DNA from: Candidatus Pacearchaeota archaeon
GTDB lineage: Archaea > Nanobdellota > Nanobdellia > Pacearchaeales > UBA284
Direction of reading: 5' to 3'
Assembly: GCA_026016245.1 (NCBI GenBank)
Contig: CP061211.1
Location: 180,001-212,000 of the forward strand
Length of the DNA: 32,000 nucleotides
Part shown: in pieces, positions 1 to 32,000 of the stretch
Numbering within the stretch: position 1 is the first letter of the stretch
Layout: the number at the start of each line of letters is the position of its first letter
Made by a program: the position numbers and the translations under genes
Notes under the pieces: model-generated
What the model was told of the DNA's origin: nothing
The model's input: only the letters and a program-made list of their open reading frames with translations
The model's database searches: none

Positions 1-89
1 AAAAGTAGAGGAGAAAAAGGAAGAGGCTAAGTAATTCTTGTAATTTAAAAGTAGTAAAATTTATAAGTAAGAAAGATTATCTTATTTCT

Positions 90-371
90 ATGGCAATGTA
101 CTATTCATTTATCTATAAAGTAGAAGGTCTTGAAGGAAAATACTTTTTAGACCATCGTTATGGAAAGAAAGGAGTTGCAGATTTTTTTAATTTGAAAGAA
201 AGAAGAAAGGAAATTGAACAGATAGCATGTGTTATTAATTCTGATGATCATTTTAATGAATTAGAAGATATAGTTTTGAGAGCTACAAAAGGTGAAATTA
301 ATGAAGAACAGCTAAGAAAAATGATCAAATTCATTCAAAATAAAATAGAACCTTTAAACCCAAAAAAATAA
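90..371 (+). CDS. hypothetical protein (93 aa)
   Basis: Intact ORF. TATA-like tttataag at 60-67 is centred ~26 nt upstream of the ATG (leaderless-type layout). No recognisable motif. Confidence 0.5.
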   Translation: MAMYYSFIYKVEGLEGKYFLDHRYGKKGVADFFNLKERRKEIEQIACVINSDDHFNELEDIVLRATKGEINEEQLRKMIKFIQNKIEPLNPKK

Positions 372-372
372 A

Positions 373-1050
373 ATGGCATTAGTACCTTTGATATTATATT
401 TATTTTCGCAATTAATTTCTCCATTTCCCGGAGGACATCAGTATACAGTAAAAGAATATTATCCTGATTCTGATTCAGTTAAAGCTGTTAAAATTCTCAG
501 AAATTATAAAAATAGAATGGAATGTGATTTTGTTACAGGACAGGCCACTCTTATAGTTGTGGATAATAATAAAGATATAAACCCAGATCAGTTATTTGTT
601 TTAAGTAGGATAGGCAAAGGAGCAGCTGCCCAATATATACGCCCACAAGAACAAAAAGATGATTTTGAAGCTAGTAAAAAATTTATGCAAGAATTGTACA
701 ATGATTATTATTATAATAAAGATAATACGCAAAAAAATAGAATTCCCGAATTTAGTTTGATGCCTGATGGAGGTTATCAATTTATAATATATGAGGATGA
801 TGGAATTAAAATGCTAAGAAGTTTTGATAAAACCAATTCTGCAGAAGGTTGGTCTTTGAAAGATGACACTACTTTTGTTGTTTTAGATCAAGGTAGAGAT
901 GGGAAACCAGAGTATGCAATAAAGATTGTGAATGGAAATGGAGAATATTATACTTTATCAAAACCAGAAAATTTTGAGGAAAGATATAAATCAGAGGATC
1001 TAATGAAAAAACTTTATAGAGAAGATAAAAAAGCAAGAGGGATTAAGTAA
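373..1050 (+). CDS. hypothetical protein with N-terminal hydrophobic segment (probable secreted or membrane-anchored, 225 aa)
   Basis: ORF starts 1 nt after the previous stop, suggesting coupling. N-terminus MALVPLILYLFSQLISPF is hydrophobic. No catalytic motif recognised. Confidence 0.5.
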   Translation: MALVPLILYLFSQLISPFPGGHQYTVKEYYPDSDSVKAVKILRNYKNRMECDFVTGQATLIVVDNNKDINPDQLFVLSRIGKGAAAQYIRPQEQKDDFEASKKFMQELYNDYYYNKDNTQKNRIPEFSLMPDGGYQFIIYEDDGIKMLRSFDKTNSAEGWSLKDDTTFVVLDQGRDGKPEYAIKIVNGNGEYYTLSKPENFEERYKSEDLMKKLYREDKKARGIK

Positions 1051-1081
1051 GATTTAAAAGTTTGAATTCTCTTTTTGTTTA

Positions 1082-2311
1082 GTGGTAGATAATAAGAATA
1101 AACAACCAGAATTGAATATTGGTTTAGTTGGACATATTGATCATGGTAAAACTACTCTACTTTATCAACTTACAGGGGTATGGAGTGATAAGCATAGTGA
1201 GGAATTGAAAAGAGGTATTACAATTAAGTTAGGTTATGCTGATTCTTTGATTAGAAAATGTGAAAAGTGTGGCAAGTTTACAACAAAGCCTGTTTGTGAA
1301 TGTGGTGGCAAAGTTTCTGAAATAAGGTATGTTAGTTTTGTTGATGCTCCTGGTCATGAAATGTTAATGGCAACTATGTTAGGAGGGGCTGCTATTATTG
1401 ATGCTGCCTTACTTGTCATAGCTGCTAATGAACCTTTTCCACAACCTCAGACAAAAGAACATCTACTTGCTCTAGAAGCTAAAGGAATTAGTCAAGTAAT
1501 AATTGTTCAGAATAAGCTTGATTTAATTACAAAAGAGGAAGCCAAGAAACAGTATGATGCAGTAAAGAAATTCATTAAAGGAACTATTGCTGAAAATGCC
1601 ACCATAATTCCTATTTGTGCTCAGCAAGGAATTAATATAGGGGCTTTACTTGAGGCTGTAACAAAATTAAAAATTCCTGAGCATGATACAATAAGCAAAC
1701 CTTTGTTCCTTATAGCTAGAAGTTTTGATGTTAACAAGCCAGGAACTAAACCAAAAGATCTCAGTGGGGGTATTCTTGGAGGCTCGCTTAAAAAAGGTAA
1801 ATTAAAGATTGGAGATATAATTGAAATTAAACCAGGACTGGCGAAAAAGAAACATGATAAAACTGAATATTATGCTATTAAGACAAAAATTACTGGACTT
1901 AGAGCTGGAGTAAACAAACTTAGCGAGGCTTTACCTTCTGGAAGCTTGGCAATTCAAACATCTCTTGATCCGCTGTTAGCAAAAGCAGACAGTCTTGCAG
2001 GATGTGTTGCTGGTTTAGAAGGAACATTGCCTGAACTCGCTTACAAGATAAAGATAAAGATAAATCTGTTCAAAGAAATTGTTGGGGCTAAGGCAAAAGA
2101 GGCTATAAAAATTGAGCAGCTCAAAACAAATGAAAATCTTTTATTGAGTGTGAATACAACCACAACTGTTGGTCTGATTACAAGTATTCATAATAATACT
2201 ACTGAAATCGCTTTGAAAATTCCTATTGTTTCTTTTCCTGGAGACAGAATTGGAATAGCAAGGAATTACCAAGGTCACTGGAGATTAATAGGTTGGGGTG
2301 AAATTCAATAA
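1082..2311 (+). CDS. eif2g: translation initiation factor aIF-2 gamma subunit
   Basis: G1 motif GHIDHGKTT, DAPGHE (G3) and NKLD (G4). Zinc-ribbon insert CEKCGKFTTKPVCECGG is typical of aIF2-gamma, and the sequence is collinear with archaeal aIF2-gamma. GTG start; TATA-like tttaaaag at 1053-1060. Confidence 0.93.
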   Translation: MVDNKNKQPELNIGLVGHIDHGKTTLLYQLTGVWSDKHSEELKRGITIKLGYADSLIRKCEKCGKFTTKPVCECGGKVSEIRYVSFVDAPGHEMLMATMLGGAAIIDAALLVIAANEPFPQPQTKEHLLALEAKGISQVIIVQNKLDLITKEEAKKQYDAVKKFIKGTIAENATIIPICAQQGINIGALLEAVTKLKIPEHDTISKPLFLIARSFDVNKPGTKPKDLSGGILGGSLKKGKLKIGDIIEIKPGLAKKKHDKTEYYAIKTKITGLRAGVNKLSEALPSGSLAIQTSLDPLLAKADSLAGCVAGLEGTLPELAYKIKIKINLFKEIVGAKAKEAIKIEQLKTNENLLLSVNTTTTVGLITSIHNNTTEIALKIPIVSFPGDRIGIARNYQGHWRLIGWGEIQ

Positions 2312-2341
2312 TATTTTTAAAGGATTTTTGTTTCTAAAATT

Positions 2342-2944
2342 TTGGCTAAGATGGGAAAAAGAAAGAAAAGAAGGAAGGATTTAGAAAGAAAAAAAGTTAT
2401 GTTGCCAAAGTCAGCCTATAATCTAATCATCGCAGAAGCAACAGAGGCTTGGAAAAAAGAGATATTTGGTGTGATAGGGGGGAGAGGTAAGAATGTTTAT
2501 TATGTCAAAGAAGTTTTTACTAGTCAAACAGCAGATAAAAAATATGCTAGTGTTGAATGTTTTGGATACAGGGAAGCAAGATTGAAAGATTCTATAGAAA
2601 GATCTGGGGATATATTCATAGGAGATTATCATTCTCATACTGATCATCACGGTTCACGTAAAGATTGGGGTTTAAGTGATTTAGATAAAGAATGGCTTAA
2701 AGAACATCCAGAATATTTTTCTATTGTTATTTGTTTAGAAGAGGTTTGTAGTCTTCATGATTATTTGAGAATGCATGATAGAGCAATAATTGGTCCAAGT
2801 ACAGCGAGAGATAGAGAGAGTCTAAATATTGTGCATAAATTGAGAACTGCTCTTAGAGGGTATTATTATGATGAAAAAAGAAAATTATTTCTCAAAACAG
2901 ATATAGTGCCTACAAATGGCCTTGGAGATCTTTTAATAAATTAA
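2342..2944 (+). CDS. JAMM/MPN+ family metalloprotease-like protein with Lys-rich N-terminal extension
   Basis: Upstream Glu in KEIFGVIGG, then DYHSHTDHHGSRKDWGLSDLD (HxH ... SxxD, non-canonical spacing). The TTG start in the track is doubtful; ATG at 2351 or 2399 is more likely. Confidence 0.7.
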   Translation: MAKMGKRKKRRKDLERKKVMLPKSAYNLIIAEATEAWKKEIFGVIGGRGKNVYYVKEVFTSQTADKKYASVECFGYREARLKDSIERSGDIFIGDYHSHTDHHGSRKDWGLSDLDKEWLKEHPEYFSIVICLEEVCSLHDYLRMHDRAIIGPSTARDRESLNIVHKLRTALRGYYYDEKRKLFLKTDIVPTNGLGDLLIN

Positions 2945-2945
2945 A

Positions 2946-3257
2946 ATGCTAACTTGTAAATTATGTGAAAAACCTGCAAAATCTGTTATAATAACTTACG
3001 AACCCCCTGTTAATAATATGAAAAATCCTGAAATTTCTATTGATAATGTGGCTTGTTTGGGTCATGAGATTAGGTGCTGGTATAATAAAACATATGCGCT
3101 TGAAGATGGTAGAGAGGCTGCTATATTTCCCTTGATACCATCAATCATTGATTATATTCCTGATTCATATCCTAAAATAAAAGAGGAATTGAGAAGAATA
3201 GTGGAATTATCTTCTTCTGATAGGTCTATTCAACATTACAAAACCAAACAAGAATAA
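2946..3257 (+). CDS. small hypothetical protein with CxxC ... CxxHxxxC putative metal-binding residues (103 aa)
   Basis: Starts 2 nt after the JAMM stop. N-terminal CKLC plus CLGHEIRC. Its 3' end overlaps the convergent lgt gene by 51 nt. Confidence 0.45.
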   Translation: MLTCKLCEKPAKSVIITYEPPVNNMKNPEISIDNVACLGHEIRCWYNKTYALEDGREAAIFPLIPSIIDYIPDSYPKIKEELRRIVELSSSDRSIQHYKTKQE

Positions 3258-3986
3258 AACAACAACAATCCACTGACTGAGAGCTAATCCTAAAAAATAA
3301 TTTTCATATTCTCGCAAAAAGTCATTGAGGAATCTGAAAAAAGAGTAAAACATTAAAAAGGAAAAAAATAATGCCCCTGGTTTCTTTAGCAAGGATTTAA
3401 ATTTTGTCTCCTTTCCTTTTTCTTTTATATTTTTGAATTTAAGAAGAACAAAAAATCCAATCAAACTATATAGGAGCTCATAAATCTGTGTTGGATGTCT
3501 TGGAATATTTCCTGGAACTTGTATTGCCCAGGGAAGTGAGGAAGGCAAACCATAACAACACCAATTTAAGAAGCAACCAATCCTTGTAATGGCCATAGCA
3601 AGAAGAATGTAAGGGGCAACAAGATCTAGGATTTGTGTAAATTTTATATCTCTTTGTTTTCTAACATAAAGCCACACAAACAAAACTCCTAAAAAAGCTC
3701 CATAACTTGTTTCACCACCTTTCCACAATTCAAAAATTTGCCCTGGACTAGCAAGAAAATAAGAAAGATGCTCAAAAATATAGAATAAACGAGGACCAAT
3801 AATAGCTCCGATAAGAATAAGGAGGGCAATAATATAAATATGCTTTTCATCTATTCCTTTTTTCTTAGCTTCTTTAAAAATTAAAAACATAGCAGCTAAA
3901 AAGCCTGTAACAAACATGACACCCCAAGGAAGAATAGAAAAAGGTCCTATTTGTAAGAAAGCTTTTACTGGTTCGAAGGGAATCAT
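3207..3986 (-). CDS. lgt: prolipoprotein diacylglyceryl transferase (Lgt) homolog
   Basis: Polytopic membrane protein collinear with bacterial Lgt. Shared motifs: IGPFSILPWGVMFVTGF, WKGGETSYGAFLG, RIGCFLNWCCYG (compare RLGNFINGELWG), PRHPTQIYE (compare PRHPSQLYE) and FRFLNDFLRE. Confidence 0.85.
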   Translation of the reverse strand: MIPFEPVKAFLQIGPFSILPWGVMFVTGFLAAMFLIFKEAKKKGIDEKHIYIIALLILIGAIIGPRLFYIFEHLSYFLASPGQIFELWKGGETSYGAFLGVLFVWLYVRKQRDIKFTQILDLVAPYILLAMAITRIGCFLNWCCYGLPSSLPWAIQVPGNIPRHPTQIYELLYSLIGFFVLLKFKNIKEKGKETKFKSLLKKPGALFFSFLMFYSFFRFLNDFLREYENYFLGLALSQWIVVVLFLFGFVMLNRPIRRR

Positions 3987-4091
3987 GAAAAAATTAAAGA
4001 AAAATAAGTTAAATATTTTCTTCTACCACTAAAGAATAGTAACAAATAGAAAGCTTTATAAGTTTGAAATGTCTATATTTTTTGTGGTAAA

Positions 4092-4550
4092 ATGGCAAAA
4101 ATAGATTTAGATAATATGAATTATACAGACTTAAGAAATAAAGATATAAGAGTAAGATATATTTCTCGCTTAAGAACTTGCCATAGCCCAGAAAAAAGAG
4201 AAGAAGGTTTTAGAAAATTAATAAAATTTTATTTATCAGGAGGAAATTTAGGAATGACTGCTTATTGTTATGAGTTATTAGGATCATTAAATAAGGCCTG
4301 TAAATATTGGGCTAAAAATGCCAGTAAAAGAATACGCTCAAGAAAAATAGGAGATTTTTCAGATCTTGACATGGATATTGATATTGCTTTAACTCATCCA
4401 GATGATATCAACAAAACAGACATGAACATTATGATAAATTTCTTAGAAAAAAATAAAGATAGAGATATCCATACTAAATTCATATATAAAAAAGCCAATA
4501 AAATATATAAAGCAAAATCAAGAAGAAGAAAGAAAAATGTCAGAAAATAA
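4092..4550 (+). CDS. hypothetical protein (152 aa) with basic C-terminal tail
   Basis: ORF with TATA-like tttataag at 4055-4062, ~30 nt upstream. Overlaps the next ORF by 14 nt. Confidence 0.5.
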   Translation: MAKIDLDNMNYTDLRNKDIRVRYISRLRTCHSPEKREEGFRKLIKFYLSGGNLGMTAYCYELLGSLNKACKYWAKNASKRIRSRKIGDFSDLDMDIDIALTHPDDINKTDMNIMINFLEKNKDRDIHTKFIYKKANKIYKAKSRRRKKNVRK

Positions 4551-5700
4551 TAGATTTAAGAAAGAAATAGAAGATGTTTATGAACTTATGGATACAGCTA
4601 AAAGATATCCTAAAGAAGATTCTATTTTCTTTGGAACTGATCCTGTTTTTAATGCCATATATTTCTGTGGTAAAGCTAAAGACATTATAGAAAACTCTTC
4701 TTGCAAAGAAAAACATGATAATCCAAGCCCTGTTCTAGCAAAGCATTTTGGAATAAATGTGGAAAGTTCTGAAGAGCTAGAGAAGGAATATGGATATAAA
4801 AACAATAGGGAAATGATCAAGCATCTAGGATTACATTCACTTTATGAATACATATTAAGGTTTGATGAAAATGGTGGCTTGAAAAATAAAGCTAGATTAA
4901 TTTTAGATATGAAGAATGAAAAAAATGACATTACTCTAAGAGAACTTGTTAAGGATTGTCTTGGTTTTGATGATTCTGATCTTGTTAAGTATGCTGAAAA
5001 TCAGTTAAAGCAGAATGGCAAGCAAGTTGTGAATCTTGTTGAGAAGATGTATGGATTAAGACAAATTGAAAAATATAAAATTGGTCTTCTTAGAAATTAT
5101 TATTCTGCCCTCGAATATTTAAAAGAATTAGGAAAAAAACTTGATCCAGAAGGCAGGAAGAGATTTAGGATAAAAAATAAAGAAATAAGTGATGATTTTT
5201 TTGACAACATTGCTTTAGATTATGCATTACATGGATTGGATTTTAGAATTAAAGGACTACAGAATGATGATTTAAGAAAAAGAATTAAATTTTTCAGTAA
5301 TCCTGGAATAGGGGATTATGATCTTCTTGAAGATTTTATTGAACAAAAAGGAGAAAATTCAATAAAAAAGTATAATTGTAGTAATGATTTATTTGTAGAT
5401 CCAAAAACAAAGCTTGAGATTGATGGCAAGATTATTGAGAAAGAGGAAGATAAGTTTGCTGATTTTATAACAGGGATTCATAAAAAGAGATTCAAGAAAA
5501 CTTTTGAAGCAGTTAGAAATGAGAATGAGACAGATTTCAAGCAATATTCAGAAAAATTAACAGATGTAGCTTTAAAATATAGTGAGATTTTAGGCAAAGA
5601 TTATTTAAAGGAAAAACAGGAAGAAGCAAAAGAAATAATTGATGAAAAGAAAGAGTGGATATCAGAGCAAATAGAGAAAGATAAAAAGAAAATAAAATGA
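4537..5700 (+). CDS. hypothetical Lys/Glu-rich protein (387 aa)
   Basis: Long ORF coupled to both neighbours (overlaps of 14 nt and 4 nt). No motif recognised. Confidence 0.55.
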   Translation: MSENNRFKKEIEDVYELMDTAKRYPKEDSIFFGTDPVFNAIYFCGKAKDIIENSSCKEKHDNPSPVLAKHFGINVESSEELEKEYGYKNNREMIKHLGLHSLYEYILRFDENGGLKNKARLILDMKNEKNDITLRELVKDCLGFDDSDLVKYAENQLKQNGKQVVNLVEKMYGLRQIEKYKIGLLRNYYSALEYLKELGKKLDPEGRKRFRIKNKEISDDFFDNIALDYALHGLDFRIKGLQNDDLRKRIKFFSNPGIGDYDLLEDFIEQKGENSIKKYNCSNDLFVDPKTKLEIDGKIIEKEEDKFADFITGIHKKRFKKTFEAVRNENETDFKQYSEKLTDVALKYSEILGKDYLKEKQEEAKEIIDEKKEWISEQIEKDKKKIK

Positions 5701-6746
5701 AAATATTATACACAACAGATCCTCATGAAGATATTGCCATGCTTCAAGAAGCTGGAAAGTTTGGTTTAGAACAGAAAGTAGATTTATGGCTTGCAGGTGG
5801 CGATTTTATAGATATTCCTTGGAATTTACAAGAAAGTCATGATAGGTATAAGAAAGCAGTGAACGAACTTTTAAGAATAAGAGAACAAAGAAAATTTAAT
5901 GGTTCTTTAGAAGAACTTGCATTGGAAGTTGCAGAACAAAATGTATCCTCAGGTTTGAAGCAGATTGGTGAAGACTACATCGCTATGACTGGTGTTGCAA
6001 AAAATAACATGAAAGAAAGGTATAAAAAGATGGTTAAGGTTTTTGATGAGATAGATATTCCTTCTAAAACTCTGCCTGGAAATTATGATAATAATGAATT
6101 GATGAATGAAATATTTGAAAACAGCTTGCATCTAAATAAAGAAGAATTAAAACTGAATGATTCTAAGTTAACAATCGCTGGCTACGGCGGAGCTCCAGAA
6201 TGGCCTAGCTGGATTCCTCACAATTTGATTGTTCCTTTTAATGAAGAAATACATTATGATAAAAAAGGTAATGTAGTTGGAGGAAGATCAGAAGCAGTAG
6301 ATTTTTTCAGGAAAAATAAATCAGACATTATAATAACTCACACACATCCACAATCTATTTTAGATTATATCCTAAATGGAATGGGAAAAGTTGAAGGAAG
6401 TAATAGAAGTGCAGGAGGTAGTTTTGGTTTAAGAGTTTATCTTAATGAAATTCAAGAAGATAAAAACCCTTCATTCTTATGGCTTTGTGGCCATATGCAT
6501 ACAAGTAATATAAATAAAGGAGCAAAGAAGTGTGGAAAAACTGTTGTAATAAACCCAGGAAGCCTTAGTAGATATAGAGGAGCTATCAAGGGTGCTGGTA
6601 CTTTTGCTATTATAGACACAGAAAATAAAAAATTTGAAAAAGCAATTATTTATGCTGTAAGTGACAAAGAAAATGAAAGAATATTTCCAATAGAAGAATA
6701 TTACATCACTGATAGAGGTTTTAATAAATTGGAATTATTGTGTTAA
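5697..6746 (+). CDS. calcineurin-like metallophosphoesterase
   Basis: Ordered MPE motifs: TDPHED (DxH), GGDFID (GDxxD), GNYDN (GNH[D/E] variant with Tyr), ITHTHP and CGHMH (GHxH). Confidence 0.8.
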   Translation: MKILYTTDPHEDIAMLQEAGKFGLEQKVDLWLAGGDFIDIPWNLQESHDRYKKAVNELLRIREQRKFNGSLEELALEVAEQNVSSGLKQIGEDYIAMTGVAKNNMKERYKKMVKVFDEIDIPSKTLPGNYDNNELMNEIFENSLHLNKEELKLNDSKLTIAGYGGAPEWPSWIPHNLIVPFNEEIHYDKKGNVVGGRSEAVDFFRKNKSDIIITHTHPQSILDYILNGMGKVEGSNRSAGGSFGLRVYLNEIQEDKNPSFLWLCGHMHTSNINKGAKKCGKTVVINPGSLSRYRGAIKGAGTFAIIDTENKKFEKAIIYAVSDKENERIFPIEEYYITDRGFNKLELLC

Positions 6747-6786
6747 AAGATATTGAAAAATAAAGAAAGAAAATAAGAAATCTTAA

Positions 6787-6801
6787 CGAAACATTTATAA
6801 A
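6787..6801 (+). promoter_or_regulatory. rRNA operon promoter (BRE-like cgaaaca + TATA tttataaa)
   Basis: The sequence cgaaacatttataaa lies ~150 nt upstream of the 16S 5' end. The same AAnATTTATAAA consensus recurs upstream of other first genes at 60-67, 4055-4062, 8450-8457, 11731-11738 and 31144-31178. Confidence 0.6.
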
Positions 6802-6952
6802 TTTCTTTTGCTCGTGTAAATTATTAAAATGAAACCGAATGAGTGCCTTAATAATGGTCATATTAAGATTAAGGTATGATGTTGTAAGGGCAATCATTCA
6901 GTGATTTTTCTCGACGATTCTTTATTTTTAGGTCGGTAATGCGGTTCTTCAA

Positions 6953-8394
<1,442 letters not shown>

Positions 8395-8441
8395 AAAAAT
8401 ATAAAAATATTTTTCGTCGTTAAATACTAAACAGAGAGGGT

Positions 8442-8457
8442 GAAGAAAATTTATAAA
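8442..8457 (+). promoter_or_regulatory. candidate internal promoter (TATA tttataaa) in the 16S-tRNA spacer
   Basis: The sequence gaagaaaatttataaac has its TATA centre ~26 nt upstream of tRNA position 1 (8480). It shares the consensus of the 16S promoter. Confidence 0.4.
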
Positions 8458-8479
8458 CTAAAATTTCATGACTATCATA

Positions 8480-8600
8480 GGGCCCGTAGTCCAGTGGTAG
8501 AACGCTGCCCTTGCAACAAATAAATCTTTTAGAAAAAAAGATTTAACCAAGAGAAAAGCAAGAAAGGCAGAGGTCCCGTGTTCGAATCACGGCGGGTCCA
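8480..8600 (+). tRNA. tRNA-Ala(UGC) with a 49-nt intron at canonical position 37/38 (intron ~8516-8564)
   Basis: Acceptor GGGCCCG/CGGGTCC gives G3:U70. D-arm GTCC-AGTGGTA-GAAC. Anticodon stem CTGCC/GGCAG with loop CTTGCAA after intron removal. T-arm CCGTG-TTCGAAT-CACGG, discriminator A, no encoded CCA. Confidence 0.9.
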
Positions 8601-8749
8601 TTTGTCTTTTATAATATTCATCAATTGTAAGGCTACGTTGGAAACGTGGCATTCTGGAAAAATTTATTGGTGAAAAGATGAAGCTCTCTAGCTAGCTAGA
8701 GGGTGGATGTTGATTCATGATGAAAATGAAACACCATAGTAAGTAGCCT

Positions 8750-11672
8750 TCCCAGAGTTTGAGGATTTTTTATGCTGCTAGATGGATAGCTTGGCTTAGA
8801 CTGCGATGAAGGACGTGGCAAGCTGCGAAAAGCTTGGGGGAACTGCATGCAAGTTTTGATCCCAAGATTTCCGAACGCGAAACGTATTATGCGAAGAGCA
8901 TAGTGCTCTGAGAAGAGAGTACACGCTGGGAATTGAAACATCTTAGTACCAGCAGGAAAAGAAAACAATGGTGATTCCCTAAGTAGCAGCGAGCGAAAAG
9001 GGAATAAGGCAAACCGAATCCTTATATGAAAGTATAAGGAGATGTGGAGCGGCTTAGCGCACACCTGGGCTTGTATAGTTTAAGTTTCCTGGAACGGAAC
9101 GCTATAGAGGGTGATAGCCCCGTGAACGAAACAGGTATGGTGATTGCTAAGTTCAAGAGTAATGTTTCCTGGATTGGAAGCATGAATATGGCTCAACTAA
9201 GAGCCAACTTTAAATATAGGTCTAAGTCCGATAGCACATTAGTACTGTGAAGGAATGCTGAAAAGAACCCTTGACGGGGAGTTAAAAGACTTGAAATCTA
9301 GTAGTTATGGATTGTTACTGCTCTTTCTCGCTTATGTGAGTTTGAGTCGTAACGTGCGTTTTGGAAAACGAGCCAGGGAGTTAAGGTAAGTGGCAAGGTT
9401 AACTCATTATGTGAGGAAGCCGTAGCGAAAGCAAATGCATGTAGCTTTCGGGTGAAATGCAGCATCGTAACTTGTGTAAGTCACTTATCTCAGACCTGAA
9501 ACCGGACGATCTATTCCTGAACAAGGTGAAGCCTCTCTAACGAGGGGTGGAGGCCTGAACCGTTGTTGTGGGCAAGCACTCGGATGATTTAGGAATAGGG
9601 GTGAAAAGCTAATCTAGTTCGGCGATGGCTGGTTCCTGCCGAAATATACCTTCGTATAGCCTCTTGTTAGCTTACTAATGAGGTAGAGCTACGGATTGGA
9701 CATGCAGGTCGCTTTTGTGGTCGGTGTCCTGTCCAACTCCGAACTTGTTAGAAGCGCAGCAAGGGAAACAGAAGTGGGGGGTAAGCTTCTACTTCGAGAC
9801 GGGAACAACCAAGACTAAAGTTAAGGTCCTTAAATGATGATTAAGTGCACTGAAGGGCGTCTTGATTCTGAGACAGTGGGGAGGTGGGCTTAGAGGCAGC
9901 CATCCTTTAAAGAAAGCGTAACAGCTCACCTATCGAGAATCAGGGCACCGAAAATTGACGGGGCTTAAATCATCTACCGAGACTTTAGTGTTTCTCTTCG
10001 GAGAAATCAAGTAGGCAGGCGTACTGTTTGGACAGAAGTATCTTCGTAAGAAGGTATGGACCGAATAGTAATGATAATCCTGGTGTTAGTAGGATCTGAC
10101 TTACGTGAGAGTCGTAAGGGTCGAAAGAGCTAGGGTTCCTCGACAATGTCGATCAGTCGAGGGTTAGTCGATCCTAACTGCATGCTTAACTGACATGCGG
10201 GAAAGGGAAGCATTTTAATATTAATGCACTGTTCAGTAGTTTTGAAACTATCAAGGACGCTTTAGGACAAGCAGAGTGTATCCGCAAGGACATCTCTTGC
10301 AAGAAAGTCATGGATTGTAATGATGAGAAGTGACTGAACTGTAGGAGCCAAAGTTTGTTGATTCCTAGAGCTCGTAAAAAGTTGATAATGGAGCTGCTGA
10401 GCAATCGTACCTAGAACTTGCACTAGTGCTCTTGCTGAGTAGGTAAAGATCTGCAAGCTTAAAGCTGGTAAGGGAATTCGGCAATTTAGCCTTGTATCTT
10501 CGGTAGAAGAGGTGCCTATATTTGTGTTTTGTTTCGTAAGAAGTAGGATGCAAAAGTAGGTTTCAATAACAAGGACGGCCCGACTGTTTATCAAAAACGT
10601 AGCCAAGTGCTAATCTGAAAAGACTTGTACACTTGGTGAAACCTGCCCAGTGGTGGTGTCTAAAACTCCTTTTCAAGGGAGCTAAGGTCCATCAAACGGC
10701 GGGCCTAACTGTGAGGCTCTTAAGGTAGCGTAATACCTTGTCATCTGAATGGTGACTTGCATGAATGGTGTAACGAGGTTGTCACTGTCCCTACTAGCGA
10801 GCTTCTGAATCCTCCATTCTGGTGCAGAGGCCAGAGACGCCTAGCGGGAAGCGTAGACCTTGTGGAACTTTACTGCAACTTGTCGTTGTGTTTTGTGAAG
10901 CGATACACAGAGTAGCTAGGAGAGATGAAACGATGCTTCGGCGTAGTGGATCGAAAGTGTAACACTAGCTATCATTTTATAGAATGCTAACCTGAAAGGG
11001 GACAGCGGCTGGCGGGCAGTTTGGCTGGGGCGGCACCCTACTGAAAAGATATCAGTAGGGCCCAAAGGTGAGCTCAGTGTAGTTGGAAACTACATGAGGA
11101 GCGCAGAGGTAAAAGCTCGCCTGACTGTGTCTCGCAAAGAGAGAGACGCAGATGCGAAAGCAGGGCTCAGCGAACCCTAATAGTCTTTTAGTGGGACTTT
11201 AGGATGACAGAAAAGTTACCCCAAGGATAACAGGCTTGTCGCGCTCGATAGTCCATATTGACAGCGCGGTTTGGTACATCGCCGTCGGCTCTTCCTATCC
11301 TGGCTGTGCATAAGCAGCCAAGGGTGTCGGGGTTCACGCATTAAAAGGGATCGTTAGCTGGGTTAAGAACGTCGTGAGACAGTTTGTTTGATATCTACTA
11401 GGTGTGTTGTTGTCTGAGTGGAACAAAGCTCCAGTACGAGAGGAACGGGCTTTGGGAGCCTCTGGTTCAGCGGTTGTTCTTATAGAGCAGGCCGCACAGC
11501 TACGCTCTGGTTGATAAGAGCTGAACGCATCTAAGCTCGAAGCAACCCGCAAAAATAGACAACTGAGGCCGTTATAGAAGATAACGTTGATAGAGTTGGG
11601 GTGTAAGTCAGAAGGCAACGACTGATTCAGCCTGCAACTACTAAAAGCCTCATTTTCTCAAAAACTCAAAAG
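8750..11672 (+). rRNA. rrl: 23S (LSU) ribosomal RNA, archaeal (~2.9 kb), flanked by a 17-bp terminal/processing helix at 8731-8747 / 11676-11692
   Basis: 5' region gatggatagcttggcttagactgcgatgaaggacgtggcaagctgcga. Conserved LSU blocks follow, e.g. ggataacaggct (~11226), and the 3' region gttgatag...tactaaaagcc. Helix 1 pairs 8755-8765 with 11655-11667. Ends are uncertain by about +/-30 nt. Confidence 0.9.
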
Positions 11673-11712
11673 AAAGCTACTTACTGTGGTGTTGATTCAC
11701 CTTGAAAACCTA

Positions 11713-11719
11713 TTTTTTT
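11713..11719 (+). terminator. oligo-T tract, candidate rRNA operon terminator
   Basis: Run of seven T (cctatttttttc) about 40 nt after the 23S 3' helix. Archaeal RNAP terminates at oligo-T. Confidence 0.4.
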
Positions 11720-11785
11720 CTACAATAATCTTTATAATAACTCCCAGATTTCTCTTCTTGGCTAAGGAAAAAATAAAAAGAGAAA

Positions 11786-13279
11786 ATGAGAATTCCTGGT
11801 TCAATTTATAAAAATAAGAAAGGGGATACTTATGTAGCTCTGTATAATTATTGGGCAGATGTTTATAGGAAAGCTCCTCCTGAAATAAGAAAAATGTCAG
11901 ATTATGTCGCCCATATCAAGTATTCTTTTGGCGGCAATTCAAGAGGAATTGATGTTTTTCTTTTATATAACAGAAATTATGATATTTCTGATGAAGTGGA
12001 TGTTAAAAGAACACTTAGAGAAAGTAAAAGTAATGAAGTTAATAGAAATCTCAAAGCTATTGACAAAAGACATAATCTTATCGTAGAAATAGCTCCTGAA
12101 TGTGATGTTAGTGGGATTCTTAATTTAATCAGAAAAGATATTAAAGATTTTGCAAGAAGGCCAGCAAAAAAACATAGTCCTAGTATCAGTCTTGTTGATA
12201 AAATTGTTCCAAAAACAAAATTAAGAAAAATAAAACAAAAAGAATATTTAAGAAGAGGCAAACAAGAATTTGTTCCTTCTTGTGCTCTTGATGTTAATTT
12301 AGATTTTTCCTGGGGTTGTATTTCTGGCTTCATTCCAAGCCCCAATGCTCATTTTGATGGAAAATATTTTAGGAATTATTTCCTTGACATATGGGCTGAA
12401 TGTGGCTATTGTTATGCTGTTTATCAACACAAGAGTTTTGCTAAATATATTTTGGATATTGATAAAAAACAATTAATAGAAGAATTGGAAAAAGAGAAGA
12501 AAGCAAAGGCAAGAAATATTGTCTTAAGATTGGGTAAAAGAACAGAGGCTGGTTCTAAATTTACACTTGATTCTCTTGTAACCACGCTTGAGGCTTGTAT
12601 TGAAACAGGAACAAGAGCAATTATTCCGACAAAATATCTTGAATTTGATAAAGAAATTGCAGGACTTCTTAAAAAATCAAAATCAGTTGTTCTTTATAGT
12701 ATTGGTTGGGATAAACTTGAAAAAGGTGCTTGTATACATGGTTATCCTAATGAGTGGAGAATAGAACAAGCTTTACGATACAAAAAAGAAAATGTCAATT
12801 CAGTTTTATATTTGCACATAAATCTGCCACATAAGATGACTGAAAGAGAAAGAGGAATTTTAAATTTTGCATTCAAAGATGATTTACCTATACAACTCCT
12901 TTCGATAAGAATTCCAAGTAAAAGAATTGCTAAAGAAATTACTGGAAGTTCTTGGGAAGAATTAAAAACAAGCAACGGGCAACTTTTGCTAGATATAATA
13001 AAAAAGACTAAAAATCATGGCGGCTATAAATGGAAAACTAATATTATGATCGCACAAGAAAAACATGAAGATTATAAATTCCTTATTGGTCAGAATAATT
13101 ATCATCGCATAAGAATGTGCCATCATGATGATAAAGAAACTTACTGTGGCAGATGTTTTCTTGATGATAAAGGATCTATAACACCAACAGTAAAACTAGA
13201 TATAAAATATATGAAAAAAAGCAGAAAAGATTGGAAAAAACCTAAAAATCATAATGGTTCGCTTTTTGAGCATATTTAA
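11786..13279 (+). CDS. hypothetical protein: unknown N-terminal domain + SPL/COG1533-like radical-SAM-fold core with incomplete Cys motif + C-terminal Cys/His cluster (497 aa)
   Basis: DIWAECGYCYA (aa 200-210) resembles the CxxxCxYCYA of SplB-like enzymes but has Ile in place of the first Cys. The following LRLGKRTEAG...AIIPTKYLEFDKEIAGLL...VLYSIG...WRIEQALRYKKENVNSVLYLHINLP is collinear with that family's barrel pattern. C-terminus has MCHHDDKETYCGRC. TATA tttataat at 11731-11738. Confidence 0.55.
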   Translation: MRIPGSIYKNKKGDTYVALYNYWADVYRKAPPEIRKMSDYVAHIKYSFGGNSRGIDVFLLYNRNYDISDEVDVKRTLRESKSNEVNRNLKAIDKRHNLIVEIAPECDVSGILNLIRKDIKDFARRPAKKHSPSISLVDKIVPKTKLRKIKQKEYLRRGKQEFVPSCALDVNLDFSWGCISGFIPSPNAHFDGKYFRNYFLDIWAECGYCYAVYQHKSFAKYILDIDKKQLIEELEKEKKAKARNIVLRLGKRTEAGSKFTLDSLVTTLEACIETGTRAIIPTKYLEFDKEIAGLLKKSKSVVLYSIGWDKLEKGACIHGYPNEWRIEQALRYKKENVNSVLYLHINLPHKMTERERGILNFAFKDDLPIQLLSIRIPSKRIAKEITGSSWEELKTSNGQLLLDIIKKTKNHGGYKWKTNIMIAQEKHEDYKFLIGQNNYHRIRMCHHDDKETYCGRCFLDDKGSITPTVKLDIKYMKKSRKDWKKPKNHNGSLFEHI

Positions 13280-14054
13280 AATGTCAGACTTTGATTTAGA
13301 AATCAGAACAGGAGAAGGGATTATAATAAATTTAGAACTGTGTAAAGGATGGAAAAATATAATTCAAGAGTATAAGATTCCAGATAATTACAAGAAAAGA
13401 TTAGAAGATTATGCAAATGATCTTGCTCAATTTTCTGGATTGCAAAAAGCCAGATTAAATTGGAATGATGATTGGGGATTAAATTTTGTTGAAGCTTATT
13501 ATGGCAATGCTTGCGTCTTACTTTTGAATAAAGATGAAGATTCACCAAGTTACTATCCTCATAACATCGATACACCAGAACAAACTTTTGTTTTAATGTC
13601 CACTGTTTTAAAATATGTGTGGAATGTAAGGGCAAGTGCAGAAAATAAATTACCTAATTGGATGGTTTGGCCGATAGAGATAGACAATGTAAAAGAGGCA
13701 TGGATAAAGATAAACATGCATCCAAAACTAGAAGAGATAGTTAAAAATAGTAATAAAAGTGAAAAGTTTAGAAAATTTATTGAAGAATGTGCTCCTTTTT
13801 CAAAACAAGGATATTCTAGATTAACAGAAGTTAAATTTCATTGGGATGACAATTTAGGATTAAAAGCTGTTGAAGCAGTTCCAGGGATAAATGGTTCTGC
13901 CCTGGATTTAAATAAGGATGAAGCAGGTAATTTTTATTATCTTTCACACAATATACGTTCTCCTATTCAGGCTGTTGCATTAATAGGTTCTGTTTCTAAG
14001 TATATTCAGTATCTAAAAAGAATAGGAAAAGAAAAATGCCAGCTAGAAAATTAA
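13254..14054 (+). CDS. hypothetical protein built from a tandem duplication of an unknown ~120-aa domain
   Basis: The two halves align: W-DD-GL--VEA--G...LNKDE...YY--HNI--P-Q...V-KY occurs twice. The true start is probably ATG 13281 (MSDFDLEI), 2 nt after the upstream stop. Confidence 0.6.
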   Translation: MVRFLSIFKMSDFDLEIRTGEGIIINLELCKGWKNIIQEYKIPDNYKKRLEDYANDLAQFSGLQKARLNWNDDWGLNFVEAYYGNACVLLLNKDEDSPSYYPHNIDTPEQTFVLMSTVLKYVWNVRASAENKLPNWMVWPIEIDNVKEAWIKINMHPKLEEIVKNSNKSEKFRKFIEECAPFSKQGYSRLTEVKFHWDDNLGLKAVEAVPGINGSALDLNKDEAGNFYYLSHNIRSPIQAVALIGSVSKYIQYLKRIGKEKCQLEN

Positions 14055-14893
14055 ATGACGAACAGATGAAAGAACTAGTCAAAGATGTTGTTGGAGGAAA
14101 TTTGTATAAACAGGAGTTATTAAAAAAATATAATATCGGTGATAGTACATTTCCAGTAATATTAAAAAGAGCTGTAAAAAAAGGATTTATAAGTGAGGAA
14201 CAAAGGCTAGAATGGATAGCTAGAACTCGTACAAGAGGATGGAATGGGAAAGTTAAAAAATATGGTCTTAAGGGAGCTTCTGACTTGTGTAAAGAAGCTT
14301 GGGAAAAAGGATTGGGAAAAGTGGAGATTGATAGATGGAAGGAATTTTCTAGATTAGGGGGGGATACCACACAGGCATTATACCCCCATGTTAGAGATAA
14401 TCTCAGATATTTTGAGGTTTATGGAAAAAATAAGTGTTATTATGAGGATATGGAATTTTCTTCTTTTGGTGAAAGATTTGTCGGTTTTTTACTAATAGAA
14501 TATGGTCTAATTGATAAAATAATTCTAGGAGAAAATTTTCAGAGAAAAATAGATAATAAAAAAGTTGATTTTTATATTAATGACAAATTAGCTGTAGAAT
14601 ATCATCCTACACTAAAAGGACATTCTAGTATTGAATGTAAATCTGAAGAAGAATACAAAGAAGAACGAAAAAAACACTTCAACAAAGGAGGGTTTCATGG
14701 AGAAATTGTTGTTATAACAAGTATTTCTGATTTTTATAAGAAATTACCTAAACTAGGAATTGAAAGAATAGAATGGAGCACTCATTGTGACAGAGTTAGC
14801 AGAGTAAAAGAAATGTTGAAAGAATATGATGAACAGAATTTAGAACAAAAAGTTGAAACTGATGAATATGATGATGACGAATGCCCTTTTTAA
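14036..14893 (+). CDS. HTH domain + Vsr/DUF559-like PD-(D/E)XK nuclease-fold protein (285 aa)
   Basis: N-terminus LYKQELLKKYNIGDSTFPVILKRAVKKG looks HTH-like. The core SFGERFVGFLLIEYGL...FQRKIDNKKVDFYINDKLAVEYHP...EERKKHFNKGGFHGEIVVI fits the E...Q...DF...(I/V)E pattern of the DUF559/Vsr endonuclease fold. Acidic C-terminal tail. Confidence 0.6.
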   Translation: MPARKLNDEQMKELVKDVVGGNLYKQELLKKYNIGDSTFPVILKRAVKKGFISEEQRLEWIARTRTRGWNGKVKKYGLKGASDLCKEAWEKGLGKVEIDRWKEFSRLGGDTTQALYPHVRDNLRYFEVYGKNKCYYEDMEFSSFGERFVGFLLIEYGLIDKIILGENFQRKIDNKKVDFYINDKLAVEYHPTLKGHSSIECKSEEEYKEERKKHFNKGGFHGEIVVITSISDFYKKLPKLGIERIEWSTHCDRVSRVKEMLKEYDEQNLEQKVETDEYDDDECPF

Positions 14894-16299
14894 AAATGGA
14901 ATCTGAATTTAATTATGAGGATGCAAAAGCAAGAGTTTCAAAGGAACTTACTGATTTAGTGGAGCAAATTTGGCCAGAAATAAAAAAGAGTTATGAAGAA
15001 AGCATTGTTCAAATAGCAATTCCAGAAAATAAAGTTAAGGCTATATACACTAATTGTTTTAATATAAAAGATGATAACAAGAGAAAAAGATTTTCAATGT
15101 TGTTTAATTTAGAAGAGGAATGTTATTGGCATGCTATTGATAATTGGCCAGAAATTCGTAAAACTTTAACAAAAGAGGATGAAAAATTTTATGCTACTTT
15201 AATGATAGAAGAAGCTAAAAAGAGACAACATGAAGAAGAGAGATTTGGTTATATGTGGATAGTTATAAATTATGATAATGGAAATCTACAGAATTTTATT
15301 TCAGAAGAATTCTTAGAAGAAGTTGTAAACAGAGGATTTTGGGAAATTGCAAATGGATATTTTACTGGTGGTATTTTTAGTTTACCTTTAGAAAAATATT
15401 ATACTCTTATGAAATATTCTAAATATTTAGATTTTAGCAGATTGGATGAATTTAAAGATAAACCTCTTGTGCAGGGGCAATATGGATGGCTAGATTATAG
15501 ATATATAGAAGTTTTTGAAAGGGAAAGAAAAAAATTGAGTTTGGAAGATTCAGCATGGTTTGCACGTCCAATCATAGAATCTGTAATTTCTTGGTCCTTA
15601 TCTTTTGAAAATCCAGAGGATAATCCAAAAGAGGGTTTGAAAAAAAAGTTAGAGCCTTATAAAAAATATCTTAATATAAGAACAATTCAAGATCTTTTAA
15701 AAGAAAAATTTCAATATTATATCAAATATATCAACGATGAGGATGCTGGTTCTTATTTAGGTTATGCAAATATTTTAATTGACTATATAAATCTCAGTGA
15801 AGATGAAATTACAAGATTTGTTAGTGCTAGTTTACCAAAAGAAGAATTTGACTTGGAAAGAACTTTGATTGAAATTAACTTTCCAAAAAAATGGCTTAAT
15901 TCTGAAACAATGTCTATTATTCAAGAAAAGATAATCAAACATCTTGATAGGCCGCCATATCATTGGAAAGGAAAACAAGTAATCCCACATCTTGGTTTTC
16001 TTCAAGATGTTATTCAAAGAGAATGGCTTGACGAGGATATTGGAAAAGAAAGGATTAAAAAAGGACTTGAAAATTATTTAACTCAAAAACACAGACCAGG
16101 CGGTGCACCAGTTTTAGAACTTCTGCAGGTATTAAATCCTAAACATGTTGAACAAAAACTTTATAGAGAGGTTGTTCACCAAAGTATCACAGACCTTGTA
16201 AAAAGAAAAAGAATTGAAGAGGCTAGTGCATGGTATAAGAAAGCTGAACAAGAAGGGTGGCTTGATAAAAATAAAATTCCTATTTTTGAGTTGAGTTAA
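14881..16299 (+). CDS. hypothetical protein (~470 aa), no recognisable domain
   Basis: Long ORF coupled to the upstream gene. The likely start is ATG 14896 (MESEFNYED), 2 nt after the upstream stop. Confidence 0.55.
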   Translation: MPFLKMESEFNYEDAKARVSKELTDLVEQIWPEIKKSYEESIVQIAIPENKVKAIYTNCFNIKDDNKRKRFSMLFNLEEECYWHAIDNWPEIRKTLTKEDEKFYATLMIEEAKKRQHEEERFGYMWIVINYDNGNLQNFISEEFLEEVVNRGFWEIANGYFTGGIFSLPLEKYYTLMKYSKYLDFSRLDEFKDKPLVQGQYGWLDYRYIEVFERERKKLSLEDSAWFARPIIESVISWSLSFENPEDNPKEGLKKKLEPYKKYLNIRTIQDLLKEKFQYYIKYINDEDAGSYLGYANILIDYINLSEDEITRFVSASLPKEEFDLERTLIEINFPKKWLNSETMSIIQEKIIKHLDRPPYHWKGKQVIPHLGFLQDVIQREWLDEDIGKERIKKGLENYLTQKHRPGGAPVLELLQVLNPKHVEQKLYREVVHQSITDLVKRKRIEEASAWYKKAEQEGWLDKNKIPIFELS

Positions 16300-16676
16300 G
16301 ATAAAAACCTTCTACTTTTCTTAATTGTCCCGCTTACACCAACACATCTGAAGACCAAATTTTTTTCATCTATTAAGGCCAACGAAGTTTTAACCTTATC
16401 TACATATTTTGTTGTTACACTGACTATGAAATAAATTTTTTTGTTTATCTTGCCTGTTTCTACAAAGAGAGGACCGGCTTTTGCATAACCAAGAATCCCA
16501 ATAAAGTCAAGAATAGCTTTGTTAATTATTTCCTTTACTTTATCTTCATTTGATTTTCCTTCTATTGTTATAACAATATAATGTCTTTTTTCTCGCAGAG
16601 TAGGAAGAAGCTTTAATTTCTTTGGCTTGGTTTGTTTTTTCTTTGTTTTTGTTTTTTTCTTCATTTTTTTAATCAA
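16296..16676 (-). CDS. rnp2: RNase P protein component 2 (Pop5/Rnp2) with poly-Lys N-terminal extension
   Basis: LLPTLREKRHYIVITIEG matches the archaeal Pop5 N-terminal signature (LPPTLRDKKRYIAF), and the size is right. The TTG start in the track is doubtful; ATG at 16664 is likely. Confidence 0.75.
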   Translation of the reverse strand: MIKKMKKKTKTKKKQTKPKKLKLLPTLREKRHYIVITIEGKSNEDKVKEIINKAILDFIGILGYAKAGPLFVETGKINKKIYFIVSVTTKYVDKVKTSLALIDEKNLVFRCVGVSGTIKKSRRFLS

Positions 16677-16983
16677 TTATTGGTGGAGATGGAACACAAA
16701 TGCCCTCCTCACATCCACAACCCTTTATCTTGCAATTATAGAGAGCAGTGCATATAAGTTGATCAGCTGGCGGACAATCTTTTAATTTTTCTTCATATAG
16801 AGAGGCAAGAGCTATGCTAACACACTCTTCCTGGCCTCCCATATTACAAGGACAGCAGGTTGTTTGTACTTTTATGCAGTCTGTGTCTTTGAAACATTCT
16901 GCTCCAGGCTCGCAACCTTGGCCATTTATAACTAAAAGTAACATAACAAACAATATAGATAGGATAATTTTTTTTATTATCAT
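16669..16983 (-). CDS. small secreted Cys-rich protein (104 aa, 13 Cys)
   Basis: The N-terminal signal-like segment IILSILFVMLLLVING is followed by QGC. The mature part is dense in Cys (CC-x-C, GCGC). Confidence 0.6.
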   Translation of the reverse strand: MIIKKIILSILFVMLLLVINGQGCEPGAECFKDTDCIKVQTTCCPCNMGGQEECVSIALASLYEEKLKDCPPADQLICTALYNCKIKGCGCEEGICVPSPPIID

Positions 16984-16999
16984 CTTAAAAATTAATAAA

Positions 17000-19399
17000 T
17001 TACTTTATTGCTTTAAATGCCGCATTAATTGAATTCTCAGGCCATCCTGCTCCTTTTAGCTTGGCTTTAATCTCTGCTCTTGTTGCTCCAGTCGCTAGTG
17101 CATCTCTTATGTAAGAAGTTAACTCAGGATAAGATTCTTTTGCCTTTGGTTTTTTTCCTGCTTTTGGAAGAATGAATTGTTTGACAATAAAGATTATAGC
17201 TGCAAGAAGGATTACTCCTATCAAAACATAGATTAACCAGCCTAAAGCTGGTTTTTCAGGTTCTGGAGGAATGCAAGTTTTTTCTTCTACTGGTATATAA
17301 CTTGAAGGATCTTGAGGATCACATGTTCCAATCAAGTCACATGTTCTGTATTGTATTCCTGTTTCTGGACAGATAGTTGGTTGCCATTGTGTACATGACC
17401 AATCATCTGCTGTACATGGAGGTAGAGCAGCACAAATAGGATCATACCATGTATCATTTAAGATGTGGGTTGTGCTACAATTATTTAGGTCAACACATGT
17501 TCTAGTTCTATAGCTATCAACACAATCTCCCCAGCTACCACATGACCAGTTTTCAACACAACAAGCTCTCTCTTCTGTTTTTGTTCCTAAGCCGCATGTT
17601 GTATCTGTACAGTTTCTTGTCTGTTTATCTGTGCAAGGATAAGGCAGCCATTCAGTACACTGCCAAACTGGCTCGCAAACTTCACCGACTCTAAAAGATT
17701 GTTTTACCTCATACATTGTACAGGTTTCAAGAGTAATCCACTCTCCTGTTTGTGGATCCTGTATAGTACCACAATATTTGTTAGTTGGTTTGTATTGGAT
17801 TTTCACAACAAGATCATAAGTTCCATTTTCTCCAGGAGTTTTGAAGTGAGTTAAATCATCTAAAAACAGCTCATAAATATTATCCCAGTTTTTACAGCTG
17901 CTTGGAGCATTTGATGATGTATCTAAACAAGCTGCATAACCACTACCAAAATCAAATAAAGTACAAATGCTATCCTTACATCTTCCTGATTGGGTATCTT
18001 CATCTGACCATTCTGAAGGATTTTTTATATATTGGAAAAATCCGCTAGTTATGTTTCTTTTATTATCTGATGTTGATTCTCTCACAAAAGTTGCCAAGGT
18101 CAAAGGAAGATTTGCTGCACAACTTGACCAGCATTCATCTCCTTCTTCAGGGCATTCAAACTGTTCAAAATAGCTTCCTAGACCAGTTCCTTCTGCGCAA
18201 CACTTCTTGCCTCTAGCTTCACATAAATCTGAAGGGGTTACTCCTGTAGTTGTTTTTGTCAGCTTAATATCATCCCATCTTACTATTTGTGCATAAGGCC
18301 AGGTTGTACTAGGTTTACCATGAGATATTATCCAAATTTCCTTTACTAAATCATTCTCTGGCCATCCTTGTGCTATCCAGTCTGAATATAAATCAGCGCT
18401 CTCATTTGACCAATTACTTATAGTTGGCAAGGTTTTTGGAATGAAGGCATCTATATTAGGATTATAATTTGGATAAATAGCTGTGAATGAACAAGCATTG
18501 TCAATAGGATAATAATAATGTAATTTCTTACCAGAATTTGATTTAATTACAAGTTCAAAAGCACAACCTAAATCATATTTATACCAGTTAAGTTTCCATT
18601 GCAAAGGATCTGATAATAGTATTCCTTGGAAACTTAAACCATCAAAATTTAATTCATTCTCAGTTTCAAAGTTAGAGCCAGATGATGAATAGGTCGCTTT
18701 TCTCTCAGGAATATATCCTTTTCTGAATGCAGAGATTGGGGAGGCTCTTGCTGTCAAGTCTTGGTAAAAAGCAGCATATCCTTGTGTCATCTGAATGCTA
18801 TTAGAATCTGTGAATGCAACTATGCTTGTGACTTGTCCTAAAGGATCCATCCAATATTCCTCTATTCCAAATGCATTTCCTGCCATCCCAACAACAGATG
18901 GAGTCCAGCTTCTTGGCAAACTGCCCCAGATATCCTCAAAACCACTATTAATAATAATTTGTCTACATTGCGGGCCCATCATCTGACAGCAAATTCCTTC
19001 AGGGTCTGCTCTATTCACTACACATTCACCTAATGTTTCATTATATATAAACCAAGATATCTCCTGATTATTATCACAAAGATATTTTGAACATTTCGGC
19101 TTGTTAGTATAGACAAGAAAATTAATTTCTGTGTTTGGGGGCAATAAATCTCCTGGTTGAAGCATTAATTTTACAGAACCATTAAAATTCGAGCTTCTAT
19201 TGTAACTAGACCTAGCTAGCTCACTAGTTAATGTTGCTACTCCTGTCACAGGCATCTTAGGTGTTGGTGATTCTCTAAATAATATCATTATTGCAACAAC
19301 AACAAATATTAAAAATAAAATAAGAACAATTTTTTCCTTAGTATTGTAAGGCATTCTTTTCACTGCTGGTTCTTTATGCCTCTTTTTCATTTTTCTCAT
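17000..19399 (-). CDS. large Cys-rich surface protein: N-terminal TM/signal anchor, jelly-roll (CBM4/9-like) domain, Cys-rich region with three W-x-C-x2-W repeats, C-terminal TM and short cytoplasmic tail
   Basis: Hydrophobic aa 24-41 and 719-739. NSGFEDIWG...WTP ... IVRWDDIKL resembles the start and end signatures of CBM_4_9/galactose-binding-like domains. There are about 50 Cys and many N-x-S/T sequons. Confidence 0.7.
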   Translation of the reverse strand: MRKMKKRHKEPAVKRMPYNTKEKIVLILFLIFVVVAIMILFRESPTPKMPVTGVATLTSELARSSYNRSSNFNGSVKLMLQPGDLLPPNTEINFLVYTNKPKCSKYLCDNNQEISWFIYNETLGECVVNRADPEGICCQMMGPQCRQIIINSGFEDIWGSLPRSWTPSVVGMAGNAFGIEEYWMDPLGQVTSIVAFTDSNSIQMTQGYAAFYQDLTARASPISAFRKGYIPERKATYSSSGSNFETENELNFDGLSFQGILLSDPLQWKLNWYKYDLGCAFELVIKSNSGKKLHYYYPIDNACSFTAIYPNYNPNIDAFIPKTLPTISNWSNESADLYSDWIAQGWPENDLVKEIWIISHGKPSTTWPYAQIVRWDDIKLTKTTTGVTPSDLCEARGKKCCAEGTGLGSYFEQFECPEEGDECWSSCAANLPLTLATFVRESTSDNKRNITSGFFQYIKNPSEWSDEDTQSGRCKDSICTLFDFGSGYAACLDTSSNAPSSCKNWDNIYELFLDDLTHFKTPGENGTYDLVVKIQYKPTNKYCGTIQDPQTGEWITLETCTMYEVKQSFRVGEVCEPVWQCTEWLPYPCTDKQTRNCTDTTCGLGTKTEERACCVENWSCGSWGDCVDSYRTRTCVDLNNCSTTHILNDTWYDPICAALPPCTADDWSCTQWQPTICPETGIQYRTCDLIGTCDPQDPSSYIPVEEKTCIPPEPEKPALGWLIYVLIGVILLAAIIFIVKQFILPKAGKKPKAKESYPELTSYIRDALATGATRAEIKAKLKGAGWPENSINAAFKAIK

Positions 19400-19488
19400 T
19401 ACTAAAAGAATATATTTGGATATTTAAATAGATTTCGGTAAATTCTTGTAAACATTAGATTTAAAAAATATTTTACCTTGAAAATATC

Positions 19489-21903
19489 ATGAAAAAAGAA
19501 GTGAAAAGAAAGAAAAAAAGAAAAAAGAAAATAATAGATTTTAATGTCATAGAAAAAAAATGGCAAAATTATTGGGAGAAGGAAAAAATATATAGGTTTG
19601 ATCCTAAAAGCAAGAAGAAAATATTTTCTATAGATGTCCCCCCACCTTATGCTTCTTCTGGCCATCTTCATGTTGGCCATGCTTTACATTATACACAGTT
19701 TGAGATAATTGCAAGATTTAGGAGAATGTTAGGAGAGAATGTTTATTTTGCTCCGTGTTTTGATGACAATGGCCTGCCTACAGAGAAGTATGTAGAGGAA
19801 AAATTAGGAATCTCAAAGAAGGATGTGACAAGAGCAAAGTTCAGGAAATTATGTTTAGAAGAATCCAAAAAAATAGAGAAAACATATTCAGATAGAGTTT
19901 TCAAAAAACTAGGGCATAGTTATGACTGGTCTCTCCTTTATACAACTATCTCTCCTGAAGCACAAAAAATAGCTCAAGTTTCTTTCCTTGATTTAATTAA
20001 GAAAGGTGATTGTTATAGGGCTGAGGAACCAACTATTTGGTGTCCTTATCACCAAACAGCTCTTGCACAAGCAGAAGTTGAGGATTTGAAAAGAACAACT
20101 CAGCTAAATTATATTTATTTTGACTTAGAAGGGGAAAAAGAGAAAATAAAGATAGCGACAACTAGGCCTGAATTACTTGCTTCTTGTGTTGGCGTCTTTG
20201 TCAATCCATCAGATATAAAAAACAAAAAATTGGTTGGAAAAACAGCAATAGTTCCTCTCTTCGGTTATAAAGTTAGAATTATGGAAGATGAGAAAGTAGA
20301 CCCAGAATTTGGAACAGGAATAGTGATGGTATGTACATTTGGTGATACAGGTGATATAGAATTCTGGAAAAAATATAAACTAGATTTAAAAATAAGCATA
20401 GATAAAGAAGGTAAATTAACTGAAGTTGCTGGAAAATACAAGGGTTTGGATATCAAAAGAGCAAAAGAAAAAATTCTAGAGGATTTGAGGAAGGAAAAAA
20501 GGCTAGAGAAGCAGGAGACAATAGAGCAGACAGTTGGAGCTTGTTGGAGATGTTCAACACCAATAGAATTCATAGTTACAAAGCAATGGTTCATAAAAAC
20601 TTTGCAATATAAGGAAAAACTGATTGGATTTGGAAGAAAAATTCAATGGTTTCCTCAATTCTATAGAATGAGATATGAAGACTGGGTCAGGAATCTAGGA
20701 TGGGACTGGACCATCAGCAGACAAAGATATTATGGTGTTCCTATCCCTGTCTGGTATTGTAAAAAATGTAAAAAAATAATTTTTGCTGAAAAGAACAATC
20801 TACCAGTTGATCCTACAGCAAGCAAGCCAAAAAAGAAATGCTCTTGCGGCTCAAATCAATTTAAACCAGAGTATGATGTTTTTGATACATGGATGACTTC
20901 AAGTATGACACCACAAATAGCTATGAGATGGTTAAAAAAGCCAAAGGAATTCAAAAAAATGTTTCCTGCATCACTCAGACCTCAAGCTCATGATATAATC
21001 AGAACCTGGACTTTTTACACAATTCTTAAGTCATTTTTACATTTCAGTAGTATTCCCTGGAAAAATATTGCTATAGGCACTTATGTTTTAGATTCTAAAG
21101 GAAAAGGCATGCACAAGTCTAAAGGTAATGTTATATGGGCAGAGGATATTTTAAATAAGTATAGTACTGATGTTTTCAGATACTGGGTTGGAATAGCCAC
21201 TTTTGGTGAAGATTTAAGATATCAAGAAAAGGATTTAATAGCAGGAAAAAAATTTTTAACAAAACTCTGGAATGCTTTCAACTTTTCCTCAATACATTTA
21301 AAAAATTACAAGTCAAAGAAACCAAAAAAATTACAAGCTATAGATCAATGGCTTCTTTCAAAGATACAAAAACTTATACAAGAAATAACAAAAGATTTTA
21401 AAAATTACAAGACAGGAAACGTAACAAGAAAAATTGAATACTTTTTCTGGCATATTTTCTGTGATAATTATCTGGAAATATCAAAAAACAGATTATACCA
21501 AGGAAAAAAACAAGAAAAAGAATCTGCGCAATACACTCTCTACAATTCTTTCCTAACACTAATAAAAATTCTTGCACCAACAGTCCCGCATATAACAGAA
21601 GAACTTTATCAGCAATACTATAGAAAACATGAAAAAGTAAAAAGTATCCATATAGCAGAATGGCCAAAACCTGTTGCAGGATTAATAAATGAAAAAATAG
21701 AGAAGCTTGGGGATAAAGCAATTGAGATAATAGGAAAAGTAAGACAATATAAAACAAAAAATCAGAAATCTCTCAAAGCTGAAATTATTCTCACACTAGA
21801 TAAAGACAAAATAAAAGAACTCAAGCCTTTTATTCAAGACCTGGCTGCTGTAACAAAAGCAAAAGAAATAAAAACAGGAAAATTTGATATAAAATTTCTT
21901 TAA
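19489..21903 (+). CDS. valS: valyl-tRNA synthetase (class I aaRS) with poly-Lys N-terminal extension
   Basis: PPPYASSGHLHVGHAL (HIGH), GMHKSKGN (KMSKS), FDDNGLPTE, TTRPELL...VFVNPSD and WCPYHQTALAQAEVE are ValRS-like. The 804-aa size fits a compact archaeal ValRS. TATA atttaaaaaa lies ~26 nt upstream of the ATG. Confidence 0.8.
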   Translation: MKKEVKRKKKRKKKIIDFNVIEKKWQNYWEKEKIYRFDPKSKKKIFSIDVPPPYASSGHLHVGHALHYTQFEIIARFRRMLGENVYFAPCFDDNGLPTEKYVEEKLGISKKDVTRAKFRKLCLEESKKIEKTYSDRVFKKLGHSYDWSLLYTTISPEAQKIAQVSFLDLIKKGDCYRAEEPTIWCPYHQTALAQAEVEDLKRTTQLNYIYFDLEGEKEKIKIATTRPELLASCVGVFVNPSDIKNKKLVGKTAIVPLFGYKVRIMEDEKVDPEFGTGIVMVCTFGDTGDIEFWKKYKLDLKISIDKEGKLTEVAGKYKGLDIKRAKEKILEDLRKEKRLEKQETIEQTVGACWRCSTPIEFIVTKQWFIKTLQYKEKLIGFGRKIQWFPQFYRMRYEDWVRNLGWDWTISRQRYYGVPIPVWYCKKCKKIIFAEKNNLPVDPTASKPKKKCSCGSNQFKPEYDVFDTWMTSSMTPQIAMRWLKKPKEFKKMFPASLRPQAHDIIRTWTFYTILKSFLHFSSIPWKNIAIGTYVLDSKGKGMHKSKGNVIWAEDILNKYSTDVFRYWVGIATFGEDLRYQEKDLIAGKKFLTKLWNAFNFSSIHLKNYKSKKPKKLQAIDQWLLSKIQKLIQEITKDFKNYKTGNVTRKIEYFFWHIFCDNYLEISKNRLYQGKKQEKESAQYTLYNSFLTLIKILAPTVPHITEELYQQYYRKHEKVKSIHIAEWPKPVAGLINEKIEKLGDKAIEIIGKVRQYKTKNQKSLKAEIILTLDKDKIKELKPFIQDLAAVTKAKEIKTGKFDIKFL

Positions 21904-23162
21904 CTATGTTTATCAAATTCTTTGTAAATATCTTCTCTTATTTTAACTAGTTCTTCTTTTGGAATCTTACATTTCACAACCGGTTTATCTGTTGTATATT
22001 CGCTAAAGTCTTCAGTAAGTAATAAATCCATATTTTTATATTCTTCAAATAAAGGCAACGTAGGAAATGGTGTAAAAAAGGCTAGTCTTAATCTATTTAA
22101 TGGCAATTCAATGATAGTTTCTTTAAATTTAGCTAAACTTTCTCGGTTATCTTTAGGATAACCAATCATAAAATAACCCACAGTCTGAATACCAAATTGT
22201 GCTGTTAAATCTAATATCTTTTTTGTTTCGGAAAATTTTTGTATTTTTCCTATTGTTTTAAGCATTGTATCTTCAGTAGCTTCAATACCATATCTAATTT
22301 CAAAACAGCCTGTTTCTTTCATTACATTTAAAATGCCCTTGTCTATTTGATGAGGAGAGCACATTACAGAATACTTTAAGTCTATATTTTCCTTTTTTAT
22401 CTCGTTAAGAAGTTCATATACTCTGTTTTTATTAAGATTAAATGTTAAATCAGTAAAATAAAATTTATTAGCTCCTAGTTCCTTGGCTTGTTTTATTTCT
22501 TCAATTGTATTTTTAGCAGACCTCCAATTTACTTGACGATTCCAAATTCTATATGAATCACAAAAAGTACACCTATGTGGACAGCCTCTTGAATGAGCTA
22601 TCTGTATTATATTATCATATTTTTTTATACTCTTTTTAGTACGAAGCGGAAATGCCAATTCATCTAAATTCTTTATTCTTTCTCTCGGTTTCGTTATTCT
22701 TAAGTGATCATCCCAATAAGCAATTCCTCTAACTTCACTAATATCTTTGCCAGATTCTAGAGCCTTTACTAATGCACTAAAAGTAATTTCACCTTCACCA
22801 ATAACAACAAAATCTATATTTCTATCTCTAACAATTTGAGGATAACCTGATGGGTGATAACCTCCCATAACTGTTATTATTTTTGGATTGTATTTTTTAA
22901 TTCCATCGCATAATTTTTGCGTATTTGGAGCAGTAAAAGTATATACAGAAAACCCCACAAGATCTGGTTGTTCTTCTGTTATCTCTTTTAGTATTTCCTT
23001 ATTTGACCTGTGCCTTTGATGAATTATTTTTATGTTATGATCTTGCTTTATTTGGGCACCAATATATTGAAGAGCTAATGGTTCACACCATATTTCTTGG
23101 TCAATATATATCGCGCTTCTGTATTTTTCCCTATTTGGTTCTATTAAGACTATGTTTTTCAT
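21900..23162 (-). CDS. B12-binding-domain radical SAM enzyme (class B)
   Basis: N-terminal Rossmann/cobalamin-like region (DLVGFSVYT...ITVMGGYHPS), then HSRGCPHRCTFCDS (CxxxCxxC). Confidence 0.8.
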   Translation of the reverse strand: MKNIVLIEPNREKYRSAIYIDQEIWCEPLALQYIGAQIKQDHNIKIIHQRHRSNKEILKEITEEQPDLVGFSVYTFTAPNTQKLCDGIKKYNPKIITVMGGYHPSGYPQIVRDRNIDFVVIGEGEITFSALVKALESGKDISEVRGIAYWDDHLRITKPRERIKNLDELAFPLRTKKSIKKYDNIIQIAHSRGCPHRCTFCDSYRIWNRQVNWRSAKNTIEEIKQAKELGANKFYFTDLTFNLNKNRVYELLNEIKKENIDLKYSVMCSPHQIDKGILNVMKETGCFEIRYGIEATEDTMLKTIGKIQKFSETKKILDLTAQFGIQTVGYFMIGYPKDNRESLAKFKETIIELPLNRLRLAFFTPFPTLPLFEEYKNMDLLLTEDFSEYTTDKPVVKCKIPKEELVKIREDIYKEFDKHS

Positions 23163-24180
23163 TTTTTATTTCCTGTTCTTTAATATAATCCTCTAATTTT
23201 TCTCTAGAAAGATACATTTTTTCTACGTCAATTTTTTTTCTTAGAATTCCATATTCAACCAATATGTCTGCAAGATATTGAACTTTTTCTAAGTCAACTG
23301 GTTCTGTTGACTTTACTTTAAAATATATTCCCATCTCTGTTGCAAGTTCAGAAGATAAGTAACTAACATATTTAGCAACAATCTTTTTTCCCTCTATAGG
23401 ATTCTCTTTATAAAAATCTAGTGCCTCATCAAGCGCATCCATTACTTTTTCAACAATCTTTGGATTTCTTTTTGCATACTTTGTTAATACTGCGCTAGCC
23501 CCAGACCAATAAGGATCAATTATATAATTAGCTCGCGGATTTTTGATTAACAACCTGGCTCCTCCTTTTGCCATTGTTAGAATTAGATAAGGTTGACTGA
23601 TGAAGAGAACATCAATTCTATTAGCAGTAAGAGTATGGGCTGCTACTTCTAAGCCCACGGGTATTATTTTAACATCTCTCTCAAGATTCAACTGGAGTTT
23701 GCTTAAAATTAATTTTAGATTAAGAATATCTATTTGAGAAGTAGCTCCGATTTTTTTTTGTCTTAAATCTTCAACAGATTTTATAGAAGATTTTTTATTT
23801 ACCAAGAACCCAAAAATCAGTTCTCCATTACTTTTTTCACCACCTAGATGGAAAATTTTGATAGTGCCAGGATTTTCAGCTTCTATTCCAAATAAATATG
23901 GAAAACTAGTTGGAACATTTAAATCGACTCTTTCACTAATTAATGCATCTGTATGTTCTCTAAAACCACATTTTACAAGTTCAACTTCTAATCCTTCTTT
24001 CTTAAAATACCCTTTATCATCTGCTATAAAATAAGCTATCCCTGAAGCATGTTCCATATAACCAATTCTAACTTTATTTTCTAAATTTTCTTTTTTTCCG
24101 CAGTTAAAACTAAAAAGAAGACTACTTATAAGCAAAATTTTTATTATTTTTTTACTAAGATTTTTTATTTTGAAGTTCAT
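23131..24180 (-). CDS. ABC-transporter-type substrate-binding protein (NMT1/SsuA/TauA-like), probable lipoprotein
   Basis: Signal peptide KKIIKILLISSLLFSFN-C. KVRIGYMEH...YFIADDKGYFKKEGLEVELV is typical of the NitT/TauT SBP family. Overlaps the downstream radical SAM gene by 32 nt. Confidence 0.7.
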   Translation of the reverse strand: MNFKIKNLSKKIIKILLISSLLFSFNCGKKENLENKVRIGYMEHASGIAYFIADDKGYFKKEGLEVELVKCGFREHTDALISERVDLNVPTSFPYLFGIEAENPGTIKIFHLGGEKSNGELIFGFLVNKKSSIKSVEDLRQKKIGATSQIDILNLKLILSKLQLNLERDVKIIPVGLEVAAHTLTANRIDVLFISQPYLILTMAKGGARLLIKNPRANYIIDPYWSGASAVLTKYAKRNPKIVEKVMDALDEALDFYKENPIEGKKIVAKYVSYLSSELATEMGIYFKVKSTEPVDLEKVQYLADILVEYGILRKKIDVEKMYLSREKLEDYIKEQEIKNEKHSLNRTK

Positions 24181-24234
24181 TTTTAAATTATTTACTTTAT
24201 AATGGTGGCATAATAAAAAAAATTATAAATCTTC

Positions 24235-24255
24235 GTTGTCTTATATATGGACAAC
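24235..24255. promoter_or_regulatory. inverted repeat GTTGTC-N9-GACAAC in a divergent promoter region (candidate TrmB operator)
   Basis: The 6-bp arms are perfect and flank the AT-rich ttatatatg. The site lies between the SBP/rSAM operon (-) and trmB-like gene (+). Confidence 0.4.
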
Positions 24256-24295
24256 AATAGAAAAATTTAAAAAAGCAATTATCTTCTGAGAAAAT

Positions 24296-25063
24296 ATGAA
24301 CAAAGAAACTTTAAAGAAACTGGGATTAACAGAAAGCGAAATAAATGTTTATTTAGCTCTAATAGAGTTAGGAAGCAGTTTAGCTAGCAAAGTTGCTAAA
24401 AAATGTGGTTTGCATAGGACAAATGTATATGATAGTTTAGATAAATTAATTAAAAGAGGCTTGATAAGTTTTGTTGTTAGAGAGAATAGAAAATATTTTT
24501 CTGCTGCAGATCCAGAAAAATTATTAAAAATTTTAGAAGGAAAAAAACAAGAAATCGAACGAGAAGAAAGTAGTCTAAAAACAATAATTTCTGAGCTTAG
24601 AAAAAAGAAAAGATTGACAGAAGAGAAAATAGAAGCACAAATTTACAAGGGAAAAGAGGGATTCAAAACAGTGATGGAAATGATTCTTGAAGAAGCAAAA
24701 GGGAAAGAGTGGCTTTATTTAGGCGGCACTGGCAAAGTTTATGAGTTATTACCTTATTATTTGCCAGCCCTTATAAAAAAAAGAATTAAAGCTAAAATAA
24801 AATTAAAGGTGCTTCTTGCAGATACAAAAGAAACAAGAAATTTAAGCAAAAAAGCTTTTGTAGAATGTAAAGTTAGATTCTTACCAAAAGAAATAAAAAA
24901 TATTACAGCAATTCATGTCTGGAAAGACAAAGTTGCGATAATACCTATAACCCCTACAGCCATAGAAGAACCCGTGGTATTTTTAATACACAATAAAGAA
25001 AACGCAGATTCATTTCGAGACTACTTTAATTGGTTATGGAAAACAGCTGACAGAAAGATTTAA
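24296..25063 (+). CDS. TrmB-family transcriptional regulator
   Basis: N-terminal wHTH LGLTESEINVYLALIELGSSLASKVAKKCGLHRTNVYDSLDKLIKRGLISFV is the TrmB signature. A coiled linker and C-terminal effector-like domain follow. Confidence 0.8.
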   Translation: MNKETLKKLGLTESEINVYLALIELGSSLASKVAKKCGLHRTNVYDSLDKLIKRGLISFVVRENRKYFSAADPEKLLKILEGKKQEIEREESSLKTIISELRKKKRLTEEKIEAQIYKGKEGFKTVMEMILEEAKGKEWLYLGGTGKVYELLPYYLPALIKKRIKAKIKLKVLLADTKETRNLSKKAFVECKVRFLPKEIKNITAIHVWKDKVAIIPITPTAIEEPVVFLIHNKENADSFRDYFNWLWKTADRKI

Positions 25064-25088
25064 AAGTAATGGTTCATATATAGTACAT

Positions 25089-25643
25089 ATGGTTCAAAAT
25101 AGGGACAATGTTGATTCAGAGATAATTTTGCTTTTGCTGAAGGAAGAAACTCATTTAAGAAATATAGCAAGAGCCCTAAAAATACCTCATTCAACAATTC
25201 TAAGAAAATTAGACAGGCTAGTAAAAGAAAATATTCTCGATTATAAAAAAGAGGGAAAAAATAAGGTTTTTTTCATTAAAAAAAATTTACAAGTAAAGAA
25301 TTATATCTTTAATGCAGAAAGATATAAATTTATCAAGCTACTAAAGAAATATTCTGAATTAAATATAATTATTGAAGATATTTTAAAAAAAACAAGCGAG
25401 GATTTGATTGTTCTCTTTGGAAGCTACGCTAAATTTATTGCAAAAAAAGATAGCGACATAGATCTCTATATTGAAACAAGGAACAAGAAAGTTAGAAATA
25501 ATGTAGAATCAATAAATTCAAAGATTAAAGTAAAAATAGGGGTCTTTGATAAAAATTCCCTACTTATAAAGGAAATAATTAAAAATCATATAATCTTGAA
25601 GGGTATGGAGAAATTCTATGAAAACACAGAGTTTTTTAAATGA
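25089..25643 (+). CDS. wHTH + minimal nucleotidyltransferase (MNT) protein, putative antitoxin component
   Basis: LFGSYAKFIAKKDSDIDLYIE matches the GSxxxGxxxxxSDxD pol-beta NTase motif. N-terminal HTH: IARALKIPHSTILRKLDRLV. Confidence 0.75.
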   Translation: MVQNRDNVDSEIILLLLKEETHLRNIARALKIPHSTILRKLDRLVKENILDYKKEGKNKVFFIKKNLQVKNYIFNAERYKFIKLLKKYSELNIIIEDILKKTSEDLIVLFGSYAKFIAKKDSDIDLYIETRNKKVRNNVESINSKIKVKIGVFDKNSLLIKEIIKNHIILKGMEKFYENTEFFK

Positions 25644-26106
25644 AATTAGAAAAGAAGGCAAATTAGAACTTGTAGAGCCTTCAGAAGAAATATGTATCTC
25701 GTATCTTGAGAAAGCTGACAATTGTTTTGAACCTGCTAAAATATTAATGCAAAATAAACTTTATGAAAACTCTATTTCAATGTCTTATTATACAATGTAT
25801 GACTCTTTAGTTGCCTTACTTTTTAAAACAGGAATAAAATGTGAAAATCATTCTGCTTCAATTTTATTACTTACAAAACTATTTAATAAGGAAGATTTAT
25901 TTAAAATCATATCTTTTGCAAAAGAAGAAAGAATAGATAAACAATATTATATAATCTCAGAGAAGAATATCCCATTAATAATAGAATCCAGTAAGGATAT
26001 ATTGAAAAAAGCTGAAGATTTTTTAATCCAAATTAAAATTTTTATTAAAAATTTAAATATACAAAATATAGAAGATCTTAGAAAAAATTTTGAAAATTTA
26101 TTTTAA
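25618..26106 (+). CDS. HEPN-domain protein, putative toxin partner of MNT
   Basis: Overlaps the MNT gene by 26 nt. All-helical, with YLEKADNCFEPAKILMQNKLYENSISMSYYTMYDSLVALLFKTGIKCENH, a typical HEPN layout. Conserved His is present, but the R of Rx4-6H is not obvious. Confidence 0.6.
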   Translation: MKTQSFLNEIRKEGKLELVEPSEEICISYLEKADNCFEPAKILMQNKLYENSISMSYYTMYDSLVALLFKTGIKCENHSASILLLTKLFNKEDLFKIISFAKEERIDKQYYIISEKNIPLIIESSKDILKKAEDFLIQIKIFIKNLNIQNIEDLRKNFENLF

Positions 26107-26122
26107 AAAATAAAAGATTAAA

Positions 26123-27211
26123 ATGGAAGACACAGAAAGAGAGAAATTGAAAGAAATTGTGGAAGAATTAGAAGGATATAGAGGCAGACATACAGAGCTT
26201 ATCACTGTCTATGCTTCTGCTGGCTCTAACATCAACCAGATAACTTCACAACTCGCTTCTGAGCAAAGCACTGCCCAGAATATAAAATCAAAAGCTACAA
26301 AAAATAATGTTATTGATGCTCTAGAAAAGATGGTTAGGCATTTAAAGCTATATAAAAAGCTGCCTGAAAATGGTCTTGCCTTATTCTGTGGAAATGTGAG
26401 CAAGAAAGAGGGACAGCCTGACATAAAGATATGGGCAATAGAGCCTCCACAACCACTTAAGACTAAATTCTATAGATGTGACCAGACTTTTGTTCTAGAT
26501 CCATTAAAACAAATGCTGGAGGCTAAAGAAATTTATGGTTTGATTGTTCTTGATAGAAAGGAAGCTACTTTTGGCTTATTAGAAGGTAAGAGTATTAAGA
26601 CCTTAAGACATATAACAAGTGGTGTTCCTGGAAAGCAACGTGCAGGAGGTCAGTCAGCGTTAAGGTTTGAAAGATACAGAGAATCATTAGTAAAAGAATT
26701 TTTTAGACGTATTTCAGAACATGTTAAGGAATTATTTTTTAACAAGCCACGATTACAAAGCTTGCTTGTAGGAGGCCCAGGCCCAGGAAAAGAAGACTGG
26801 TTGAAAGAAGGACAGCTTATTACAGCTCTAAAAAATAAGATTATTGCTGTGAAAGATATTGGATATGCAGATGAGCATGGCTTAGAGCTTTTGGTGGAAA
26901 CAAGCCAAGATATATTAGCAGAAGAGGCTCTAATAAAAGAAAAAGTTCTGCTTGAGAAATTTTTCACAATGCTTGCTAAAGAATCTGAAAAAATAGCTTA
27001 TGGTTCAGAACAAGTGAAAAAAGCTCTCGAGATGGGGGCAGTTGAGAAATTATTAATATCAACTTCAATTGACAAAAAAATCAGGATAGAGCTAGAAAAT
27101 AAAGCAAAAAGTATAGCTGCTGAAGTTCATCTGATTTCAGAGGAGACAGAAGAGGGTATACAGTTTAAAAATCTTAGTGGGATTGGGGCAATATTAAGAT
27201 TTGTGATATAA
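26123..27211 (+). CDS. prf1: peptide chain release factor aRF1
   Basis: NIKS motif (TAQNIKSKAT), GGQ motif (RAGGQSALRF), C-terminus GIGAILRF. At 362 aa it is shorter than typical aRF1. Confidence 0.92.
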   Translation: MEDTEREKLKEIVEELEGYRGRHTELITVYASAGSNINQITSQLASEQSTAQNIKSKATKNNVIDALEKMVRHLKLYKKLPENGLALFCGNVSKKEGQPDIKIWAIEPPQPLKTKFYRCDQTFVLDPLKQMLEAKEIYGLIVLDRKEATFGLLEGKSIKTLRHITSGVPGKQRAGGQSALRFERYRESLVKEFFRRISEHVKELFFNKPRLQSLLVGGPGPGKEDWLKEGQLITALKNKIIAVKDIGYADEHGLELLVETSQDILAEEALIKEKVLLEKFFTMLAKESEKIAYGSEQVKKALEMGAVEKLLISTSIDKKIRIELENKAKSIAAEVHLISEETEEGIQFKNLSGIGAILRFVI

Positions 27212-27219
27212 AAAATAAA

Positions 27220-28308
27220 ATGAAAAGGGAAATTGTGCCTATTTTAAAAAAAATATCTAATCAAGAAGATTTAACAGCTGAAGAAGCAAAAAAAGCTTTT
27301 AAAACTGCATTTTCAGAAAAAGAAGGAGATTATTTTACAGCTTTAAGCATGGGATTGGTGGCAAAAGGGGTGACAAGTAACGAATTATTGGGTTTTTGTA
27401 AAAGTTTTGATAAAATTTATCCAAAAATAGAATTAAAGATAAATGCAACAAATATTATAGATAATAGTGGAACAGGAGGAAGCAAATTAAAAACTTTTAA
27501 TATTAGCACAACTGCTGCTTTTATAATTTCTGCTATAGATATCAGTGTAGCCAAGCAATCATTTTTCTCAGTAACTGGAGTAGGAGGAAGTGCAGACCTT
27601 TTTAGGAATATAGGGATAGACGTAATAAAATTATCTAGGCCTAATACAATTAAAAAAATTATCGAAAAAGTAGGAATTGTTTCATATATTGCAGCATTTC
27701 TTCCTAAACTAAATACAATTCCGGGCCTAATAAATTTTGCAGAAAAACAAAAGGCGGGATTAAAATATATTACACCTCTTCATCTTGCAGCAAATATTTC
27801 TACTCCAATTAAAATGGAAAATAGATTATATGGGGTATTTGATGAAAAATATCTTAATGTTTTAGCAGAACTCTTCCAAAAATTAGATTATAAAAGAGTA
27901 TTATTATTTTGTGGATTAGATGGTATAGATGAAATTTCTAATATAGGAAAAACTAAAATAATAGAAATTAAAAATAATAAAGTAGATACCTATGTAATCT
28001 CTCCTGAAGATATTGGAATTAGAAAAGCCAGATATGAAGATATTAAGGCTATAAGCGCTGAACAAAATGTTATTGATTTTTTAAGAATTTTACATGGAAT
28101 AGAAAACGGACCAAAAAGAGATGTTGTTTTAGTAAACAGCGCAGCTGCTTTTTATATTATGAATAAAGTTAAAACAATTAAGGAAGGGGTAGAATTAGCT
28201 AGAAATTTGTTGGATGAAGGAAAAGCTGCCAATAAACTAAAAGAACTTGTTAATTTTGCTGGAGACATTAAAAAATTAAATAAATGGAAAAAAATAGCGA
28301 AAATATAA
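27220..28308 (+). CDS. glycosyltransferase family 3 (TrpD/anthranilate phosphoribosyltransferase-like) protein with degenerate active-site motifs
   Basis: NSGTGGSKLKTFNISTTAAF (compare GTGGDxxxTFNIST) and VAKQSFFSVTGVGGSADL (compare KHGNRxxSxxxGSAD). The HGNR motif is replaced. Confidence 0.7.
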   Translation: MKREIVPILKKISNQEDLTAEEAKKAFKTAFSEKEGDYFTALSMGLVAKGVTSNELLGFCKSFDKIYPKIELKINATNIIDNSGTGGSKLKTFNISTTAAFIISAIDISVAKQSFFSVTGVGGSADLFRNIGIDVIKLSRPNTIKKIIEKVGIVSYIAAFLPKLNTIPGLINFAEKQKAGLKYITPLHLAANISTPIKMENRLYGVFDEKYLNVLAELFQKLDYKRVLLFCGLDGIDEISNIGKTKIIEIKNNKVDTYVISPEDIGIRKARYEDIKAISAEQNVIDFLRILHGIENGPKRDVVLVNSAAAFYIMNKVKTIKEGVELARNLLDEGKAANKLKELVNFAGDIKKLNKWKKIAKI

Positions 28309-28309
28309 A

Positions 28310-28804
28310 ATGGCAAAGGATAATGAAAAAGAGTTACTAAAGAAGGTTGAAGCATGCTTATTTCTAGCAGCCAGATATTTGAGTATAGATGATCTTGTTA
28401 GATTCACAAGCATAAATCCCATAATGTTAAGAGAACTGATTGAGAAATTGAAAGAGAGATATGAGGATGGAGAATGTGGGATAGTTATTTTAGAAAGAAA
28501 AGCAGATGAGAAAGAATTCTGGAAAATGGATGTCAAGCAAGAATTTCATTTTCTCATCAATAGGTTAGCTACTGGTGAAAGCGAATTCACAAGCGCAGAG
28601 CAAGAAACTCTGGCAATTGTAGCATATAAACAGCCAATAAAACAAAGTATAGTTGTAAAAATAAGAGGCAATAAGGCTTATGATCATATCAAACATTTCA
28701 TTGATATGGGTTTACTAAGCGCAAGAAAACTCGGCAGAACTAAAGAATTAACAACTTCAAATAAATTTTATGATTATTTTAATTTAAAAAACAAAAAGAG
28801 ATAA
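28310..28804 (+). CDS. scpB: segregation and condensation protein B (ScpB)
   Basis: VEACLFLAARYLSIDDL and SAEQETLAIVAYKQPIKQSIVVKIRG are the two wHTH signatures of ScpB. Confidence 0.8.
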   Translation: MAKDNEKELLKKVEACLFLAARYLSIDDLVRFTSINPIMLRELIEKLKERYEDGECGIVILERKADEKEFWKMDVKQEFHFLINRLATGESEFTSAEQETLAIVAYKQPIKQSIVVKIRGNKAYDHIKHFIDMGLLSARKLGRTKELTTSNKFYDYFNLKNKKR

Positions 28805-28805
28805 A

Positions 28806-29180
28806 ATGTTGATAATCCCTGACACTAATTTTCTAATCTATTTATCAAAATATAAACTATGGCATAATCTAGAGAAAGAATATGGGAGATACAAATTAAT
28901 AGTATTGCCAGAATTGGTTTATGAGCTAGATAAGTTGAGCAAAAGAGGAAAGGATAAAGAATCTGCTTTGCTTGCTCTTGAATTAACCTCCAGAATAACT
29001 AGAATCAGAAAAAGGAAAGGGTATGGTGATAAGGCCATTCTAAAAATAGCTTCAATGTTAAAGAAAAATAAAAAAAGGTTTATTATTGCTACTATGGATA
29101 AAGATTTGATAAAAAAGCTTAAAAAGCAAAATATGAAGATTTTAACTATAAGGCAGAAAAAATATCTGAGGGAAATATGA
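28806..29180 (+). CDS. PIN-domain protein (Fcf1/COG1412-like)
   Basis: IIPDTNFLIY (Asp1), ELVYELDKL (Glu), GDKAIL and IIATMDKDL (acidic residues). It sits upstream of rpo7-spt4-S24e-S27ae, a common archaeal neighbourhood. Confidence 0.7.
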   Translation: MLIIPDTNFLIYLSKYKLWHNLEKEYGRYKLIVLPELVYELDKLSKRGKDKESALLALELTSRITRIRKRKGYGDKAILKIASMLKKNKKRFIIATMDKDLIKKLKKQNMKILTIRQKKYLREI

Positions 29181-29641
29181 AAAAAATAAAAAAATACAAA
29201 AGATTCAGAAAAGGTATTTTTTGTGTGGTCTATGCCTTACCTCTCAGATATTTACTTTTACACAGGAAGTTACATTGGAAAGGATGGGAATTTCCTAAAG
29301 GAGGAAAGAAAGAAAAAGAAATATTAGAAAATACAGTAAAAAGAGAAGTGAGGGAAGAAACAGGTCTTAAAATAATAAAAATAAAAAGATTTCCAGTAAA
29401 AGGAAAATTTAGATATGATAAAAAGACACAAGAAGAATGGAAAGCAAAAGGCTTCAACTATGTTTTATTTTCATGTAAAGTTAAGAAAGCCAGAGTCAGG
29501 ATTAGTAGGAAAGAACATAATAAATACAAGTGGTATGATTATAATGAAGCTATCAAGCTATTAAAATGGCCTAGTCAGAGAAAAAGCTTGAAAATTGTTA
29601 ATAAGTTTATAAAGCAAGATTTAAAAACGTCTAAAAATTAA
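29177..29641 (+). CDS. NUDIX hydrolase
   Basis: The Nudix box GGKKEKEILENTVKREVREETGL fits GX5EX7REUXEEXGU. ATGA start/stop overlap with the PIN gene. Confidence 0.85.
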   Translation: MKKIKKYKRFRKGIFCVVYALPLRYLLLHRKLHWKGWEFPKGGKKEKEILENTVKREVREETGLKIIKIKRFPVKGKFRYDKKTQEEWKAKGFNYVLFSCKVKKARVRISRKEHNKYKWYDYNEAIKLLKWPSQRKSLKIVNKFIKQDLKTSKN

Positions 29642-29658
29642 AAATATAATCTTGTAAA

Positions 29659-30288
29659 ATGTTTAAGATTGTTGAGATAAGCGATCATGTCCGCGTAGAG
29701 CCAGAGCTTTTTGGCTTGCCTATTCAGAAAGCTGTAAAGAAACAGCTAGAGAAGACATATGAAAATTATATTGATGAAGAACTTGGGGCTGTAGTAGCTG
29801 TCCTTGAAGTGCTTTCTGTTGGAGAAGGCATACTAATTCCAGGAGATGCAGCTGCTTATTATGATTCTGTTTTCAAGCTTCTAATTTTCAAACCAGAGCT
29901 TCAGGAGCTTGTTTTTGGTAGAATAACACAAATAACAAATTTCGGAGCTTTCATGAATATAGGGGCTTTTGAGGCAATGATACACATAAGCCAAACAATG
30001 GATGATTATGTTTCTTTTAGTAAGTCTGACGCATTAATAGGAAAAAATACTAAGAGAAGTTTAAGAAAAAATGATATATGTTTGGCAAGGATTGTGGCTG
30101 TAAGTTATAAAACAATTCCGCCAAAAATTGGTCTTACAATGAGACAACCAGGTTTAGGTAAGCTGGAATGGATCCAGGAAGATAAGAGGAAAGCAAAATT
30201 AATGGCTGCAAAAGCTGCAAGAGCTGGGGCAAGGGCAGCTGGAGGGAAAACAAAAGCCAGGGGAAAAACTAAAAGAAAAAGAAAATAA
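29659..30288 (+). CDS. rpo7: DNA-directed RNA polymerase subunit Rpo7 (RpoE') with Ala/Lys-rich C-terminal tail
   Basis: N-terminus MFKIVEISDHVRVEPELFG. S1 domain: GRITQITNFGAFMNIGAFEAMIHISQ. Conserved position before spt4. Confidence 0.88.
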   Translation: MFKIVEISDHVRVEPELFGLPIQKAVKKQLEKTYENYIDEELGAVVAVLEVLSVGEGILIPGDAAAYYDSVFKLLIFKPELQELVFGRITQITNFGAFMNIGAFEAMIHISQTMDDYVSFSKSDALIGKNTKRSLRKNDICLARIVAVSYKTIPPKIGLTMRQPGLGKLEWIQEDKRKAKLMAAKAARAGARAAGGKTKARGKTKRKRK

Positions 30289-30294
30289 TAAAAA

Positions 30295-30480
30295 ATGAAA
30301 AAGAAAAAAGTCTGTAAAAATTGCAAGATTTTCATTGAGGGAGATAAGTGCCCAATATGTCAAGGTACCCAATTTGTGGAGAACTGGAAAGGTCGTGTTA
30401 TAATTACTAATCCAGAAAAATCAGAAATAGCAAAAAAATTAAATATAAAAAAGAGGGGGATTTATGCAATAAAAGCTTAA
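30295..30480 (+). CDS. spt4: transcription elongation factor Spt4 (RpoE'')
   Basis: Zinc ribbon CKNC...CPIC, then WKGRVIITNPEKSEIAKKLNI...GIYAIK, the Spt4 signature. Confidence 0.88.
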   Translation: MKKKKVCKNCKIFIEGDKCPICQGTQFVENWKGRVIITNPEKSEIAKKLNIKKRGIYAIKA

Positions 30481-30481
30481 G

Positions 30482-30808
30482 ATGGAATTCAAGATAGAAA
30501 AACAGGAGGCTAAGCCTTTGGTAGGAAGAGATGAGATTACTCTAAAAATTACTAAAATAGAAGCCACACCCTCAAATGCTCAGGTTCAGGAAGCTATAGC
30601 AAAATTACTCAATAAAGATAAAGCTTTGATTGTGATAAAGAAGATTCATCAAAAATATGGCATGCATGAAGCCATAGTATCAGCATATGCATACAAAAGT
30701 GAGGAAGATTTTAAGAAATTCGAGGTAAAAAAGAAGAAAGAAAAGGCAGAGGAAAAGAAGGAAGAAAAACCAGCTGAAGAAGAAAAGCCAAAAGAGGAGG
30801 CTAAATAA
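30482..30808 (+). CDS. rps24e: 30S ribosomal protein S24e with Lys/Glu-rich C-terminal tail
   Basis: [13 protein letters not shown]...[15 protein letters not shown]...[11 protein letters not shown] fits S24e. Position in the conserved cluster supports the call. Confidence 0.85.
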
Positions 30809-30810
30809 AG

Positions 30811-31059
30811 ATGGGGAAGAAAGGGCCTAAAGTAGTGAAGAAAGGCAAAAAGAAAAGAAAGCCAAAAAAAAGCAGTGAGAGATGGAAAAAGTATAAAATT
30901 GATGGGGGAAAAGCTCAACCAACAGCAAAATTCTGTCCAAGATGCGGGCCAGGTATTTTTTTAGCTGAATCAAAAAATAGATGGTTTTGTGGTAGATGTC
31001 ATTATACTGAATTTAAGTCAAGAGAACAAAAGGAAGAAAAAACTGAAGAGAAGAAATAA
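30811..31059 (+). CDS. rps27ae: 30S ribosomal protein S27ae with poly-Lys N-terminal extension
   Basis: Zinc ribbon [26 protein letters not shown]. Follows S24e as in most archaea. Confidence 0.85.
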
Positions 31060-31082
31060 TTCTTTTATTTTTTAAGAAATTG

Positions 31083-31097
31083 AAAACCCTGGGAAAA
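31083..31097. repeat. direct repeat copy A (aaaaccctgggaaaa, similarity extends ~35 nt)
   Basis: The 15-mer is identical to 31826-31840. The following ~20 nt are partly similar (acat-ttat-t..aact). Confidence 0.7.
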
Positions 31098-31188
31098 ACT
31101 TACATATTATATATAACTTAGGGATTTTTTCTCCAAAACATCAAATTTATAAAAAGTAGTTCGTTAATTTATAAAAAGAGGAGTTGAA

Positions 31189-31815
31189 ATGAAAATACAA
31201 TCAAAAAAATTTTATGAAAAACTTAGTAAATTTAAAGAAAAGAAAAAGGGTTTGTTGCATTTGTTCTTGGTAAAGAAATTCACATGCATGAACAAGCAGA
31301 TTTTGGATCTTGGATGTGGAAAAGGAGAATTAGCATATTTCTTTGCACAAATGGATAATAAAATTAGGGCAATAGATGTCTCAAAGCCTATGCTAAATTA
31401 TGCAATGTCAGTAAACAAACATAAAAATATTACATATCTTCTACAAGATATTAGATCATTAAAATTAAAGAAAAAATTTGATGTTATTTTTGCAATAAAC
31501 TCTTTGGTTCATATTAAATCGCTTGGTCATTTATTAAGACAAATTTATAGTTTGCTTAAAAAAGACGGCAAGTTTATACTATGCTTTCCACATCCGACAC
31601 AGGATTTGAAAGAAATTAAAGATTATCTCAAAGAACAGTTAATAAGGACTAGGACAAAATTTGGAATTGTTGAACAATATTATCGACCAATTCAATTTTA
31701 CCTGAATTTATTAATCGAAGAAAGATTTGCAATAAACAAGATTTATGAATTTAAACTGAAAAAGGAAAAAATTCCTTTTTTCTTTATTGTGGAATTAAAA
31801 AAGAAGCTAAAATAA
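31189..31815 (+). CDS. class I SAM-dependent methyltransferase
   Basis: Motif I ILDLGCGKGELAYFF, acidic residue after beta-2 (RAIDVS), motif-IV-like FDVIFAINSLVH. SD-like gaggag 8 nt upstream. Duplicated TATA aatttataaaaag at 31144 and 31166. Confidence 0.8.
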   Translation: MKIQSKKFYEKLSKFKEKKKGLLHLFLVKKFTCMNKQILDLGCGKGELAYFFAQMDNKIRAIDVSKPMLNYAMSVNKHKNITYLLQDIRSLKLKKKFDVIFAINSLVHIKSLGHLLRQIYSLLKKDGKFILCFPHPTQDLKEIKDYLKEQLIRTRTKFGIVEQYYRPIQFYLNLLIEERFAINKIYEFKLKKEKIPFFFIVELKKKLK

Positions 31816-31825
31816 AAGAATTATA

Positions 31826-31840
31826 AAAACCCTGGGAAAA
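31826..31840. repeat. direct repeat copy B (aaaaccctgggaaaa)
   Basis: Identical to 31083-31097. Lies between the methyltransferase stop and the convergent relE-like stop. Confidence 0.7.
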
Positions 31841-31859
31841 TTCTCTACATTATGTGGAA

Positions 31860-32000
31860 CTATTTTTTAAAGATTTTGCCCCTATGTTCAAATCGCCATA
31901 ACACAAGGGTGCTGTCTTGTATCGAAAAAATAAGTCTGAATGGAGTGATCCTAACTTCTTTTGCCCCAGCAAATCCATAATGCAATGGTTTGCCAATGCT
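31860..32000 (-). CDS. RelE/ParE-family toxin-like protein, C-terminal 46 aa only (5' end beyond the window)
   Basis: My own minus-strand translation gives SIGKPLHYGFAGAKEVRITPFRLIFSIQDSTLVLWRFEHRGKIFKK*. This fits the GKPL...(Y)R(I/L)I(Y/F)...D..(I/V)..(I/L)...HR C-terminal pattern of RelE/ParE toxins. Not in the ORF track because it is truncated. Confidence 0.55.
   Translation of the reverse strand, partial: SIGKPLHYGFAGAKEVRITPFRLIFSIQDSTLVLWRFEHRGKIFKK

Follow-up and report, generated by a model that had tools for sequence, protein, structure and literature searches.

In the genome of a Pacearchaeota archaeon (DPANN), the interval from the rRNA operon to the pop5 gene contains four co-oriented open reading frames of 497, 257, 285 and 467 aa (g1 to g4). 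Our results suggest, with a rough probability of 0.55, that this array is composite. In this reading the conserved unit is an operon of g1 and g3, found in DPANN archaea only (Pacearchaeota, Woesearchaeota and Nanoarchaeota), which would be a two-gene module for the repair or modification of nucleic acid and into which g2 and g4 were inserted. The g1-g3 pair is rare and looks like an undescribed two-gene module.

Organization of the gene array

The features of the array, numbered within the window (the whole analysed stretch of 32,000 nt), are as follows.

11713-11719, plus strand: oligo-T run (T7), read from the sequence, 49 nt past the end of the 23S rRNA (11664, according to Rfam)
11731-11738, plus strand: TATA-box-like element TTTATAAT, read from the sequence, 67 nt past the end of the 23S rRNA
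11786-13279, plus strand: g1, ORF of 497 aa, divergent radical-SAM-fold protein, conserved core gene of the proposed module
13281-14054, plus strand: g2, ORF of 257 aa, two domain copies of about 100 aa, sporadic companion of g1
14036-14893, plus strand: g3, ORF of 285 aa, protein with helix-turn-helix (HTH) and nuclease-like domains, conserved partner of g1
14896-16299, plus strand: g4, ORF of 467 aa, passenger gene, elsewhere unlinked to g1-g3
16296-16676, minus strand: pop5/Rpp14, matched by PF01900, convergent to g4

The T7 run is a putative terminator and the TATA-like element a putative promoter; the ATG of g1 lies 48 nt 3' of the end of the latter. The stop codon of g1 occupies 13277-13279 and the ATG of g2 (13281) is one base on; g2 and g3 overlap by 19 nt (14036-14054), the ATG of g4 is two bases past the stop of g3, and g4 and pop5 overlap convergently by 4 nt. 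For g2, ATG 13281 was preferred over ATG 13254 because the homologue in locus L009 begins with MGDFDLEI, and for g4 the start at 14896 was preferred over 14881 because the N-termini of the homologues agree with it. The ORF coordinates (11786-16299) thus confirmed the sizes and junctions of the four genes given in the first-pass annotation, and the T run and the TATA-like box that it had placed upstream of g1 are both present. The tight packing of g1 to g4 is nothing special in this genome: where other genes of the window follow each other in the same direction, over half of the junctions are overlaps or gaps of at most 8 nt. The genes differ in the number of relatives found, with 43 homologues for g1, 55 clusters for g3, eight homologues for g4 and one for g2.

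Proteins encoded by g1 and g3

The following domains and motifs were delimited in the two proteins.

11786-12250, plus strand: N-terminal beta-rich domain of g1 (residues 1-155), from the family alignment A1 and the secondary structure of the model
12281-12412, plus strand: split cysteine motif of g1, C166-x11-C178-x27-C206-G-Y-C209-Y, from conservation in the family alignment
13118-13156, plus strand: C-terminal Cys/His cluster of g1, C445-H-H447...C454-x2-C457, zinc-ribbon-like, from conservation counts
14036-14215, plus strand: N-terminal HTH module of g3 (residues 1-60), from matches of the family to HTH profiles
14441-14821, plus strand: C-terminal alpha-beta-beta-beta-alpha-beta domain of g3 (residues 136-262), a putative Vsr-like or PD-(D/E)XK-like nuclease

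Clustered at 90% identity, the g1 family amounts to 44 clusters out of 5.8 billion; the homologues are of about 500 aa and all are from DPANN. The AF2 model of g1 (pLDDT 90.4) contains a partial (beta-alpha)6 TIM-barrel of six beta-alpha units (residues 194-386). When this model was compared with PDB and viral structures by Foldseek, the matches were nearly all radical SAM enzymes at probability 1.0, including SuiB, BioB, SkfB, AprD4, HydE, PFL-AE and LipA, and MiaB-type RNA enzymes were also among them. At the sequence level, PF04055 matched 8 of 39 family members below threshold (best E 4e-5), and it did not match the window protein at E<=1. The homologue in locus L027, which has 300 aa and does not have the N-terminal domain, reached 22.8 bits with this model against a gathering cut-off of 29.5. 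No curated family model reached its threshold for g1, no NCBIfam model matched g1 or g3, and the profile of the g1 family (alignment A1) matched nothing among PDB sequences at E<=10. The radical-SAM-type barrel proposed in the first-pass annotation is therefore supported by the confident model, its Foldseek matches and the sub-threshold PF04055 matches.

The four cysteines of the family motif C-x11-C-x14-37-C-x2-C are invariant, and the middle spacer varies from 14 to 37 residues. In the model, C206-x2-C209 lies in the loop past the first barrel strand, and in L027 the equivalent CSYC aligns with the start of PF04055. The canonical CX3CX2C is absent from g1: only C206-x2-C209 follows strand 1, and the position 4 before C206 is Ile. 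Thus, the third ligand of the putative cluster must be C166 or C178, 14-37 residues upstream. Non-canonical spacings of the cluster motif are known in bona fide members of the radical SAM superfamily, and thus the missing CX3CX2C does not exclude such a function; the displaced ligand is conceptually similar to the CX14CX2C motif of QueE. On the other hand, the four invariant cysteines could occupy every ligand position of the putative cluster, which would then not bind SAM. The residue preceding the last cluster Cys is aromatic (Y208) in 37 of the 39 members. A GGE-like element lies past strand 2, where G250, T253 and E254, right behind the strand 246-249, are invariant or nearly so; the sequence G-K-x-T-E occupies the place of the GGE motif.

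The g1 protein therefore resembles the radical SAM superfamily (PF04055; SuiB, BioB, SkfB, MiaB, HydE, PFL-AE) in the (beta-alpha)6 barrel, the C-x2-C with its preceding aromatic residue and the Gly/Glu element, whereas it differs in having no CX3CX2C, an extra N-terminal domain of 155 aa and a C-terminal Cys/His ribbon. The N-terminal domain is novel, without a recognised family, and its conserved residues are Y8, Y20, D25, H43, Y46, D56 and D118 (alignment A1). The C-terminal Cys/His cluster, which is followed by a Lys/Arg-rich tail, may bind a metal, judging from its sequence. In our best reading, g1 is an enzyme of the radical SAM superfamily, highly divergent within it, that would bind an iron-sulfur cluster and SAM.

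A more specific affinity of g1 to spore photoproduct lyase (SPL) and COG1533 had also been suggested. SPL has a Tyr-Cys-Tyr (Tyr98) (PMC3467042), which the Y-C-Y triplet of g1 at the last cluster Cys resembles; both have the radical SAM barrel, and both plausibly act on nucleic acid. However, the first Cys of g1 is displaced, the SPL chains 4FHC-4FHF are not among the top 50 PDB matches of g1 in Foldseek, and there was no match of the g1 profile to PDB sequences. We therefore do not retain this affinity.

For g3, the family consists of 55 representative clusters. HTH_23, HTH_7 and HTH_28 each matched three to four family members (best E 3e-6), and the family profile matched the tandem-HTH protein 2LVS (E 2.8e-6); for g3 of the window itself, the sole HTH match was to PHROG (E 0.04). 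The HTH module is duplicated in homologues of 363 aa, so that HTH copy number varies in the alignment. In the C-terminal domain, S143, E146 and D178 are invariant in 39 diverse members. E188-x-H190-P is near-invariant (E188 and H190 in at least 90% of members), as are Y207 and R211; no conserved Asp is found past the His, and Y207 and R211 are conserved in its stead. The model of g3 has a pLDDT of 57.5 overall and of about 65-75 within the C-terminal domain. The best Foldseek match of this low-confidence model was 3R3P, the catalytic domain of I-Bth0305I (probability 0.98, TM to target 0.56, E 0.064), and 1VSR appeared at rank 37. The Pfam models Vsr and DUF559 matched none of the 39 full-length members or 26 isolated domains, and no PDB sequence, 3R3P included, matched the C-terminal domain. 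Weak single matches to other PD-(D/E)XK families (SfsA, BglII and TnsA) had E values of 0.02-0.08, and none of the Pfam nuclease families gave a significant match to g3.

I-Bth0305I also has N-terminal HTH-type motifs, and its catalytic motif consists of E, D, x, H and D (PMC3239194). Like Vsr, the EDxHD nucleases represented by I-Bth0305I and DUF559 in the PD-(D/E)XK superfamily, g3 combines N-terminal HTH units with a small domain of alpha-beta-beta-beta-alpha-beta topology, in which a Glu on the first helix, an Asp on a strand and E-x-H are conserved. It differs in that the final Asp of EDxHD is not conserved, in not being intron- or intein-borne and in its chromosomal linkage to a radical SAM gene. 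This architecture, HTH plus a domain with E...D...E-x-H, resembles that of Vsr-like (EDxHD-type) nucleases, and it is plausible from these features that g3 is a nuclease. Thus, in the earlier description of g3 as an HTH plus Vsr/DUF559 PD-(D/E)XK nuclease, the HTH was upheld by the profile matches and a Vsr- or PD-(D/E)XK-like domain is plausible, but the Pfam models of Vsr and DUF559 themselves are unmatched.

Linkage of g1 and g3, and probable insertion of g2 and g4

In eight loci (the window, L006, L007, L009, L014, L022, L025 and L026), g3 lies directly downstream of g1. The gap is at most 20 nt in the window, L006, L007, L009, L025 and L026; in L022 the g3 ORF starts about 80 nt past g1, and in L014 a tblastn match to g3 starts directly past the g1 ORF. 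Across these loci the identity of g1 to that of the window ranges from 75 to 31%. Searches seeded with g3 gave the same picture, since a g1 homologue adjoins g3 in all three homologues that were looked up. In the tree of g1, loci that have g3 fall into several deep branches, and the pair occurs in at least three contexts: beside pop5, in L014 without pop5, and in L026. The pairing of a radical-SAM enzyme with a nuclease-like protein, which had been noticed in the window, is thus real and conserved. However, g3 is absent within 8-10 kb in 11 of the 19 g1 loci with a visible downstream region; an adjacent g3 is therefore not required for g1 to work.

The four genes, g1 and g3 included, could be neighbours without any functional relation, brought together in a compact genome, as the tight spacing is the norm in the window and g4 and largely g2 are unlinked. 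This is contradicted for g1-g3 by the recurrence of their adjacency in eight loci and at least three contexts, down to 31% identity of g1, and it holds for g4; as an account of the whole array, chance juxtaposition is very unlikely.

The first-pass annotation proposed instead a single undescribed DNA-targeting system of the defence or restriction-modification type, which would comprise all four genes and be carried on an accessory island beside the rRNA locus. The co-oriented, tightly coupled genes behind a single TATA-like element, the combination of a radical-SAM-fold protein with a nuclease-like protein, and the rarity and patchiness of the g1 and g3 families in DPANN would fit this proposal, as would the fact that g2 adjoins g1 in both genomes that carry it. 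However, the four-gene set is absent from all of the approximately 20 related loci (g1 with g3 in eight loci, g2 with g1 and g3 in one, and g4 with any other in none), and tight packing is not distinctive here. Homologues of g4 in L010, L011 and L012 stand alone among housekeeping genes in three unrelated contexts, without g1, g2 or g3; thus, g4 is unlinked to g1-g3, and with eight homologues it is not the true orphan that it had been taken for, although it has no family or PDB matches. The two halves of g2 align with 34% identity over 101 aa (E 4e-14), which confirmed the duplicated novel domain, and metagenome, viral and phage scans found no relatives. Its sole homologue, in L009, is directly upstream of g1, that is, on the other side of g1 than in the window, and g2 is absent from seven of the eight g1-g3 loci. 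In our best reading, g2 and g4 entered the g1-g3 unit as lineage-specific insertions. Since the four genes do not co-occur in any other locus examined, which the annotation itself had named as a result that would refute it, the four-gene reading is largely refuted and we regard it as very unlikely.

The tests for a defence system or an island point in the same direction. No defence family of PADLOC-DB v2 matched any of g1 to g4 at E<=1, and the four window proteins had no significant matches in Pfam, NCBIfam or PHROG, which bears out the earlier statement that no named defence or repair system fits. The GC content of g1 to g4 (0.28-0.30) is like that of the neighbouring genes, the search for flanking or att-like repeats found only short AT-rich chance repeats, and no recombinase or integrase is present among the window ORFs. 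Furthermore, g1 follows the rRNA operon not only in the window but also in L007 and L004, and the 16S identity of L004 to the window is 85%. These results speak against an accessory island. As for presence or absence at the rrl-pop5 junction, g1-g3 also fills the interval in L007, and the variation there is confined to g2, g4 and two ORFs of L007 (146 and 308 aa).

Possible function of the g1-g3 pair

If g1 and g3 act together, g3 would bind a site in nucleic acid through one or two resolvase-type HTH units and nick or hold it, and g1 would apply [4Fe-4S]/SAM radical chemistry to a base or sugar of the same nucleic acid. The substrate would most likely be DNA, which would make the pair a repair or modification module. 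A further-reaching version of this proposal, which we offer tentatively, is a new radical-SAM-based DNA repair or modification module specific to DPANN, in which the split-motif enzyme undoes or introduces a lesion or mark in DNA, its N-terminal domain possibly reads bases, the HTH-Vsr-like nickase guides or assists it, and g2 is an optional accessory subunit.

One alternative is that g1 is a housekeeping radical SAM enzyme modifying rRNA or tRNA, that g3 is its RNA-binding or RNA-processing partner, and that the place by the rRNA operon and pop5 reflects this role. The position of g1 directly past the rRNA operon in three lineages is consistent with this, as are the MiaB-type enzymes among the fold matches. 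In the window clade the pair lies beside pop5, as it does independently in L025, where the genes are co-directional, and other neighbours of g1 include Taw1 (a tRNA-modifying radical SAM enzyme), aminoacyl-tRNA synthetases and ribosomal proteins. Vsr-like folds are reported in RNA-binding proteins too (PMC11879112). However, a family of 44 clusters is too rare to serve a core function in translation, the HTH units of g3 are of DNA-binding types, and two members of the g3 family carry a fused 3'-5' exonuclease domain, which is of the DNA type. In compact DPANN genomes the majority of neighbours are housekeeping genes regardless. We consider a role in RNA modification rather unlikely.

It is also conceivable that g3 is a selfish, free-standing Vsr-like (EDxHD-like) endonuclease of the homing type that settled by g1, so that the adjacency marks a homing site and not a common function. 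The domain plan of g3, HTH-type repeats with a C-terminal Vsr-like domain, is the same as that of I-Bth0305I (PMC3239194), HTH copy number varies, and g3 is patchy over the g1 tree. Against this, the putative catalytic residues are invariant in the 39 diverse members, no degenerate copies of g3 were seen among the loci, g3 has no intron or intein context, and the phage scan gave no g3 matches. The identities of g3 and g1 correlate only loosely (r 0.57), yet they keep the same order of divergence, which fits long co-inheritance, and the exonuclease-domain fusions suggest a cellular role in DNA processing. That g3 is such a homing endonuclease thus appears improbable.

A two-gene module for nucleic acid repair or modification, as we prefer for g1-g3, has a counterpart in bacteria, where a 'DNA modification/repair radical SAM protein' and a UDG-like protein (NCBIfam TIGR03916/TIGR03915) form such a module. 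Both consist of a radical SAM enzyme and a partner of the DNA-repair type; in g1-g3, however, the partner is HTH-nuclease-like and not UDG-like, and the taxa are archaeal, of DPANN only.

Gene array between the rRNA operon and pop5

The window comes from a metagenome-assembled genome (Candidatus Pacearchaeota, DPANN), and its g1 protein is identical to NCBI protein IB618_01135, encoded on a 710-kb contig. The genes g1 to g4 and their neighbors are arranged as follows.

Features of the array in the window
6953-11664, plus strand: 16S rRNA, intron-sized tRNA and 23S rRNA (Rfam)
11713-11719, plus strand: T7 run, putative terminator (sequence read)
11731-11738, plus strand: TATA-like element TTTATAAT, putative promoter (sequence read)
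11786-13279, plus strand: g1 (ORF read)
13281-14054, plus strand: g2, starting one base past the g1 stop
14036-14893, plus strand: g3, overlapping g2 by 19 nt
14896-16299, plus strand: g4, starting two bases past the g3 stop
16296-16676, convergent to g4 with a 4-nt overlap: pop5/Rpp14 gene (PF01900)

The first-pass annotation gave the four ORFs with their junctions correctly, and the start codons at 13281 (g2) and 14896 (g4) are backed by the N-termini of homologues. The oligo-T run and TATA box that it reported are present as sequences, with putative function; our promoter and terminator scan used only bacterial consensus sequences and is uninformative for an archaeal host. Elsewhere in the window, overlaps or gaps of at most 8 nt account for more than half of the co-directional junctions, and close spacing is not distinctive for this genome. 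For genome scans, the case shows that close packing in a compact genome is no evidence of a functional system, and that recurrence across genomes is what tells a module (g1-g3) apart from passengers (g2 and g4).

The array had been proposed to be an accessory island that landed beside the rRNA locus. We found no integrase, meaningful flanking repeats or compositional shift at g1-g4 in the window, and the GC content across the four genes (0.28-0.30) matches that of the flanking protein-coding DNA. Furthermore, in the window and in two related loci, L007 and L004, g1 follows shortly after the rRNA operon, L004 having a 16S rRNA only 84.8% identical to that of the window. The shared post-rRNA place of g1 thus indicates an old position rather than a recent landing, and the island proposal is not sustained. 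The g1-g3 module is accessory by its distribution, being rare for DPANN overall (44 clusters in the g1 family and 55 in the g3 family), and is vertically kept inside clades.

Three features of the surroundings were also observed. Rfam places a 121-nt tRNA in the 16S-23S spacer (8480-8600), where ARAGORN, which reports no tRNA across the whole 32-kb window, does not; this is probably an intron-containing archaeal tRNA. The 23S rRNA of L004 has a stretch of about 280 nt (7453-7734), flanked by two blocks of blastn alignment, that lacks a counterpart in the window 23S rRNA and may be an insertion or intron. On the minus strand, genes for Cys-rich proteins of 104 aa (signal-like N-terminus) and 799 aa (C-terminal membrane anchor) adjoin pop5 at 16669-19399; they lie in conserved synteny in both L007 and L009, with no Pfam match on record for either protein.

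Linkage of g1 and g3 across related loci

Locus contexts, obtained by exact look-ups and by scanning one genome of each species, were searched by means of tblastn, jackhmmer and profile HMMs.

Gene order at loci carrying both g1 and g3 (g1 identity to the window in brackets)
Window: g1 g2 g3 g4, pop5 convergent
L006 (75%): g1 g3, pop5 next
L009 (58%): g2 g1 g3, pop5 next
L007 (55%): 23S rRNA, 146-aa ORF, 308-aa ORF, g1 g3, pop5
L014 (53%): g1 g3, neighborhood differs
L022 (33%): g1 g3, at contig end
L025 (31%): g1 g3 pop5, single direction
L026 (35%): g1 g3

The gap between g1 and g3 is 20 nt or less in L006, L007, L009, L025 and L026, as well as in the window, where g2 is inserted there; the two genes are also adjacent in L014 and L022, with less certain exact gaps. 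In searches seeded with g3, all three homologues reached (L006, L025 and L026) adjoin a g1 homologue. In the g1 tree, the g3-positive loci make up the clade of the window and are also found on three other deep branches. At eleven further g1 loci, no g3 was found within 8-10 kb. The neighbors there differ every time (a peptidase; TatD and Taw1; an eIF2B-like protein; RFC and NUDIX; a 453-aa protein of no known family; a 296-aa protein with a double ParB_N protein and an HTH protein), and none is related to g2, g3 or g4. Among the candidates tried as relatives of g3, g4 or g2, the 296-aa protein of L004, the 453-aa protein of L016 and the 308-aa protein of L007 proved unrelated by hhalign. In L004 (11514-14944), closely coupled genes downstream of g1 encode the 296-aa protein, a protein of 638 aa that has two ParB_N domains, and an HTH protein; these companions, which probably bind DNA, are a set different from that of the window. 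A weak, precomputed AGOG label could not be reproduced for the 296-aa protein.

The survey thus shows that the four-gene set recurs at none of the other loci covered, an outcome that the first-pass annotation had itself named as refuting. g1 and g3 make up a conserved pair. g2 accompanies g1 at times, and g4 travels as a passenger. With no other locus holding the full set, the original reading of g1-g4 as a single four-gene defense system is now weak. Its further statement, that the genes fit no named defense or repair system, holds: none of the four proteins has a significant match in Pfam, NCBIfam, PHROGs or PADLOC. The rRNA and pop5 neighborhood, including the independent case of L025, would suit another explanation, in which g1-g3 has a housekeeping role in RNA modification; the rarity of the family speaks against it.

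The duplicated novel domain noted in g2 is real, since its halves align with 34% identity across 101 residues (E 4e-14). The one relative found is in L009; none turned up in two scans of metagenomes, a scan of viral sequences or a tblastn search of phages. The N-terminal repeat (window 13281-13634, L009 99-452) has 86% protein identity and 71% third-codon-position identity, against 59% and 51% for the adjacent g1 and 55% and 50% for the C-terminal half of g2, suggesting either a recent exchange of this segment or a constraint at the nucleotide level. For g4, we found eight homologues (27-57% identity), no match to PDB sequences, no Pfam match among family members and no relatives in viral contigs. 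Its homologues occur in three unrelated settings (next to PAC2/PemK; behind CysRS; flanked by a peptidase A24 gene and SerRS), and g1, g2 and g3 are missing from the vicinity of all three.

A predicted radical SAM fold in g1

Among 5.8 billion clusters, a word-indexed search retrieved 43 g1 homologues, each of about 500 aa and without a Pfam domain; those with names belong to Pace-, Nano- or Woesearchaeota. The AlphaFold model of g1 is confident (pLDDT 90.4, pTM 0.88), with six beta-alpha units (residues 194-386) after a beta-rich N-terminal domain of some 155 aa. Foldseek matches in the PDB are almost exclusively radical SAM enzymes with probability 1.0 (SuiB, biotin synthase, SkfB, AprD4, MiaB, HydE, LipA and PFL-AE), and those in a viral structure library show this pattern too. 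The g1 profile has no match among PDB sequences, and 8 of 39 family members match PF04055, all below threshold (best E 4e-5). A comparison by hhalign with two ordinary radical SAM proteins of related loci used single-sequence templates and was uninformative. The family alignment and residue counts give four invariant cysteines, C166-x11-C178-x14-37-C206-x2-C209, an invariant or near-invariant R-x-G-K-x-T-E block, and a C-terminal C445-H-H...C454-x2-C457 cluster followed by a basic tail. Thus, membership of g1 in the radical SAM fold is supported by its predicted structure and motif.

A putative viral contig (L027, region 4551-6870; IMG/VR UViG_3300037067_020008) encodes a 300-aa, core-only g1 homologue that lacks the N-domain and carries C-x12-C-x15-C-x2-C (CSYCYA). 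A reverse transcriptase (RVT_1) gene comes immediately before it, and MoxR-AAA and VWA genes are nearby. Its CSYC aligns with the start of the PF04055 profile; C206-x2-C209 therefore represent the last pair of cysteines in the canonical motif, and the putative first ligand of g1 has shifted upstream. Such a C-x11-C-x14-37-C-x2-C motif would extend the non-canonical cluster-binding variants of the superfamily.

The barrel assigned to g1 in the first-pass annotation is therefore borne out by the fold matches, whereas the specific affinity to SPL/COG1533 is not supported: SPL chains are absent among the top 50 fold matches, and PDB profile matches are nil. An aromatic residue preceding the last cluster cysteine is general in the radical SAM superfamily. 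The Y-C-Y triplet of g1 (Y208 in 37 of 39 members, Y210 invariant) resembles the tyrosines that flank the last cluster cysteine of SPL (PMC3467042).

The MAG JAZDEN01 has two close g1 copies on different contigs (L015 8001-9518; L018 92-1606). The L015 copy has an in-frame stop, which could reflect a pseudogene, strain mixing within the bin or an assembly error.

The g3 partner and a possible joint function

The word-indexed search found one g3 homologue; exhaustive HMMER against 1.84 billion representatives found 55 clusters, 30 with E below 1e-10. The N-terminus is an HTH: family members match HTH_23, HTH_7 and HTH_28, the family profile matches the tandem-HTH protein 2LVS (E 3e-6), and 363-aa homologues have two copies of the unit. 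Across 39 members, S143, E146 and D178 are invariant, and E188, H190, P191, Y207 and R211 nearly so. The structure model is weak (pLDDT 57.5; about 65-75 in the C-terminal domain) because just two sequences were usable for prediction. In this weak model, the C-terminal domain has alpha-beta-beta-beta-alpha-beta topology; its sole probable Foldseek match is the I-Bth0305I catalytic domain (3R3P, probability 0.98, E 0.064), with E. coli Vsr lower in the list. I-Bth0305I has N-terminal HTH-type repeats and a Vsr-like C-terminal domain whose catalytic residues are E, D, H and D (PMC3239194). The putative plan of g3 is the same; it keeps E, D and E-x-H, but the final Asp is not conserved. Neither full-length members nor isolated C-domains, the latter at E<=5, matched Vsr or DUF559 in Pfam; against PDB sequences, the whole-g3 profile gave HTH matches only and the nuclease domain alone nothing relevant. 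Thus, of the HTH plus Vsr/DUF559 nuclease first proposed, the HTH stands, the Vsr and DUF559 models of Pfam find no match, and a PD-(D/E)XK/Vsr-like nuclease is likely but not established.

One possible explanation of the architecture probably shared with I-Bth0305I and of the patchy distribution of g3 is that it is a domesticated or selfish homing-type endonuclease. However, its putative catalytic residues are invariant and the family has cellular fusions: in the g3-family representatives P0081 (505 aa) and P0083 (534 aa), the HTH-nuclease is fused to a C-terminal RNase_H_2/PolB-type 3'-5' exonuclease domain. A search of phages found no g3 relatives.

We regard as established the gene structure, the fold and motif of g1, the HTH of g3, and that g1 and g3 are linked while g4 is not. 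In the proposed mechanism, three of the four invariant cysteines of g1 would hold a [4Fe-4S] cluster and SAM would be cleaved; g3 would bind DNA via its HTH and nick it with the E/D/E-x-H site; together they would repair or modify a nucleic acid. DNA is favored as the substrate because of the HTH types and the exonuclease fusions. The initial observation is thus confirmed and its interpretation supported in part only: g1-g3 remains, as judged from alignments and models, an undescribed DPANN-restricted two-gene module of a putative non-canonical radical SAM enzyme and an HTH-nuclease-like partner. Recognizable repair or modification pathways are few in the tiny genomes of DPANN archaea. This conserved pairing, which falls in no curated family and lacks a solved relative, points towards radical chemistry with nucleic acids as substrate; among DNA examples of such chemistry, spore photoproduct lyase is the best known.

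The C-terminus of g3 (window 14861-14890) is an acidic tail, DEYDDDECPF, resembling the C-terminal tip of bacterial SSB (DDDIPF); the protein P0046 and the L009 copy likewise have an acidic tail with terminal PF. The C-terminal tail of g1 (window 13220-13276) is rich in Lys and Arg, and the two tails could form a docking pair between the proteins.
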